The notes under the pieces: model-generated
Told to the model about the DNA's origin: nothing
The model's database searches: none
Seen by the model: the letters and a program-made list of their open reading frames with translations, nothing else
Made by a program: the position numbers and the translations under genes
Part shown: piece by piece, positions 1 to 64,000 of the stretch
How the letters are laid out: each line of letters starts with the position of its first letter
Position numbering within the stretch: the stretch's first letter is position 1
IMG/VR virus record: IMGVR_UViG_2788500588_000003
DNA from: an uncultured virus (IMG/VR IMGVR_UViG_2788500588_000003)
Lineage: Duplodnaviria > Heunggongvirae > Uroviricota > Caudoviricetes
Reading direction: 5' to 3' (one strand)
DNA: 64,000 bases

Positions 1-555
1 ATGACAGTAGCAGTAAAAAATTTTAGTAGTATTATGAATCAAATGAGAGATGCTTATACGGGAGAGCAAACCAATGAATTTTCTTTAGCAGCGTTCATTG
101 GACTTCAAGCTCCTTCATTATCAGACGCACCTGATGAATTACAAAAACTAACACAAGAATATCAGGAGAACGTTAATAGTTTTTATGTGCAAGAAGAATT
201 AGACTTAAAAGAAAATGTTAAGCAGTTAGAGAATGATAAAAATCAAACAGCTTTTTTTGAAAATATGCGGAAGAAAAAAGAGGAAGCTTTAAAAAAATCC
301 GAAGACATGATCAATAAATACTATGATTCGTTGATAGATTTTGGTGAAGAGCATCCTGCAGCTCAAACACTCATCCTTACTATTGCTGATAAAGTCGGTG
401 CCTTTATACAAGATATTATGGATAAAGTTTTAAATGTTTTTGTTACTGTTGTGGAAACTGTAAAAAATGCAATAAGTGCTGCTATTAATTTCATTTCCTC
501 TACTTTTAATTCAATTGTTAGCACTACGAAAAATTTCTTTTCTAGTTTATTTTAA
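1..555 (+). CDS. Hypothetical helical protein with amphipathic C-terminus
   Basis: 184-aa ORF: coiled-coil-like N-half, amphipathic C-terminal helix, hairpin terminator at ~566-596; start lies at the window edge. Confidence 0.6.
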   Translation: MTVAVKNFSSIMNQMRDAYTGEQTNEFSLAAFIGLQAPSLSDAPDELQKLTQEYQENVNSFYVQEELDLKENVKQLENDKNQTAFFENMRKKKEEALKKSEDMINKYYDSLIDFGEEHPAAQTLILTIADKVGAFIQDIMDKVLNVFVTVVETVKNAISAAINFISSTFNSIVSTTKNFFSSLF

Positions 556-753
556 AAACATTCTTAGCAGGACTGTCTCTGGACAGTCTTGTTTTATATT
601 TAATACACTATGTATCGTAAAGTATCACCTCAGCAACCTTTCCTAAAGATAAAATAGGAGTGAAAGTGATGAGGAGCACCTTCACTCCTGCTTATTCCTT
701 TAAATTATGCAATTCACTAAAATCGCTTCATTTGAAGTAAGGGAATATTAAAC

Positions 754-801
754 AAAAAAAGCCCAGGTACTCACTTTCAAATGAGTACTTGGGCTTTAAA
801 A
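754..801 (-). terminator. Intrinsic terminator after endolysin
   Basis: AAAGCCCAGGTACTCA-loop-TGAGTACTTGGGCTTT inverted repeat next to an A/T tract. Confidence 0.75.
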
Positions 802-807
802 TTACAA

Positions 808-1509
808 TTATTTTACTTCATACAATTTTGTTGTTTTGCTCTCATTGTTATAAACGAGTTTTAACCCTAAAAGATCGGCTAGCTCTCGTACTTGAACGTG
901 TGTCCTACCATCTATAATCACTGCCGGAATAGTTTTTGTATCATTAAGCATAACTTTCGCTTCTGTAATTTGCGTCACTTTTACTTCCTCCAAACCATTT
1001 AAAATGTGTAGCTTGAATTGCGCCTCGGTAATCCCCATACTCGCTAAATACGAATACGGATCTCTATGTGTTGTGCCTTTAAGATTATCTGTAATCCATC
1101 GATGTGACTTAATACCGTTGCCTGCTCCATCCAATACAACAGGTATTCCAGCCTCTTTAGCAAGTTCACGTAACAACCAAATATAAGCAGCATAGTCCTT
1201 TTTAAATTGTTCTTTATCTGCTGTCCTCGCTAATTCAACTTGTGCATAGCTAAGTGGATTACCTTTTGGACCACAACCATACTGTAATCTGCCAACTGGC
1301 GCAATTTGCACGATACGTCCTCCTCCACCTACCCAGTGAGACGTAAAAGCATTAGCTTTATTACGGTTCATATAAACAATTTCATTTTCTAAAGCATTTG
1401 GACCTGTGTTATTAATATTACCTGATTCATGGGCAATGACATATTTTACTGCCGTTAAAGCCTTATTAGGTAGTCCTGACATTAAGCGTTTTTCAATTGT
1501 GGATGTCAT
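808..1509 (-). CDS. N-acetylmuramoyl-L-alanine amidase endolysin (Amidase_2)
   Basis: IAHES, AFTSHWV, YAQVEL and HRDP motifs; C-terminal cell-binding module. Confidence 0.9.
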   Translation of the reverse strand: MTSTIEKRLMSGLPNKALTAVKYVIAHESGNINNTGPNALENEIVYMNRNKANAFTSHWVGGGGRIVQIAPVGRLQYGCGPKGNPLSYAQVELARTADKEQFKKDYAAYIWLLRELAKEAGIPVVLDGAGNGIKSHRWITDNLKGTTHRDPYSYLASMGITEAQFKLHILNGLEEVKVTQITEAKVMLNDTKTIPAVIIDGRTHVQVRELADLLGLKLVYNNESKTTKLYEVK

Positions 1510-1763
1510 TTCACACCATCCTTTTTGTTATATCCCATCGCTCTTTCGCTATCATTTAGTCCTGGCGTTGTTGGATCACTCACTACGCCAAGTAAAACTA
1601 ACAAGGCAAGCACAGTATTGAAGATATCTGTTACTTGTTCATTGTAAATCGTTGTATTATACCCAAAAAGCGCTCCGATTTGTTGAATTAATAACAGTAA
1701 TAACGAAAATGTCCCAAAAAGAAATGGCTTGTGTTTTAGACGTATTTTCCAGTTAATTTTCAT
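1506..1763 (-). CDS. Phage holin (phi LC3 family)
   Basis: MKINWKIRLK...LGVVSDPTTPGLNDSERA signature, 2 TM segments. Confidence 0.9.
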   Translation of the reverse strand: MKINWKIRLKHKPFLFGTFSLLLLLIQQIGALFGYNTTIYNEQVTDIFNTVLALLVLLGVVSDPTTPGLNDSERAMGYNKKDGVK

Positions 1764-1764
1764 T

Positions 1765-1965
1765 TTAAATCGTTCCTCCTTTTATAATATAGGTCAACAA
1801 TGCTCCCACTAGTCCACCAATAACTAATCTTAAAATCCAAGTTGTATTATCTTTAATTCCACCAATATCTTCTCTAATTTCCCTGATATTTGATTCAGCA
1901 ACGGCTAAGCGAGTTTTCACATCATTCATATCATGTTCTAACTTCCCAATACGTTGTTCATCCAT
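1765..1965 (-). CDS. XhlA-like lysis accessory protein
   Basis: Coiled coil followed by TWILRLVIGGLVGALL TM segment; likely start MDEQ at 1965 after GAGGTG. Confidence 0.8.
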   Translation of the reverse strand: MDEQRIGKLEHDMNDVKTRLAVAESNIREIREDIGGIKDNTTWILRLVIGGLVGALLTYIIKGGTI

Positions 1966-2029
1966 TAGTTCACCTCGGAAATCAATATAAAAGCCCTCAC
2001 ATCTACCTGTGAAGGCATAAAAAATAACG

Positions 2030-2197
2030 CTAAGCCTCTGCTTGCGTTTTCTGTTCATCCATTACAGTTAGTAACCCTGTATATTCATCATCTTTCAATT
2101 GGTTATTAGCATAAAAAACATTCACCTTATTTAACATAGCCTCATACTCATAACGTTTGCGATCAATTAAAAATTTACATAGTTCATAGACTGACAT
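2030..2197 (-). CDS. Small tail-associated protein (XkdX-like position), 55 aa
   Basis: Hand translation MSVYELCKFLIDRKRYEYEAMLNKVNVFYANNQLKDDEYTGLL..., GGAGG RBS; below the ORF-track cutoff. Confidence 0.7.
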   Translation of the reverse strand: MSVYELCKFLIDRKRYEYEAMLNKVNVFYANNQLKDDEYTGLLTVMDEQKTQAEA

Positions 2198-2198
2198 T

Positions 2199-2480
2199 CT
2201 ACATTCCTCCTAATAATTCACTTCTTGAAACTAGATATTCTGTATTAAGTAATGTTTTGGCCTGCATTTCCTCTAAAGTTGGTGTTGGTTCTATTGGTGT
2301 TGGCTCAGGTACAACTGGTGCAGTAAAATCCCTTGTTTCCTCGTCGTAGTCCCAGCCCTCTTGTATCTCTGGTTTGTCTGTAATGTCAATAATGACAATA
2401 TCAGGCGCAAACTCTGGAACTGTCTCTGCTTCAAAAATCCAATGCGCTTTGCCCCATAATATTTGTGCGTATCGTTTCAT
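2199..2480 (-). CDS. Putative tail fibre assembly protein
   Basis: MKRYAQI...EGWDYD...FTAP motif, position after fibre genes. Confidence 0.7.
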   Translation of the reverse strand: MKRYAQILWGKAHWIFEAETVPEFAPDIVIIDITDKPEIQEGWDYDEETRDFTAPVVPEPTPIEPTPTLEEMQAKTLLNTEYLVSRSELLGGM

Positions 2481-2481
2481 G

Positions 2482-3117
2482 TTATTCCCACCATTTCACT
2501 GTTAGTATTCCATCTCCGCCTTTGCCTCCAATGTAGCCACCAGCATTGCCGCCGTTACCACCAATACCAATAGTTACCGCTATACTTGCCAAAGGCGTCA
2601 CTGATACTTTGTGGTCGTATACAAAATGACCGCCACCGCCGCCCGTGGCTACTGATGTGTTATTAGATGCCGCGGCACCCCCTCCACCAGAACAATAGCA
2701 ACCATTTTTTGGGGCTGCGCTTGTATACTGTGTGCCGTACCCGCCGTGGTAGGGTCCACTATTCCCGCCGTTACCTACCCCAAAAGCCGCAGTTACGTAA
2801 CCGTTATAAGGTCCTTGACCACTTTGACCGCCAGGACCACCAGCAAGACCTCCTGCTACGTTACCCCAATCGCCAGAAATACCACCGCCACCGCCATTCA
2901 GCGATAATAACGTACCGAACGAAGTTACTCCACCAGCACTTCCACTTGCCGCGATTCCCGAAGTACCTGTACTAGCACCACCGCCACCACCTGCTCCGCC
3001 GCCTGTTAGGTACACTTCAGTTACGCCTGCGGGTACTGTAAACGTGCCGCTTGCGGTAAATGTTTGTGACTTCATTACCTTGCCGCCACCTAAATATGTT
3101 TTCACACCTGTTGTCAT
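2482..3117 (-). CDS. Glycine-rich tail fibre / receptor-binding protein
   Basis: FTASGTFTVPAGVT...GGGGG...GGDGILTVKW glycine-rich domain. Confidence 0.8.
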   Translation of the reverse strand: MTTGVKTYLGGGKVMKSQTFTASGTFTVPAGVTEVYLTGGGAGGGGGASTGTSGIAASGSAGGVTSFGTLLSLNGGGGGISGDWGNVAGGLAGGPGGQSGQGPYNGYVTAAFGVGNGGNSGPYHGGYGTQYTSAAPKNGCYCSGGGGAAASNNTSVATGGGGGHFVYDHKVSVTPLASIAVTIGIGGNGGNAGGYIGGKGGDGILTVKWWE

Positions 3118-5792
3118 GTAATCACATCCTCGTCAATGATAATGTATAGTCCGCCTTCGTCTTTACCGAAACGGAAACTTGGGCTATTTTGCATATTTGA
3201 TGCTTGTGCTCCTAACTTTGCTGCTGTAGTAACAAGCGATTGTATAACACCGCCTAATTTGTCTGCATATTCAATTGTTATAGCGTTCGTTGGTACTGAT
3301 ACTCGGTACGGCTCCAGTGGTTGGTAAGTCACTGTGTACACTGCAGCTGGGTCGAAAAGATCGGCTTCGAGTAATGCCCGTACAGACCCTGCAATGGCTA
3401 CGTACTCGATTTTCCAGGCGTAGTCAGGTTTTCCGTTTTTGTAGACCTGTAGAATGTTAGCAGTATTGTAAGCTAGTGAGCTTTGTGTCCGTGTATTGAT
3501 CTCGTAACGATTGTACACGGTGCCATCTGGCGTTGTCGTTTTGTAATGGTACGGCTTCGTTACTTCACGTACGATACGCCCCTCGCTAACGACTAGCATG
3601 TTTTCGCCTTCGTCTAGTGTTAGGCTTCCAGCTGTGGCTACGACCTCTGATACAGGCGTTTTGAGTAAGTAACATAGCTTGTAAGGTTGCCAGCTTGCTT
3701 TGTTGTTAGCAAATGTTGTAGGTGCTGTGCTAACTGTTCGGTAGGCAGAATCAAATGTATCGTTTACACGGGAAATAGGGTACCAATACTTATTGCCCTT
3801 CGCGGTTTCATACAGTTCATTTCTGCCGCCAGCTCCGTCCGCGTACATTTTCCAGCCCATGAAGTACGCCTTAATTTCGGCGGGTGTCGGTTGGTAGGTA
3901 GGTCCCCAGCCACTTTCTGTGTCCGCTATGGAGATTCGCAGTTCGCCGCCGTCAACGGTAGCTATACGTGAGTCTAGATAAAAGGTATCATTGCCGCTAT
4001 TACCTGTAGTGTAGTTAAGTTGCTTACAAACAGCACCATTAAACTTAATTAAGGTAGCAGGTATGTCGTTACCTACTAGCCCCAGGGCAATGTCTACGAG
4101 GTGTAGCCCTGTTTGTATACCGATATATCTAGCGTTGACGTCCCCCAGCTCTATCGTTTCGTATTTCTTCGTTTTGACTAGTTGCCCCGCCACGTCGACT
4201 TTTAACGACTCGCCTGTATGCAAAGTCGTTTTCACGGTCAATGCTTCGCGTACCTGTGGCTTGTACGCAGCTGGTGTTGAGCCTTTGACCATCATAGGAC
4301 TAGATACATAGCCACCCGCAGTTGTCATAAATACAATACGAATAAAGTTAATCCCTGCGGGTACCGTAAACGTACAGTTCATGTTCCCATTTTGTACCGT
4401 GCTTTCCTCGAATAAAGTTGTAAGTTGATCGGCGTCTAAATGGCTGCCCTTGTTGGTCGTGATCTTTACCTGGGCGTTACGTATACAAGAAAACGTGTAT
4501 TTTGTACCAGGCACGACGGGTACAAGTACGCGGGGGTTTGAGGTAGCTTCCCATGACGTCACTGTATGGTCGATCACTGTTAAATACATCCAACCAGGTA
4601 CGTGAACTGCACCGCCCATGTGGAACGCAGGTATCAAGTTATCGCGAATGTTTTCTATTGTCGGGTTTGTAATACCCTGCATATTTGCGACAAAGGGTAG
4701 GGCTGTATTACCTTCGTTAATCTGTACATTTTCTGCTGTAAATGTGCCTGTTTTACGCCCAGTATCAGGTTCTAAAATCGAAAGTGCTATTTTTATAATG
4801 GACGTGTCTGTTGGTACTGTGAATGATTGGGACACGCCGTTGATATACACAGGTACACGTGAATGAAGCCCGTTCGCTGTGTAATAGTCAATATACGCAT
4901 TAAATGTACTAATCATAGACATGATGTATGTCTTACCTGGTACAAGACCCGTAATATAGGACCATGCAGTAGCAATCGGCTTTGTAATATCGTTCACTGT
5001 AACCGACAACTTGTTCGGTCGTACAACCATTATCGTTGTCGTTGCTGTGTTCTCTGTTAACACCCATGTACCACCATCGAATAACGGGGCATAGTTGGTA
5101 ATCGTACGACCTTCTAGCCCTACCACAGAGCAAAGGGTTTTGACAGGTGCATTAATTTCATTCGCTCCACGCTCTATAACTTCAGAAATGGGCTCATGAA
5201 AACCCAAACTTTCCACTATATCATTTAATTCATGTTGAATTTCATTAACTGCACCAACCGTATCCTTTTTATAATCTGTTTCCAGCTTACTTGTATCACC
5301 AATTCGTGAATCGAGATAGTTAAACTTTTTGTCTACATACTCCTGACTAGCAATAATTACAGTTGGATCAATATTTAACTTAACAACATTAGCGTTATTT
5401 GTTTCGATAACAAAATGAATTATGGTTTCTTCTGCCACACCCTCAATTAATTGTGGTTTGTATTTTTCAGGATATTGGCCAACTGCAATCAAAAATCCTT
5501 CGTTATCAAATACGCCAATTTCACGTATAGTAAATCCTCCAACGGTTACTGGAATAACTGCCTTAACAGTAATCCTGTTATTATTTTTCGTATCAATTGA
5601 TACGTCTGCAACAGGACCCCTCCAAACTTCATTAACTAGAGCAGTTTGGTTTTGTGTGGGTACATAATGTGCACCGTTTCCATCACCTAGTGCGATATTT
5701 TCTAAACCTACTTTCGACTGGGTGACTTGTGCATTTGCTATTTTAGCCAGCCCGATATTGGTTATTAGTGTTCCATATTGTGCTTGAGCCAC
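3114..5792 (-). CDS. Tail fibre protein (tail-collar N-terminus, carbohydrate-binding-like C-terminal domains)
   Basis: N-terminal TNIGLAKIA...VGGFTIREIGVFD motif; 892 aa. Confidence 0.85.
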   Translation of the reverse strand: MAQAQYGTLITNIGLAKIANAQVTQSKVGLENIALGDGNGAHYVPTQNQTALVNEVWRGPVADVSIDTKNNNRITVKAVIPVTVGGFTIREIGVFDNEGFLIAVGQYPEKYKPQLIEGVAEETIIHFVIETNNANVVKLNIDPTVIIASQEYVDKKFNYLDSRIGDTSKLETDYKKDTVGAVNEIQHELNDIVESLGFHEPISEVIERGANEINAPVKTLCSVVGLEGRTITNYAPLFDGGTWVLTENTATTTIMVVRPNKLSVTVNDITKPIATAWSYITGLVPGKTYIMSMISTFNAYIDYYTANGLHSRVPVYINGVSQSFTVPTDTSIIKIALSILEPDTGRKTGTFTAENVQINEGNTALPFVANMQGITNPTIENIRDNLIPAFHMGGAVHVPGWMYLTVIDHTVTSWEATSNPRVLVPVVPGTKYTFSCIRNAQVKITTNKGSHLDADQLTTLFEESTVQNGNMNCTFTVPAGINFIRIVFMTTAGGYVSSPMMVKGSTPAAYKPQVREALTVKTTLHTGESLKVDVAGQLVKTKKYETIELGDVNARYIGIQTGLHLVDIALGLVGNDIPATLIKFNGAVCKQLNYTTGNSGNDTFYLDSRIATVDGGELRISIADTESGWGPTYQPTPAEIKAYFMGWKMYADGAGGRNELYETAKGNKYWYPISRVNDTFDSAYRTVSTAPTTFANNKASWQPYKLCYLLKTPVSEVVATAGSLTLDEGENMLVVSEGRIVREVTKPYHYKTTTPDGTVYNRYEINTRTQSSLAYNTANILQVYKNGKPDYAWKIEYVAIAGSVRALLEADLFDPAAVYTVTYQPLEPYRVSVPTNAITIEYADKLGGVIQSLVTTAAKLGAQASNMQNSPSFRFGKDEGGLYIIIDEDVIT

Positions 5793-5807
5793 AATATCAC
5801 TCCTTTC

Positions 5808-6419
5808 TTAAAATGGTGTAAGAGTAATTGTAGATGCTGTTTGAACACCTACTAAACTATTACTTTGTGTATAAGATTCTAGATTATCGATATTCATTGG
5901 GTATAAAGTTATCTCTGAACCTGTTGAGAGGTAACTTGGCAAGAATAAATTTGTCATCAAACGTCTTGCAACTTTTAAATCCATATTTAATGGAATAATC
6001 TGTTCAAGTGTTAAATCAATTTCTCTATTTAAAGTGGCATCCGTCGCATCAAAAACAAAAGTGGTTGTACAAATTTCAGCATCTAAATATTCTTCAAAAT
6101 TTGAATGCCCTACTAGTTCTGTTAGTATCTCGTGGACCTTTCTTTGAGTAATTGGTAACCTCGTTGACTGTCTTACAATTAATCGTCGTCTACGGAAATC
6201 TAATGACTCTGTTGAAGGATCGGCAAGAATATCATATCCTCGCTCACGCATTCGTAAGAACTTTTCACTGGCTGTCATAATAAATTGTTCTATTTCTACT
6301 TGTTTACGTGCGACATCCAAGTTGTCTAATTCAACGGCTACTGTCTCTGTAAGTTCATCTGTTTCTTTAATGCCATCATAAATATCTGGCAAATTTCGTG
6401 CGACTCGATTATCAAGCAT
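5808..6419 (-). CDS. xkdU: Baseplate protein XkdU-like (DUF2313)
   Basis: ESLDFRRRRL and IIPLNM motifs; follows baseplate J. Confidence 0.8.
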   Translation of the reverse strand: MLDNRVARNLPDIYDGIKETDELTETVAVELDNLDVARKQVEIEQFIMTASEKFLRMRERGYDILADPSTESLDFRRRRLIVRQSTRLPITQRKVHEILTELVGHSNFEEYLDAEICTTTFVFDATDATLNREIDLTLEQIIPLNMDLKVARRLMTNLFLPSYLSTGSEITLYPMNIDNLESYTQSNSLVGVQTASTITLTPF

Positions 6420-7470
6420 CCAAAATCACCGTCCCAAGTACAGGAACTTGATTGTGAGCTAAATTGAAATTACTATCTTGTCCATTAATTGTTGATTCCA
6501 ATACATCGCTAATTCCAACAATATCTAACAATCTAGATTCGATTTGTAGCTGCCTAACAATTATAAAATTTGCATTTTGCCAATCTTTTCTGAGTGAAAA
6601 GAAATAATCTCTAATTGCATCTTCCACCTCATTTTGAAGTTGCCCTATTGTCACATTGGTGATGACTAATTTTAAATAAATATCAGTAGTAACTGTTTCA
6701 ATTCCACTCACCGTTACCCGATGACCATATGGAGCAACTCCTAGCCCTTCTCCACTATTCACAACTGGATCTAATATCGTTTGCACTTCCTCAATTAATG
6801 AAGCTGTTGGAGGGTTAAAATCTGAATTAATAATGGTTATTCCGACTGTACCTCCACCTGCTGGAGTACGATATGGCTTAACACCTCCAACACCATGAAT
6901 GCTCATAACTTTTTGGATATAATCATCCCGATTGCCTCCATACGGTATTTGCTTTCGAGTGAGGAAAAAACGTCTACGGAAATCCTCCGTAGGTTCTTCA
7001 TCTTCACCAGGTATGAATAGCTCTGTTAGTTCTGCTGTCTCAAGACCATCAATGTATTCAATTGGAATTAAGGCACCGAACTGTGTATTACCGATCACGC
7101 CTGTTGTCTCGCATTGCATTTCATAAACACCTGGAGCAATTCGCTGGATGGCTATATAATCTAATTCACCAAGTGAAAATCGAGACCCAATAGGAATATC
7201 TTTGCTGAACACACCTTTCAATATGGCATTGGTTGCTTTATAAGGATAGACACCGTATTCTTCTGCTCTTTTTATTAAATTTGGACGGGATGCTGTTTCA
7301 GGAAATGTCTCTAAAATAATACTGTCTAACGCTATATACATCTCTTGAAGTTCTTTCGCTGTCATTGCTCCTGTATCATAGATAATGGCACCTTCCCGTT
7401 TATCTACATCATTACTGATTCGCTCTAACATACGTTCAACAATCACTTCATAGCTTTGATGCTCAAACAT
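6412..7470 (-). CDS. xkdT: Baseplate J/gp47 family protein
   Basis: DKREGAIIYD, PGEDEE, GGNRDDY and GVAPYGHRVTV motifs. Confidence 0.9.
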   Translation of the reverse strand: MFEHQSYEVIVERMLERISNDVDKREGAIIYDTGAMTAKELQEMYIALDSIILETFPETASRPNLIKRAEEYGVYPYKATNAILKGVFSKDIPIGSRFSLGELDYIAIQRIAPGVYEMQCETTGVIGNTQFGALIPIEYIDGLETAELTELFIPGEDEEPTEDFRRRFFLTRKQIPYGGNRDDYIQKVMSIHGVGGVKPYRTPAGGGTVGITIINSDFNPPTASLIEEVQTILDPVVNSGEGLGVAPYGHRVTVSGIETVTTDIYLKLVITNVTIGQLQNEVEDAIRDYFFSLRKDWQNANFIIVRQLQIESRLLDIVGISDVLESTINGQDSNFNLAHNQVPVLGTVILDA

Positions 7471-7883
7471 TATGCAACCACCACCTCTTTTGTAACTTCA
7501 ATTTCTCCCACAATCGTATGAGCTGTTAATTGAACATGTACTTTATGCTTCACATGACTAAAAGAAAAAGCATCAACACTATGAATGCGATCATCTTGTG
7601 TTAATGCTTCTGTTATCAAACTTTTTAGTTCGCTATACACATAGGGTATAGGCTGGCCGAACAGTTTTGCTATTTCAGCACCGTAATTCCATGAATAAAT
7701 TAAATGGTCATAGCGCTCTGTACTTAACGCTTTATATATAGCCTGTTCAATGGCTTCTCGTCCATCTGCATAGCCGATAATGCGCTTTCGTTCTAAATCC
7801 AGTTTGTAGGTACGAGAGGGTTGAACCATTTCCTCAAAATCTGCTGTTAATTCTTCTTCAAATCCATTTTGTGGAATCATCAA
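7470..7883 (-). CDS. xkdS: XkdS-like baseplate wedge protein (DUF2634)
   Basis: TERYDHLIYSWNYG...ITEALTQDDRI. Confidence 0.85.
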   Translation of the reverse strand: MMIPQNGFEEELTADFEEMVQPSRTYKLDLERKRIIGYADGREAIEQAIYKALSTERYDHLIYSWNYGAEIAKLFGQPIPYVYSELKSLITEALTQDDRIHSVDAFSFSHVKHKVHVQLTAHTIVGEIEVTKEVVVA

Positions 7884-8218
7884 ACCACCTCTTTATCTAT
7901 GATTAAAAATTGTTGTCCTCCATGAACACGGAACATCGTCACTTTGTCACCTTGTTTTAGGCCGTTATAAACTTTATAAATCTGCTTAGTTCCACCATTC
8001 ACACTCATTTCTACCTCATGATCCATTACAGCGCGAGTTAGTTTTAGGTGTTCCTCTCTAAGTGTCAACTTTTGATCAATTTGGACTTCTAATGGGTTTA
8101 TACTTAAAACAGTGCCATAAACAACCGTAGTGAGCTTTTGAGCATTGATAACACCCAAAACTAGCTTTTGGATTTCTTTTAATATGTCCTCCATACTATG
8201 CAATGAAATCACCACCAA
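7880..8218 (-). CDS. xkdR: XkdR-like spike protein (DUF2577)
   Basis: GTVLSINPL...LKQGDKV...GGQQFLIIDK. Confidence 0.85.
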   Translation of the reverse strand: MVVISLHSMEDILKEIQKLVLGVINAQKLTTVVYGTVLSINPLEVQIDQKLTLREEHLKLTRAVMDHEVEMSVNGGTKQIYKVYNGLKQGDKVTMFRVHGGQQFLIIDKEVV

Positions 8219-9158
8219 TCAATTTTAAATCCATGCGATGATCAGACTCTTTGAAGGTATGCCTCACTGTTTCAACCATCATGAAGTTGGCCACAGTTAA
8301 GTCTCCAACGTACAACTGAACAGCTACTTGACTACCACCTCGTATAATTGGATTTCCAAATACTTTATTGATGTGTAACTTTCGTGTTTTTTGGTTATAA
8401 AGCTTTAACATCCCATCAGCTTTAGCTTTGCCGTTATCCTTTTCTCCAAGGCTATCAGTTAGCTGAAGTACACCCCATTGATTAATATGGCTTCCATCTT
8501 TAACGATGTAGACATCACGCCTACCTGTCTTTTTATTCTCGCGTACTAATTTAATTTTGTTGTACGTATTTTCGTCAATGGATGTCGTGTATTCAAATGA
8601 CTCACCTGATTCTTGATCTATCAGCAAATCTGTTTTAAGTGTCCTAGCTTCACGTAAATTCAAAACTCCGAAGTCATCATACAGTACATATAACCTTTTA
8701 GTATTGAGCGTTGTTTCAGCTAATGCATTTGCCATGATGGTAAAAAGCTCTTGGTTATCCTCGACCATAGCAGGGATAACATGCTTTGTATTATCTACCG
8801 TGCCAGTCTTTAACCGAAAGTCTTTTGCAATCATTTGAAGTACTTGGGCAGCCGTCTTTTTGGAATACTCATACGTGTTTTTATTTTTAAAGTAGCGCAG
8901 CTGATCGTAGCAAGTAACAGTTATAACCCTATTATTTGTACGCTTCTTGGTAAAAACAAATCCGTAAAATATCTTATGACCATCATATTTGAAACGAACT
9001 TCATCACCCTCATGAAAACTAAGTACATCATCTTTAATCACATTGAACGTTAATTTACCTGGTGTACCTTTCCGGTGTGTTTCCCATACAATTCCTTCCT
9101 CTACAGCACATTCATACAGTTGCCCTTTACTCGATATATACAATTGTGATTTAGCCAA
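8196..9158 (-). CDS. xkdQ: XkdQ-like baseplate hub protein
   Basis: PGKLTF, YDQLRYFKNK, YVLYDDFG and SIDENTYNKIKL motifs. Confidence 0.85.
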   Translation of the reverse strand: MAKSQLYISSKGQLYECAVEEGIVWETHRKGTPGKLTFNVIKDDVLSFHEGDEVRFKYDGHKIFYGFVFTKKRTNNRVITVTCYDQLRYFKNKNTYEYSKKTAAQVLQMIAKDFRLKTGTVDNTKHVIPAMVEDNQELFTIMANALAETTLNTKRLYVLYDDFGVLNLREARTLKTDLLIDQESGESFEYTTSIDENTYNKIKLVRENKKTGRRDVYIVKDGSHINQWGVLQLTDSLGEKDNGKAKADGMLKLYNQKTRKLHINKVFGNPIIRGGSQVAVQLYVGDLTVANFMMVETVRHTFKESDHRMDLKLIGGDFIA

Positions 9159-9840
9159 GTTTTATCACCTGCCCTGCTCTAATAACGTTAGGATTGCTGA
9201 TATTATTGATTTTTGCTAATTCAGTGTATTTAGAGCCATCACCTAAATACTTCTTAGCAATGGCCCACAATGTTTCGCCTGATTTTACAGTATGTGTTTT
9301 TGGTGTTTCTTTGCCTGTTGTTGGCCTTTTCTGCTCTACTACAGCTTTAGTTGCCGTCTTGGATGTAGATGTACTACTATCGGTTTTTGTAGCAGCTTTC
9401 AAATTGATTTTTTTATTACCATAATCTCGATACTGCTTTAACTGGATTCGTACATTGACATCAAAGCCGTTTTCAGCAGATTCTAGTATTTCATAATCTT
9501 CAAGTGTCACGATCATATCGGTGTCAAAAAGTAGATTGCCATTTGGCATCATACGATTAACTACAAACTTAAAGGGTTTGTCGGAGTTTTTTAATTTCTT
9601 TAGTTTATCCAGATAAAATGCCGCTGGTTGAAAACTACTCGGATAAACAGAAAACGGATATTTGACGTTAGGCAGTAATACCTCAAAATCTATATTCGTT
9701 AGCCCAGTTTTTTTTATGACATTTACTTCTCCTTCATTCATTAACACAGTAGTTTCGTTTCTTCCATTAATCTTCAGAGATAGTTCAGAAGGTGCAATAG
9801 GAAACTGTATACTGTCTAGAAAAAAATTATACATCTTCAA
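9151..9840 (-). CDS. xkdP: XkdP-like LysM tail tube initiator
   Basis: C-terminal LysM (HTVKSGETLWAIAKKYLG...NPNVIRAGQ). Confidence 0.9.
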   Translation of the reverse strand: MKMYNFFLDSIQFPIAPSELSLKINGRNETTVLMNEGEVNVIKKTGLTNIDFEVLLPNVKYPFSVYPSSFQPAAFYLDKLKKLKNSDKPFKFVVNRMMPNGNLLFDTDMIVTLEDYEILESAENGFDVNVRIQLKQYRDYGNKKINLKAATKTDSSTSTSKTATKAVVEQKRPTTGKETPKTHTVKSGETLWAIAKKYLGDGSKYTELAKINNISNPNVIRAGQVIKLG

Positions 9841-11752
9841 TTGAACCTCCTTCTGCTAACATTCCTGAAACTTCTTCAACACGTTGACCAAATCTATCAA
9901 TAATACCATCAATATCTAATTCACTGCTAATACGGTTTTCATTTTTCATATCTACTTTGATTTCTGCCGTTGTATAACGATTGATTGCTTCACGTTCAGC
10001 TATATCACGAAGATACTTTAAATCCTCATTCATTATTTTAATACCTTCAGTTGCCTTCTCGGTATTGTCTGCTGTTTTCTTACCTAACTCATTACCTTTA
10101 TCAAGTTTGTCACCTAACGCTAATGCTTTATCAATGTCATTTTTTATCTTATCTTCTTGATTATTGTCTTTTTTTTCTTCTCCAGATTTAAATAAATTTT
10201 CTCCCCAATTGTAGCCTGTATCCCAAGCCTTACTTAAATTTTTAAATTCCATTTTAGGAGCTTCCCAATAATTATCAGGAGCTTCACCAATCCAGTTGTC
10301 TAAAACTCCTTTAAGACTTTTTAGATCACTTGTTATGGACTCACGATGGCTAAACTCAGTACCCATTTTTAAACCAACGTAAGATACAACACTATCTGGT
10401 AATAAACTTATAAACCAATTCCAAGCTTGTATGGCCCAATTGACTGCATCTATGATGGCATTAACGAAATTTGTAGCAAACTGATCCCAACCTTGTGACA
10501 TGGAAATAGCAAGGTCTAAAACCAAAGTTGCTAGATTATAAAATAATCGTTTTACAGAGTAAGTTGAATTTTTCGTACTATTAACAAGAAATTCATTAAA
10601 CGAAGCAAATATATTCCAAAAAAAGGCGATTATATTATAAATAAAAGCATATAAAAACATGAATGCCCCAGCTATTATTCCTGTAGCACTAACCGAGGTC
10701 CCAGCAAAATAATTGAAAGCGGCTACCGCTAAATAGAAAAGACCAATAAGAATGACGATGGCTATTACTAAAATAAATATTGGATTGGCTGCTATCGCCG
10801 CATTTAAGCCCCATGCTGCGGCTGTTGCAGCTAATGTTGCAGATACATTCGTCCATGTAGTTGCAGTTAATAGCCCAATTGCAAGCGTTCTTAGACCAGT
10901 CCAAAGCGCACTGGCCATTTCGGCTGCTTTTACTAGTAGTAAAGCAGATTCATATACCAACATTGCTGCTGCAACAGTACTTATTATAGGAACTATAAAC
11001 GACCAACTATCCTTTAAACTCCCATCGGGTATAAAAAAATTCAATGTACTGGAGACAACTGAAGATAATTTCTCCATAGCAATGGTTACATTTTGCATGA
11101 GCTCCTTAAATGGATCGCTTTTTGCAATTTCACTTAATTTCGCTAATAGTCCATCAATAGCCATCCCAAGCACAGCATTCCTTATACTCTCTGCAGAAAT
11201 CTTTCCACTACTTCCTATTTCTCGTATTTTATCGATTAAAATACCAAGGTAATTCGTAGTATTTTGGGCACCACTTGACGTAGACTGAAATACGGTGTTT
11301 AAATCTTCTCCTTGAAGGTTTCCACTTCCCATTGCTTGTGTAAATGGTTGCTCGGTAGTTTGTAAATCATTATTGATTAACCTAGATGTGGTATTAGTCT
11401 CGTTGGACAAGAGTACTCTCCCCACTACTTGAAAATCTAAATATTTACCTACTAACTCCTTGACTTTATTTAATAACCCATCAACTGCAATAGTTCCATC
11501 CCTAATGTTGTTGCTAAAATTTTGTAGAGAATTATCAGCCTTACGAATTTCGTTTTCAACTATGTTAAATTGCTCAGCAGTTTTAGCTAATTCTCTTTGA
11601 GCTAGTTGAACACTTGAGGTATCCATCATTTGCCCTGAAGCAACATGCATAACTTCCAATTGATTGACCATCCTAGAAACCATATGATGCATGGCTTTAA
11701 TTGGTTTACTTAAACGATCTTCAATTTGAATTGCCTTACGGATTGTAGCCAT
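9827..11752 (-). CDS. Tape measure protein (short, 641 aa)
   Basis: MATIR start, TQAMGSG motif, hydrophobic middle, EDLKYLRDIAEREAINRYTTAEIK C-terminus. Confidence 0.85.
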   Translation of the reverse strand: MATIRKAIQIEDRLSKPIKAMHHMVSRMVNQLEVMHVASGQMMDTSSVQLAQRELAKTAEQFNIVENEIRKADNSLQNFSNNIRDGTIAVDGLLNKVKELVGKYLDFQVVGRVLLSNETNTTSRLINNDLQTTEQPFTQAMGSGNLQGEDLNTVFQSTSSGAQNTTNYLGILIDKIREIGSSGKISAESIRNAVLGMAIDGLLAKLSEIAKSDPFKELMQNVTIAMEKLSSVVSSTLNFFIPDGSLKDSWSFIVPIISTVAAAMLVYESALLLVKAAEMASALWTGLRTLAIGLLTATTWTNVSATLAATAAAWGLNAAIAANPIFILVIAIVILIGLFYLAVAAFNYFAGTSVSATGIIAGAFMFLYAFIYNIIAFFWNIFASFNEFLVNSTKNSTYSVKRLFYNLATLVLDLAISMSQGWDQFATNFVNAIIDAVNWAIQAWNWFISLLPDSVVSYVGLKMGTEFSHRESITSDLKSLKGVLDNWIGEAPDNYWEAPKMEFKNLSKAWDTGYNWGENLFKSGEEKKDNNQEDKIKNDIDKALALGDKLDKGNELGKKTADNTEKATEGIKIMNEDLKYLRDIAEREAINRYTTAEIKVDMKNENRISSELDIDGIIDRFGQRVEEVSGMLAEGGSIEDV

Positions 11753-12163
11753 GAACTCTCACCTCTTTATTAAAAAAAGCACCCTACTCGAAGGATGCTT
11801 TTTTATGGCTATTGTTTAATAATTTATCTTTTCACTTTTCAATGTAAAGTTGTATGCTTTCTGTTGCTTCAACTACATAATTCTGCATGGTTAAATTCTC
11901 AAGACTCCAAAGTAACTTCCAAATCCATTAATTTAAATAATTCACAAATCTATTGAATTTTATATTTTCCATTTTTAGTTTGTTCTTCTTTCAATTTGCT
12001 CATCATCTTTTACTTCACCAATTACCTTGTCGGATGAGTTGATTATTGAATTATATCAACACACCACAGCAAAAACAGACATAACATAAGTAGATAAACA
12101 AACACCTTTACATCAATATTCCCTCTTATATAGAAACATTAATACAGAAAGATTAGCTAATTC

Positions 12164-12360
12164 CTAACGCTTCCTTCTTCTTCTAGACCCTCGTTTTGCC
12201 TCGCGCTCTTGCTTCTTATCTTCTTCGATTTTGACTTGTAAAGATGCTATAATACAGGCTTTGTCTGTCAAGGATAGAGACATATATTCAGACGGAAGAC
12301 GACGCATCTTTTGCACCCACCAGTGCATTATATTAGCATCACCATCACCGTCGTCTATTA
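12164..12360 (-). CDS. -1 frameshift extension of the tail assembly chaperone
   Basis: Open -1 frame after A AAA AAC (12361-12367): LIDDGDGDANIMHWWVQKMRRLPSEY...RRRRKR*. Confidence 0.75.
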
Positions 12361-12792
12361 GTTTTTTACTTCTTCGACCATATCCTCTAGCTCAGCTTGG
12401 TACCCATTGACTTCCTGTGCCACAGCCGAGGCATCTGCCATTTCACCGATTGTTAGCATCTTTCCAAGTAAAGCATCTGCACCCATTACACCATAAGAAT
12501 CCTGCAGCTCTTTATCGTTTAAATTAGGATAAACAATAGATTCAACAGTTAATAAACGTTGGTATTTAAAATGGTCAAAATCAGTATTATACTGTCCCTT
12601 ACGCTTTCCTTGCGTAATCATAGAACGCTTAGTGGATTCTGATTTTAATTCAGCGTCTCGTTCTGGCGAAATTGGTGCGAACTCCCATTCAATTGGATTA
12701 CCTTGCTCATCCACGAATTTCTTTGAAATAGCATGCTTAATGTTTTCATTTTGCTTTTTATTGTGGGCAAAAAATGCAGTTAAGTTTGACAT
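12358..12792 (-). CDS. xkdN: XkdN-like tail assembly chaperone
   Basis: VYPNLNDKELQDSYGVMGA...KMLTIGE motif. Confidence 0.9.
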   Translation of the reverse strand: MSNLTAFFAHNKKQNENIKHAISKKFVDEQGNPIEWEFAPISPERDAELKSESTKRSMITQGKRKGQYNTDFDHFKYQRLLTVESIVYPNLNDKELQDSYGVMGADALLGKMLTIGEMADASAVAQEVNGYQAELEDMVEEVKN

Positions 12793-12859
12793 ATTTAATC
12801 ACCATATCCTTATTATTTATATTTTAAATTTAAAAAAGCCCACATAATGAGCTCTCTTC

Positions 12860-13375
12860 TTATAACATTTCTTGTAAAGTTGTAAATTCTTCTGGCATAT
12901 CCCAATCCTCGAAAGTGAAATCAATGGAATCCTCCAGATACTCCGCATCTGCATCTAATGCAGCGATAATGCCTCCATCCATATTACAGTCAATCAGGAT
13001 TGTTGTTTGACGACCTACTGACGCTGAGCCATCTTCATTCGTCACTTGGATATCAAAATAAATATCCTCCCCTGTGTCTTTGTAACGCTTTAATAACTTA
13101 CGGAATATTGAAGTATTAAAGTGGAATGTAGCACTGCCTGTAAACTCTGCACCAGTAGCTTTGTTACCCTTGGATACGCGCCCCATAATAGGTACTTGGG
13201 TTTTAGTTTTATCCATCCGGGCTTCTATGTTAATTAATTGAGCGAATAAGTATCTATTTCCTTCAATCGTCACGTATGCTCGACCTTGAGCACCATGAAT
13301 GGCATTGCGAGCGTGCATGGTAGCATCAGCAAAATATTGTAGATTCAGTGAAATTAATGTTTTGTTTGGTTTCAT
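12860..13375 (-). CDS. xkdM: Tail tube protein XkdM-like
   Basis: YFDIQVTNED...GRQT...DFTFED. Confidence 0.9.
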   Translation of the reverse strand: MKPNKTLISLNLQYFADATMHARNAIHGAQGRAYVTIEGNRYLFAQLINIEARMDKTKTQVPIMGRVSKGNKATGAEFTGSATFHFNTSIFRKLLKRYKDTGEDIYFDIQVTNEDGSASVGRQTTILIDCNMDGGIIAALDADAEYLEDSIDFTFEDWDMPEEFTTLQEML

Positions 13376-13388
13376 CTTCTGTTTCCCC

Positions 13389-14711
13389 CTATTCTACTGT
13401 TGTTGTGATGTAAAGTTGTGACATCGCAACTGTAGGATTCACGATTTCATTTACCATAACAGCTTTCTTGGAATTACCTTGTGTAATGGTTAGTTCGTCT
13501 TTGTTGTAATTTTGGATTGCTCTAATACGTTGCATTTCCATGCGATGACTACCAATGTCGTTCCATAAAGAAATACGGCCATCTTGATCATTTGGCACCT
13601 GTCCAAGATAGCGAGTGTTAAACAATTGAGCAGTATCGATGGCAAGTTGATCAAGCACACGAATAACTTGATTCATACTGAAATCCTCGTTTTTATCAAC
13701 TGTGAATGACGTAAATGTATTCACATCTTCAAGTACGCAAATGTCATCACCTACACGATGGAATACATATTTACCAGATTTCAATAAAGTTGAGAGTTGT
13801 GATTGTGTCTTGGTTTCAGACATATCAAGTGTAAATTCACCACTGTATTTTTTATTAGTATTTGACCTATTTATAAGTACTCCAGCTTGTGCGCCAGTTG
13901 CCCAATATACGGCACCGAACACTTCTTCATCAGTACCATTAGCATCGTTTTGTACGTCAATAATACCTTCATGGTCAGTGCTGCCAAGTTTATGACCTAC
14001 AAGTTGGAACTTACCACCGACTTGGTCACGAATACGCTTTGTATACTCAACATACAGCGATTTAATTGAGCTTTCGGATGATAAACAGCCGAGAGTATTA
14101 AAACCGTATGCTTCTAAAGCATCAAGTGCTTCTTGATGTACTCCACCTGTAATGGCCAAGCCATTGGAGCCTCCTGCTAATGGTGTCCCTGCTGTAACAG
14201 CTAATGTCGCATTCGTTTTAAATACGACAAAATCATTTGCGATTAAGTCTGCAGCAGTAGAAACCGCAATTTGTTCATCTACTAAAACATTAGCTAGTAA
14301 TGTCTTAACATCGAATTTCGACGGCTCATCAACATTAGCCTGAATAATAATCGTGATATCATTACCTCGTGCACCTTTGTACTTAGCTGTGGCAAAATTA
14401 TTAGTAGCTGCCTCTGCATCCACAGCAAGTTTGTACAAATAAACAGTGTTGGCATTTTTAAATACATCACGGATACCTTTCAATTTTGAATCCGTATATT
14501 CATAACCAAAGATTTTGCGAGAATCCTTTTGCAAATCCTCTTGTGTTACAGCAAATACTTCGCCATCTAGGCCCCAATCAAGTGCAATTGGCAAACCAAC
14601 GTAACCGCGATCACTTAGATTTACAAATGCACGAGTAGAGCTAATAAAATTATGATATGTCCCTGGTAATACTTTATTTTGTGTTAAAAATATCCCTCCA
14701 CCTAACGCCAT
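13389..14711 (-). CDS. xkdK: Contractile tail sheath protein XkdK-like
   Basis: MALGGG.F.TQNKVLPGTY.NF start; NQVIRVLD motif. Confidence 0.93.
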   Translation of the reverse strand: MALGGGIFLTQNKVLPGTYHNFISSTRAFVNLSDRGYVGLPIALDWGLDGEVFAVTQEDLQKDSRKIFGYEYTDSKLKGIRDVFKNANTVYLYKLAVDAEAATNNFATAKYKGARGNDITIIIQANVDEPSKFDVKTLLANVLVDEQIAVSTAADLIANDFVVFKTNATLAVTAGTPLAGGSNGLAITGGVHQEALDALEAYGFNTLGCLSSESSIKSLYVEYTKRIRDQVGGKFQLVGHKLGSTDHEGIIDVQNDANGTDEEVFGAVYWATGAQAGVLINRSNTNKKYSGEFTLDMSETKTQSQLSTLLKSGKYVFHRVGDDICVLEDVNTFTSFTVDKNEDFSMNQVIRVLDQLAIDTAQLFNTRYLGQVPNDQDGRISLWNDIGSHRMEMQRIRAIQNYNKDELTITQGNSKKAVMVNEIVNPTVAMSQLYITTTVE

Positions 14712-14712
14712 A

Positions 14713-14934
14713 TTAATTACCTCCCCTATCGAATTTTTTCAGTATTTCATCCACTTGAGCGAATGAATATGTTTTTTCTGCTTCTAGTAATGCATTGAGT
14801 GCATCACGGCGATAAATATATTTTTGACTTTTTGCAAGTTGTTCTTTTGTGAATTTAGGTAGTTTAGACATAATTACCTTTTTGACATCTTTGCTATCCA
14901 TCGGCTCAACCACCTTATGAATTATTTTCGCCAA
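14713..14934 (-). CDS. Small phage structural-region protein
   Basis: FTKEQL.KS.KY...RDALNALL motif, typical upstream of sheath. Confidence 0.7.
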   Translation of the reverse strand: MAKIIHKVVEPMDSKDVKKVIMSKLPKFTKEQLAKSQKYIYRRDALNALLEAEKTYSFAQVDEILKKFDRGGN

Positions 14935-15364
14935 CTGATACCACCTCTTCTTTGTTAATATAATGATCTAATGACCCCATAAAAACTTTCTCTTCTACTT
15001 CTTGTAAGAAGAAACTGAAACGAATATAATTATTACCAATTCCTTCAATTACTTCGCTAGTTGCTCCAGAACCACACAGTAAAGAATCGTTTAACAGTGT
15101 TATTTCTTTTATTGCTTTTTGAACTTTCAATGTCATATTAGAAGCCTCGGATATGCCATTTTTAGGGTAATACTTCACATTAAAAAGTGTTGTTACTTTC
15201 CATCGACCACCCATTTGCCGAATATGCTCTAAGCTCAAAAATTGAATTAAAAAAGCAGGTGTATTAAACCCCTGCGGTAATTCATCAATATATTTTTTAT
15301 AATCTGCTCCGAAAGCTTCCTGGAGCTTAACGGATATACCGTTCTGGATATCATTAATTTCCAT
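14915..15364 (-). CDS. Putative tail terminator / completion protein
   Basis: ELPQGFNTPAFLI...FNVKYYP; first gene of the truncated late operon. Confidence 0.75.
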   Translation of the reverse strand: MEINDIQNGISVKLQEAFGADYKKYIDELPQGFNTPAFLIQFLSLEHIRQMGGRWKVTTLFNVKYYPKNGISEASNMTLKVQKAIKEITLLNDSLLCGSGATSEVIEGIGNNYIRFSFFLQEVEEKVFMGSLDHYINKEEVVSVGENNS

Positions 15365-15574
15365 TGAGAACCTCCTTCAACATGTTCATTCGTTTACAAT
15401 CGAATGTGGCATTACTGCATCAAAATACACATGAATGACTCACTTTCAGACGTTTTAGGAATTGTCCATGTTAAGACAGGTCCCCTCTCCATTGTCTTTT
15501 TTACAAATCCCCCAATTAAAACCACTCCTTTTTGTTTTAGCCTTTTAGATTAATTAAGATACCTCATCCCTTGA

Positions 15575-15715
15575 AAAATCTAGCCGGCCTAGTCATGCCA
15601 CTAACAAACTTATAGGGCAATGGACGATCGACGGTAAGTCTTTCCAAACAATTTATGGTTTTTAAAGATTCCAAGGAGGAAATCCTTATCACGTCGTCCT
15701 ACTTCCGAGTTTACA
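15575..15715 (-). ncRNA. Conserved structured late-operon leader (copy 1)
   Basis: Homologous to 55970-56119; nested stems GGACGA/TCGTCC and TTTCC/GGAAA. Confidence 0.55.
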
Positions 15716-15741
15716 CTAACAATTACTAAAAATGATATGTT

Positions 15742-15784
15742 TGGAACGTTTGGAACATCTGTCACACTTGGAACATTTGACAGG
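15742..15784. promoter_or_regulatory. 9-bp-period repeats, putative late-activator binding sites
   Basis: TGGAACG, TGGAACA, TGTCACA and TGGAACA at 15742/51/60/69, upstream of a TAAACT -10-like box on the minus strand. Confidence 0.6.
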
Positions 15785-15907
15785 TAAAATTAAATTTAAA
15801 GGTCAAATATTATTAAGTCGCATTAGTTTAGGGGAAAATATACAAAAAAAGTTCCTTATTTCCGTTAAATTATAGCTAATGATTTCTGAAAAGAAGTTAC
15901 TTTTTGG

Positions 15908-16342
15908 TTACTTCAACATCATATCTAAAACTCTTTCCCTCACTCGCTGAACACTAGTATGACTTATATTAAGCTTGGCACCAATCCAACGGAATGACAT
16001 ACCCTCTAGTAACCAGAAAAGTACTTCCTGTTCAAGGTCTCCAGTTACTTTATCAGCTAAATTTTGAACCAATAGCAGTTCATTTTGGATCTTGTTAATA
16101 CGCCCCTCTCGTAAAGCTTTCATCTGTACATGAGCATAAACTGGGTCACTTTTATTTCCAATAGCCTTAGGCATTGTTGCCTCAAAACCATACTTAACTG
16201 TAGAAGCAGCAGTTGTTAATGACTCCAATTCTTCCTTCATTCTCATGTACTTACACATGTTGTCATGGTATTTCTTAATTGCCTGGTCTAGTTGGTACCG
16301 ATTTAGTTGTGTTTTTTCTTTTAACATAGTTTTATCCTCCAC
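15908..16342 (-). CDS. Late transcriptional activator (ArpU/RinA-like, C-terminal HTH)
   Basis: YGFEATMPKA...SDPV and C-terminal HTH (GMSFRWIGAKLNISHTSV); homologous to 58071-58511. Confidence 0.8.
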   Translation of the reverse strand: MEDKTMLKEKTQLNRYQLDQAIKKYHDNMCKYMRMKEELESLTTAASTVKYGFEATMPKAIGNKSDPVYAHVQMKALREGRINKIQNELLLVQNLADKVTGDLEQEVLFWLLEGMSFRWIGAKLNISHTSVQRVRERVLDMMLK

Positions 16343-16563
16343 TGATTAAATTACCGCGCTTTTGATTTTTATATTCTATTCGTCCAATTAATATCTTTAC
16401 CTACTCCAATCATGCTTTCAGCTATAGCACATACACCCCTATTTACCAAGAATTTCTAATATCTTTAGTCTCTCCACTTCAAAATCTAGCGTGTTGTTAT
16501 TAGATTCAACAGATGAAGCTGGTAAATCTTCTTTATTATTACGATTGGTAAACCACTCTGGCA

Positions 16564-17461
16564 CTATCTCTTTTCGACATTTAGGTTTTGATAAGAATAT
16601 TGGGTAGATTGTTTCTCTCTTTCATTCTTGGCCTTTAGTTGCTCAACATTCGTTATAAAGTCCTTTCGCCAGTTTGCTAAAATTCGTTCTGTATACTGCA
16701 TTGCTTTGTGTGGTTGTTGTAGTGCGGTAATTTTCATGGCTTCATAAACAAGCGCTGGATTATTTTTTCGTACCATGTCTTCTATACGTTCACAAATATA
16801 ACCAGAAGCTCTTTGTATGTTTTTATCATAGAATTGTATTAGAAATTTTAATTGTTCCTCAGTAACTGACAAATGACTGATTATTTCACCTTCTGCTATT
16901 TGTTTTTGTTTTTCTTTTCTTTTTCTTTTCTTTTTCTTTTCGTTTTTCTTTTTCCCCAAACTCTTTAGAAGGTGTATCGATATAGTATTGATATGGTATC
17001 GAGCCTATATCATTAATAGGCTGGGGTTCTTCCTGCTCATTCAATCCATTTAACAGTATTGATACGTTATCGATACTATATCCGAACAGTTCTAATGAGG
17101 TAACATAGCTCTTAACAAATGGGATATGTTTTACAGCAAGCAGCTCCTTTTCGATACATTTCTTTACTTTAGGTGAATTTATAAAATTGTATTTTGCCCA
17201 GTTAGTTAACATGATTTCTTTCGTTAATTCGTTGTAATTTATTTTTCCGTATTCAAAGAACCTTTGTAATAGCTTTTGTACTGTCTCACGGTTGTACCCT
17301 GTATGCATTTCTATTACTCTGTAAGGTAACTCGTAAATGCCACATTGTGTTGTATTACTGTTTGTCATCAAATACAGATAGAAGTATTTCTCCTCTGGCG
17401 TAAGATCTAATACAAAGCCATCATCCCAAAATGTTGTGTGTACATGTCTGTATTTAGCCAT
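16564..17461 (-). pseudogene. Phage replication initiator with DnaD-like C-terminus, frameshifted
   Basis: MAKYRHVHTTFW...LTPEEKYFYLYL N-half and YTERILANW C-half lie in different frames, broken in the GAAAAA-repeat linker ~16910-16955. Confidence 0.75.
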
Positions 17462-18252
17462 TTGTCTTCACATCTCCTTAAATCATAATTTTTAAATTTT
17501 TAATCCTTTCTATTGCATACGAGTGGAATTTATTGTGTAAGTAAAATGATAATGTTTTTCCACATAAATAATAATTTCTGAATACTCATGGTGTATGTTG
17601 ATATATCCTATATCCAGCAGCCAAATAATCCATAAAATTGCATGCATTAAAAACTTCGAAATAAACATCTTCACATACTATGAAGCTACCAAAAATCAAG
17701 GTAGAAGGTTAGTCAGACAGAGAGTACCATTGGAATTTCTCTTTTATTAAAGCTTTCACGCTATCACTCCTTCTGCTTTCTTAATATTCTCCTTAAGATA
17801 CTGTTACAAAGAACGTGTATCTTACATTGTCCTAAATGGCTACAAAAGTACTGTTCACCCCCTACTATATCTAAGGTAACTTTGTTTACAATAACGTTAA
17901 CCATGTCCTTCTATTCGATTGAATTGAGTTAAACAATTTTAGAAATGTTTTCTAGTTTTCATTTATATTTCTTTTGTTGATATTCAAATTTTCCAAGTCT
18001 TTCAACCAGTTCACTAATAGCTGGAATAACCCCAATTACTAACCAATTTTGGACTGTTCAGCAATAACTTTAAAAGCACCAAGCTTTCAGAAAAAATTAC
18101 CTTTTACCACATCTGGTAAATTACTTGGAAGATACACTTTAGTAAGTCCCCTACTAACATAATCTTTACCTTTTCACTTTACGAATTGCTCAACGTCAAA
18201 TAGATTTGCTTCACCTTCCATTTTCACTACAACATAATGTATATTTACCTGT

Positions 18253-18537
18253 TCAATTAAATTTTTGTAATTGCTTCATAATAACCCACTTTGTATTACT
18301 GTGTTTTATATGTGCATTTTCCGCACTTTTCTCAGCAAAAAAAATGGTCCAATCTATACCTAATACATTTCCAATGGCTTGTGCAACTTTCACACTTGGT
18401 TTTAGACCATTCTCTATTTTGGTGTAATATGAGCGGTCAATACCCACCATATAAGAAACTTGTTCGTGGGATAAATTTAAGTCTTTTCGTTGTCCCTTTA
18501 TAATTTCATGAAACATGTCATTACCTCCTTTGTGCAT
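18253..18537 (-). CDS. Cro-like XRE HTH regulator
   Basis: GIDRSYYTKIENG.KPSVKVA..IG.VLG.DWT.FF; likely start at 18516. Confidence 0.85.
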   Translation of the reverse strand: MHKGGNDMFHEIIKGQRKDLNLSHEQVSYMVGIDRSYYTKIENGLKPSVKVAQAIGNVLGIDWTIFFAEKSAENAHIKHSNTKWVIMKQLQKFN

Positions 18538-18637
18538 TTATTACACAAATTATAAAGTGCATTTTTTGCACAGTCAACTTATTTTTTTGTGTATTTTTTT
18601 CACAAAATATTTATTGTGCAAAAAATTCACCTATAAT
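18531..18637. promoter_or_regulatory. Divergent promoters and operators of the immunity switch
   Basis: Four GTG(C/T)A...CAC quasi-palindromes; TTGACT on the minus strand and TATAAT at ~18632. Confidence 0.65.
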
Positions 18638-18663
18638 ATAAAGAATAGAAAGGAGCGTACTGT

Positions 18664-19065
18664 ATGAAATATGGCGAGATATTAAAAAGATTGCGCACTG
18701 AAAAAGGTTTATCTCAAAAAGAATTAACTGACCTCCTTACAATCAATAGATCAACATATGCTCGTTACGAAACATCTTCCACACAACCTGACTTTGAAAC
18801 TTTAAGTAAATTAGCTGACTTTTATGATGTATCTGTAGATTATCTTCTTGGTAGAACTGAAAATAAGAATGCTTTACATACACAAGCTGGCATTACAGAT
18901 GAAGCATATTACAATCTAAGTGCATACCAAAAAGAAGTTATTGATTTCTTTTTAACAAGAGAGAATTTATTTTTCAAGAACCAACCGGAAAATATTCTTG
19001 ATGCTTTAGAACAATTCGAGGTTTATTACGAAGTATGGAAAAAGCAACAAGAGAACAAAAAGTAA
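18664..19065 (+). CDS. ImmR/Xre-like repressor
   Basis: XRE HTH ...LADFYDVSVDYLLGRT. Confidence 0.9.
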   Translation: MKYGEILKRLRTEKGLSQKELTDLLTINRSTYARYETSSTQPDFETLSKLADFYDVSVDYLLGRTENKNALHTQAGITDEAYYNLSAYQKEVIDFFLTRENLFFKNQPENILDALEQFEVYYEVWKKQQENKK

Positions 19066-19143
19066 TTTTACATTTTTAAGTACAATTTCCATACATTTAA
19101 AAAATTCACCTTTTCATTGGTGGATTTTTTTGTTAACATAAAT

Positions 19144-19157
19144 AGAACGTATGTTTG
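19144..19157. promoter_or_regulatory. LexA (SOS/Cheo) box
   Basis: AGAACGTATGTTTG matches GAAC-N4-GTTY; directly upstream of the ImmA-like gene. Confidence 0.7.
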
Positions 19158-19661
19158 CAAAAGAGGGATGTTATGACTTTCGTTTATACTCATTTAGAAG
19201 ATTACATAAAAGATTTATTCACTAGCATTAATGTGACCAGTCCAAAACAATTAGATCCAAGAATAATAGGTCCTAAACTTGGTTTTAAAGTCATTTACTT
19301 ACCTTTCGATTCAGTAAGCTATGACAACATCATTTACATAGACTCACGTTTATCCAAGCGGGAACAATGGCAAGAATTTTGCCATGAGTTGGGCCATGTG
19401 ATCTCACATTCTGGGAACCAAACAAAAACACACCCTTTGTTTAGAGAGTATCAGGAATGGAAAGCAAATAATTTTGCTCTACAAGCATGTGTACCAACAT
19501 TCATGCTAAATAAAATCAAGCTTCCTATAAATGAAGAAAAGGCTATTAATAAAATTTGTCTACTATTTAATGTTGAATACGATTTCGCGCAAAAAAGGCT
19601 TAATCATTATTTTAATAATCATTTTTTTAGCAATTGTACTCTTCTTGAAAGGAGCTGTTAG
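19155..19661 (+). CDS. ImmA/IrrE family metallopeptidase (antirepressor)
   Basis: HELGH zinc motif, QEWKANNFA; likely start at ATG 19173. Confidence 0.9.
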   Translation: MQKRDVMTFVYTHLEDYIKDLFTSINVTSPKQLDPRIIGPKLGFKVIYLPFDSVSYDNIIYIDSRLSKREQWQEFCHELGHVISHSGNQTKTHPLFREYQEWKANNFALQACVPTFMLNKIKLPINEEKAINKICLLFNVEYDFAQKRLNHYFNNHFFSNCTLLERSC

Positions 19662-19663
19662 CA

Positions 19664-20817
19664 ATGGGATATGTACGAAAAATAAGTAAGAATAAATTCA
19701 TACTTATCGCAGATTTAGGTTATATCGCCGTATTAGAAGAACCAGAAATGTAGAAGCCAAAAACGAAAATGAAGCGATGCTGTTATTAATACTGTTTGAA
19801 GAAAAAATGAAGCAAAATAAGGATTTTTATTTTAGGATATTGAATCTATTACATTAAATCACCTTTTTCCACGATGGAAAGATAATTATGCTAAACAACA
19901 TTATAGTGCACAATCATTTCATGATAACTGTACGTATTTAGAGAAACGCATTCTTACTATTTTTGGTGATATCAAATTAAAGTAGATGTAGTGTTTTTTG
20001 TAGGTGATTTACAGAAGAAAAAACGGAGATTAGACGGCAAAGAAAGCGAGTTAGCCCCTCCCACTATCCATAATATTTACAAGTGTGATTCGCTAGCATT
20101 ATAAATGTAACTGTTGAGTGGATTTTAATCGAAGAGAGTCCTTGTAAAAATATAAAACTACCAAAACTCAAATATGGAGAAGGTGAAGCCTACAGCGAGG
20201 AACAAGTTAAATTATTGTTTGAACAGTTAAATAATAGAGAGATTGCAAAAAAGCGATTGTTAGTTGAACTGGCTGTGGTAAGTGCTGCTCGACAAGGTGA
20301 ACTGGTTACCATTGAAGAAAAACATTTAAACGTAGAAAACAATACCTTATTAATAGAACAAGCTTTAGTTAATTTAACTGGAGATGGGATTATCGTAAAA
20401 GAAACAAAAGGTAAAAGAAAACGAGTAGTTACTATTCCTTCAGATATTGTGAATGATTTATTTACGCTTCTGCAGGGAAAAAATATCAACTAGAAGAGGC
20501 TAGCGAGAATCAGTATGGGTAGGGCATACGTTTCTTTTTTCAAATGAGTTTGGCAAACCTTATCGACCTCATTCAATAAGTCAGTGGTGAGATCGTTTTA
20601 TGAAAAGGAATCTAGATATGCCTAGAATTCGTTCCATTATTTAAGACATACTTCGGCTACCCTATTAACTCATGCTGGTGAACATCCAAAAGTCATTCAA
20701 TCTAGATTAGGTCAATCTTATATCACAACTATCATGAATACTTATGGACATCTTTTACAAGAAACGGATCAGCGAGCCAGTTCCCACTTTGATAAACTTT
20801 TTGATGATAAAGATTGA
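19664..20817 (+). pseudogene. Tyrosine integrase, decayed
   Basis: Fragments ARQGEL, KETKGK and HYLRHTSATLL...RLGQS...TYGHL, with several frameshifts and stops. Confidence 0.9.
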
Positions 20818-20840
20818 TTGGGCACCTCTTGGGCACCAAA
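20818..20840. repeat. TTGGGCACC direct repeat, putative integrase arm-type sites
   Basis: ttgggcacc-tc-ttgggcacc between integrase and att core. Confidence 0.6.
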
Positions 20841-20869
20841 TAAAGAATTATACATTCTTGCATAAAAAC

Positions 20870-20908
20870 AAAAAGCCTTACAACCGTTGTGGCTGTAAGG
20901 CTTTGTTT
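20870..20908 (-). terminator. Terminator downstream of the tRNA 3' end
   Basis: AAAGCCTTACA...TGTAAGGCTTT hairpin. Confidence 0.7.
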
Positions 20909-20910
20909 GA

Positions 20911-20954
20911 CGTCCCAGGAGGGATTCGAACCCCCGACCGACGGCTTAGAAGGC
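20911..20954 (-). tRNA. 3' half of tRNA-Arg(TCT), att core duplicate; not a complete tRNA
   Basis: Minus strand GCCTTCTAAGCCGTCGGTCGGGGGTTCGAATCCCTCCTGGGACG: anticodon loop, T-arm and acceptor 3' strand; D-arm and 5' strand absent. Confidence 0.9.
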
Positions 20955-21075
20955 TGTCGTACCTCATTTATACATTAATATAAGCTTATATAAGCCTATT
21001 AAAATAACGGTTTTAATTGCTTCTATATTAAACTTGTTCACAAATCTTTTATCTACTTATCTAGTTTTATTTCTG

Positions 21076-21097
21076 TTTGGGCAAATTTTGGGCAAAT
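21076..21097. repeat. TTTGGGCAAAT tandem repeat, putative arm-type sites
   Basis: tttgggcaaat twice, ~120 bp from the att core. Confidence 0.6.
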
Positions 21098-21183
21098 ATA
21101 TAAGCTGTGCTGACAACCCTTACCAATATTGATACAATTTTATTGTATTACCAACAAGCTATAAGGAAGGAGGAAATAAAAAT

Positions 21184-22155
21184 ATGTATGCAGTAGAACA
21201 AATAAAAGAATATCTAAAACCAGAAGGTTGGGTACTTTTAAATAATTTCAAAAAAGAGATTAACCTTATTGGTGAACAAGTAGATGATGATGAAATCGTA
21301 GAAGGTGTCGCTATTCTTGTGCGTGGTATTGGTGGACTCAAACAATATCTTGGAGTTCTAACTTCAAAGAGATTTTTAACTACTGATAAACAAAAGAAAT
21401 TTATCGGCTTTAATTTCAATGATATCCATAAATTTACTACCAATAAAAAGATTACTTCTACTGAAATAAGCTTTGCCTATAATACTGAAGCTATTTCAAT
21501 CAACATCCTTTCAGATGATTTGGGTAAACGATTCTTAAAAGATCTACAAGATAAACTTGGCATCATTTCGGATACTCCAAGTGAAAAGAATGATACAGAA
21601 ACTAGAGAAATTGTTCGCGTTATGAAAACAATCAAGATGAACATAGAAATACTTAATGGAAAAGAACAATTAAAACAAAATGGTTCAGGCTATAAGTTAG
21701 CACAAGCCAAGCCTGGTACTGTGGAGATATCAGTTGATTATCATGATGCTGAAACGTTTAAACTTGTGAAATGGGAACGAGTAGAAAATGTCCAAAAGAG
21801 TGCCTCTAGTATAGTTGGTTGGACAGTAATTGGCAGTAAATTTGGCAATGCTGGAGCTATAGCTGGAGCCATGGGGGCTAATATCGGGAAAGATAAATCA
21901 GTAGCCACACTTTTCTTAAAGCGTGAAAACGGAGAAAAAGTACCTCTAGTCATTAAGTGTGATAAGAAGGACCTTGAAAAGCTTTCATTATTAATTCTTG
22001 CTGAAGAGGAAGAGACTAACCAAGCAACTGTCACTCCCCCTCCCACAACATCAATCCCTACAGAAGAATTGATTAAACTAAAAGAACTCTTAGATGTAGG
22101 AATCTTAACTCAGGAAGAATTTGATGCAAAGAAAAAGCAATTATTGGGTATCTAA
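21184..22155 (+). CDS. Bacterial PH-like domain plus SHOCT domain protein
   Basis: GVLTSKRFL (PH-like), Gly-rich GAIAGA segment, C-terminal EELIKLKELLDVGILTQEEFDAKKKQLLGI (SHOCT). Confidence 0.8.
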   Translation: MYAVEQIKEYLKPEGWVLLNNFKKEINLIGEQVDDDEIVEGVAILVRGIGGLKQYLGVLTSKRFLTTDKQKKFIGFNFNDIHKFTTNKKITSTEISFAYNTEAISINILSDDLGKRFLKDLQDKLGIISDTPSEKNDTETREIVRVMKTIKMNIEILNGKEQLKQNGSGYKLAQAKPGTVEISVDYHDAETFKLVKWERVENVQKSASSIVGWTVIGSKFGNAGAIAGAMGANIGKDKSVATLFLKRENGEKVPLVIKCDKKDLEKLSLLILAEEEETNQATVTPPPTTSIPTEELIKLKELLDVGILTQEEFDAKKKQLLGI

Positions 22156-22177
22156 ATCCCTAAGTGATTTGCTAAGT

Positions 22178-22396
22178 TTAAACCATTTTCGTTTTCTCAT
22201 ATATTTGGTTTACATATACTAATTCGCTAGGTATATGTACTGTATTAAAGTGTTGTTCGGTACTTGTGAGGAATGCTATTAAGAATTCATCTAGAGAGTC
22301 GTATCTTAATAGATCGATACCTTGAGTGTTTCTAATTTCTTCAAACATTGATGTAAAAGATGTTAAAGAACGTGGTTTGTCTTGTGTTTCATTCAT
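22178..22396 (-). CDS. Hypothetical protein
   Basis: 72-aa ORF with strong GGAGGAG RBS. Confidence 0.55.
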   Translation of the reverse strand: MNETQDKPRSLTSFTSMFEEIRNTQGIDLLRYDSLDEFLIAFLTSTEQHFNTVHIPSELVYVNQIYEKTKMV

Positions 22397-22549
22397 ATGC
22401 TCCTCCTATGGGAGTAACATCTACTTCATAAAGTAACATCAATATGTTACAATCTATTAGACAATAAGATGTATGAGTAGATGTTACTCAAATTCATATC
22501 ACGATCTAAGTTGGCGCTTAGATTGTGATTTTTTATTTACTTCAGACAT

Positions 22550-23359
22550 TTATGATACACCTTGGCCTGTTAGAATTGGAATTAACTCACCAAACTTAGA
22601 TGGATAATACAATGGCTGTGTTTCTTTTGGGTTTTGAGGGCTGATTGCATTCAAGCCATAATATTTTCCTTTTTCTGTAACAGACTTAAATTCTTTTTTT
22701 CCACCCTTTGATGATGGTCGATGTTTAATCTCAAGGATTCCAACGGTAAGAAGGATTTTGTTTGCCTTAACTGCGCTTATACCTAAGTTATATTCCTTAA
22801 GTAATTCGGAAATCGGTTTCTTTAACTCTTCATTTTCAACATATACAGGTAGATGATTTGTTGGCACGCCGTGCTGGTTATGTGCAGCTTCAAGCATTTT
22901 GATTTTTGATGGCTCGTCTACACGCAATATTTCAGTGGCATATTTTACACCAATTAGATGTTTTTCAAAATCTACAGCGTTTTTGTTAAACTGTGTAGAA
23001 TGATTTAAAACTTGCTCCATTTCCTCAAATCGAGTGACATACATAGCAGTAAATAGAACACCCTTTTCTCCAGTCATTTTATTGGCTACCATGTCACAAC
23101 CTTTTCGTGTAAGCAAATAGCAAGGACGGATTTCTCCTTTTTCATCTGTATAGTTATGTGTGATAAAAAAATCAGACGAACGGAATTTTCCGTTTGTTAA
23201 ATGTGTAATGTATCCTGTAACCTTTTTGCTTCCTCCGATTTTTTCTAATAAATCGGAATGTCTTATTCCTACCATTTCGGCCACATCTCGACTATCTGTT
23301 ACTAATTGACCGTTGAATGAAACTACTTTTAATTGACTCATATAAAAGTTTTCCTCCAA
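22550..23359 (-). CDS. Rha family regulator / antirepressor
   Basis: DSRDVAEMV...CYLLTRKGCDMVANKMTGEKGVLFTA.YV.RF.EME; KilAC-like C-terminus. Confidence 0.9.
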   Translation of the reverse strand: MEENFYMSQLKVVSFNGQLVTDSRDVAEMVGIRHSDLLEKIGGSKKVTGYITHLTNGKFRSSDFFITHNYTDEKGEIRPCYLLTRKGCDMVANKMTGEKGVLFTAMYVTRFEEMEQVLNHSTQFNKNAVDFEKHLIGVKYATEILRVDEPSKIKMLEAAHNQHGVPTNHLPVYVENEELKKPISELLKEYNLGISAVKANKILLTVGILEIKHRPSSKGGKKEFKSVTEKGKYYGLNAISPQNPKETQPLYYPSKFGELIPILTGQGVS

Positions 23360-23363
23360 TTCT

Positions 23364-23678
23364 CTAAGAAATTAATAATCTTTCTAAAACTTCTTTTGGG
23401 ATTTTTTCTCGATAAGCTGCTACTTTCAATTCCATAGGATCGATGTCTAACACTTTTGCTAGAGCATTATTAACTTCTTCACTTGCTGGCGTTTTTTTAC
23501 CATTTTTAAGTTTGGATAAATAAGAAGGATCTACAACAACCCCATAGTTCTTCATCATTTTCGAAATATACTTTAGAGACATCTGCTTTTCAGCAATAGA
23601 TTCACTAACTATTTTATGATAACTCACCTTTTTCACCTCTTTCAAAGTCACTAGTGACAAAAAAGTCACTCTTTTCAT
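23364..23678 (-). CDS. XRE HTH regulator (Cro-like), paralogue of the neighbouring repressor N-domain
   Basis: SYLSKLKNGKKTPASEEVNNALA; probable GTG start ~23627. Confidence 0.85.
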   Translation of the reverse strand: MKRVTFLSLVTLKEVKKVSYHKIVSESIAEKQMSLKYISKMMKNYGVVVDPSYLSKLKNGKKTPASEEVNNALAKVLDIDPMELKVAAYREKIPKEVLERLLIS

Positions 23679-23741
23679 TTGACTAAATAGTACCAGCTAG
23701 TGACAAATAAGTCAACATCCATTTGTGACTTACTTGTCTAC
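23654..23741. promoter_or_regulatory. Operators GTGAC-N6-GTC(A/T)
   Basis: Copies at 23654, 23700 and 23725 between divergent regulators. Confidence 0.7.
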
Positions 23742-23788
23742 CTATTGAATTTAATGTCAACACTCTTTATTATTAATGATTAAGGAGA

Positions 23789-24700
23789 GTGAACGATTTG
23801 AATTATGCAGATTTACTTTCAAAATATATAGATGAAAGCAAAATGAGTTTAGGCGAAATATCTATACAAATGAAAGAGAAAAATCATCCAATAGATAGAT
23901 CCTATATAAGCAAATTAAAAAATGGTACAAGACCCCCTGCGTCAGAAAAGGTTAATAGAGCTTTAGCTGAAGTTTTAGGAGGAGATCCGGACAAATTAAT
24001 CACTGCTGGCTATATAGAAAAAGCACCTAAAGAAGTTCAAGAACTTATATCTAATTATGTTGACAAGATAGACACATACACAGCTATAGTTGCTTCGTTC
24101 TTCTCTGAGTCAGATCAATTAGAACAGGTGAAAAATATTTATGAAAATCTTAAAAACCTTCCTATAGAAGATCGCTTAGATTTTATAATAAATAAATTTA
24201 ATCGTATGATTGTAGCACGCCCTGATTTTCTTGAAGATATAGGTTTATCTACTGGAGTACCATCTGACAGTATAGAAAAGACAATTAAAATCTATACAGA
24301 AAAACCTCTTAGTCGCATTGAAGTTTGGGATACCATTAAAGATGAAGCCTATCATGAATGGATTGCAGCCAATAAAATTCCTTTTGGTGAATATATTTAT
24401 ATCATTTATCACGATGATAGTATGATAAATGTAAAGATCAACAAAGGTTCCAAAGTATTGATAAAACTAATTGAAACTGAGTCAGAAGAAAGTGAAAATA
24501 TAGATAATATTGAATCTGGAAAACTTTATGCTCTAGTTTATCGAGAAGAAATTTATATTAGACGTGTATTTTTACAAGGTGATAGTATAACTTTGCAGGC
24601 TGAGAATTCCGAAATCCCTCCTATGATAATAAACGATTTAAAAGATATAGAATTTATTGGAACTGTAGTTTCGGTTGAATTCAATCCCAATGAACAATAA
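23789..24700 (+). CDS. XRE HTH plus S24-like (CI/LexA) repressor
   Basis: N-terminal HTH; C-terminal DDSM...G..VLI...LQAEN..PP.I peptidase-S24-like fold. Confidence 0.85.
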   Translation: MNDLNYADLLSKYIDESKMSLGEISIQMKEKNHPIDRSYISKLKNGTRPPASEKVNRALAEVLGGDPDKLITAGYIEKAPKEVQELISNYVDKIDTYTAIVASFFSESDQLEQVKNIYENLKNLPIEDRLDFIINKFNRMIVARPDFLEDIGLSTGVPSDSIEKTIKIYTEKPLSRIEVWDTIKDEAYHEWIAANKIPFGEYIYIIYHDDSMINVKINKGSKVLIKLIETESEESENIDNIESGKLYALVYREEIYIRRVFLQGDSITLQAENSEIPPMIINDLKDIEFIGTVVSVEFNPNEQ

Positions 24701-24982
24701 AAAATCTACTATTGTTTACTATATTTAACCTCTTCTATCTTGATAGTTTGAATCTCAAAGTCTTAAGAAATCATAGAAATTTTTTTAATCACTCCTAACA
24801 ATCCTTTGTTATAAGTCAACAATCTTTTGTTAACTGCTTCCTTAATTGAAGCAGTTTTTTTAAAACAAAAATCGTAATCAATTTACAATCCTCCACCACC
24901 AGGAAAGTATTCTAACATCCTTTTCTCAGACAGATTTTTTTAGATGCCATTTTAAACTTCTTTAAAGATATACTCAATGATA

Positions 24983-24996
24983 AGAACATACGTTCT
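24983..24996. promoter_or_regulatory. LexA box
   Basis: AGAACATACGTTCT; target unclear. Confidence 0.6.
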
Positions 24997-25054
24997 TTTA
25001 CAATGATAAAAAAATAGCCAAATAGGCAAATTGATTCTTTGACAAACTCTATGA

Positions 25055-25390
25055 CTAACGTTCTTTCATCACACACTTTTCCTCGTTATTAAGTAAATGA
25101 CTTATTCCAAGATAGATTTTCATCAGCACTTTTTTTCGAATAACATAAATCATCTGCTGGCTGTAATTCATTTCTTGGGCTACCTTAACTATTGTCCACC
25201 CATTTATGTACCTATAGTTTATAAATGCAACTTCTTTTTCTGGCAATATGCTTAACAATTCATCAATACATATTGCTATTCTTTGATCTATAGTCAATTC
25301 CCCTACTCTTTCTTTACTAATGTAAGGGTACATTTTTAGATGTTCTTCTACTAATTTATCAACTTCACGAGCGTTCGTTTTCATATCCAA
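25055..25390 (-). CDS. ArpU / sigma region-4-like transcriptional regulator
   Basis: LPEKE..FI.YRY..GWT..KVA.EMNYS....Y..RKK. Confidence 0.7.
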   Translation of the reverse strand: MDMKTNAREVDKLVEEHLKMYPYISKERVGELTIDQRIAICIDELLSILPEKEVAFINYRYINGWTIVKVAQEMNYSQQMIYVIRKKVLMKIYLGISHLLNNEEKCVMKER

Positions 25391-25435
25391 TTTCCCCTTG
25401 CCCTATATGTTTGCCCTTTTTGATTTAGCCTCTGT

Positions 25436-25600
25436 TTAGCCCTTACTCCTGGATCTTGAGTTCTTAAGTTCATTTGTTAAATTAACAATAGCAATTTCTA
25501 TGTTTTTCATACTCTTGTCCAATTTAACAAGTAAAAATGTAGAAACAACAACTGGAAAGCCCAATTCCATTATTGATTTAGATAACTCTACATACTCCAT
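25436..25600 (-). CDS. YvrJ-like small membrane protein, 54 aa
   Basis: Hand translation MEYVELSKSIMELGFPVVVSTFLLVKLDKSMKNIEIAIVNL...; GGAGGTG RBS. Confidence 0.7.
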   Translation of the reverse strand: MEYVELSKSIMELGFPVVVSTFLLVKLDKSMKNIEIAIVNLTNELKNSRSRSKG

Positions 25601-25616
25601 GCAAACCACCTCCACG

Positions 25617-25630
25617 AGAACATAGGTTCT
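25617..25630. promoter_or_regulatory. LexA box
   Basis: AGAACATAGGTTCT immediately upstream of the YvrJ-like RBS. Confidence 0.7.
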
Positions 25631-25701
25631 CTTTTACTCAACTTTATTATACTGTATACTTAATGTTGTTTTCAAATTTTTACATTTAAGGGAGAGATAA
25701 T

Positions 25702-25992
25702 GTGAGCCCAGAACAAATAACACAGATTTATTCGTTTTACTTCTTAACCACACCAATTTTAGTAAGGTTAATAGTATTTAATTTTATTTTTAAAGAGCAT
25801 AAACATTTAATGGTTATTTTATTAGATTCATTCGTTATAATATCAACAACTATTTGGTTAATACTGATTAGAGATGTAATATTACCTCTACCTTCAATAA
25901 CTTTAAATGGTTCTATTGTACTTTTTATAATTTTGATTATTGACATAGCTTTTAATTTTAATCGATTAAAAAAAGCAAAAGCACTTAATTAA
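25702..25992 (+). CDS. Small membrane protein (~3 TM)
   Basis: Hydrophobic 96-aa ORF, AAGGGAG RBS. Confidence 0.65.
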   Translation: MSPEQITQIYSFYFLTTPILVRLIVFNFIFKEHKHLMVILLDSFVIISTTIWLILIRDVILPLPSITLNGSIVLFIILIIDIAFNFNRLKKAKALN

Positions 25993-26014
25993 TCATTAAG
26001 TGCTTTTCTTTTAT

Positions 26015-26648
26015 TTATTTTGGATAAGTGATATATTTAGCAACTGTTGGCGCTGAAGTGTAAGTACCACCACTAAATGAATTACCAAATTTATCTTTAT
26101 AAGGTTTTTGAACAAACTTGACTACTGTTTGTACCCCCCTATAACAGGTGTATAGGTTGTCGTCAGAGTATCACCTACTCGTGGTTTAGGGAATGTAATT
26201 TTTGTTGATGCAGCTTGTCTTGTACCAAAGTATATAGAAATAACAGAACCCAACATCGCAGCATACATTCCAATACCTGTGATAACTCCTAATAGGAACA
26301 TTTCACCATCTTCAACTTTTTCACATCCGCTGCTTTGTATGTGTATTTCTTTTCCTTTACAGCTTTTAAGAATACATTGCGATAAATAAAGTCGTATGTT
26401 TGACCATTGTTAGACTTAATATGAACTTTATATTCGCCAAAGTACGGAACTTCAAATGTGAAAGATCCCTTTTTAACATCTTGGTTATATGTCTTAGAAT
26501 AAACAATTTGACCATCACCAGGACGTTGGACGTCGATACGACCATTATAACCAATACCACCACTACGACTCCATGATACTTTTAAACTCTTCTCGCCTGT
26601 TTGTGAAACGCTTAAATTAAAATCAGTATTTCCATTATTAATTGACAT
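26015..26648 (-). pseudogene. Beta-rich protein with hydrophobic hairpin, broken by two homopolymer frameshifts
   Basis: Adding one base at T5 (26317-21) and one at C6 (26134-39) gives a continuous 211-aa ORF. Confidence 0.65.
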
Positions 26649-26808
26649 AAATAATTTCCTCCTTGTGTTGTTTAATTGGTACATCTTAATAATAGGCTTT
26701 CCATGATGCCTAAAACTCTGTAAAAAATACATAATTATTCCAGTTAATATCTATCAAAACTCTATATAAGCAAAAAAATAACCAGGTACTCATTCGAGTT
26801 CCTGGTTT

Positions 26809-27708
26809 TTAGTATATTTCTTCAGGTACTTTATCAAAATTAAATCCTTTAAAGGATACAATTCGTAGTGACCCAGTATTTGTTTTCTCAAGATATTGAA
26901 CTTTGCAGCACAGTATGGGTTCCACCCACATCATATCTCGTTCTACTTTGGTAACGATTTGTTTAGCTATTTCTCTGAATGCAGTTTTTTCTTCTGGCTT
27001 TAATCCAAATTCTACATTTGCGAGTGGTTTGTACTTACCGTTAATTTGAGTACCCACCAACATTGTAAATGGATTTTCTTTATAGCCTAAGATAACAGTA
27101 TCTATGATTTTAAAGTGTTTATATTTTAACCAATCATGCGATCTATGATTAGTTTTGTATGTTGAATTACTTCGCTTACCTACAATACCCTCCATGGTAC
27201 GTTCTTTAGTTAACTGAAAGATATTGCTACCGTTGCCCCCAATTGATGGTGTGACAAGTAAATTGCTTGATGGTTCAATAATCGACGACAGTATTTCCTT
27301 ACGCTCAACTAATGGCTTGTTTGTATGAGTTTTATCAGTCGCTAGTACATCAAAAGCAATGAATGTAGCTGGGTGAGTTAAAGTAGCCTGCTGAATCTTA
27401 CTCGTATTAGAAAGTCTGCCCCTGAATGCAAAATCATCAAATACAGATACACCATTTCGAAGAACTACACCTTCACAGTCAATAATTGCTGTATGTGACT
27501 GAATTGAACGGCCAACCTCTTGAAGTTCAGGAAACTTAGCTGTCACATTATTACCATGACGGGTAAAAGCCTCGACTCTATCCCCTTCTTTATGCAAAAG
27601 GATGCGCCAACCATCCCATTTTATATCGTAAATCCATTCAGGATTGTCATCTATTTCATTGTTGTTACCCATCTGAAGTAACATTGGTTTTATTGGAGTA
27701 AATAACAT
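26809..27708 (-). CDS. ATP-dependent DNA ligase (LigD-type ligase domain)
   Basis: KWDGWR adenylation motif, DCEGV, AFDVL, EGIVGK and WLKYK motifs. Confidence 0.93.
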   Translation of the reverse strand: MLFTPIKPMLLQMGNNNEIDDNPEWIYDIKWDGWRILLHKEGDRVEAFTRHGNNVTAKFPELQEVGRSIQSHTAIIDCEGVVLRNGVSVFDDFAFRGRLSNTSKIQQATLTHPATFIAFDVLATDKTHTNKPLVERKEILSSIIEPSSNLLVTPSIGGNGSNIFQLTKERTMEGIVGKRSNSTYKTNHRSHDWLKYKHFKIIDTVILGYKENPFTMLVGTQINGKYKPLANVEFGLKPEEKTAFREIAKQIVTKVERDMMWVEPILCCKVQYLEKTNTGSLRIVSFKGFNFDKVPEEIY

Positions 27709-27785
27709 TGTATATCCCTCCTTAATCTACATTATCTCATGTTAGTTAAGACAAGAATACATGTAAATCAAGGGATTGATGGCAA

Positions 27786-28139
27786 TTACAATTTCATCTT
27801 CTTATTAATATGATTAATCAACAACTTTTCCACTTGGGTCTTCAACGCTTGGTTTGCATACCTAAGTACAACATCATTACCAGCTGTTGCTATTTGTACG
27901 TCACTGAAATATTCATCTACATTAGTCCATCCTATGACCCGTATCTTTTGTTGCGCCAGTTGCCTTTTGAGATCAAAATATTCTTGGCGCAAATTTTTTA
28001 AAAGGGAATCCATCAGCGGAAGAAATACAACTTTCATTTTAAATTGCTCTGTTTTTTGATAATCAATCTGTAAGGACCTCACTGCTAGTTCAATTAGTAA
28101 GTATTTGTGTAAAAGCTGGCGTTGGTCAGGTTTAATCAT
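27786..28139 (-). CDS. Hypothetical protein in SOS cassette
   Basis: 117-aa ORF overlapping the YolD-like stop. Confidence 0.7.
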   Translation of the reverse strand: MIKPDQRQLLHKYLLIELAVRSLQIDYQKTEQFKMKVVFLPLMDSLLKNLRQEYFDLKRQLAQQKIRVIGWTNVDEYFSDVQIATAGNDVVLRYANQALKTQVEKLLINHINKKMKL

Positions 28140-28470
28140 AATAATCAGCTTCTAATTGAGCTGACTGTATGTTTTGAATTGAAATTCGTTTTGTTTTAAG
28201 TAGTGTGTCAAGTAAGAGTTCATTAGTATTAAAATTAATTGTTTTGATAGTTCCAGTCCATTGTATGATTCTGTTGTCTTTCCATACTTCTAATTTAATG
28301 TCTAGTTGTTGACTATACGCTTGATCAATTGTTTGTTGTATTTCTTCGAGTTCCCAATCAGCTAGTTCTCTAGGCTGCTCTGTGAAGCCTTTTTTGTAAT
28401 CCCTAAGTCCATCCAAATGTTCAGGCATCATCATGGATGCCCACTTAATATTACCTCTGTCTTTTATCAT
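28132..28470 (-). CDS. YolD-like protein
   Basis: DRGNIKWASMMMPEH signature. Confidence 0.9.
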   Translation of the reverse strand: MIKDRGNIKWASMMMPEHLDGLRDYKKGFTEQPRELADWELEEIQQTIDQAYSQQLDIKLEVWKDNRIIQWTGTIKTINFNTNELLLDTLLKTKRISIQNIQSAQLEADYYD

Positions 28471-28482
28471 CTAAATCACTCC

Positions 28483-29742
28483 TTACGCTAAATGCCCACC
28501 AAGTAAGCGATCACGTCCAATAGCTGTACCAGCACTTGTATATGACACGGCTCGTAATAATGCTGTAGCCCCAAATTTATTCCTTATGGCGTCCATGGTA
28601 GGGCCAATTAATTGTCTCTGAGGTTTTCGCTCATCGAATAAATCTAATTGGATACTGTGCTCGCGATCTAGATTGGAAATACGGACAGATAACTGGCGCG
28701 CTGGTTCTCCAGCAAAATGTTCATCGAGTAATTCAATGCAGACTTTATACATTTCAAGTGTTTCATTAGTTGGCACCTTGATTGTTTTAGAACGATGGAA
28801 TCCTTTTGTCATTGCATTACGACTGTATGATAAGCCAAGACTGATGGTGCGGCCAACAAAACCTGCATCCCGTGCTCGTTTCATCACATCCTCGCACATC
28901 TCTAAAAGTACTACTGATATTTCATTACGAGTGTGATAGTCCCTCATCAGCATTTGCCCTTTTCCAAAGCTTAGTGAAGGATTCTTGACTAAAGGTTCAC
29001 CGAGTTTAGACAGATCTATTCCCCATGCGTGATGATACAATTGATTGCCCATAACACCAAACTGCTTTTCTAATTCATCTAAATCAGCATTAGCTAATCC
29101 ACCAACCGTTTGAATGCCCATCTTATTTAGATTAGCTTCCATCTGCTTACCTATGCCCCACATTTCTGACAAAGGTCTTACAGGCCATAACTTTGTTGGT
29201 ACGTCCTCATAAGTCCATTTAGCGAAGCCTGTTTTTTTAGCATCTAAATCCAACGCTAATTTAGCCATTAACATGTTAGGACCCATACCTATAGCACTTT
29301 GTATATTAAATTGATCAAGTATAGCTCGCTGAATTTCTTTGGCAGTTTCTTCAGCTGTGCCCCACAATTTTTCAGTACCTGTTAAATCAACAAAGCTTTC
29401 ATCCACACTATAAACATGTATAGCATCCACAGGTACATAGTTAGCGATAAGTTTTGTGATGGTCATTGACATTTGCAAAAAGAAGCTCATTTTTGGCTCA
29501 AATAGTTTAATGTCAGGATGTTTGGGAATTTCGTAGCGTCGATTCCCTGTTTTAATTTTGAATCGTTCTTTCATGACTGGTGATGCAGCCAGCACCACAC
29601 TACCTGGTTGACTAAAATTGCCGACAACTGCAATTGGGTCCTTTAGTATATCCAACCCCTCTAGCATGGCGATACAGCTGGCATAGAAGCTTTTCATATC
29701 GATACAAATGATTGGTCGATTCGGCATATTCTCGTAGTTCAT
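28483..29742 (-). CDS. Y-family DNA polymerase (UmuC/UvrX-like)
   Basis: CIDMKSFYAS, YSVDESFVD, AKLALD and C-terminal GGH; QLDLF clamp-binding motif. Confidence 0.95.
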   Translation of the reverse strand: MNYENMPNRPIICIDMKSFYASCIAMLEGLDILKDPIAVVGNFSQPGSVVLAASPVMKERFKIKTGNRRYEIPKHPDIKLFEPKMSFFLQMSMTITKLIANYVPVDAIHVYSVDESFVDLTGTEKLWGTAEETAKEIQRAILDQFNIQSAIGMGPNMLMAKLALDLDAKKTGFAKWTYEDVPTKLWPVRPLSEMWGIGKQMEANLNKMGIQTVGGLANADLDELEKQFGVMGNQLYHHAWGIDLSKLGEPLVKNPSLSFGKGQMLMRDYHTRNEISVVLLEMCEDVMKRARDAGFVGRTISLGLSYSRNAMTKGFHRSKTIKVPTNETLEMYKVCIELLDEHFAGEPARQLSVRISNLDREHSIQLDLFDERKPQRQLIGPTMDAIRNKFGATALLRAVSYTSAGTAIGRDRLLGGHLA

Positions 29743-29963
29743 ACAACGCCACGCTCCTTATAAACAACTGGAACAACAGCAAGAACACTACTGATTAAAA
29801 ATGTACGCTTTGTTTGTCTCATGAAACAGAATGCCTGAAATGAATCACCAACGATTTTTATAACCTTAACTCGCCTTTTTGTTATAGACCCATTTTTAGA
29901 TACATACATCATGTTTACTAATTGATTACGCTGCATAGCTTTAACCAGTTGTTCTCTCATCAA
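29739..29963 (-). CDS. Small WYL-like protein heading the SOS cassette
   Basis: MMY.SKNG.ITKR.VKV......FQAFC..RQ.KRTF. Confidence 0.75.
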   Translation of the reverse strand: MMREQLVKAMQRNQLVNMMYVSKNGSITKRRVKVIKIVGDSFQAFCFMRQTKRTFLISSVLAVVPVVYKERGVV

Positions 29964-30009
29964 TGTTTCCTCCTAATACGTGAAATGTTCCCCATTTATA
30001 ATTTATACA

Positions 30010-30047
30010 AGAACACTTGTTTGTATACATAATAGAACAGATGTTTG
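30010..30047. promoter_or_regulatory. Two LexA boxes upstream of the mutagenesis cassette
   Basis: AGAACACTTGTTTG (30010) and AGAACAGATGTTTG (30034). Confidence 0.8.
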
Positions 30048-30103
30048 TATTTTGACAAGATAAAATTTCTGGAAATAAAAAAGGCTATCATATTTGATAA
30101 CCT

Positions 30104-30334
30104 TCAAATTCTTTCTTTGAAATTGACAGCTATAATATTCTCATCTCTTTGGATCATTCTGATTACGTTGTAACCCTGTTCCCTTAAAAGTTTTAGAGCC
30201 ATATCATCTGTTAGTGCATCATGTTCTTCGTGTGTTAAATGCAAGCTTGATAAACCTATAATTGGTACATTGTCAGGCTTACGTTTGAATAGAAATTTAA
30301 CTGGTACAATTATATCGTAATTCATTATCCACAC
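30104..30334 (-). CDS. Hypothetical protein
   Basis: 76-aa ORF with AAGGGG RBS. Confidence 0.5.
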   Translation of the reverse strand: MWIMNYDIIVPVKFLFKRKPDNVPIIGLSSLHLTHEEHDALTDDMALKLLREQGYNVIRMIQRDENIIAVNFKERI

Positions 30335-30408
30335 CCCTTTTTACAGATATTTCTACATATTAAGTTAAATCCCTTCCTAATTTACAGGAAAATAAATGGA
30401 ATATTGTG

Positions 30409-30437
30409 TTGACTATATATACTAGTACTAGTATAAT
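30409..30437 (+). promoter_or_regulatory. SigA promoter with overlapping palindrome
   Basis: TTGACT-17-TATAAT; palindrome ATACTAGTACTAGTAT spans the spacer and -10. Confidence 0.8.
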
Positions 30438-30463
30438 TAAAGTATAGAAAGGAGGTGAACAAA

Positions 30464-30613
30464 GTGGATTATGATAAGGTTTTAGCTTATCTAGTCGCAG
30501 TCGCTACAGTAATTAATTTACTGACAGGCTCAGCAAAAAATATTCAAGACATGCGAACAGGTAAGCAAAATAAAAAGCGACGCCCCTCTACCAAGAAGAA
30601 ACGTCGCAAATAG
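30464..30613 (+). CDS. 49-aa membrane peptide with basic tail (type I toxin-like)
   Basis: MDYDKVLAYLVAVATVINLLTGSAKNIQDMRTGKQNKKRRPSTKKKRRK; AAAGGAGGTG RBS. Confidence 0.75.
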   Translation: MDYDKVLAYLVAVATVINLLTGSAKNIQDMRTGKQNKKRRPSTKKKRRK

Positions 30614-30670
30614 CCAAAGCGAAGGAGGTTAGCCCCTCCTTCCCTATAATCTTATCACATCCATTGTATT

Positions 30671-30844
30671 ATGAAAAATATCGGATATGTAGCTGCTTTT
30701 GCATTCGCTATTTACGCTTTGATTAATATGGTGAATTGGAAACAACCGGGCTTCTTTGATGTATCTATGATTGTCATTTACTCACTTTGTTTGATCTTGG
30801 TCATATTAAATGTTGTAGTGTATTTCAAAAAAAGGAAGGGTTAA
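30671..30844 (+). CDS. 57-aa two-TM membrane peptide
   Basis: MKNIGYVAAFAFAIYALINMVNWKQPGFFDVSMIVIYSLCLILVILNVVVYFKKRKG; no clear RBS. Confidence 0.65.
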   Translation: MKNIGYVAAFAFAIYALINMVNWKQPGFFDVSMIVIYSLCLILVILNVVVYFKKRKG

Positions 30845-30845
30845 A

Positions 30846-31049
30846 ATGGAGAAAAATTCGCAGACTGAAGCTAATAAACGTTGGCAGGAGAAGAACAAAG
30901 AGCGTTCAAAATATATTAGTGCGCGATCAAGGGCACGTAGTTTTATTAAAAATCATGCTTTAGAGGAAGATTTAGACGAGTTTATGGAGTTAATTTTAGA
31001 ACGTAAACAAATATTAAATGAAATCAAAATAGACCAAGACGGCGTTTAG
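30846..31049 (+). CDS. Small putative DNA-binding protein
   Basis: SQTEANKRWQEKNKE...Y..ARS.ARSFI, a recurrent Firmicute prophage protein type. Confidence 0.75.
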   Translation: MEKNSQTEANKRWQEKNKERSKYISARSRARSFIKNHALEEDLDEFMELILERKQILNEIKIDQDGV

Positions 31050-31083
31050 CTGTCTTGGTCATTCTTGTACCTTACAATTCTGA

Positions 31084-31482
31084 TTAAAGTGTTGGAGGAT
31101 TTTGTAAAAAACTAACCCATTTAGTATATGCTTCGATTAAAGATGGTGAGTTAGTTACTGTATCTATGATACCTTTTGATGCATCTATCATGCTTTTAAT
31201 TACTGATTTTTTAGGATTCTCAGCTTCACTTGCATCTTGTGCAGCTTCTACTAATTCTTTCAATTCACTTTTTTCATCACTTTTTAATTCGGAAGCATCA
31301 ATTTCTTTAAACAATTGCATTAATAAGTCTTCTGATACCCCATTATTGTTGTTATTTACTATGTTAGTAGAGTTATCTCCTAAACTAATTGCAGAGTTTG
31401 GTGAACTATTCACTGTAAACTTTCTATTGTCATTATTTACCATGATAAAAACTGAGCTCCCTTCATCTTTTAATAATCCCAT
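31084..31482 (-). CDS. Hypothetical protein, Asn-rich motif plus helical domain
   Basis: NSAISLGDNSTNIVNNNNNG then helical bundle; alternative start at 31443. Confidence 0.7.
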   Translation of the reverse strand: MGLLKDEGSSVFIMVNNDNRKFTVNSSPNSAISLGDNSTNIVNNNNNGVSEDLLMQLFKEIDASELKSDEKSELKELVEAAQDASEAENPKKSVIKSMIDASKGIIDTVTNSPSLIEAYTKWVSFLQNPPTL

Positions 31483-31555
31483 TCTAATTAATTCAGCTAT
31501 GGTCTTATTATTACCTAAACCATTGAATACTCTTGGTTCAATTGGTTCATCTGGA

Positions 31556-31915
31556 TCACTTGGTTCTTTTTTTTAAAGCATCTTTAATAAAATCATTTGT
31601 AAATGAGAATGCTAATAAGAAATTTTCAGGCTCAAAATCATTTTCATCACAAGAATAACAGTCAAAATACTCATCATCAATTGGTTCATTTAGTAAGAAT
31701 TCATCACATTTATGATTATTAGGACAAAGTAAGATTTTTTTTGCTATTACCTCGAAGCCATTTTTACTCATTAAATACTTATATACTTTTTCGTAATAAC
31801 TATCATCCAAATTTAGAGCATATAGTACATTTTCAACAGTAAAATCAATTACAGGTGGAGATTTTGATGCCCATCGACTTAAAATTTCATTTATATCCAA
31901 GTAAGATAAAACCAT
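31556..31915 (-). CDS. Hypothetical zinc-ribbon protein
   Basis: CPNNHKC and CYSC motifs. Confidence 0.75.
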   Translation of the reverse strand: MVLSYLDINEILSRWASKSPPVIDFTVENVLYALNLDDSYYEKVYKYLMSKNGFEVIAKKILLCPNNHKCDEFLLNEPIDDEYFDCYSCDENDFEPENFLLAFSFTNDFIKDALKKRTK

Positions 31916-31937
31916 TCAAAATCCCCCCTAAAATTTA

Positions 31938-32900
31938 CTAAGCTTGTTTAACTTGCTCTTCTGTTGTAGTCAGAACATTACCATTATTGACGATAACCAA
32001 CGTATCTAATACATGGTCCACAACCACTTCTGGAACCGCAGCTGTAAACTTAAAGTAACTAGACTTAATATTAACTTCAAACTTCACTTCTACAACTATA
32101 TTGGTTTTTTGATCAGTATATGAGTAAAAGCATTGAATATCCATGGTATCGTCTGTAGGTAAACCTAATTCTTCAATTGCAGCAGTTATGGATTTAAATT
32201 CCTTATCGTTATCTAAATTTATACTCTTTTTTGCATTAAATTTCAAGCTACCCACAGTTGAAGGTAAGGAAATCTGCTTTGATGCTACACCAGCAGATAA
32301 CAATGCGCACAATTCGTCTGCAGCAGCCCTTGTTAGTTTAGGTACCATGAAGAATTTATATGGTGCCGCAAATCCCATTACTTTCAGGATGTATTCAATA
32401 TATTTCTTGGCATCTTTTGGGGAACAACGAAGTTCAATCAACTCTTCAGGCCCAAAATGAATAACCATAGAAGTAAGAAATGCATATGAAGTTGTTATTG
32501 AATTATAACCCGATTTTCTAGTAGTAACTCGTTCTTCTACTAATTTAATATATACAGAACTACCTTCATGTCTAATTGCACAAATTTTTATTTGCGGGGT
32601 TAGAGGAGGTTGCCATTCTGTGTTTATTTGTGAATTCAATATTATGCCTTCGTTTACAAGGGTACTAATGAATTTTTCAGGCGTTTCGGATTTCTCCGGG
32701 AAATTGGATTCGACTTGGCATATAGATAGATAGTTAGTTGGAAATTTAAATTGCTCATTTAAATATATCAACTCTTCTTCTTTCCCTTTCTGTATTAACT
32801 CTTCTTCAATTTCTTCAGGGAATTTTGATCTTGAAGTAACCTTATTCAATTTTGCAAATTGATTTAAATATTTCTTTGGAATATTATTGAATTTTGCCAT
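31938..32900 (-). CDS. Hypothetical 320-aa protein, first gene of accessory operon
   Basis: Long ORF, own promoter at ~33043-33072. Confidence 0.8.
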   Translation of the reverse strand: MAKFNNIPKKYLNQFAKLNKVTSRSKFPEEIEEELIQKGKEEELIYLNEQFKFPTNYLSICQVESNFPEKSETPEKFISTLVNEGIILNSQINTEWQPPLTPQIKICAIRHEGSSVYIKLVEERVTTRKSGYNSITTSYAFLTSMVIHFGPEELIELRCSPKDAKKYIEYILKVMGFAAPYKFFMVPKLTRAAADELCALLSAGVASKQISLPSTVGSLKFNAKKSINLDNDKEFKSITAAIEELGLPTDDTMDIQCFYSYTDQKTNIVVEVKFEVNIKSSYFKFTAAVPEVVVDHVLDTLVIVNNGNVLTTTEEQVKQA

Positions 32901-32971
32901 TTTATCCTGCCTCTCTTCTTAACAGGTGGCCATAGAATCGACAAATCATCAAAAACATGATATAATCTTAT

Positions 32972-33030
32972 TTAGGATAATTTCTATAGCAACACCAAAG
33001 ATACATTCGGGTAAATGTATCTTTTTTTTA
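32972..33030 (+). ncRNA. Candidate cis-antisense small RNA
   Basis: TCGACA-17-TATAAT with TG extension (32938-32966), then AAAGATACATT/AATGTATCTTT hairpin and T-tract; no ORF. Confidence 0.5.
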
Positions 33031-33147
33031 TTTATTAGAGACATAATACCACTATTTACTTATTTTTAGCAATTTAACCATGTATTTATAATTAAAATCT
33101 AGACCAGATATTTGAAAATATCTGGTCATTTCATTATTTAATAGATT

Positions 33148-33858
33148 TTATCTTTGTGAAATAATGATTTTCAACCCTTCAAAATCTCCAGTTGTTAACA
33201 TACCAGCATCGAATTTATCAAGCCACGTTTTATCAATCTTGCGTTTATCTACGGCCTGTTTAATGTAGTCACGTACAGCAGCTTTAGTTGTCTCGTTTGT
33301 GAATCTCATTGCTTCATCATCCTTTTCGTTTGGTTTTTGTATTTCCATTGGCTTCATTGCTTCTTCAATCCGTTTCAAGAAACTAGTCCAACGTTCTTCT
33401 GCCAATATACGGTGCGGACAATACTTACCGTTCCAGTCCTGATGTTTCTTCACTCGCTCAATGCCCCAGCCATATTGCTTCAATAATTTTGCAATGTACT
33501 GAACTGCATTTTCTTCAGCCATTCCATAACGAACACCACCACTTTTGCTGTAGCAGATTTCTATTCCAATAGAAATACGGTTGCCTTTCTTTGATGCCTT
33601 AGGATCCGAACTACCTCCACCATCTCCACAATGCCAAGCACTTCGGTTGAAAGGAATAGCTTGAATGACTTCTTTATCATCTACAGCAACATGATAAGAT
33701 ACTTGATTATTGTTATTAATCATGTAAGCAATTTCGTTAGCAGCTGGAGCATCATTGGCTGTGTTGTGAACAGTAATATATTGAGGCGCCATGTTGTATG
33801 GCGCCTTGATAGAGTATTTGCTTGAAGGTAATAAGGTCTGCTTAAATGCATATGTCAT
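33148..33858 (-). CDS. Endolysin, N-acetylmuramoyl-L-alanine amidase (XlyA/CwlA-like)
   Basis: YITVHNTAND, AWHCGDG, SIGIEICYSKSGG and KYCPH motifs. Confidence 0.93.
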   Translation of the reverse strand: MTYAFKQTLLPSSKYSIKAPYNMAPQYITVHNTANDAPAANEIAYMINNNNQVSYHVAVDDKEVIQAIPFNRSAWHCGDGGGSSDPKASKKGNRISIGIEICYSKSGGVRYGMAEENAVQYIAKLLKQYGWGIERVKKHQDWNGKYCPHRILAEERWTSFLKRIEEAMKPMEIQKPNEKDDEAMRFTNETTKAAVRDYIKQAVDKRKIDKTWLDKFDAGMLTTGDFEGLKIIISQR

Positions 33859-34262
33859 TTAGCTTTTTCCTCCTTAGCATTAAAGATTTCTAAAGCCTTT
33901 TTTACTGGCGCTGGCATGTCTACACCTAGCTTTGCTGAATTTTCTCCTAAGCTCACTAATTCGTTCAAAATAAACATTAGTACCACGGCATCAGGAATAA
34001 TTTGTCCGATTGAAAAGCCTTGATCTTGTAGTACTAAATAGATTAGATTTGCTACTACAATCCAAACCCACATCATGCCCTTTTTAATGATTCCTTGATA
34101 GCCGCGCTTACTATTAATCGTTCCCCAGTTAGCCGCCATACCTGATAAAAAATCGATTGCATTAAGAATTAGTAATACTGTCATTAATAAGCCCCAACCG
34201 CCTACAAGCCACGATACTACTCCGCCTACTGTGCTAAGTAAAAATTTGAATGATTGTTCCAT
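33855..34262 (-). CDS. Phage holin (holin_4 family)
   Basis: IDFLSG...SKRGYQGIIKK...NELVSLGEN. Confidence 0.9.
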   Translation of the reverse strand: MEQSFKFLLSTVGGVVSWLVGGWGLLMTVLLILNAIDFLSGMAANWGTINSKRGYQGIIKKGMMWVWIVVANLIYLVLQDQGFSIGQIIPDAVVLMFILNELVSLGENSAKLGVDMPAPVKKALEIFNAKEEKAK

Positions 34263-34394
34263 TTATCCACGACCTTTGCCCTTTTTTGTGTAAATAAAAA
34301 GCCATGAGACGCATTGAGATTCAGTATCATGAACCGTTGCCCATCTCGATATTGCTCTCACAGCATAAAGAAACCATAAAAAATAACGCTAAGC

Positions 34395-34589
34395 CTATGC
34401 TTGCGTTTCTGTTTCTGTAGCTGATGTCGGTAACACACTAACTATGATGTGTTTATTAATGATAGCTCCACCGATATTTACAAAATTAATTTTTTGATCA
34501 TTGAGTGTAGCCGTAAATGCAGATGTATCAAACTCCGCATTCGTTAAGTTAATTGCTTGTCCGTTGTTTAGTTGTACTTGATAATCCAT
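34395..34589 (-). CDS. Hypothetical protein
   Basis: 64-aa ORF with AAGGAG RBS. Confidence 0.7.
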   Translation of the reverse strand: MDYQVQLNNGQAINLTNAEFDTSAFTATLNDQKINFVNIGGAIINKHIIVSVLPTSATETETQA

Positions 34590-34614
34590 GATATCAATCT
34601 CCTTTAAAGTTGAA

Positions 34615-36444
34615 TTATGTTAAATCGACATACCCTTGTGTCGTGCCGTTGACTTGCACATATAACCTTTTATTCGAATACGAGATACCTATACCTGATG
34701 AATTAGCACGAGCTAGCCCTGACACTGATGTTGTTTGTGGTACATATAAGGAACCATAAATCGTATTCTGACCATTCATTTCATTGCTAGTACCATTCAG
34801 TCTTACGTTTGATGATGATAATTCAAGGTAACTACCTGTGTACTGGATAACGGAACCTGAACCGAATACAACCGATTTAGAACCACCACCATATTTTCCT
34901 AGATATAAATTATTCCCTACCGTAGCATCAGTGCTAATGTCAATTGTGGCACCTTCTATCCTTCCGGCATAAATCGTCCCTAAGTTCCCACTTATATCAG
35001 AAAGAACACTTACAGCACCAACCAAACTGATTTTAGAAGCCTGAATCGTAATCGTTGTTGATGTTTGATTTATCAATGAGGCTATTGTATTACCGTTGTA
35101 ATCAGTATTACTTACTTTTTGAGTAATCTGGTATGCCTGTTGCGTAATACTACTTTCAGCTGTCCCTAATCTTGAATCAACATTAGACACTCTTGTTGAT
35201 ATTTGACCAACCTCGATAGACAAAGACGATACCTGCGTCTGTGTACTATCCGCCTTTCTTTCAACCTTAGAAACCTCTGCGGTTATGCTGTCAGCTCTGA
35301 TGTTGAGTTGCGCCACCTCGTTAGTAATACGGTTGTTCACGCTCAAGTTAATGTTGTCAGCTTTAATATCAATAGCAGCTATACTTTGATCTATACGCTC
35401 AACTTCTAATCGTATATGTGAGTCAGTTTGAGTAATTGCGGAACGATACTCTTTTATTGATTCGTTTAAGATTTCCTGTGTTTCAGTTAATTCATCTGAT
35501 AATGTTTGAGGTAGAGCATTACCGATCACAACGGCCACAGTCTTAAAATCATCTGTTTCTTCATCGATTACTTGAGTGACCTCTAAAATACGAGTCTGCA
35601 TTTCATAATCCCAGGGCTCGTAAATGAGCCATATACGTTCCCCAAGCTGTTTATCCAGTAACTCTATCGAATCCAACTCAATTGATATTTCTGGTTGATC
35701 TTTTAACGACTTTCGCGCTTTATCCATCAAATTCTCTGAATCTGAAAAACGTTCATCGTTCATGTCATCGGCATCACGAATACCCCATTTAGCAGCCTGT
35801 GGTGACGTGTATCGTACAACTAGATTATCTTTACCTTTAGCACTGATACGCGTCCTTAGATTGTCCGTATTCACTGATTTAGATAGTTCAACGATATTGT
35901 CACCATATTGATAGATGAAATCGTTGTCTGGGCCAAGCATTTTGCTAAAATGGATGTTGCTGTTTGAAGTGATTTCATATTCACATTCAAATGCTTCACA
36001 TATTTGATTTACTAATTTTACGATATTGTCATTACCAAAAGCATCTATAAAGCCATCTTCATTAAAACCACTCGTGAAGGTCCAACCTGTATCACGTAAT
36101 GCAAAGGTGGCAAATTCATTAAAGGTTTTATGCCCTCCGTTGGTGCCCTCTTGCCTGCGCCAGATGTTATCAAAAAAGATATGCTGTGCAAGAACTGACT
36201 TCACATTTCCTCTCGATTTTCGTTGTAGCTGCTTTATCCTAAATTGAAAGCCTCCAGCATCGATGATACTTTCCTCTGTGATCAGTTGAAATGAATGAGG
36301 GTTATCACGTTCACTTGCATCTAAGGTCAGTTCAAATACTCCATCAATGTTTTTTCTTACAACTGGCTTACCTTTGCATACCAAAGCTTCTGTAAGAGTA
36401 CCTTCATAGTTAGTGATTGATAGCATCGCATCACCTTCTTTCAC
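34615..36444 (-). CDS. Tail-associated protein (Tal / prophage endopeptidase tail family)
   Basis: YTSPQAAKWGIR...DERF...LKDQPEISIEL, then coiled coil and beta-helix. Confidence 0.85.
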   Translation of the reverse strand: MKEGDAMLSITNYEGTLTEALVCKGKPVVRKNIDGVFELTLDASERDNPHSFQLITEESIIDAGGFQFRIKQLQRKSRGNVKSVLAQHIFFDNIWRRQEGTNGGHKTFNEFATFALRDTGWTFTSGFNEDGFIDAFGNDNIVKLVNQICEAFECEYEITSNSNIHFSKMLGPDNDFIYQYGDNIVELSKSVNTDNLRTRISAKGKDNLVVRYTSPQAAKWGIRDADDMNDERFSDSENLMDKARKSLKDQPEISIELDSIELLDKQLGERIWLIYEPWDYEMQTRILEVTQVIDEETDDFKTVAVVIGNALPQTLSDELTETQEILNESIKEYRSAITQTDSHIRLEVERIDQSIAAIDIKADNINLSVNNRITNEVAQLNIRADSITAEVSKVERKADSTQTQVSSLSIEVGQISTRVSNVDSRLGTAESSITQQAYQITQKVSNTDYNGNTIASLINQTSTTITIQASKISLVGAVSVLSDISGNLGTIYAGRIEGATIDISTDATVGNNLYLGKYGGGSKSVVFGSGSVIQYTGSYLELSSSNVRLNGTSNEMNGQNTIYGSLYVPQTTSVSGLARANSSGIGISYSNKRLYVQVNGTTQGYVDLT

Positions 36445-36552
36445 AATAAAAATACGCTACTCATTTGAGTAGCGTTTACTGAACAATATGGAACACTTAA
36501 ATTATCAAATGAAAATAGTACTCTTGACTGTTAAATGTTTGCGATTTAAAAA

Positions 36553-37071
36553 TCATCCAATATATTTTCTTATTTCATTTTCAAGATAAGGTTTTACTTG
36601 TTCGATTGTCTCCATAATATTCACATTAACTAAGAAGGTATGATAGGTATCCCTTTGTTTTGGACTATCTCCTTGGAATTCTTCATTCTTCGCCCAAACA
36701 AATTGTATTTCTCCAAATTCTATACCTTCTTCTGGAATGGTAAATGGGAAAGAAAACTTAGGAATTACTTTAGTTGTATGAGATTGGATACACATATAAT
36801 CATGTTTAACTAAATTATAAGCATGTCTTAATCCTCTCAATAATTTTCCGTCTGCATGTCTATTTGTTTTGTGAAAGAAAGTTTCATCGTTCTTCCAAAT
36901 CCACTCTTCTGCAATCATCATCCACTGTAGTGTGTTACCTAACTCATAATATATTTCATTATCTCTTCCAGTTGATAATGCTTCTTTTAATTTGACAAGT
37001 GATTTTGACATAGAAAAATATGTGTTTTCTAAACGTTTTAATGATTCAACTGCTGTAACCATTAGATACAC
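36553..37071 (-). CDS. Hypothetical moron protein
   Basis: AT-rich ORF in tail region; RHAYNLVKH resembles a relaxed HEPN-type R..N...H motif. Confidence 0.65.
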   Translation of the reverse strand: MYLMVTAVESLKRLENTYFSMSKSLVKLKEALSTGRDNEIYYELGNTLQWMMIAEEWIWKNDETFFHKTNRHADGKLLRGLRHAYNLVKHDYMCIQSHTTKVIPKFSFPFTIPEEGIEFGEIQFVWAKNEEFQGDSPKQRDTYHTFLVNVNIMETIEQVKPYLENEIRKYIG

Positions 37072-37191
37072 CCCTAATAGAAATAATATTGCATTCCAAT
37101 AAAAAGTATATCATAAAAGAATAACGCTAAGCCTTTGCTTGCGTTTTCTATGGAACAAATAAGTAATAAACAGACTCCTGTCTTAATAATC

Positions 37192-37533
37192 CTAAATTCT
37201 TAATCTTGGTGGTAATGACACAATAATACTAATTGTTGCACCGTATTGATTCTTACCATTGATATGCAATTTTTCTGCAGATGCGTAAAATTTCAATTCA
37301 TAGTATCTATTAGAAAATAACCCCCCTACTGTATTTTCATATTCATCCCAGAATATACTTACTCCTAAATATCCATCCATCTCATTGTGAGTTAATTTCA
37401 CATCAACATAGTCATCGTAAATTAATTTACCTTCACTTTTACAAACTACATGTAAACTAGAAGTTTTAGATAATGTAAAATAACTGTTATCATCTAGATA
37501 ACTAGAATAAACCTTATATGCTGTATCGCCCAA
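37192..37533 (-). CDS. Hypothetical moron protein
   Basis: AT-rich ORF with GAGGGG RBS. Confidence 0.6.
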   Translation of the reverse strand: MGDTAYKVYSSYLDDNSYFTLSKTSSLHVVCKSEGKLIYDDYVDVKLTHNEMDGYLGVSIFWDEYENTVGGLFSNRYYELKFYASAEKLHINGKNQYGATISIIVSLPPRLRI

Positions 37534-37695
37534 AATAATAAATCCCCTCTATGCATTTTATTACTACCTTAATTCGTCAAATAGTAACTGTTTCCTTCTT
37601 TAGTAGTAAATAAAAATAGCGCTAGTCAACGACTGCATTTATACTCCTTCAGTATTCTAAAATGTAATCCACAACAGCTGTATGGAAATCTTCGG

Positions 37696-37875
37696 TTATT
37701 CATTTACTAATACAGCAATTTCACGCTCTGCTATTTCCAACTTTACATAGTGCTGTAATTCTGTTGGTTTAACTTCTGCAACCGTCCTTACTTCACCCAT
37801 GACGCTTGTAGCATAAGCTTTAACCAACCGTTTTTGTACTAACGTCAATCCTTCTAGGTGTTTTTCTTCTGTCAT
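37696..37875 (-). CDS. Small tail-region protein, 59 aa
   Basis: Hand translation MTEEKHLEGLTLVQKRLVKAYATSVMGEVRT...; overlaps upstream stop (ATGA). Confidence 0.7.
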   Translation of the reverse strand: MTEEKHLEGLTLVQKRLVKAYATSVMGEVRTVAEVKPTELQHYVKLEIAEREIAVLVNE

Positions 37876-38183
37876 TGTATAACCCCCAATTCAGTAAGAG
37901 TGGTTAGTATCTTAATTTCTAATTCTGAATCAGCTATTTGTGATGGAGAAGGCTTTAGAGATTCTAATAATAGTTGAGATTCACGTTCAGCTCTTTCTTC
38001 TAGTGTTTCACCTTCGACCCATTCTGTACCGTTCCACTTGGCGCGATATAAACCATGAGGTGGGTCTTTTACAATTTTATCCTTAGCTAACTCCTCCACT
38101 GGATTACCACTTTCATCAAATTCAGCTACATAAATTTCAGCAATATGTCCGTTAATATCAATTTCATACACTTGTTTTAACAC
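37872..38183 (-). CDS. Tail fibre assembly-like protein
   Basis: PP.GLY.AKWNGTEWVEG motif. Confidence 0.75.
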   Translation of the reverse strand: MLKQVYEIDINGHIAEIYVAEFDESGNPVEELAKDKIVKDPPHGLYRAKWNGTEWVEGETLEERAERESQLLLESLKPSPSQIADSELEIKILTTLTELGVIQ

Positions 38184-38206
38184 TGTTTATCCTCCTTATT
38201 AGTTAC

Positions 38207-40060
38207 TTAAACCCTAAATGATATGTCTATTAAGACATATTTTTGTGCCGTATATAACGTTTTAAATTCACCATTTGATACGAAGAAGTTAATAGCGCTA
38301 ACTGGTGAGGTTCCACTGTTATTTGCATAGGTAATACCCATAAAAACAATATTACTTAAGTTATTTGGTCTATAGTTAACTGGTAATGTAAGCATGGTAG
38401 TACCAGATGCTGTTGTTCCACTGTGAATTTCTGCTGTTAAATGTACCACTCCAAATTCATCTTTATATAATTTTGGAGTGCTCGAAGCAAGCCAACCATT
38501 TTGAAGGGAAGGACTAAATGAGGTCTCTTGTATTTTGTTTGCCTTTGAATCATTAAGTTGTTTAACTGCTTTAGATGAAGCTCCCGTCAACGGTGTTTCT
38601 GAATCAATAGCATCTGAAATATTCATACTAACTATTTTCCAGTTACCTAAGTATCCTGACATACCACTGGTAACTGTGCCCCATATGAATTGACCTGAAC
38701 CATCTTTCACTGCTACCCTCTGAAACACGTTTTCACGTAAGTTATTACTACCTCCATGACGAGCCGTTTGGACTACATAGGTAGCGTCAGCAGATACTGC
38801 CACTTCTACCAGCCACGGTGTCGAAGAAGTCGGAGCGTTAGGCGTGTTTGCTGGAACAGAGTAGTATCCGTTCTCCGTCAAGTTGTTAAGGTCGCCTGAG
38901 TAAGCTTTAGTATCAATATTGGCAACAGTCGCACTTGCTACGCCTGTAACTGGGTCTACAGTGATTGTTTCACCATCTGGTTTTATATGCCCTAACTTTT
39001 CAGTAGTTGCAATTTGTCCCAAATGTTCAGTAACTACTTGCTGATTGTCAGTGACTGTTTGCTTTATATTTGCTATTTCTTGATTAACTTCAGTTAGATC
39101 AGCGTCCTTACCTGGTAGCCCTTGAGGTCCTTCTGGTCCTTGAGGTCCAGTATCTCCTTTAGGACCTTTGATGGTACCAACATTAGTCCAGTCGTTTGTG
39201 GTATCTGACCAAACATATAAGTTCCCATTAATTAAATAAGCATCCCCTGGCTCCCCGATTGGAGGCAGAGAGCTTTCATCTGGCAGAGTTCCTAAAATCC
39301 TTACCCCTGTACCCTGCTCACCTTTCTCTCCCTTTTGAACAAACATCGCCCAATCAGCATTTGACAGGACAGGAAATGAAGGTGGTTTAACACCTTTATT
39401 GTCACGTAAGGCCATATAACCGTTACCTTCTAAAGTGACGAAGTTGTTCTTTTTGTACTGTGTTTCTATGGACCATTCCTTTAGATTCACTAACCCTGTT
39501 ACATTTGGTAAAACTACATTTATTGCATCAGTAGCTGTTTGCGCTGCTTGCGTCGCTTGATTTGCGTTACCAGTAGCTGTATTTGCATCTTGTGTAGCCT
39601 GTACAACATCAATCTTTAACTGCGACAAGTTAGAAGCCTCTTGATTGGCGTTATCTGCTGCCTCTTGAGCGAGTACAGCTTTTTCGTTGGCATAATTAGC
39701 TTTTTCTTCTGCAAGCAATGAACTAGCATTTGCTAACTCTGTGGCTGTTGTAGCTAAAGCTGTCGCTTCTTCTGTTGCTGTTTTAGCTGTTCTAGCCTCT
39801 TGTGCGGCAGTTAATGCTTGTTGAATGGAATCGTTTAGGCGCTCTAGTAATTCCCCGATATTCTCACCAGTCAGCATATCAATTTGTTGCTGTAGGTTAT
39901 AAATCTTTTCAAGCATTTCCTCTCTCAAGTTATCGGTCAAACCATTGACTTCAACAATTAAGGCTTCTAACAGCCCGAAATTATAATTTAAATCGTCTCG
40001 GTATCCTTTATCAAAAGATGAACCGATAACACGCATACGTGCCATTGTAGCCCTCCTCAC
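38207..40060 (-). CDS. Tail fibre / receptor-binding protein with coiled coil and collagen repeats
   Basis: Ala-rich coiled coil, GPKGDTGPQGPEGPQGLPG, C-terminal LQNGW...LPVNYRP knob. Confidence 0.85.
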   Translation of the reverse strand: MRRATMARMRVIGSSFDKGYRDDLNYNFGLLEALIVEVNGLTDNLREEMLEKIYNLQQQIDMLTGENIGELLERLNDSIQQALTAAQEARTAKTATEEATALATTATELANASSLLAEEKANYANEKAVLAQEAADNANQEASNLSQLKIDVVQATQDANTATGNANQATQAAQTATDAINVVLPNVTGLVNLKEWSIETQYKKNNFVTLEGNGYMALRDNKGVKPPSFPVLSNADWAMFVQKGEKGEQGTGVRILGTLPDESSLPPIGEPGDAYLINGNLYVWSDTTNDWTNVGTIKGPKGDTGPQGPEGPQGLPGKDADLTEVNQEIANIKQTVTDNQQVVTEHLGQIATTEKLGHIKPDGETITVDPVTGVASATVANIDTKAYSGDLNNLTENGYYSVPANTPNAPTSSTPWLVEVAVSADATYVVQTARHGGSNNLRENVFQRVAVKDGSGQFIWGTVTSGMSGYLGNWKIVSMNISDAIDSETPLTGASSKAVKQLNDSKANKIQETSFSPSLQNGWLASSTPKLYKDEFGVVHLTAEIHSGTTASGTTMLTLPVNYRPNNLSNIVFMGITYANNSGTSPVSAINFFVSNGEFKTLYTAQKYVLIDISFRV

Positions 40061-40977
40061 TTGTAATAAAATTTGAATTTAAATGATATTAGAAATTGCG
40101 ATGCACCTGAAATTTGAATGGTGTTCCAACCTGGATTTAAAATTAGTACTTTTTTATTTGTATCTTTAAAAATACTGTTACCGTTTTTAGTAAACCGTGT
40201 TGGTGTTTCGAGTTTTATTACATCATTGGGGCCACTAGAGCTGTTGTATTGCCATTGAGTGCTGTTCGTAATATTCCTGATACTTAGGTTATTACTAGCA
40301 CCCCGGAACTCTATTTCAAAGAGCATATCTCGCAAGTTAGTTTTTAGTGGCACATCACCAGCATTGTAAATTTGAAAAGACATTTCGTTTTGGAATACAT
40401 ATTTTAATGTCGTTGGATCCACAGCAACTAATCCTTGGCCTGTTTGCCAAACATCACGATCAAATGTACAAGCATCTAACGTGGTACCTGCCGATTCAGC
40501 ATAGGGTAATTGATAGGTCTCAAATTCTATATCAACCTTTCCAATCAATCCGTTCTGTTCAACCTCATTCATATTGGTACGAATCACTTTGTATCGTTTA
40601 CCTTTTAATATCTCGATATTGGTAGGTAACTGTTTATTCTCGCCCCAAGTTTGCCCCGGTAATTCAAACTCGTAAGTACTAGTCTTATACGTTGGCCGTC
40701 CTTCGTAGATATAAAAAGGCTCCAAGTCGCTAAAAATTGAAAACAATTTATCGCGTCTTAGAGCAAAATCTAATTCATCAGTTGCTAGGAACATAATCGA
40801 TAAAATGATAACTCTTGTGCCATGGTTGACTGATTCTCGTACTACCCCTGGTCGCCCATCCACATCAACACTAGATGCTTTCTGGTCAATCGGTCTAATC
40901 AACATATCTTGTGTGATGTATCCTTCTTTGACAAGGGAGAGTGTAGCCCCTGTACTGTATTCGATTAATGTGTCCAT
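40057..40977 (-). CDS. Distal tail protein (Dit, Sipho_tail)
   Basis: VDGRPG, LPYAES, IYNAGDV and LNPGWNTIQI..FKFYY motifs. Confidence 0.88.
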   Translation of the reverse strand: MDTLIEYSTGATLSLVKEGYITQDMLIRPIDQKASSVDVDGRPGVVRESVNHGTRVIILSIMFLATDELDFALRRDKLFSIFSDLEPFYIYEGRPTYKTSTYEFELPGQTWGENKQLPTNIEILKGKRYKVIRTNMNEVEQNGLIGKVDIEFETYQLPYAESAGTTLDACTFDRDVWQTGQGLVAVDPTTLKYVFQNEMSFQIYNAGDVPLKTNLRDMLFEIEFRGASNNLSIRNITNSTQWQYNSSSGPNDVIKLETPTRFTKNGNSIFKDTNKKVLILNPGWNTIQISGASQFLISFKFKFYYK

Positions 40978-40980
40978 TGA

Positions 40981-43900
40981 CTACACCCCTTTACCAATAG
41001 TTGTTCTTCTGGATGAAACCCTGTTACTTTGGTTTCTATCAACATATTCACTAATGACGTCACCATCTAATTCCACAACAAAGTCCAATTTGCTAATTAA
41101 TGCAGCAATCTGTTTTAAGACTCCGATTTGATCTTGGCTGGATGTTAGCTCGTAGCTGTTTAACAAGTGTGAATCCATACCACCATTTAGAGCTGTAGAA
41201 AGCCCGATAGATGCTGCTGAAATATCAGTTTGCATTATATCCGTTAGGCTTCTTACAGTGTTTTCTAACATGCCTTTTGTGCTTGCTAGGCCTTGAATAA
41301 TGCCCTGTCCGGAAAATACTCCTGATTTTTCGAGGACCCTTGATGGAGATTTTATTTGTAACGCTTTACGAATCGTTTTATCAATGGTATTTGCTATCTC
41401 ATTAGCTTGAGCTTGTAAAGCTGGCACTTGACTAGCTAGTCCATTACGTAAACCTTCAATAGCATTGATACCAATCTCTTTCATGCTACTGATCATTGGG
41501 TTAAACTCATTTTTCGTACCTTCACGAATTTGTTTGACTTGTTCAACCCATTCGGTTTGGTATTGCTCTAGCTTAGATTTTGTTTCTGTTTGGAGCTTTT
41601 CAATTTGATCTGTCATGTCTTTTCGTTGACCAGTTAATTCAAACTGAGCTTGTTGCCTAGCAATCTGCGTTTTTTCTTTCCAAAGATTTTCGTACTCATT
41701 TAGTTCACCTGTGGAAAGTTTATTTAATGCAGTAATCTCTGCTTGTGCATTAGGACCAAGAGCTTGTAACTCAGCGAGTAAGCCTTTATCAATACCTTTA
41801 GAGGCTAACATTTGAAGATCTGTTGCCCAGTCACGCATTGCGTCTACTTGGCTGCGTAAATTTTCAATCAGTTTGGAACCAAACACATCTGTTTTACGCT
41901 CAAATTCATCAAAGATGCTTATCGCACTAGTAATCTCTTTAGTACGTGCATCTTCAGCATCTTGGTAAGCTTTTTGAAGTTCTTTTACGCCATCTATTTC
42001 AGCCTGTTGGACATCTTTAATCTTGCCAATGTATTCTTCGTTTAATGCAATCAGTCGGTCGTGAATCGCCTGCTTTGTCTCTGCTATTTTGTCCTCATAG
42101 TAGATACGTTCCTCACTACCTACTTTATACGCTTTGACATACTTTTCGTATGCAGCAAGCTCTTGAGTCAATGACATCAAGTTGTATTTCTTACGACGTT
42201 CAACGTAATCTTTTTCTTTATTAAATTGCTCAGTTGTTAACTCAGCCATCGATTTGTTGTACTCGATTTGAGCTTTGATGCGTTCTTCTGTACCTTCTTT
42301 GAACAAACTAGTCGCATACTGCCAGTAAGCAGCTTGTTCCTTAGTAGACCATTTTTCTAATCCCACTTGATGCTCTGCGTATTCTTTCAACTTATCGTAC
42401 TGCTCTTTTGCTGACTTAGCGCGAATAGCATCAATCTTTTTAGCTTTTTCTTTTTCGAACTTATCGAGAGCCGATTTTTCATCATCATGCAATTTCAAGA
42501 TTTGGCGCTGTTGAGCAGCCGTTAGCTTTTTCTTTTTGTCATTGGCTTTAGCATTGATCTCAGCTATCTTGTTGTTCGATTTCTTAGTAGCCTCTGCTCT
42601 TTTCTTCGCATACTCTGCTTCAACTGTTTTGATTTCCTTTTCAATTTCACTTGTCTTGGATGCAAGGATTTTCTTAGCAGTATCCATCATATTGGTTGTA
42701 GCTTTTACAGTTTGTTGAAAGTTCGGTATAGCAGCTTTTGACATAGCTTCAGCAGATTGTTTTACGTAATCAAGGTTTGAATATACTCCTTTTGCTACAC
42801 CCGCAGGAATCCATTTAGCCACACTTGCCATAACCCTTGAAGGGGAATGGATACCTAACTTTTTCTTTAACCAATCAGGAATTAAATCAGCAATACCTGC
42901 AGCAGTTTTCTTAACATTTTCCCACATTGAGTTGATACCTTTAATCAACCCTTGGATAATGTTTTTACCAATTTCAAATAGGTTAATGTTTCGGAAGAAT
43001 GATTCAATGGAGCTCCAGATGCCTGATGCTGTCTGTTTAATAGTTTCCCAAGCACCTTTCCAGTCACCGTTAATTAATTGCATAACTGTTTGGATAATGC
43101 CCATCACTAAATTGATGCCGATTTCAACAGCAGATTTAATTAGATTCCAAGCGATTTTTACTACTCCAGAAATTATTGGCCATGCTACTTGGAAGATAGC
43201 GATGATATTACTCATTGCCCAATTGATTACTACTCCAATTGCTTTCCAAACTGTATCAACGATTTGTTTAATGCTCTCTTGGTTATCCTGCCAGAACTTT
43301 GTGATTTTGCTCCAGATAGATACGATCGTTGATTGTATTTCTTTTAGAACCGAGGAAATAACACTTTTGATCGCTTTCCATACTTCGTCAACCTTAGCTC
43401 TAAATTCTTCGTTTGTTTTATAGGTTTTAACCAAAATAGCAATAAATGCTGTGATAGCTATAATGACAAGTCCGATTGGACTGGTGATAAAACCCCATGC
43501 AACTCCTATCAATTTAGCGACACTAGTAATTTTCGCGCCAATCATAGCCATGGTTCCGCCAAAATTAGTGAATAATCCTGTTATAAATGGTAGCGCCTTT
43601 CCGATACCACCTATAATCGCTGGTCCTAATCCTTTGAAAAGCTCTCTGAATGCAATTACATTCGGAACTACAGCTAGTAATACTCCGCCAATTGAAATGA
43701 AGCTAGCTAAAAGTACACCAATAACTCGATTACTTTCCATTCCACTATTCATGAACTCTAAGATGTTATTGACTATGTTCATTAGTCCTGCACCAACAGG
43801 AGCCATACCGATCCCTAAGTTCACTAGAAACTTAGTCAAGTTACCAATTAATTGCAGGACACTAGGCGCTGTCTGTTGCACATAGGATAAGAATGTTTGG

Positions 43901-45015
43901 AATCCTTGATTTTGAGATAGACTCGCCGACCATTCTTTAAATCGAGCCATCATATTAGCTAAACCAGTCATCATATCACTCGATGAACCACCAAATGCTG
44001 CAAAGAAGTAAATAAGCCCAGCTGTAGCATCTCGGAAGATTGCTCGAATCTTCGGCATATTGGTATTCACATAATCCATGAAGGATTGGAATTTAGAACT
44101 TCCTGATAAACCATTGGACCATTCAGCAAAGCGTGCTGTCATTTCTTCGAAGCCTTTGGCTGTTGAGGCTGTTAACGGTGCAAATGCAGTCAGCATGGAG
44201 AATACGCCTTGAAGTAAATTCCCCATTGAACGAGTCACTGTTTTTAACATCGGTGCGCCTGTAGTGTTTAAATAATCCAAGAATTTTTGAATTGGTGGCG
44301 TACCAATAGCTGTGTTAAGTTGTGTCATCAAGCTAGATACTGCTTGAGCACTGGATATAAACAATGGTCTTAACTTTGTAAGTAATGTATTTGTAGCCTG
44401 CATTGCACTCGTAAAAGCATTTAACACTGGCTTTTCAGTTTCTTTTACAAGTCCCTGATAGGTTGATTTCATGTTGTCAAAAGAAGCTTTGGCATTCTTT
44501 TGAGCTGAATTTAATTGTGCGTTTTCGTCAAATAATTTTTTGATTGTTGGAATTGCAACTGCCGCGAAGGCTCCTGCTGCTACACCAGCACTTGCAAACG
44601 CCCCTGCTAAAGCAAAAGTGGAACCAGCTAATGTACCGATCATTGGACCAAGATTAGCAATAGCTACACCTATGTTAGCTAGGAGTGGTGCAATCATCGG
44701 TAGAACGGCAATTATTGAACCTTGTAACGTGTGTTGCATGAGCTCGCCAAAGGCACGAATATCTGTGGCAATACGTTGTATTTTTCTTTGGAAGTTTTCT
44801 ATTCGCGCCTCAATTTTGACGACTACTTTATCTCGTACAAGCGCTGCTATACGAGCTCGAATTTCAGCCATTCGACGGTTAAATTCGGATATATCCGCAC
44901 CAATTTCTACACGTACATCATTTGCCGAAGTGCGAATGGCCTCGCGAACTTGCCTCATACGAGCCATAAACTGTGTTATACGAGCCCCTATTTGAGCAGT
45001 GAAGTTTCCGTTCAT
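40981..45015 (-). CDS. Tape measure protein (1344 aa)
   Basis: Length, Trp-periodic repeats, LGIHSPSRV and LQIKSPSRV motifs. Confidence 0.92.
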   Translation of the reverse strand: MNGNFTAQIGARITQFMARMRQVREAIRTSANDVRVEIGADISEFNRRMAEIRARIAALVRDKVVVKIEARIENFQRKIQRIATDIRAFGELMQHTLQGSIIAVLPMIAPLLANIGVAIANLGPMIGTLAGSTFALAGAFASAGVAAGAFAAVAIPTIKKLFDENAQLNSAQKNAKASFDNMKSTYQGLVKETEKPVLNAFTSAMQATNTLLTKLRPLFISSAQAVSSLMTQLNTAIGTPPIQKFLDYLNTTGAPMLKTVTRSMGNLLQGVFSMLTAFAPLTASTAKGFEEMTARFAEWSNGLSGSSKFQSFMDYVNTNMPKIRAIFRDATAGLIYFFAAFGGSSSDMMTGLANMMARFKEWSASLSQNQGFQTFLSYVQQTAPSVLQLIGNLTKFLVNLGIGMAPVGAGLMNIVNNILEFMNSGMESNRVIGVLLASFISIGGVLLAVVPNVIAFRELFKGLGPAIIGGIGKALPFITGLFTNFGGTMAMIGAKITSVAKLIGVAWGFITSPIGLVIIAITAFIAILVKTYKTNEEFRAKVDEVWKAIKSVISSVLKEIQSTIVSIWSKITKFWQDNQESIKQIVDTVWKAIGVVINWAMSNIIAIFQVAWPIISGVVKIAWNLIKSAVEIGINLVMGIIQTVMQLINGDWKGAWETIKQTASGIWSSIESFFRNINLFEIGKNIIQGLIKGINSMWENVKKTAAGIADLIPDWLKKKLGIHSPSRVMASVAKWIPAGVAKGVYSNLDYVKQSAEAMSKAAIPNFQQTVKATTNMMDTAKKILASKTSEIEKEIKTVEAEYAKKRAEATKKSNNKIAEINAKANDKKKKLTAAQQRQILKLHDDEKSALDKFEKEKAKKIDAIRAKSAKEQYDKLKEYAEHQVGLEKWSTKEQAAYWQYATSLFKEGTEERIKAQIEYNKSMAELTTEQFNKEKDYVERRKKYNLMSLTQELAAYEKYVKAYKVGSEERIYYEDKIAETKQAIHDRLIALNEEYIGKIKDVQQAEIDGVKELQKAYQDAEDARTKEITSAISIFDEFERKTDVFGSKLIENLRSQVDAMRDWATDLQMLASKGIDKGLLAELQALGPNAQAEITALNKLSTGELNEYENLWKEKTQIARQQAQFELTGQRKDMTDQIEKLQTETKSKLEQYQTEWVEQVKQIREGTKNEFNPMISSMKEIGINAIEGLRNGLASQVPALQAQANEIANTIDKTIRKALQIKSPSRVLEKSGVFSGQGIIQGLASTKGMLENTVRSLTDIMQTDISAASIGLSTALNGGMDSHLLNSYELTSSQDQIGVLKQIAALISKLDFVVELDGDVISEYVDRNQSNRVSSRRTTIGKGV

Positions 45016-45028
45016 AGCATTCTCCCTT

Positions 45029-45360
45029 CTATGGCTTCCAGTTTTTCAATGCTGCCATCGCTTTTGCATGTTTCCGTTTCTTAACTTCTGGATCTACTTC
45101 TTTTTGATTCATGGATTTTCTTACTTTATCCGCATCAAACAAGTCGCTCTTAGGATTAATGCGTGGCTTATTAGTTGCTACACGATTAAACATGGCTGCA
45201 TCAGCCAATGTTTGATAATGATCAATACGAGCATCTTGAGCCCCTTCCAAGAAAGCTCTAAACTCGCTGGGACGCCAAGATAGAATTAACTCTGGATCAT
45301 AGACCCTTAAATATCTTGCTGCATCTCGATAGATTTGTCGGATTTCGCTAACTCGATCTG
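45029..45360 (-). CDS. Tail assembly chaperone downstream (T-like) ORF, probably read by frameshift
   Basis: -1 frame overlapping the chaperone end: RDAARYLRVYDPELILSW...; no clear start. Confidence 0.65.
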
Positions 45361-45810
45361 TTTGTTCTCTAATAATTCGGCTCTCGCTGTTTTCAGCATT
45401 TCGATTCCCATTTCTGCTTGTTCTTTTTCTTCCTCGGATGCAATCTTGTCGAATAGCTCTAAGTTCTCCCAATATGTCTTGACAGCTTTTTTGAAAAAAC
45501 CCGATTCATCAATTTCTCGGAAAGCTTCTTGGAATAATGGTTCTACATCGCCATCCTCTTCGATTCGCTTTTCTAGAGCTGCTTCAATTTCTGCTTTGCT
45601 AGGCTGTTTAGATAAATGAGCAAGTCCACACATCCAAAATGCGCGTAAAGCATCTAAATCAAATTGCAATAAGCCTTGGTAGATCTGATTAAATCCACCT
45701 GGACGGTTACCGTGTGCATCTAAATCATTAAATTCTTTATCCGCCTTATTTTTAAAAGCAAAAGTAAACTTCGCTGTAAGAGTGTTTTCACCAATTAATA
45801 ATTGAGCCAT
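45307..45810 (-). CDS. Tail assembly chaperone
   Basis: AKFTFAF...EIDESGFFK; between major tail protein and TMP. Confidence 0.8.
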   Translation of the reverse strand: MAQLLIGENTLTAKFTFAFKNKADKEFNDLDAHGNRPGGFNQIYQGLLQFDLDALRAFWMCGLAHLSKQPSKAEIEAALEKRIEEDGDVEPLFQEAFREIDESGFFKKAVKTYWENLELFDKIASEEEKEQAEMGIEMLKTARAELLENKQIELAKSDKSIEMQQDI

Positions 45811-45874
45811 TTATAATCATCCTTTTCTGTTTGTTTTCAATTAAAAAAGAGAGCTGATTAGCCCTCTCGTTCAT

Positions 45875-46651
45875 TTATACAGTTACTGTCACTGCTGTTG
45901 TTGCTGTAAATCCACCATCTACTGTTGTTGCTGTAATTGTAGCTGACCCTTCTGCTACACCTGTTACAACACCTTGCACATTCACAGTAGCAATCGCTTC
46001 ATCACTTGATGTATATGTCACAGATTTATTTGTGGCATTAACAGGTACAACATTAGCCACAATACTTTCAGTTCTGCCTTCAGAAACTGTTAACGTTGTT
46101 GGATTTACTGATAGACCTGTAACAGCAACTGGTGTTGTTGTTTCTTCACCGTTGAACTCACCAGTTTTTTCACCAGGAGCCTCGAAATCATAATCACCGA
46201 AGTTAAGTACATCATCTGGTAATGGATTTAATTCACCTTTCTTAGTTGTATTCAGAACCTGTAAAGTTGCTGAAATTTCCAAGAAATTATCTGTGGGCGC
46301 TGATTTTTCTAATGATTCTACGTATGTGTACGCAAATAAAGAATTGTGCTTTCCATTCTTATTGAGATGCTTTTGAACTTCCCAAATTTTTAGTTGTGTG
46401 CCCTTTTGAATTGATTCTAATACTGCTGTTTGTCCAGGGTCATCAGGATTTCCGTAAAAGGTAACATCCAGTGATTCAGATAACTGTCCAGGACCTAAGA
46501 TACGTCCGAATTTCGTTTGTTCATCCGTTAACTCACGCTCATAAGAATGTGTATGTTCGGTTTGATCTCCAATTAAAAAACCCTCTGCACCTAATGCGTT
46601 ATCAGTGGGTTGTACTAGCAATAAGCTATCTTTACCATTTAAACGTGCCAT
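45875..46651 (-). CDS. Major tail protein with C-terminal Ig-like (Big_2) domain
   Basis: DEQTKFGRI, YDFEAPGE, ATNKSVTYTSSD..IATV...G.VTGVAEG. Confidence 0.9.
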   Translation of the reverse strand: MARLNGKDSLLLVQPTDNALGAEGFLIGDQTEHTHSYERELTDEQTKFGRILGPGQLSESLDVTFYGNPDDPGQTAVLESIQKGTQLKIWEVQKHLNKNGKHNSLFAYTYVESLEKSAPTDNFLEISATLQVLNTTKKGELNPLPDDVLNFGDYDFEAPGEKTGEFNGEETTTPVAVTGLSVNPTTLTVSEGRTESIVANVVPVNATNKSVTYTSSDEAIATVNVQGVVTGVAEGSATITATTVDGGFTATTAVTVTV

Positions 46652-46661
46652 TGTATCACTC

Positions 46662-47084
46662 CTAATTAATTTGTACTTTGTAGCGCACTGTTAACACGCC
46701 ATGTTTAAGCCCTACTTCTACATCATCAAACACTTGCGCCCCGTTCCTAGTAACATCTAATACTGTAAAACCATTTATAGAATACCTTCGTGTAATTAAA
46801 GCCTGCTGACAAGCGCTAAGAATTTCATATAGGATTCGTTTCCCTGTTGATTCATCATTGTCTTTTCGCCATGCATGAATCGTGAAGCTAACTTGCTCGC
46901 AATTATTTGTCTTTGTATCAAGTGGATTGCTGTATGGCTCTCCAATCGTTACGTAAGGATAAGGTGTGTTTTCATCAGGTGTATCATAGACCTCTACTCC
47001 AAGCGCCTGTAAATGTGGGCTCGCTTTTAACTTTTGATAAATTGCTGTCTGTATTTCATAAAACGGAAGTATAAAATAACTCAT
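46662..47084 (-). CDS. Tail terminator (DUF3168-like)
   Basis: VYDTPDENTPYPYVTIGE...HGVL. Confidence 0.85.
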   Translation of the reverse strand: MSYFILPFYEIQTAIYQKLKASPHLQALGVEVYDTPDENTPYPYVTIGEPYSNPLDTKTNNCEQVSFTIHAWRKDNDESTGKRILYEILSACQQALITRRYSINGFTVLDVTRNGAQVFDDVEVGLKHGVLTVRYKVQIN

Positions 47085-47506
47085 AGTCCCAACCTCCGCA
47101 TTTCTGTTTTAAAGTATTCACCACCAGCATCAAATGCAGGGCCCCAAAAAGGTTGAGCTCTGTTACCACTACTAGTAACCCAATGTCCTAACTTTTCGCT
47201 GTAATATACCCAAGGGATTTTCTTAGCACGACTTCCTCCTGGACCCTGAGCATAGATACCAGTACCGAATTCAACCCAAATTGCATAGTTTGCGCCAACA
47301 GTAACCTCAGCGTTGTACTTTCCTAGCATTTTCATTTCAATAGAATCTTTAAGGCCACTATCATCCACTGGAGCAAGCGCCTGAGCTTGAGATTTTATTA
47401 ATCTAGCTGTCTCATATACGATGTCAGATACTTTATCCAACAGTCCTTCTTCAAACCTTTGTGCAGCCCTCATTAATTGGCGACCTGAGTAAGTAATTCT
47501 AACCAT
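47081..47506 (-). CDS. HK97 gp10-like tail completion protein
   Basis: APVD.SGLK.SI...YA.WVEFGTG...AQPF..PA. Confidence 0.9.
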   Translation of the reverse strand: MVRITYSGRQLMRAAQRFEEGLLDKVSDIVYETARLIKSQAQALAPVDDSGLKDSIEMKMLGKYNAEVTVGANYAIWVEFGTGIYAQGPGGSRAKKIPWVYYSEKLGHWVTSSGNRAQPFWGPAFDAGGEYFKTEMRRLGL

Positions 47507-47651
47507 CTTTCTTCATCTCAATGACTTTAGCTTGAATGGTAACTTTATTTTTAAAAATCTCAACTTCACTTTTATGTGTTCCAGATTCAACAACCATTTT
47601 TACAGATACAGCGGTATTAAAGATACTGCTAGCCATTTGTCCATCCCCTTT

Positions 47652-47972
47652 CTATGTCACTAATTTCAAAGCAACACGCATAATTTCATGTTGACCACCT
47701 TGATCTTCAGGAAGTCCTGCAAAGGCATAGATTTCACCTTCATACCGAAGTCGCATATCAGACTTTAAGTCAGTGCGATAAGGGTAATACATAAAGCGAT
47801 CTAGAGGATTTTGTACTTGATGCGCCAATAATCTCTCTTTAGATGTTGGTGTATCCACAAATGCCTCCATAGTATCTACTGGAAACCATTCTGTTTTAAA
47901 GCCACCTGCACCATCGGATACCTTACGTTTCTGAACTACTTCAACCTCATGAGGAAATTCATCGTAATGCAT
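47652..47972 (-). CDS. Head closure protein
   Basis: SDGAGG...W...DQGGQHE. Confidence 0.85.
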   Translation of the reverse strand: MHYDEFPHEVEVVQKRKVSDGAGGFKTEWFPVDTMEAFVDTPTSKERLLAHQVQNPLDRFMYYPYRTDLKSDMRLRYEGEIYAFAGLPEDQGGQHEIMRVALKLVT

Positions 47973-48285
47973 GGAATCTCACCCTCTTATATGGCCTTAG
48001 ATATGTCCAAATTGCTTTAGGAAACTCGGTGTCGTAACTATACGAGACAGTCCCCATTACACGCCCTTTTAGACCAGTTGTTTGGGTATTAAACTGTATG
48101 GCTTTAGCAATGAACAATCTAACTCCCTGTGGCATCTCTGATGGTTCCCACTTTCCATTACAATGGTCTTTCGCTACATCAAATAAAATAGGAGCCATTG
48201 CACGATAAAATCCATCATGCTTAGCTCCTGTTATGTTATTCATTTGCTTTAGTTGATCTAATTCTTCTTGTGTTGGTTCCCACAT
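47959..48285 (-). CDS. Head-tail connector (SPP1 gp15-like)
   Basis: PQGV.LFIAKA...MGTVSYSY..EFP......L.PY. Confidence 0.85.
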   Translation of the reverse strand: MWEPTQEELDQLKQMNNITGAKHDGFYRAMAPILFDVAKDHCNGKWEPSEMPQGVRLFIAKAIQFNTQTTGLKGRVMGTVSYSYDTEFPKAIWTYLRPYKRVRFHALR

Positions 48286-48293
48286 AAGACCAC

Positions 48294-48449
48294 CTACTTT
48301 TCTGGTTCGTCTGATTCCGTTTTCTTAGCTGGAGCACGTTTACTCTTAGGTGCTTCCACCTCTTCAAATTCATCAGTACGTAAAAGACGGGCACCGTGTT
48401 CCTCAGTGACCGCCCATGTAATTTCTGTTTTCAAATTTTTAACAAACAC
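48294..48449 (-). CDS. Small head-region protein, 51 aa
   Basis: Hand translation MFVKNLKTEITWAVTEEHGARLL...; AGGAGG RBS. Confidence 0.65.
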   Translation of the reverse strand: MFVKNLKTEITWAVTEEHGARLLRTDEFEEVEAPKSKRAPAKKTESDEPEK

Positions 48450-48462
48450 TTAAAACCCCTCC

Positions 48463-49326
48463 TTATTGTGGACGTTTAGCTGATAACACTGCTAGAGCTT
48501 CAGGACGTGTCACTTTGGCACCGTATAGGTGAAGTCCTTTCACTGCATCCGCAAATCGTTTTTCTGGACGGTATCCCTCTACTTGTGCGGCTTGCTCAGC
48601 ATACGTCCACGCCATATTATGTCCTGCAATGATCTTTGAGTTTGCAACCACTCCAGTATCTGCAGCAACAGTAGGAGCATTGTTAGATTTCATTAATAAG
48701 AAGCCTGCTGCACGTCCTACTACACCATTTAATAAACGCTCGTCAGCCGGTAGAGCTCCAGAACCCACAAAGCGATCATCTTTTAACAATAAACCTTCAA
48801 ACCAAGGTGGTAAAACAGCAAAACGTCCTTGTGTTGGTACGTTTGATTCATCAAGCTTTGTTGAAAGATCCACTAAATACTCGTAAGCATTTTCTTTTGT
48901 TACTTCAATTGGTGTTGCATCAGTACCAATAGTATTCGTAGCATGTACATAATGTGATGCAATAAATTGATCAGCAACATTCGAAAGTGCATAAGCAGCT
49001 TCAGCCATTGCAGCATCCATTAATTTTGGGTTTTGTTGAATTTTATCAAGATCATCAATTTGGAAATTGAAGAATTTTGATTCAGTAATTTGTAGTGAAC
49101 GAGTGTGATCTGTTAGCTCTTCTGGATCACCCATATTAGAGTTTTTAGTATAGTCACCGATTGTTACAGCACCAATACCATTGATTTTTACAGTGTCACC
49201 ATAAGCCTTAATTTCACCTTCGTAATCACGATTGATTACACCAGCTTGTCCGAATACTAAAGATTTTTGTAAGTTGTGTAATAGGCGAGCTGACCAGATT
49301 ATTGGAATAAAGTTTGTAATTGCCAT
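48463..49326 (-). CDS. Major capsid protein (P22-coat-like family)
   Basis: NFIP.IWSARLL, NRDYEGEI..GDTVKI and FADAVKGLHLYGAKV motifs. Confidence 0.92.
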   Translation of the reverse strand: MAITNFIPIIWSARLLHNLQKSLVFGQAGVINRDYEGEIKAYGDTVKINGIGAVTIGDYTKNSNMGDPEELTDHTRSLQITESKFFNFQIDDLDKIQQNPKLMDAAMAEAAYALSNVADQFIASHYVHATNTIGTDATPIEVTKENAYEYLVDLSTKLDESNVPTQGRFAVLPPWFEGLLLKDDRFVGSGALPADERLLNGVVGRAAGFLLMKSNNAPTVAADTGVVANSKIIAGHNMAWTYAEQAAQVEGYRPEKRFADAVKGLHLYGAKVTRPEALAVLSAKRPQ

Positions 49327-49356
49327 ATTGTTATTTCCTCCTTACCGATAATCGGT

Positions 49357-50052
49357 TTATAGTAATTTGTTTTTAACGATTTCATCCCAGTTTGCATTGA
49401 TTTCTTCAGGAGTCATTTTCAGTACTGCCTCTCTCGTCAATGCAGTAGGATGACCGCCTTTTGGTGGTGGTGGCGTTCCTCCGTCTTTGAAGCGTTTATC
49501 AACTTCTGCTTGTACAGCAGCAATAAATTCAGCTTCTAAGATGCCTAAATTAGCATTTGTCTTATCTGCATCCTCACCAACAAAGAACTCTACTAATTTT
49601 GCTGGCAAGCTCTTTTCAGTAGCAGTAGATAACGCTTGATTAAATAGCTTTTCACGCGCTGCTTCTTTTTGAGATTGCTCAAATTGTGCTTTTAAATCGC
49701 GTAACTGTTTTGCTTCCTCCGATTCAGGTGGGTAACGCTTGGAAATCTCATCTTCTAATTTCTTTGGAAGAGTTTTAGTTTCGTACGTTTTAATTGCATC
49801 AGTTACTCGAGTATCAGCAAATGATTGAAGCCATTTCTTACCCTCATCATTGTCGTTTAGAAATGATTGAACTGATTCAAGTGTCAATGTAGCCCCTTGA
49901 CCGTTTCCTCCTGATGCTGGCTCCGGTGTAGGTTCAGGCGTTGGCTCGGGATTAGGATCTCCTTCTCCCGCAAGCATTTGAATATCTAAAGGTAATAGAG
50001 TTCTTAAATTGAATGGATTTTGATAATATTTCATGTTTTCCTCCTTGCCCAA
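49357..50052 (-). CDS. Capsid scaffolding protein (DUF4355-like)
   Basis: LPLDIQMLA leader, coiled coil, MTPEEIN C-terminus. Confidence 0.85.
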   Translation of the reverse strand: MGKEENMKYYQNPFNLRTLLPLDIQMLAGEGDPNPEPTPEPTPEPASGGNGQGATLTLESVQSFLNDNDEGKKWLQSFADTRVTDAIKTYETKTLPKKLEDEISKRYPPESEEAKQLRDLKAQFEQSQKEAAREKLFNQALSTATEKSLPAKLVEFFVGEDADKTNANLGILEAEFIAAVQAEVDKRFKDGGTPPPPKGGHPTALTREAVLKMTPEEINANWDEIVKNKLL

Positions 50053-50240
50053 TTTAGTTATCCGTAAGAATCCCTAAACTGTTCAATAGTGTATTTGTTC
50101 TCGTTCTTTATTGCGTCTGCGAGAGGAAAGACAAAAATAAAAAGCCATTCAAAGTGAATGACTTGTGTAGGTTTATAACAATTTTTGATTAATATCATGA
50201 GAAAAAACCAAGTTTTGAACAAGCAGAATAAGCAGTTTAA

Positions 50241-50471
50241 TTACCATTTCTCGTTATTTTTATAATTTTTCATATGAATGTACTCATCATTTTTCATTTT
50301 CTTCCAACTACTAATACCATTCAAAATAAGCATAAAAACCACAAATAAGGCTGAACCCACCATGTAATGACCTGAGTAAAAAATAACAAAAGCCGCAACC
50401 AATAATGATATCATCAGCAATATCGCTAAAATTTGGAATTTATTATTCTTTTTATGATTCATAAAATGCAC
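50241..50471 (-). CDS. Small two-TM moron protein
   Basis: Hydrophobic ORF with GGAGGTG RBS, inserted in the head operon. Confidence 0.6.
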   Translation of the reverse strand: MHFMNHKKNNKFQILAILLMISLLVAAFVIFYSGHYMVGSALFVVFMLILNGISSWKKMKNDEYIHMKNYKNNEKW

Positions 50472-50604
50472 CTCCTAATTAAATGTTTTTTTGTTATTTC
50501 AATACGTTATTATGGTTTATTTTACCACACGATTAAAATTCTTATATAACTTTCCTTACTTAATTACAAAATAATTTTGATTACCCTTGAGAAACTTTCA
50601 AACT

Positions 50605-51621
50605 TCAATTTGCGCTAAATTTTTTCTTCCACTCTTCATAACTCATAAATGGCACCGTTACACTCGGCGGTTTAACCTGTTTATACGCTTTGTTAAAAGC
50701 TTGTCTATAAGTTAGACCTTGATCAGACATATAAGCATCAATACGTGTGGCCAATTGCTTTTGGTAAGTATCATCCATGTAGTCTCTGCCTCGCCTGTAT
50801 TCTGGTAACTTGCCATTCACCATGTAAATCGTGTGGCAACGACACTGTATATCCAACGATGCAATACCCCACAACCTAGGAGCTTTGGATTTCCATGATC
50901 CGTAATGGAAATAACCATCTTTATCAGCTTTCTGCCCGTCTAGCTTTCTATGAGACTTCCTTACCCTGGTATCAAGTGAGGACATCCAAACCTTAGTTAG
51001 CCGCGCTGTCTTGCTCGCCTGTTCCTCAATAGCTAAATCAACCTGTGATCTCACACGGCCACCTTCAGTACGAGCTACTAGAATGGCTTTTTTTCTCGTC
51101 CATCCCATAGCTTGTTCAATTCGTATCGCCATATCTGTGTAGCCTTCACCAGCCTGCAAGCTTTGCGCTATCTCGATGTTCAAACGTCTGATTATTTCGT
51201 TTCTATGTGCCTCGAATATCTTTGGCAACGTCAAAAACTCAACAGGATTAGTTAACGCTGCTTGAATCACCTCAGCAGATGGTGTTTTAAAGCCCATTTC
51301 CTCACCTGTAGACTGTTGTAAGAGGTAAGCCATCAATAAGTATCTCTCGATGTAAAGACGCTCCTGCGAAGTTTGTATGAGCTTAATAATCTCTTTGTAA
51401 TCAGCGTTCAACTGTTGAGCAATTAACTTCATCTCTTGGTTGAAGCGATTATATTTGTTAACGTCAGTCCAAGTAGCTTCTCCATTTCTGCCAAACTTAC
51501 GATGCATCTCTAACATTTGAGCGAGAATAGTCTTTAATCGTCTCGCAAAAACAATCTCAATGTCCCTCTCAGCTTTAGCTTCTAAATCATCTAAGATACG
51601 ATTGATTTCCTGTTGATTCAT
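50605..51621 (-). CDS. Minor head protein (Mu gpF / SPP1 gp7)
   Basis: VARTE, W.SSLD.RVR.SH..LDG and IQCRC motifs. Confidence 0.92.
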   Translation of the reverse strand: MNQQEINRILDDLEAKAERDIEIVFARRLKTILAQMLEMHRKFGRNGEATWTDVNKYNRFNQEMKLIAQQLNADYKEIIKLIQTSQERLYIERYLLMAYLLQQSTGEEMGFKTPSAEVIQAALTNPVEFLTLPKIFEAHRNEIIRRLNIEIAQSLQAGEGYTDMAIRIEQAMGWTRKKAILVARTEGGRVRSQVDLAIEEQASKTARLTKVWMSSLDTRVRKSHRKLDGQKADKDGYFHYGSWKSKAPRLWGIASLDIQCRCHTIYMVNGKLPEYRRGRDYMDDTYQKQLATRIDAYMSDQGLTYRQAFNKAYKQVKPPSVTVPFMSYEEWKKKFSAN

Positions 51622-53036
51622 GACTCATCAACTTCTTTCGGATCTTCGTTATCCTCGTTCAATGGTTCAAGCTCGTTGCCAAACAATTGTGCGTCTTTCT
51701 GCATTTCTTGAAGTTCATACTCCACATCATCAACAATTGACAACTTAGAAAGGCGAGTACGTTCTGACACTAACCCTTTTAAAGCTTGAGAAGCTTGAGC
51801 CTCGGACAGCAAATCAATAGGGATGTTGCGTTTGTATTCATACCAAACTTTCAAGTAATCATCCTTTGAGCAAATACCTTTTTTGGCCCATGCGCTACAT
51901 AGCACTTTGAATTGGTAGCGAAGAGCAGTCGTGAACTTTCGCTCCATCGTCTTACATTTGTTCTCAAGTGCCATTAATTTGTATTTCATTGCTACGCCAC
52001 TAGCATTACCAGCAAACGATTCATCGCTGAAATTTACACTCTTAGCTAGGCGCATGATGTTCTCTTCTAAGCGATCCAGATGGTTCTCGATCATTTGATC
52101 GTTAACATCTTTGGTTAGATATTTAATGTCGTCATTCTCACCCATTAACTCGAAAATGCCTGTTCGAGCAACCTTCTTGGCGTCTTCGTCATCCATCCCC
52201 ATACCTTTAAGCACCAGGTAAGCCAACCGAAACTGTTCAATCTCGTTTGAAGCATCAGATAAAGTTCGATCATAAGCATCGATGAGGTTGTACACCTTGT
52301 CTGCATCACCCTGTAGTTCCTCGTTATTTGGAACTCCGAATAAAGGGCAATAGTCGAATAAATGCTTTCTTTCATTTTTCAAAGCAAAAGGTGAATCAGT
52401 ATCAGTGCGAGTGTAGAGTCTTTCAGTTGTTGCATCATAAAAGACCAGCTGCTCAATTTCTACTTTTTCACCATCAGCATCAAGTTCAGCACTTTTAAAA
52501 TATCGAATAGCGTATTTTGGTTCACTAACGTCTGCTGTTTCAGAAAGAATGATTGTTTCCCATGGATCAATTGTCGTAACTCGTTCATTTCCGTCCGTAT
52601 CAATGTAAAGCAGTCGTGCTGAATAGCCACAAATAGCTGTTTTCTTGCCTGACTCACTATCAAGATCATCAACAGAATTACGCAAATTAAAAAGCTCAAT
52701 CGCCTCTGATAATTTATCAAGGCCTTGAGCTTGTTTGTCTACTACGTATGAAATTGGATTACCGAACATGTAACCAACTTTTGTATCTACTATTTCAGCG
52801 TCTAAAGGGTTATTGAGTGTATTGTTTACTTTGTCATCAACACGAACCACATGATCATTACCTTGCGCATAATCGGTTGGTTTACGTGTTAAAATCGGTA
52901 CTGCTGACAGTTCAGCTTTGTATCGATTGTAGTTGAGTAATCGCTTGTTTCGTTCAGCCTTGGTTTCTTCTACTAGCTTATCAAGTAATAGAGGTGTAAC
53001 ACCCTTCGCATCGATATAAGCAATGTATTCGTTCAC
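51618..53036 (-). CDS. Portal protein (SPP1 gp6-like)
   Basis: IVDTKVGYMFGNP, LIDAYD..LSD..N and GNASGVAMKYKL motifs. Confidence 0.95.
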   Translation of the reverse strand: MNEYIAYIDAKGVTPLLLDKLVEETKAERNKRLLNYNRYKAELSAVPILTRKPTDYAQGNDHVVRVDDKVNNTLNNPLDAEIVDTKVGYMFGNPISYVVDKQAQGLDKLSEAIELFNLRNSVDDLDSESGKKTAICGYSARLLYIDTDGNERVTTIDPWETIILSETADVSEPKYAIRYFKSAELDADGEKVEIEQLVFYDATTERLYTRTDTDSPFALKNERKHLFDYCPLFGVPNNEELQGDADKVYNLIDAYDRTLSDASNEIEQFRLAYLVLKGMGMDDEDAKKVARTGIFELMGENDDIKYLTKDVNDQMIENHLDRLEENIMRLAKSVNFSDESFAGNASGVAMKYKLMALENKCKTMERKFTTALRYQFKVLCSAWAKKGICSKDDYLKVWYEYKRNIPIDLLSEAQASQALKGLVSERTRLSKLSIVDDVEYELQEMQKDAQLFGNELEPLNEDNEDPKEVDES

Positions 53037-53048
53037 TGTACCACCCCC

Positions 53049-54314
53049 TTATTTTGAATTGACCCCTTTCACGCTGGCAACATCGTAATCATCCAGCCCA
53101 TACCACATTGCCGAAAATGTATGTGGATCAATATTAAATTCGTCTTCATAGATTTCATCTGTTTTAGGATCTTTCTTGAAGGTTAGCTCCTTCAACTCTC
53201 GAATTGTATTTACACAAGCATCTGAACAAATGATACGCTTGAAACGTTTCATCTTCTTTGTGTTCTCAATACGCGTTAGCTTCTTACAAGCAAACATACG
53301 AAAGCCTCGCTGCTTGTAGTAAGCAATTGTTTTTGGCTCCGCATTATCAGCTTTAATTATTGATTTCTTTAACCCTTCTTCCTCAAGTTCATCAGCAGTT
53401 TTATCATCGGTCATGCCTCGTTTGTAATACTCCCAGTAGATGTATAGCCACTTATTCTCATGATCTACAACCATGCGTAATAGTGCATTGTAGGAATCAA
53501 CAAATCCAAAGTCCATGCCGTTCTTTCGTATTGGTTTTCTAATATTGGCTATTTCAGCCATTACCTCGTCATGAGGCTTTGTCTCAAACTGTGGCAACAC
53601 TAATACCCCGTTGACTCCGAAACGCCCTTTACGCGCAATTCTATAAAGATCAGGATCATATGACTCCATTTCATCAAGTTGTTCGATATAGCTTGCTGGC
53701 AAAAACAAATTATCATCTGCTGTTGAGTGGTGATAATATGTGTTGTTCACTATGATGGTTCTTAGCTTGTAAAGTTCCTCATCATCTAAGACAAAGTAGT
53801 CTTCCAACTCGTTTTTAAAGAAATGCTTATACACCCAATTCCCTTTTGATACTGGATTAGTGGAAAGAATAATAAACAGGGCCAATGTTGGATGTCGTAA
53901 ACGGCCTAGTAATTCCTTAAAACCTGCATATTTAATTTCACTACATTCCTCCAACCAAATGAGAGAAATGTTGTTGATAGATTTTAGCTTTTCAGGTTTA
54001 TCCATTCCTCGAAAGATTATCTTAGAGCCATTCGGGAACTTCACAGTCATAGGTGATGAACTCGTCTTTATCTTGCCAGATAAACCTAAATCCTCAATGA
54101 TTTCAGTAAACAAAGAAAACGTACTATCTCTGTGTGTATCGTAAACTTCACGAACGACAAGAGCTGTACGTTTTTCTTCAAGTAATTTCAAAAGTATTTT
54201 AAGTGCTACATGATAGGACTTCGAAGAACCATACCCTCCGACTAAAAGTTGAGTTTTGCAACTCCAGTCGAAAAGGAAATCGTCAAATCGAGGATTAATT
54301 TCTTTCTCCATCAA
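53049..54314 (-). CDS. Terminase large subunit (PBSX family)
   Basis: GGYGSSKS Walker A, IWLEE, STNP, DFGF and [10 protein letters not shown] motifs. Confidence 0.95.
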
Positions 54315-55084
54315 TCCTCACCCTTTCGTTTGATGACAATCTCAATAGGTCCATCTTCTTTATTATCAAGTTTTTCAATTTCTGCTTTCGTCTTATCAAT
54401 GTTCAACTGCATCTGCTCCAGTTTAAGCCTACGTTCATCATCCTCTGTTGTAAGGTCCATAAACTGCTTAACCAAGTTACGATGTTCAGCAAATGCCCTT
54501 GTTTGAGCCTTAATGTAAGATTCATAGCGTTCATGAGCATAGATGACTTTGTAATCTGTCTTGCTCATGCCCTCTGCATCCATCTCACCACTGATTTCTT
54601 TCAGATGGTCAAACGGATCTTCAACCCACATAATCTTTTGAGCACGAATGATAGCAGCAAAGCTCAATTCAATTTGCAACCATAACTGGTCAACTACATC
54701 GAAGTCTTGTAAAGCCTCCATGATTTCAACTTGTTCATCAAAAAGGAACTTACTTCGCAAGCCATGAATCATAGCAGCCCTGTTCCGTTTGGTGAATTGA
54801 TTTTGCGGATTTGGGTTACCACTCCTCTTCTTCACTCGCCCATCCTTCTTGGGAGGTTTGTCGTTTATGACTTCTTCTGCATCATTGTTAATTGTAGTTT
54901 CATTTGTAGTACTGCATTCATTTGTTTGTAGTACTACATTCCACTTATCACGACTTTTCCACGCTGATATTGTTTTCTCTGGTACATTCAATTGTTCAGC
55001 TATTGCTCGATTGGTTATGTCGCCATTATGTTGTTTGAATATCTTAAGTGCTTCATCTCTTCTAGGATCTCTTTGTCTAGCCAT
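54311..55084 (-). CDS. Terminase small subunit
   Basis: [25 protein letters not shown]. Confidence 0.9.
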
Positions 55085-55142
55085 ATCTCATAAACACCAC
55101 CTCCAGAATCATGTCTGGTTCACGATGAACCTGACCTATATA

Positions 55143-55243
55143 TTTCACTCTCAAAAGTAAGTACCGACGAATCAAAGGGGAGGAAAACTCTGCTCGATAC
55201 TCACTTTTCAGGGCAAAATAAAAACACCCCGAAGGATGTTTTT
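55143..55243 (-). repeat. UUCG terminator plus long hairpin unit (copy 1)
   Basis: Shares CACTCTCAAAA...TTTTCA.RGCAAAA.AAAAA frame with 55656-55765. Confidence 0.55.
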
Positions 55244-55244
55244 C

Positions 55245-55592
55245 TTATAGTCTTGGCAAATTAAGAGTTTTAATTATATTTTTTAGTAATTCAGATACCT
55301 CGTGAATATCCAGGTTGCCGTTGGTAATCAGTTCTAATAACCTTTCATCACTAATGGTACTTTCGCTCACATTTTTTTTCTTACTAATGGTTTGTCCATT
55401 ATCAGGTTGGATTGTTTGCTCAGTATATTTTCTTATTTCCCACGAGCCTTTGCTTATCCATATCTCTCTGATTTCTTCTTCAAAACCCAACCCACCATTT
55501 ATATCCTTACTTTTTAATACTAGATATGATAATTTTTCTGTTTTATCAGCACTTTGATCTGATAAATTTGATATAGCTTCTATAAGATTCAT
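55245..55592 (-). CDS. Hypothetical moron protein
   Basis: 115-aa ORF, GGAGGTG RBS. Confidence 0.7.
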   Translation of the reverse strand: MNLIEAISNLSDQSADKTEKLSYLVLKSKDINGGLGFEEEIREIWISKGSWEIRKYTEQTIQPDNGQTISKKKNVSESTISDERLLELITNGNLDIHEVSELLKNIIKTLNLPRL

Positions 55593-55655
55593 TGATCTTC
55601 ACCTCCCACTTAATCATAAGCCGGGAGGTAACAAATTGGAACAATTTTCTACAAA

Positions 55656-55765
55656 TTCCACTCTCAAAACCACACCAAACTCTGCCCTCTCAACTCATAG
55701 TGTTTTGGCTGTTTGATGCAGTTTTCAAAGCAAAAGAAAAAGCCTCCATCCGAAGATGAAAGCTT
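55656..55765 (-). repeat. UUCG terminator plus long hairpin unit (copy 2)
   Basis: Minus strand TGAAAACTGCATCAAAC...GTTTGGTGTGGTTTTGA stem. Confidence 0.55.
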
Positions 55766-55969
55766 AAATATTGTGGTAAATTGTCGAGTGCTCTTTTCCG
55801 ACTCGTGGTAGAGCGACACCACGTTATTTTGTAACGAATTGTGTTCTAATTTTAGAGTGCATTTCCGTGCACTTGTTGATGTAGTAAGTTTGACTGAAAT
55901 TATGGAAAGTGGACGAAGTTCACATATAAACCACTTCTTCAGTTTTATTTGCCTGTTCCCTATATCTCT

Positions 55970-56119
55970 TAAAAAATATGGGCCGGCCATGTATGTCTTG
56001 CTCCGAACAAGTTTGTTCAGCGCGGGTCGGTCGTCGGTCTGTCTTTTCCTAATATTTAGGATTTTATAAATACCAAGGGAGGAAACCTTTACCGCACCGA
56101 ACCTACCTCCGAGTTTACA
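55970..56119 (-). ncRNA. Conserved structured late-operon leader (copy 2)
   Basis: Homologous to 15575-15715 with compensatory changes. Confidence 0.55.
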
Positions 56120-56143
56120 ATACATTTTTTCTATCACAAACTT

Positions 56144-56186
56144 TCGTACATATATTACATTTGTTCCTTCTGTTACATTTGTTCCA
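56144..56186. promoter_or_regulatory. 9-bp-period repeats, putative late-activator binding sites
   Basis: TCGTACA, TATTACA, TGTTCCT, TGTTACA and TGTTCCA at 56144/53/62/71/80. Confidence 0.6.
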
Positions 56187-56270
56187 ATGTCAAGAAAAGT
56201 AATAATTTATTTAATGCTCTACATCTGCAAGTAAGCAACAACTTACATGAGACATCAGTCAATTAATTTA

Positions 56271-56323
56271 AGAGGAAAATAGCTTGACTTCACGAAACTT
56301 ATGAAGTCAAGCTATTTTCCTCT
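56271..56323. terminator. Perfect 22-bp inverted repeat ending the tripartite cassette
   Basis: AGAGGAAAATAGCTTGACTTCA / TGAAGTCAAGCTATTTTCCTCT. Confidence 0.7.
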
Positions 56324-56334
56324 CTCTTAAATTA

Positions 56335-56910
56335 TTATTTTTTAGAAGTTCCTAAATCATCATACTCTTGCAAAATTTCTTTATTACTTCTTTCAAAGTC
56401 AGACCCTACTCTTGAAAAGAAATTCCCAAAATGGTGAGAAATTTGTTCTAAATATGGATTCGTTGGTCGTAACCTTTTAGTTTGTTTTTTAGCAAAAGCA
56501 TCTAAAAACGCATAAGGCAAGGTATGTAATTTAGAATAATCAATTATATATGACTTATCTAACACTTCATGTTCCTTATGTAAGATAAAATATCCTGGTC
56601 TACGTCCGGAATTGGTTTCGGAAACTAAATTTTTTGAATAAGCATTAATAGGATAGATGCTTGCACAAATCACTGATTCAATAGGTTTCCTACCTCTTTC
56701 TGGCTCATTTGCTAAGTCACAAGCTTGACTCATAACAATCAAATTTTTTGTTTCAACAAGAACTTCCGAATGTTTTTCTAAATTTTCAAAAGTAAAATCA
56801 GGAAGACTTTCTATGTGATTAATTCCAATTGTAATAATAGGAACATCAAATAAAATATCTCCCTGTGTAATTAATTCAGTTGACTTTCCTAGATGGTAAA
56901 GAGAAGACAT
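56335..56910 (-). CDS. Putative PemK/MazF-fold toxin-like protein
   Basis: QGDI...LIVMSQACDL...PY.E....HF..FF.RVG pattern. Confidence 0.6.
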   Translation of the reverse strand: MSSLYHLGKSTELITQGDILFDVPIITIGINHIESLPDFTFENLEKHSEVLVETKNLIVMSQACDLANEPERGRKPIESVICASIYPINAYSKNLVSETNSGRRPGYFILHKEHEVLDKSYIIDYSKLHTLPYAFLDAFAKKQTKRLRPTNPYLEQISHHFGNFFSRVGSDFERSNKEILQEYDDLGTSKK

Positions 56911-57467
56911 TATGAAAGGTCACTTCCCATCTCAACATTTTCTATTGCCTTAAAAGGAATATTAATTCTTGTTTTATTCACTGGGAAAGAAGGCTCTTCT
57001 CTTTCATAATTCAGATTATCCTCTATACCATTCGAAGATAATACAACAGTTCTTTTAACTTCTCGGAAGGGCACATTGAGACGCACCTTATTAATTTCTA
57101 CAGAAGGTTCTTCTCTTTCGTAATTAATAACTTTCTCGCGAAAATCTGAAAAGTTAGAAGCTAGTTGACTTTGAGAAGCGATGTTCTTCTTTTCAGCCAT
57201 GGCTTTCATCCCCTTCACAATAGACGGACTTTGAGAAACAACGAACTTTGGTTGGTTTTTTGATGACATAATATGCGCATGTGCTGTCATCTGACTATCA
57301 AAACTCGAATTATACTTTCCTACACTTTCACTAACTGAAGTTTTAACATTTTGTGGTGTAGCTGCTGGTGAGCATAGACTAACTACATTGCAAAAAGCAA
57401 TAACAGCAGTAGCTTTAATAAAAGTGTTAACAGTTCTTTCTTTTTTATACGCTATTGTTGCTACCAT
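56910..57467 (-). CDS. Hypothetical protein with hydrophobic N-terminus and two C-terminal repeats
   Basis: NYEREEPS...NK.R.N.PF twice, 38 aa apart; TAATG coupling to the next gene. Confidence 0.75.
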   Translation of the reverse strand: MVATIAYKKERTVNTFIKATAVIAFCNVVSLCSPAATPQNVKTSVSESVGKYNSSFDSQMTAHAHIMSSKNQPKFVVSQSPSIVKGMKAMAEKKNIASQSQLASNFSDFREKVINYEREEPSVEINKVRLNVPFREVKRTVVLSSNGIEDNLNYEREEPSFPVNKTRINIPFKAIENVEMGSDLS

Positions 57468-57470
57468 ATA

Positions 57471-57875
57471 TTACTCACCTTCCTTTAAAAAAGTTACAGG
57501 TATGTGGAATGTATTAAGTTTTTCCTCATTAAATAATACTTCTACAGAATAAAAACCAGAACCTTTGAAAGGTAAGTTATTGAATGATACCCCCAAAGTA
57601 AAGCCCATAAACACTTCTTTGTTATCAACACTTCCTGGTGTGTCGTTAGGAACATGTATGAAGTCTGTATCAAAGAAATCATTGTTTTGAGGATCTTTGA
57701 CTATTATTCTACAAGTATTATCCTCTAGTAAAGAGTAATCACATACAGTAAAAACAATATTTAAAGAAAATTCATCAGTGTTAACTTCTACAATATCTAG
57801 TGGACTAAAAACCCCACTCTGACTTCTAAAATTTTCATCGTTTTCACAAAAAACGAAATTAGTTAGCTTTGCCAT
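57471..57875 (-). CDS. Beta-sandwich protein (DUF6941-like)
   Basis: FVFCE...F.NLPF...G.Y.VEV.FN.E.L....IPV pattern. Confidence 0.6.
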   Translation of the reverse strand: MAKLTNFVFCENDENFRSQSGVFSPLDIVEVNTDEFSLNIVFTVCDYSLLEDNTCRIIVKDPQNNDFFDTDFIHVPNDTPGSVDNKEVFMGFTLGVSFNNLPFKGSGFYSVEVLFNEEKLNTFHIPVTFLKEGE

Positions 57876-58070
57876 GTTTGTTCTCTCCTAAAACATATGA
57901 TAAACCTTCCCTAGACTAATTATACACCACTGAGAGTTACTTTTGAAAATTTATTGATGAAATTTACTCTGTTATCGAAAAATGTTATTACTGAAAATAA
58001 AAAAGCCTTGGGAAACCTATATAAATAAGTTTCCCAAGGTTGTTAGTTACCTTAAAGAATTATTCCTACT

Positions 58071-58511
58071 TTATTGCACTATCATCTGATTCAAAATGTC
58101 ATTTCTAACCCTAAATATTGTAGTGCTAGATAATCTCATATGCTTACCAATAGCACGCATGCTATCACCATCCAGCAATCTATGGAGGACCTCAATCTCC
58201 CTGTCTCCGGTTACTAGTGGTATACGCACTTGCACTTCCGCAATCTTTTGCTCATATTCCTTAATGCGATAATTAAGTGCATAAACTCTGCGTTGTACTT
58301 CTGTATACACTGGATCACTTGTACCTCCACTTGCCTTCGGCAATGTTGCCTCAATACCATACATAGCCGTTTTCGCCCCAATGTAACTGTTATTATCAAC
58401 CTTTGCAACTGGCTGTCTTGCTTCTTCAATGGTTTCAACCATCCATCGATAATTTTCAATCCACTGAAGTAAATTCTCTTTAGTTACTTTAATTTGCCCT
58501 TGTTTGCCCAT
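58071..58511 (-). CDS. Late transcriptional activator (ArpU/RinA-like)
   Basis: YGIEATLPKA.G..SDPV plus C-terminal HTH. Confidence 0.8.
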   Translation of the reverse strand: MGKQGQIKVTKENLLQWIENYRWMVETIEEARQPVAKVDNNSYIGAKTAMYGIEATLPKASGGTSDPVYTEVQRRVYALNYRIKEYEQKIAEVQVRIPLVTGDREIEVLHRLLDGDSMRAIGKHMRLSSTTIFRVRNDILNQMIVQ

Positions 58512-58650
58512 TAGGTTTGCCCTCCTAAGTGTGTTATAATGCTTGTACCAGATTGTCTTAAAAGGGCATGTACCAATTCGAGCTGTAGCGTCTGCAAACG
58601 CTGCGGCTTTTTTATTTACTGCGTATATTCCTCATATTGTGCAGTAACCT

Positions 58651-59892
58651 CTATACTCCAACTGCATAACGACTGCTACCTGCACACATTTCAGGTAAAT
58701 TAGCTCTCACTAATGCGTCAGCAAAGGGTGGCGGCACGCTATTTCCTACCCTCTTAATCTGCTCTACTTTCTTACCTGGGTGCTGATAGTTACTTGGAAA
58801 GCCTTGTCCAGCAAATAACTCATGCGGTTGTAACATACGTAATCCGATGTCAATAACATGGTAGCCATTAGTGCGAACTGCTGTTAATGCGAAACGATCT
58901 TTAGTAGTGATTGTATGCAAAGGTTCACTTAGTCCCTGTGCTGTGCTTTGTCCGTAATATTTGGTTAAAAAAGCTGTCACAAGTCCAAATCTATTACCAC
59001 CAGCTGTGATTGTGTGAAGTGGTGTGTTTAATGACAATCCTCTAACCTCTTTTTCTGATTGCTCAGTATAATAACTGATTAAAAAGGCTGCTTTATGTTC
59101 ATCTGGAACCATAAAGGGCTTTTTTGCATCAATTACAAAGCGCTGCAAACCCTTTTCAATACGTTTTAGGGTGTTTGGTACTAGTGGTTTCTTTCTTTCA
59201 AATATAGATGGTGCGCCTATACTCCAATCAATTATTTCACTTGCTGTACGCCAAGGTTTTAATCTTCCTAATTGCACAGCTGGCGATTGAGGATCTCCGT
59301 GTGTTGGATTTGGCCATTCGATAGCTTTACCATCACATCTAGCAATCATAAAAAATCGCTTACGAATAGTAGGTGCACCATAATCACATGCATGCAATTC
59401 CCTAAAATCTACCTCGTAGCCTAATGACTCAAGTGCTTTCACAAAACTTTGAAATGTTTTCCCCTTCAATTCCTTAATAGGTTTACCATTTTCTATTGGT
59501 CCCCAATCTTTAAATTCCTCTACATTTTCCAACATGATTACTCTAGGCTTAACTGCTAATGCCCACCTAACAGTAACCCACGCAAGACCTCTTATTTCTT
59601 GTTTAACTGGTGTGCCACCTTTTGCTTTTGAATGGTGAGTACAATCTGGACTAAACCAAGCAAGCCCTACTTTACGACCTCTACATGCTTCTTTAGGGTC
59701 TACATCCCAAACCGATTCACAATAATGCTCTGTATCTGGATGATTTAACTTGTGCATCTCAATAGCAGCAGGATCATGATTAATTGCAATATCTACGCTC
59801 ATTCCTGTTGCCATTTCAATACCTGTACTTGCTCCTCCACCACCAGCGAAATTGTCTACAATTATTTCTCTAAATAAGCTTAATTGCTTCAC
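58651..59892 (-). CDS. DNA cytosine-C5 methyltransferase
   Basis: FAGGGG, SPDC, ENV, R.RFF and GNSV motifs. Confidence 0.95.
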   Translation of the reverse strand: MKQLSLFREIIVDNFAGGGGASTGIEMATGMSVDIAINHDPAAIEMHKLNHPDTEHYCESVWDVDPKEACRGRKVGLAWFSPDCTHHSKAKGGTPVKQEIRGLAWVTVRWALAVKPRVIMLENVEEFKDWGPIENGKPIKELKGKTFQSFVKALESLGYEVDFRELHACDYGAPTIRKRFFMIARCDGKAIEWPNPTHGDPQSPAVQLGRLKPWRTASEIIDWSIGAPSIFERKKPLVPNTLKRIEKGLQRFVIDAKKPFMVPDEHKAAFLISYYTEQSEKEVRGLSLNTPLHTITAGGNRFGLVTAFLTKYYGQSTAQGLSEPLHTITTKDRFALTAVRTNGYHVIDIGLRMLQPHELFAGQGFPSNYQHPGKKVEQIKRVGNSVPPPFADALVRANLPEMCAGSSRYAVGV

Positions 59893-59931
59893 ATTAGCTA
59901 CCTCCTTTACTGCACAATATCTTTCAAATAC

Positions 59932-60150
59932 TCACCTAGCCCACCTACGCAAAAGACTAATCTGCTCAAGCTCTTTTCCGATGCTCCTTAGTTCTCTATA
60001 AACCTTGCATCCTCTGCATTTCTTACTTGGATCATAAGCTTTTCGCTTCGGACACCCTTTGCATTTGAGAAAAGCTATGTGGTCCTGCTGATTGATTAGC
60101 CTGGCTCTGCGTTGTTTAACTTCCTTGCGAACCGCGTTCACTTCCAGCAC
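59932..60150 (-). CDS. Small zinc-finger protein
   Basis: CKGC...CRGC.V..EL..IG. Confidence 0.65.
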   Translation of the reverse strand: MLEVNAVRKEVKQRRARLINQQDHIAFLKCKGCPKRKAYDPSKKCRGCKVYRELRSIGKELEQISLLRRWAR

Positions 60151-60563
60151 CCTACTTTAGCCTCTTTACGTGTTTTCCTAGCCTTTTTAAGTTCATCATG
60201 AGTAATCCAACCACCATCAATCTTCGAGTACGTTAGAAGCTTTAATTCATGCGGATAACGATATTCAAATAACTTCTTCCTCAATTCAAATTGCTGTGTA
60301 ACCATTCCCTTAATATCAACTACCTCTGTATGGCCATCTGCATAATGAACAGTAAAATCCGCATTGTAACCAATCTCACGATATTTCTTACCGTTCTTTT
60401 CGAACTTGGGCAATAATACAAACCTTGGCTGTAATTCAAAGGCTGTCACAACGCCTTGTGCTTGTTGATGTTTCAAGTAATCGTAATACCTTGCTTCTAT
60501 CGCTGAATCGAATGTAATTCCATCATGTACGACTTTTTTGTTTCCGTATTTTGCTTTGCTCAT
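60138..60563 (-). CDS. DUF1064 putative endonuclease
   Basis: KYGNKK...DGITFDS..EA, Y.ADF and DIKG motifs. Confidence 0.9.
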   Translation of the reverse strand: MSKAKYGNKKVVHDGITFDSAIEARYYDYLKHQQAQGVVTAFELQPRFVLLPKFEKNGKKYREIGYNADFTVHYADGHTEVVDIKGMVTQQFELRKKLFEYRYPHELKLLTYSKIDGGWITHDELKKARKTRKEAKVGCWK

Positions 60564-60572
60564 GTTTTCCTC

Positions 60573-61394
60573 CTACACAATTCCAAAAAGTGTTTCTTGT
60601 ATATATCCACGCTCAATTATTTGAGGGTTGAGCCACAAACTTTCACATTTTTCTTTTGCAGCTTCAGTTGTGGCCATCTTCGAAATTCTTGTCCAACCTC
60701 GTAAGATGTCATTGTACATATCGCTGTTGTAGCCACTAATCATGGCAAAACCTTGATGCTTATTTAAAGCCAGAAGTAATGTTTCGTGTTGCTCATTTGT
60801 CATTTCATGTGCATAGTGTCGTTTTGTACGTGTGCTTAATAAATACGGCGGATCACTGTAAATCAAACAATCCTCTTTGTTGTAACGGCCTATTAATGTT
60901 GCAGCATCTAAATTTTCAATTTGGACATTTTGTAATCGCTCCGTTGCTTCTAAAACGACATCTGGTAGCTTACGCCAATCAGGTAATGCACTAAATGTTG
61001 TTGAGTCTACATTGTGGCGCCAGCCTGTACGGTCGCTTGTTTTACCTCCACGGGCCATCCAACAACGAACAAGGAATACTCTAGCTCTTTCTAAGTCACT
61101 TAACCGGCCTTGTAATGCCTCAAAAGATGAAATGTATTCTTGTCTTGAATATGGAGTGAGTTGAATATGTTTAGCTAGCTGTTCCGGTTGTTCTCGAATG
61201 ACTTTGAATAGATTCACGATATTGCCATCAATGTCGTTCACTGTTTCTATTTTTGAGGGTTGCTTGTTGAATAACACGGCACCACTACCAAAGTGAGTTT
61301 CAAGATACACATTGTGCTCTGGCATTTGACTTACTATCCATTCTGCTAAGTTCCACTTGCTACCCACGTAATTTAGAATTCTTTTCATGTTCAT
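60573..61394 (-). CDS. DNA adenine methyltransferase (Dam/D12 class)
   Basis: Y.GSK, FGSGAV, ETVND and DPPY motifs. Confidence 0.92.
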   Translation of the reverse strand: MNMKRILNYVGSKWNLAEWIVSQMPEHNVYLETHFGSGAVLFNKQPSKIETVNDIDGNIVNLFKVIREQPEQLAKHIQLTPYSRQEYISSFEALQGRLSDLERARVFLVRCWMARGGKTSDRTGWRHNVDSTTFSALPDWRKLPDVVLEATERLQNVQIENLDAATLIGRYNKEDCLIYSDPPYLLSTRTKRHYAHEMTNEQHETLLLALNKHQGFAMISGYNSDMYNDILRGWTRISKMATTEAAKEKCESLWLNPQIIERGYIQETLFGIV

Positions 61395-61671
61395 TCACCT
61401 TCCTCGTAATCATACTCTCCGCATACTTCCTACAAGCTTTATATTTAAGCCTCATATCAGGTCCGTATCCGTTACCAGTCCTTTGCAGAGAACATTTATA
61501 CCAATGTGTTTTGGAGTCACGTTCATGTTGTTTTTTCTCCAAGTAGTAACATGTTTTACATGTTGCATTCTCTGGTCCATAACCATATTTACGACACATA
61601 CCATTGGGTTCGATTTGTTTATTCTGCGGTGGTTCCTCTGGTAATCCTAGGTCAAATTCGATTTGCTCCAT
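61360..61671 (-). CDS. Cys-rich hypothetical phage protein
   Basis: GPENATCKTC...WYKC...AC.KY. Confidence 0.7.
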   Translation of the reverse strand: MEQIEFDLGLPEEPPQNKQIEPNGMCRKYGYGPENATCKTCYYLEKKQHERDSKTHWYKCSLQRTGNGYGPDMRLKYKACRKYAESMITRKVNEHEKNSKLRG

Positions 61672-61696
61672 CAGCTCACCTCAATCCCGTTATTCC

Positions 61697-62203
61697 TTAA
61701 AATGGTAAATCATCCTCACTAACCTCAATCGGTCCCTTACTATTAGCAAATGGATCTTCATCCACTCTCGTATAACTTGGCTGGTTATTATTACCGCCAT
61801 AATTGCCCTGTGGTGGATTTTGATTCGTTCCACCTGTATTTGTACTAGATTGATAGTTTGGTGTGCTCTGTGCGCCTCCTGTGCTGTTTCTTGGCTCTAA
61901 GAATTGGATGCTGTCTGTTACAACGTCTGTTGTAAAAACACGCTTACCATCCTGCCCCTCATAGCTGCCTGTTTGGATTCGCCCTTCCAAACCTATTAAA
62001 TTACCTTTCTTCATGAAGTTGGCTAGATTCTCAGCTTGTTTACGCCATGCCATACAAGGGATGAAATCTGCCTGTTGCTCCCCTTCATTTTTGAATGGTC
62101 TGTTAACTGCCACTGTGAAGCGACATGATGCAATTCCGTTCGGTGTGTAGCGTAATTCAGGATCTTTTGTAAGTCGGCCAACTAAAACGACTCGGTTAAT
62201 CAT
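61697..62203 (-). CDS. ssb: Single-stranded DNA-binding protein
   Basis: [20 protein letters not shown]...DDLPF. Confidence 0.97.
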
Positions 62204-62604
62204 GCTGTTACCCCCAATAGGTGCTTGTGTTCATAGATGTTGCCAATGACTTCGCCATCATCTAAATACAGCAAATGCAAGCCCATTAAGCAGTCATTTT
62301 CGCCTCTGAAGAACTGAAACATCCCACCGTAATACTTAACAAGTAGATTTTCTGGTAATACTCCTGAAGTTTCATAAGTTAGTTTATTTACTCTTACAAT
62401 GTCCCCCTCATAAATCTCCTTGCTGTTTGCGTCCTTTAAGCCTGTGTACTGCATATACTGCAATCCGTGGTCATCCTCATTCAGAATAATGTTTACAGCC
62501 CTTACTGGATTGCAATTGTATTCGACATGCCCATATAATTCGTTTGAATACACCATGATTTTTAATTCAGAATCCCACGCCCGAAACTTAATCTCTCTAC
62601 TCAT
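62200..62604 (-). CDS. YopX family protein
   Basis: REIKFRAWD...MQYTGLKD...EIYEGDIV...EVIGNIYE. Confidence 0.95.
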
Positions 62605-62789
62605 GCAGCCATAGCCCCTTCCATTTTCATAATGAGATAATCCGTAGCCTCTTCGGCATCTTTCAAACCAACTAGGACCCTCAATTGCTCCAAACGGTTA
62701 TATGCCATAGTTTCGTTTTGTTTGCCTCCAAAGCACTGGAACTGCCCTAAATACAGGATGATCTGGTCGATTAGGAATTGTTCATTCAT
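62601..62789 (-). CDS. Hypothetical phage protein
   Basis: MNEQFLIDQII..., overlapping neighbours. Confidence 0.65.
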   Translation of the reverse strand: MNEQFLIDQIILYLGQFQCFGGKQNETMAYNRLEQLRVLVGLKDAEEATDYLIMKMEGAMAA

Positions 62790-62994
62790 GAGCTTCACCA
62801 CCCAAAGCTTCTCGAGCAATTTTGTAAGCTGGTGTTTCCCAACCTTCCATGATAGGTGCTTCAACTTCCATGACTTTTTCTAGTGCTTTACGAAGTCGTT
62901 CAATTTCCTCTTTCTGTTTTTCTAGATTTATAGCAATCATTGCTAATTCGATACCCGATAACTCTCTAGCTTCAGGTAGTGGTTTTTTCTTCAT
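62782..62994 (-). CDS. Hypothetical phage protein
   Basis: EIERLRKALE...IAREALGG. Confidence 0.7.
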   Translation of the reverse strand: MKKKPLPEARELSGIELAMIAINLEKQKEEIERLRKALEKVMEVEAPIMEGWETPAYKIAREALGGEAHE

Positions 62995-62997
62995 CCC

Positions 62998-63183
62998 TCA
63001 TTCACTCCCCACTAATTTGTTAAAAGCCTCACGGTTGCCAGTTTCCAAAGCTATGTCGATGGCATTTGCGATGTTAAACGCTTCAATTTCGCTCATAAGC
63101 TTGTCCATTTCTCTTTCAAGTTGCTCTCTGTGAAGTTCATTAGCTGCCTTTGCTACATCGTTTACAAGCTTCCAAAAGTCCAT
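62998..63183 (-). CDS. IDEAL-domain-like small protein
   Basis: IDIALETGNREAF..LV. Confidence 0.7.
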   Translation of the reverse strand: MDFWKLVNDVAKAANELHREQLEREMDKLMSEIEAFNIANAIDIALETGNREAFNKLVGSE

Positions 63184-63198
63184 CCCAAGACCTCCACT

Positions 63199-63384
63199 TC
63201 ATTCAAATAGTTGAAAACTAATGATTACAACCGATTTATCAGGAAAATAATTTTTTCGTTCAAGATTTCTACCTTCCTCAACAATGTCGCCAATGTTTTG
63301 AATCGGTGTTGTTCGTCTTATCTCTGCATTAGCAAAGCCAGTATTATGAGAAAACGATACAAAGTATCGATATTTTTTATCCAT
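63199..63384 (-). CDS. Hypothetical phage protein
   Basis: YFVSFSH..GF.N.EI...VVIISFQ. Confidence 0.65.
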   Translation of the reverse strand: MDKKYRYFVSFSHNTGFANAEIRRTTPIQNIGDIVEEGRNLERKNYFPDKSVVIISFQLFE

Positions 63385-63416
63385 CCCTTCACCCTCCATC
63401 AAGGGGCTGTTGCCCC

Positions 63417-64000
63417 TCACTGATTTAAAATTGCATTGAATTTACTCAAGCGACCTTTAGCGATTTCTCTACGAAAACTAGTAGCCTCATTTTTAACTGG
63501 TTGCGACATTTCGATTAATCTATCAGGTATCCTCTTGCCTATTTGCTCTGGTAAATCTTTTGGATTGAGATTTGATGTTGCTAGAATAGGTTTTTTTCTA
63601 CGACTACGGCCGTCAAATATTTGGAACATAGTTTCTAGCACCCAATCACTTATTTTTTCTGCCCCTAAGTCGTCGATAATCAACAAGTCACATATCATCA
63701 ATGCTTTCATAATCTGCTGTTCACTCTCGTTATTGTCGCGATTGAAAGTAGCTTTGATTTTGCTTAGTAACTCCGGCATGGATATGAAAACTATTACCTT
63801 ACCTTGAGCAGTTAAATAATTGTGTACTGCTGCAGCTAAATGGGTTTTACCATTCCCTACATCGCCCCACAACAAGAGAGATTCAGCGCCAAATTCTTCG
63901 AAATGTTCAGCGTAATATTTAGCTGCCTTAAAAGCTTTTTCAGATCCTTGCCGCATAAGGAAGTTTTCAAAACTAGCATTCAAGTATTTATCACCAATAT
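63417..64000 (-). CDS. DnaC/IstB-like helicase loader ATPase (5' end outside window)
   Basis: GDVGNGKTHLA Walker A, LLIIDDLGAE, TSNL. Confidence 0.93.
   Translation of the reverse strand, partial: IGDKYLNASFENFLMRQGSEKAFKAAKYYAEHFEEFGAESLLLWGDVGNGKTHLAAAVHNYLTAQGKVIVFISMPELLSKIKATFNRDNNESEQQIMKALMICDLLIIDDLGAEKISDWVLETMFQIFDGRSRRKKPILATSNLNPKDLPEQIGKRIPDRLIEMSQPVKNEATSFRREIAKGRLSKFNAILNQ

Follow-up and report, generated by a model that had tools for sequence, protein, structure and literature searches.

What do three small, tightly coupled genes do in the provirus of an uncultured member of the Caudoviricetes (IMG/VR record IMGVR_UViG_2788500588_000003), and could they be a device for sensing phage? 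The genes lie in a window of 64,000 nucleotides, the whole stretch of DNA analysed here, taken from a provirus record 75,114 bases long. From the sequence, a first-pass annotation had read them as a cassette following the logic of the toxin-antitoxin-chaperone (TAC) systems, with a DUF6941-like protein in place of SecB. We find this interpretation partly supported. The reading that we favour, with a probability of about one half, is that the cassette may be a toxin-antitoxin pair regulated through binding of DUF6941 to a leader on ORF2, so that diversion of DUF6941 by a phage would free the toxin.

Layout and borders of the cassette

The cassette is encoded on the minus strand, flanked by a transcription-activator-like gene (58071-58511, assigned by PHROG matches) and the gene for the terminase small subunit (54311-55084). 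Its open reading frames are as closely coupled as had been claimed, with a 3-nt gap between ORF1 and ORF2 and a TAATG overlap between ORF2 and ORF3, and the observation of a three-ORF cassette is confirmed. Its features, in the direction of reading, are as follows.

58006..58039, minus strand: terminator-like hairpin that closes the upstream activator gene and forms the left border of the cassette (hairpin/terminator scan)
57919..57947, minus strand: candidate sigma-A-type promoter, TTCAAA-17-TATAAT (consensus match 10/12, not above chance for the region)
57471..57875, minus strand: ORF1, 134 aa, of the triplet-associated DUF6941 subclade, candidate chaperone or sensor (Pfam E 4e-4, below cut-off; Atlas structure TM 0.85; alignments)
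56910..57467, minus strand: ORF2, 185 aa, candidate antitoxin, comprising a leader (codons 1-89) and a two-repeat payload (sequence reading)
57372..57422, minus strand: hydrophobic stretch in the leader of ORF2 (residues 16-32; mean hydropathy 1.9), 'signal-peptide-like' by eye
57198..57218, minus strand: in-frame ATG inside ORF2 (Met90), preceded by a Shine-Dalgarno-like site (duplex energy -7.7 kcal/mol)
57088..57125, minus strand: ORF2 payload repeat 1 (NYEREEPS...KVRLNVPF region), candidate toxin-binding motif (repeat search)
56974..57011, minus strand: ORF2 payload repeat 2 (repeat search)
56335..56910, minus strand: ORF3, 191 aa, candidate toxin of a family without a name, predicted MazF/CcdB fold, invariant Q16, C64 and P152 (model, structure matches, family alignment)
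56271..56323, no strand assigned: perfect 22-bp inverted repeat (56271-56292/56302-56323) directly after the ORF3 stop, likely terminator (repeat search; an RNA contig end at 56319 is a weak hint)

The bordering hairpins that had been described are both there, although the 22-bp inverted repeat, whose loop is 9 nt, was not listed by the terminator scan. The claim that the cassette has its own TATAAT near 57919 stands as far as the motif goes, but promoter-like sites are no commoner between 55000 and 58600 than in shuffles (11 against 12.3 +/- 3.7), so the scan alone is no proof of a promoter. In Rfam, the region 55100-58100 gave only hairpin look-alikes, far under the gathering scores.

ORF3 is predicted to adopt a MazF/CcdB fold

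The last gene carries the motifs QGDI, IVMSQACD and FFSRVG, which the first-pass annotation had taken as signs of a PemK/MazF-type fold; they are present as described and conserved across the ORF3 family, and modelling agrees with the fold. The ORF3 model (pLDDT 95.5) was matched by Foldseek to MazF proteins in every match listed (best E 8e-4, probability 1.0), VIA-align placed it on MazF-mt3 with a Z of 11.3 (rmsd 2.5, 101 aligned residues) and on CcdB with a Z of 10.5, and Atlas structure comparison gave a TM of 0.60 to a PemK cluster. ORF3 is therefore predicted to have a MazF/CcdB fold, and this predicted fold does not choose between an RNase and a gyrase poison. Searches by sequence of solved structures with ORF3 or its alignment returned noise only. 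ORF3 itself had no match in Pfam (none at E <= 1) or NCBIfam and no convincing one in PADLOC, and Pfam PemK (PF02452) matched 0/146 family members at E <= 0.01; judging by its model, ORF3 has the MazF/CcdB fold, but by sequence it is not a member of PF02452.

This family is large. A profile search gathered 847 clusters at E <= 0.001, and about 880 sequence stretches are estimated in genome contigs from many bacterial phyla and from archaea, with 13 loci in viral contigs. A tblastn search of annotated phages and plasmids with ORF3 gave no match, and one plasmid match was obtained for a relative, which there has a TIGR04255 gene and a small gene upstream. An alignment of 146 members shows three invariant residues, Q16, C64 (146/146) and P152; near-invariant are G17, Q62, D65, R146, E155, F161 and R167.

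According to the accessible text of PMC7354611, catalysis by MazF requires Arg25 and Thr48. When the families were set in strand register (hhalign was not significant, with a probability <1%), the Arg25-equivalent column 55 looked variable (A 19%, Y 16%) and Thr48 fell on ORF3 Y86, where F, W and Y each account for about 15%. ORF3 thus appears to be without the MazF catalytic Arg/Thr pair and to have an invariant Cys instead, and it probably works by chemistry other than the Arg/Thr mechanism familiar from MazF. Our first guess is an RNase with a site rebuilt around Q62-C64-D65 and R167; our second is a CcdB-like protein-binding poison.

The first gene of the family operons is an exchangeable accessory

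Gene neighbourhoods were compared at 93 distinct loci, duplicates having been removed by C-terminal identity; the sample is biased, because 80 of them were the top scorers among 588 genome matches to a central subfamily. Directly upstream of the ORF3 homologue there is nearly always a small gene, two-gene forms included. The second gene upstream is TIGR04255 in 47/93 loci, DUF6941-like in 5/93 and neither in 41/93 (34 of these 41 have enough upstream DNA), and 13/13 of the TIGR04255 assignments checked against NCBIfam were over the cut-off. As this slot holds one family, the other or neither, the first gene is an exchangeable accessory part. A quick tree with long branches shows frequent gains or losses of TIGR04255 (18 changes), while for DUF-type toxins 2 label changes were needed against 8.8 in shuffles; the tree suggests clustering of the DUF-type toxins and nothing beyond that. 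Profiles of TIGR04255 and DUF6941 are unrelated. A TIGR04255 model (pLDDT 89.9) had weak best structural matches (TBP-like TM ~0.3, Z <= 7.6), SecB being absent among the fold matches listed, and searches of solved structures by sequence with TIGR04255 and DUF6941 gave noise only.

The small upstream genes mostly share a C-terminal motif, acidic-hydrophobic with a Pro and two alternating strands. Such a constant small gene upstream, with its shared ending, is placed like the antitoxin of a type II pair, and at two archaeal loci (L041, L052) it has, by eye, a DNA-binding-like N-terminus. ORF2 was not detected by a profile of this motif built from the 86 non-DUF loci (score -0.1, equalled by 110/500 shuffles), nor were any of the five DUF-type middle genes (0/5), so its likeness to the other small genes is one of position and of inspection by eye.

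These results bear on whether ORF3 is a toxin at all. It could instead be a Cys-dependent enzyme or binding protein of MazF fold, and the operon a small regulatory or metabolic unit; the strict conservation of C64, the apparent variability of the MazF catalytic positions and the lack of any PemK match among the 146 members would suit such a protein. The close structural matches, however, are all toxins, and the constant small gene with its shared end motif has the layout of a type II pair. We regard a non-toxic ORF3 as very unlikely.

ORF1 belongs to a DUF6941 subclade that accompanies leaders

That the first protein is DUF6941-like, as had been proposed, is upheld by Pfam (E 4e-4, below the cut-off), by Atlas features (0.95) and by an Atlas structure match to a DUF6941 cluster (TM 0.85), and neither profiles nor Atlas comparison gave a match of ORF1 to the SecB family. 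In the broad Pfam family, DUF6941 genes mostly stand alone, and 1/19 loci (from 401 genomes) is a triplet. The ORF1-like subclade is different in composition: of its 16 distinct loci that extend far enough downstream (L137, which stops at the gene, is not among them), nine carry the DUF6941-middle-toxin triplet (L001, L005, L008, L009, L012, L112, L129, L145 and L146). The three genes therefore do co-occur, in the same order, in nine other loci. Homologues of ORF1 and ORF3 also turned up as three pairs on contigs that agree in length, which suggests further triplets.

At other loci the same kind of DUF6941 gene is followed by something else. In L139 the middle gene matches PDC-M32A (E 7e-7) and is followed by a 124-aa ORF without a database match, which to our eye resembles an ADP-ribosyltransferase. 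A protein with a coiled coil and a membrane segment follows in L135 (Lactococcus phage 38502), L142, L143 and L147, and a holin-like protein in L114, both judged by eye, while L144, the weakest DUF6941 match, is without a coupled gene. In these six loci with other payloads (L114, L135, L139, L142, L143 and L147) the gene after DUF6941 still bears a leader, which argues that DUF6941 tracks the leader and not the toxin. A broad-family DUF6941 gene directly before groES-groEL (L118, gene names by eye) is a lead towards a chaperone-like role rather than support for one.

ORF2 and other DUF6941-linked genes have a leader and a candidate internal start

ORF2 has two repeats of 38 nt, 79% alike and 114 nt apart. 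No homologue was found among 30 candidates, and it aligns poorly with the other middle genes; its leader does not align with that of L112, and the leaders of DUF6941-linked genes as a group have no detectable sequence conservation. What these genes share is a design, in which an N-terminal leader of about 70-110 codons, hydrophobic in most, is followed by a strong Shine-Dalgarno-like site and an in-frame start codon before the payload. Such an internal start was found in 14/15 genes at <= -7.5 kcal/mol, 13/15 at <= -8 and 12/15 at <= -9, against 12/116, 11/116 and 8/116 background ORFs (Fisher p 5e-11 at <= -7.5, a threshold picked after seeing the data, and 1e-9 at <= -9). L144, which lacks the gene, and L145, where an in-frame stop intervenes, are not counted among the 15. 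The loci are reasonably independent of one another, the closest pair being 59% identical in DUF6941. In ORF2 the site before Met90 (57200), at -7.7, is like the starts of ORF1 (-7.3) and ORF3 (-7.5) and is the second weakest of the 15; L012 has none. As read from the sequence, a start at Met90 would give a 96-aa short form. The occurrence of a leader and internal start after the DUF6941 subclade and before different payloads is new here.

Such a design invites a reading in which DUF6941 acts on translation, binding the nascent leader or the mRNA and setting the use of the internal start, so that the amount of payload is what is sensed and not the stability of an antitoxin. The internal start occurs in 14/15 DUF6941-linked genes, against 1/45 TIGR04255-linked middle genes at <= -8, leaders of about 70-110 codons with a hydrophobic segment are reminiscent of monitoring peptides such as MifM, and the membrane-effector-like payloads of L114, L135, L142, L143 and L147 (identified by eye) would need an off switch. 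On the other side, leader and payload are in frame in 15/16 cases, which a pure leader peptide does not need, no arrest motif was seen in the leader, and the internal site might be what a fusion has left of the start that the payload once had for itself. We judge control at the level of translation to be improbable. The one exception to the frame, L145, might be taken for a case in which leader and payload are naturally separate genes. We rejected this, as the site after its stop is weak (-4.0) and a nonsense change is an equally likely explanation.

The hydrophobic segment raises another possibility, namely that long ORF2 is anchored in the membrane or exported and that the system senses an envelope event (phage adsorption, DNA entry or holin action), DUF6941 being an adaptor and not a holdase. 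The segment follows basic residues and precedes small ones in the window and in most DUF-type leaders, which would fit this, as would the many copies that adjoin lysis genes. It is nevertheless short, and its hydropathy over 15 residues is only moderate (1.3-2.2); it can begin as far as 45 residues into the protein, and two loci do not have it (L142 and L143, whose leaders are not hydrophobic). An envelope sensor seems to us somewhat less probable again than control of translation.

The insertion site is a prophage cargo hot spot

That the cassette is an inserted module had been argued from the tail element, which has nothing at the equivalent position. We found the latter to be so, as no ORF of >=70 aa lies between the activator paralogue (15908-16342) and 15364. 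More direct evidence for insertion comes from 33 viral loci with related activator genes (L160 and L161 are near duplicates): cassette DNA is present in 0/33, and 22/33 keep both the activator and a conserved stretch matching about 56186-55960, with other genes between. The GC content of the cassette is 32%, against 39-40% for the flanking modules.

The cargo at this site was compared with PADLOC for 34 hand-picked proteins. In L163 and L169 the cassette's own slot is taken by ShosT and ShosA; slots next to it or further away hold KwaA/KwaB (L155), PDC-S35 (L156, L180), PDC-S31 (L163, L173) and a partial match to UzuA (L154). Sixteen of the 34 had no match, and several more match generic domains only. 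With ShosTA, Kiwa and PDC matches in or near the slot, the insertion site is a prophage cargo hot spot that at times holds defence systems.

In a single RNA run (X1, contigs), cover of the cassette begins at 57846 and ends at 56319 (56319-56794 and 56840-57846), whereas 52000-55005 is uncovered and 58012-62000 almost so. Cover of the cassette but not of its lytic flanks fits expression from a silent prophage in this one run. The cover has a 46-base hole at 56795-56839, which we do not count as a finding.

The main alternative as to purpose is that the toxin-antitoxin pair, with DUF6941 as an accessory, serves prophage maintenance or a host stress response and not phage defence. The ORF3 family is mostly chromosomal in bacteria and archaea (about 880 stretches estimated against 13 viral loci), and the hot spot also holds cargo with no PADLOC match. 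PADLOC-DB 2.0.0 (dated 2023) matched none of the window proteins (best E 0.053), none of the 146 family members convincingly (best E 0.004) and none of 14 partner proteins (best E 0.005). Against this, several DUF6941-type copies (L001, L112, L114, L129, L135, L139) are found where phages carry cargo, next to lysis genes or to the activator, ShosTA sits in the identical slot of two relatives, and TIGR04255 proteins are among the predicted defence genes in the supplementary files available for DefensePredictor (PMC13092281). We consider a role other than defence unlikely, though not strongly so; the cassette would probably protect the host cell against other viruses.

Comparison with known systems

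The closest comparison is with the TAC systems, as far as they are described in the accessible text for HigBAC and CmdTAC (bioRxiv 10.1101/2024.02.24.581848, PMC11618068). Like these, the cassette has three coupled genes, a toxin-fold protein, a prophage location, a probably unstructured partner with an extension and a small third protein. That third protein is SecB-like in TAC and DUF6941 in the cassette; the gene order here is accessory-antitoxin-toxin, opposite to the TAC systems described there, and the toxin fold is MazF/CcdB. The chaperone-addiction segment of the TAC antitoxin (ChAD) is C-terminal in the same sources, whereas the variable extension of the cassette is N-terminal and is followed by an internal start. 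A role like that of the repeated ChAD motifs in HigA is conceivable for the C-terminal repeats of ORF2. The TAC-like logic with DUF6941 for SecB, as first proposed, keeps its support from the predicted fold, the identity of DUF6941, the co-occurrence of the three genes, the exchangeable first gene and a slot that holds defence systems in some relatives; the cassette differs from described TAC systems in that there is no SecB-like gene, the order is reversed, the candidate control segment is N-terminal with an internal restart, and the MazF catalytic pair is apparently lost. The first-pass annotation had overlooked the internal start and the use of DUF6941 and a leader before other payloads. 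Our best reading is that the cassette is analogous to the SecB-based TAC systems and not a member of them.

Two-gene systems offer a second comparison. With MazEF/PemIK and CcdAB (PDB 5hk3, 4me7, 3tcj) the cassette shares the predicted fold (Z 11.3 and 10.5) and a small upstream gene, and the QGDI start of ORF3 matches the RGDV start of MazF. ORF3 differs from MazF and CcdB, as these are presented in the available text of PMC7354611, in its 191 aa with insertions, the apparent absence of Arg25 and Thr48 equivalents, an invariant Q-x-C-D and the lack of a Pfam match, and ORF2 differs from type II antitoxins in having no recognisable DNA-binding domain. GajC of Type II Gabija is also a divergent MazF-like protein, with a validated role in defence; the likeness is one of description in the accessible text (PMC13069673), where GajC consists of a split MazF-like domain and has a UvrD helicase as its partner, and the cassette is without a helicase. 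DS-42 of DefensePredictor, also validated, has three genes, but in the accessible text its effector is an MBL-fold hydrolase and its other two genes are named only hypothetical (PMC13092281). Six peptide motifs of the ORF3 family were not found in the DefensePredictor supplements searched (PMC13092281), and MazF and SecB terms were absent from the defence-discovery preprints searched. In a literature search that reached a minority of subscription papers, we found nothing on DUF6941, nothing in main texts on TIGR04255, and, by titles and the beginnings of abstracts, no tripartite MazF/chaperone or TAC system like the cassette. Within these searches, the cassette matches no described system.

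A working model and its implications

In the reading that we favour, ORF3 would be a MazF/CcdB-fold toxin that the ORF2 repeats bind and neutralise. MazF and CcdB act as dimers; if ORF3 does too, the two repeats could fill two equivalent sites. The leader would render long ORF2 unstable or mislocalised unless held by DUF6941, which would bind it and keep the long form available, and the Met90 form, produced at a lower level, would serve as a DUF6941-independent buffer. The trigger would presumably be a protein of a superinfecting phage that diverts DUF6941, leaving less antitoxin, so that toxin is freed and the infection aborted. A working internal start would supply antitoxin independently of DUF6941 and so weaken strict chaperone addiction; it may be a weak buffer, a fusion relic or the actual control point.

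A wider and more tentative idea, which we hold to be possible but doubtful, is that DUF6941 and a leader of about 90 residues with an internal restart form a switch for sensing phage, portable enough for prophages to have attached it to payloads that are unrelated. It would be independent of SecB, would use two isoforms of one gene, and would here be coupled to a MazF-fold family with new, possibly Cys-dependent chemistry. The payloads would then be antitoxins, one for a MazF-fold toxin and one for a different toxin, as well as holin-like and coiled-coil membrane proteins.

If the favoured reading is true, two unstudied families, DUF6941 and TIGR04255, would gain a role, as would the family of MazF-fold proteins to which ORF3 belongs (847 clusters or more, in bacteria and archaea). 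That the MazF catalytic pair seems to be lost and a Cys is invariant points to chemistry so far undescribed for the fold. The DUF6941 system would offer a small sensor that can be grafted, and chaperone-gated toxin-antitoxin immunity would reach beyond SecB and into the prophages of Gram-positive bacteria.

Other payloads beside DUF6941

The pairing of DUF6941 with a leader, the in-frame N-terminal extension on the gene that follows it, was also found in related loci with payloads of other kinds. In L139, such a set is placed 3' of an activator-like gene, as is the cassette in the window, and the 124-aa ORF that ends it looks, by eye, like an ADP-ribosyltransferase. In five other loci, two-gene forms carry DUF6941 and a gene whose leader runs on into a payload of holin-like or coiled-coil/membrane type; strong internal starts are present in these forms, and lysis genes adjoin several of them.

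L139 3001-4321, DUF6941, leader-bearing gene matching PDC-M32A, 124-aa ORF
L114 3423-4454, two-gene form
L135 2890-3519, two-gene form
L142 1877-2596, two-gene form
L143 1040-1486, two-gene form
L147 1820-2482, two-gene form

Separately, a DUF6941 gene of the broad family (L118 1486-1872) lies immediately 5' of apparent groES and groEL genes.

Variants upstream of the ORF3 family

A two-gene form was seen in Promethearchaeum, L041 and L052 (3187-3453), where the N-terminus of the upstream gene appears DNA-binding-like by eye. Elsewhere, a RES-domain protein (L045 367-1488) and a C1-peptidase/GNAT-like protein (L087 2064-3479) each end in a fused copy of the upstream-gene motif. Four first-slot genes of 220-240 aa, two genes upstream of the ORF3-family gene, had no match over the cut-off in Pfam or NCBIfam, and possibly represent more accessory families.

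L006 2837-3532, first-slot gene
L054 2328-2996, first-slot gene
L082 303-1025, first-slot gene
L088 2344-3063, first-slot gene

Surroundings of the cassette

The window also holds a second phage-like element (15908-17461 and 19155-19661) with paralogues of three genes of the cassette-bearing prophage: its activator (44%), a replication-like gene (81%, compared with G000 64177-65091) and a further control gene (87%, compared with 73431-73937). Upstream of the cassette, one low-depth RNA contig contains a joint skipping 2012 bases (58648-60661), one side of which is only 21 letters; this is probably an artefact or derives from another locus.

A second cargo slot holds an ORF for which family searches gave no match:

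55245-55592, minus strand, 115-aa ORF

In one RNA run, a separate contig (55251-55570) covered this ORF and the lytic genes had no cover; the same run gave low-depth contig cover at 55800-56217. Non-coding DNA at 55960-56186, with patches to 55140, is conserved (~76-95%) in 22 of the 33 related loci and is interrupted by further cargo insertions. An Rfam search of this DNA returned no family; it could correspond to the region of the late promoter, or to a small RNA.
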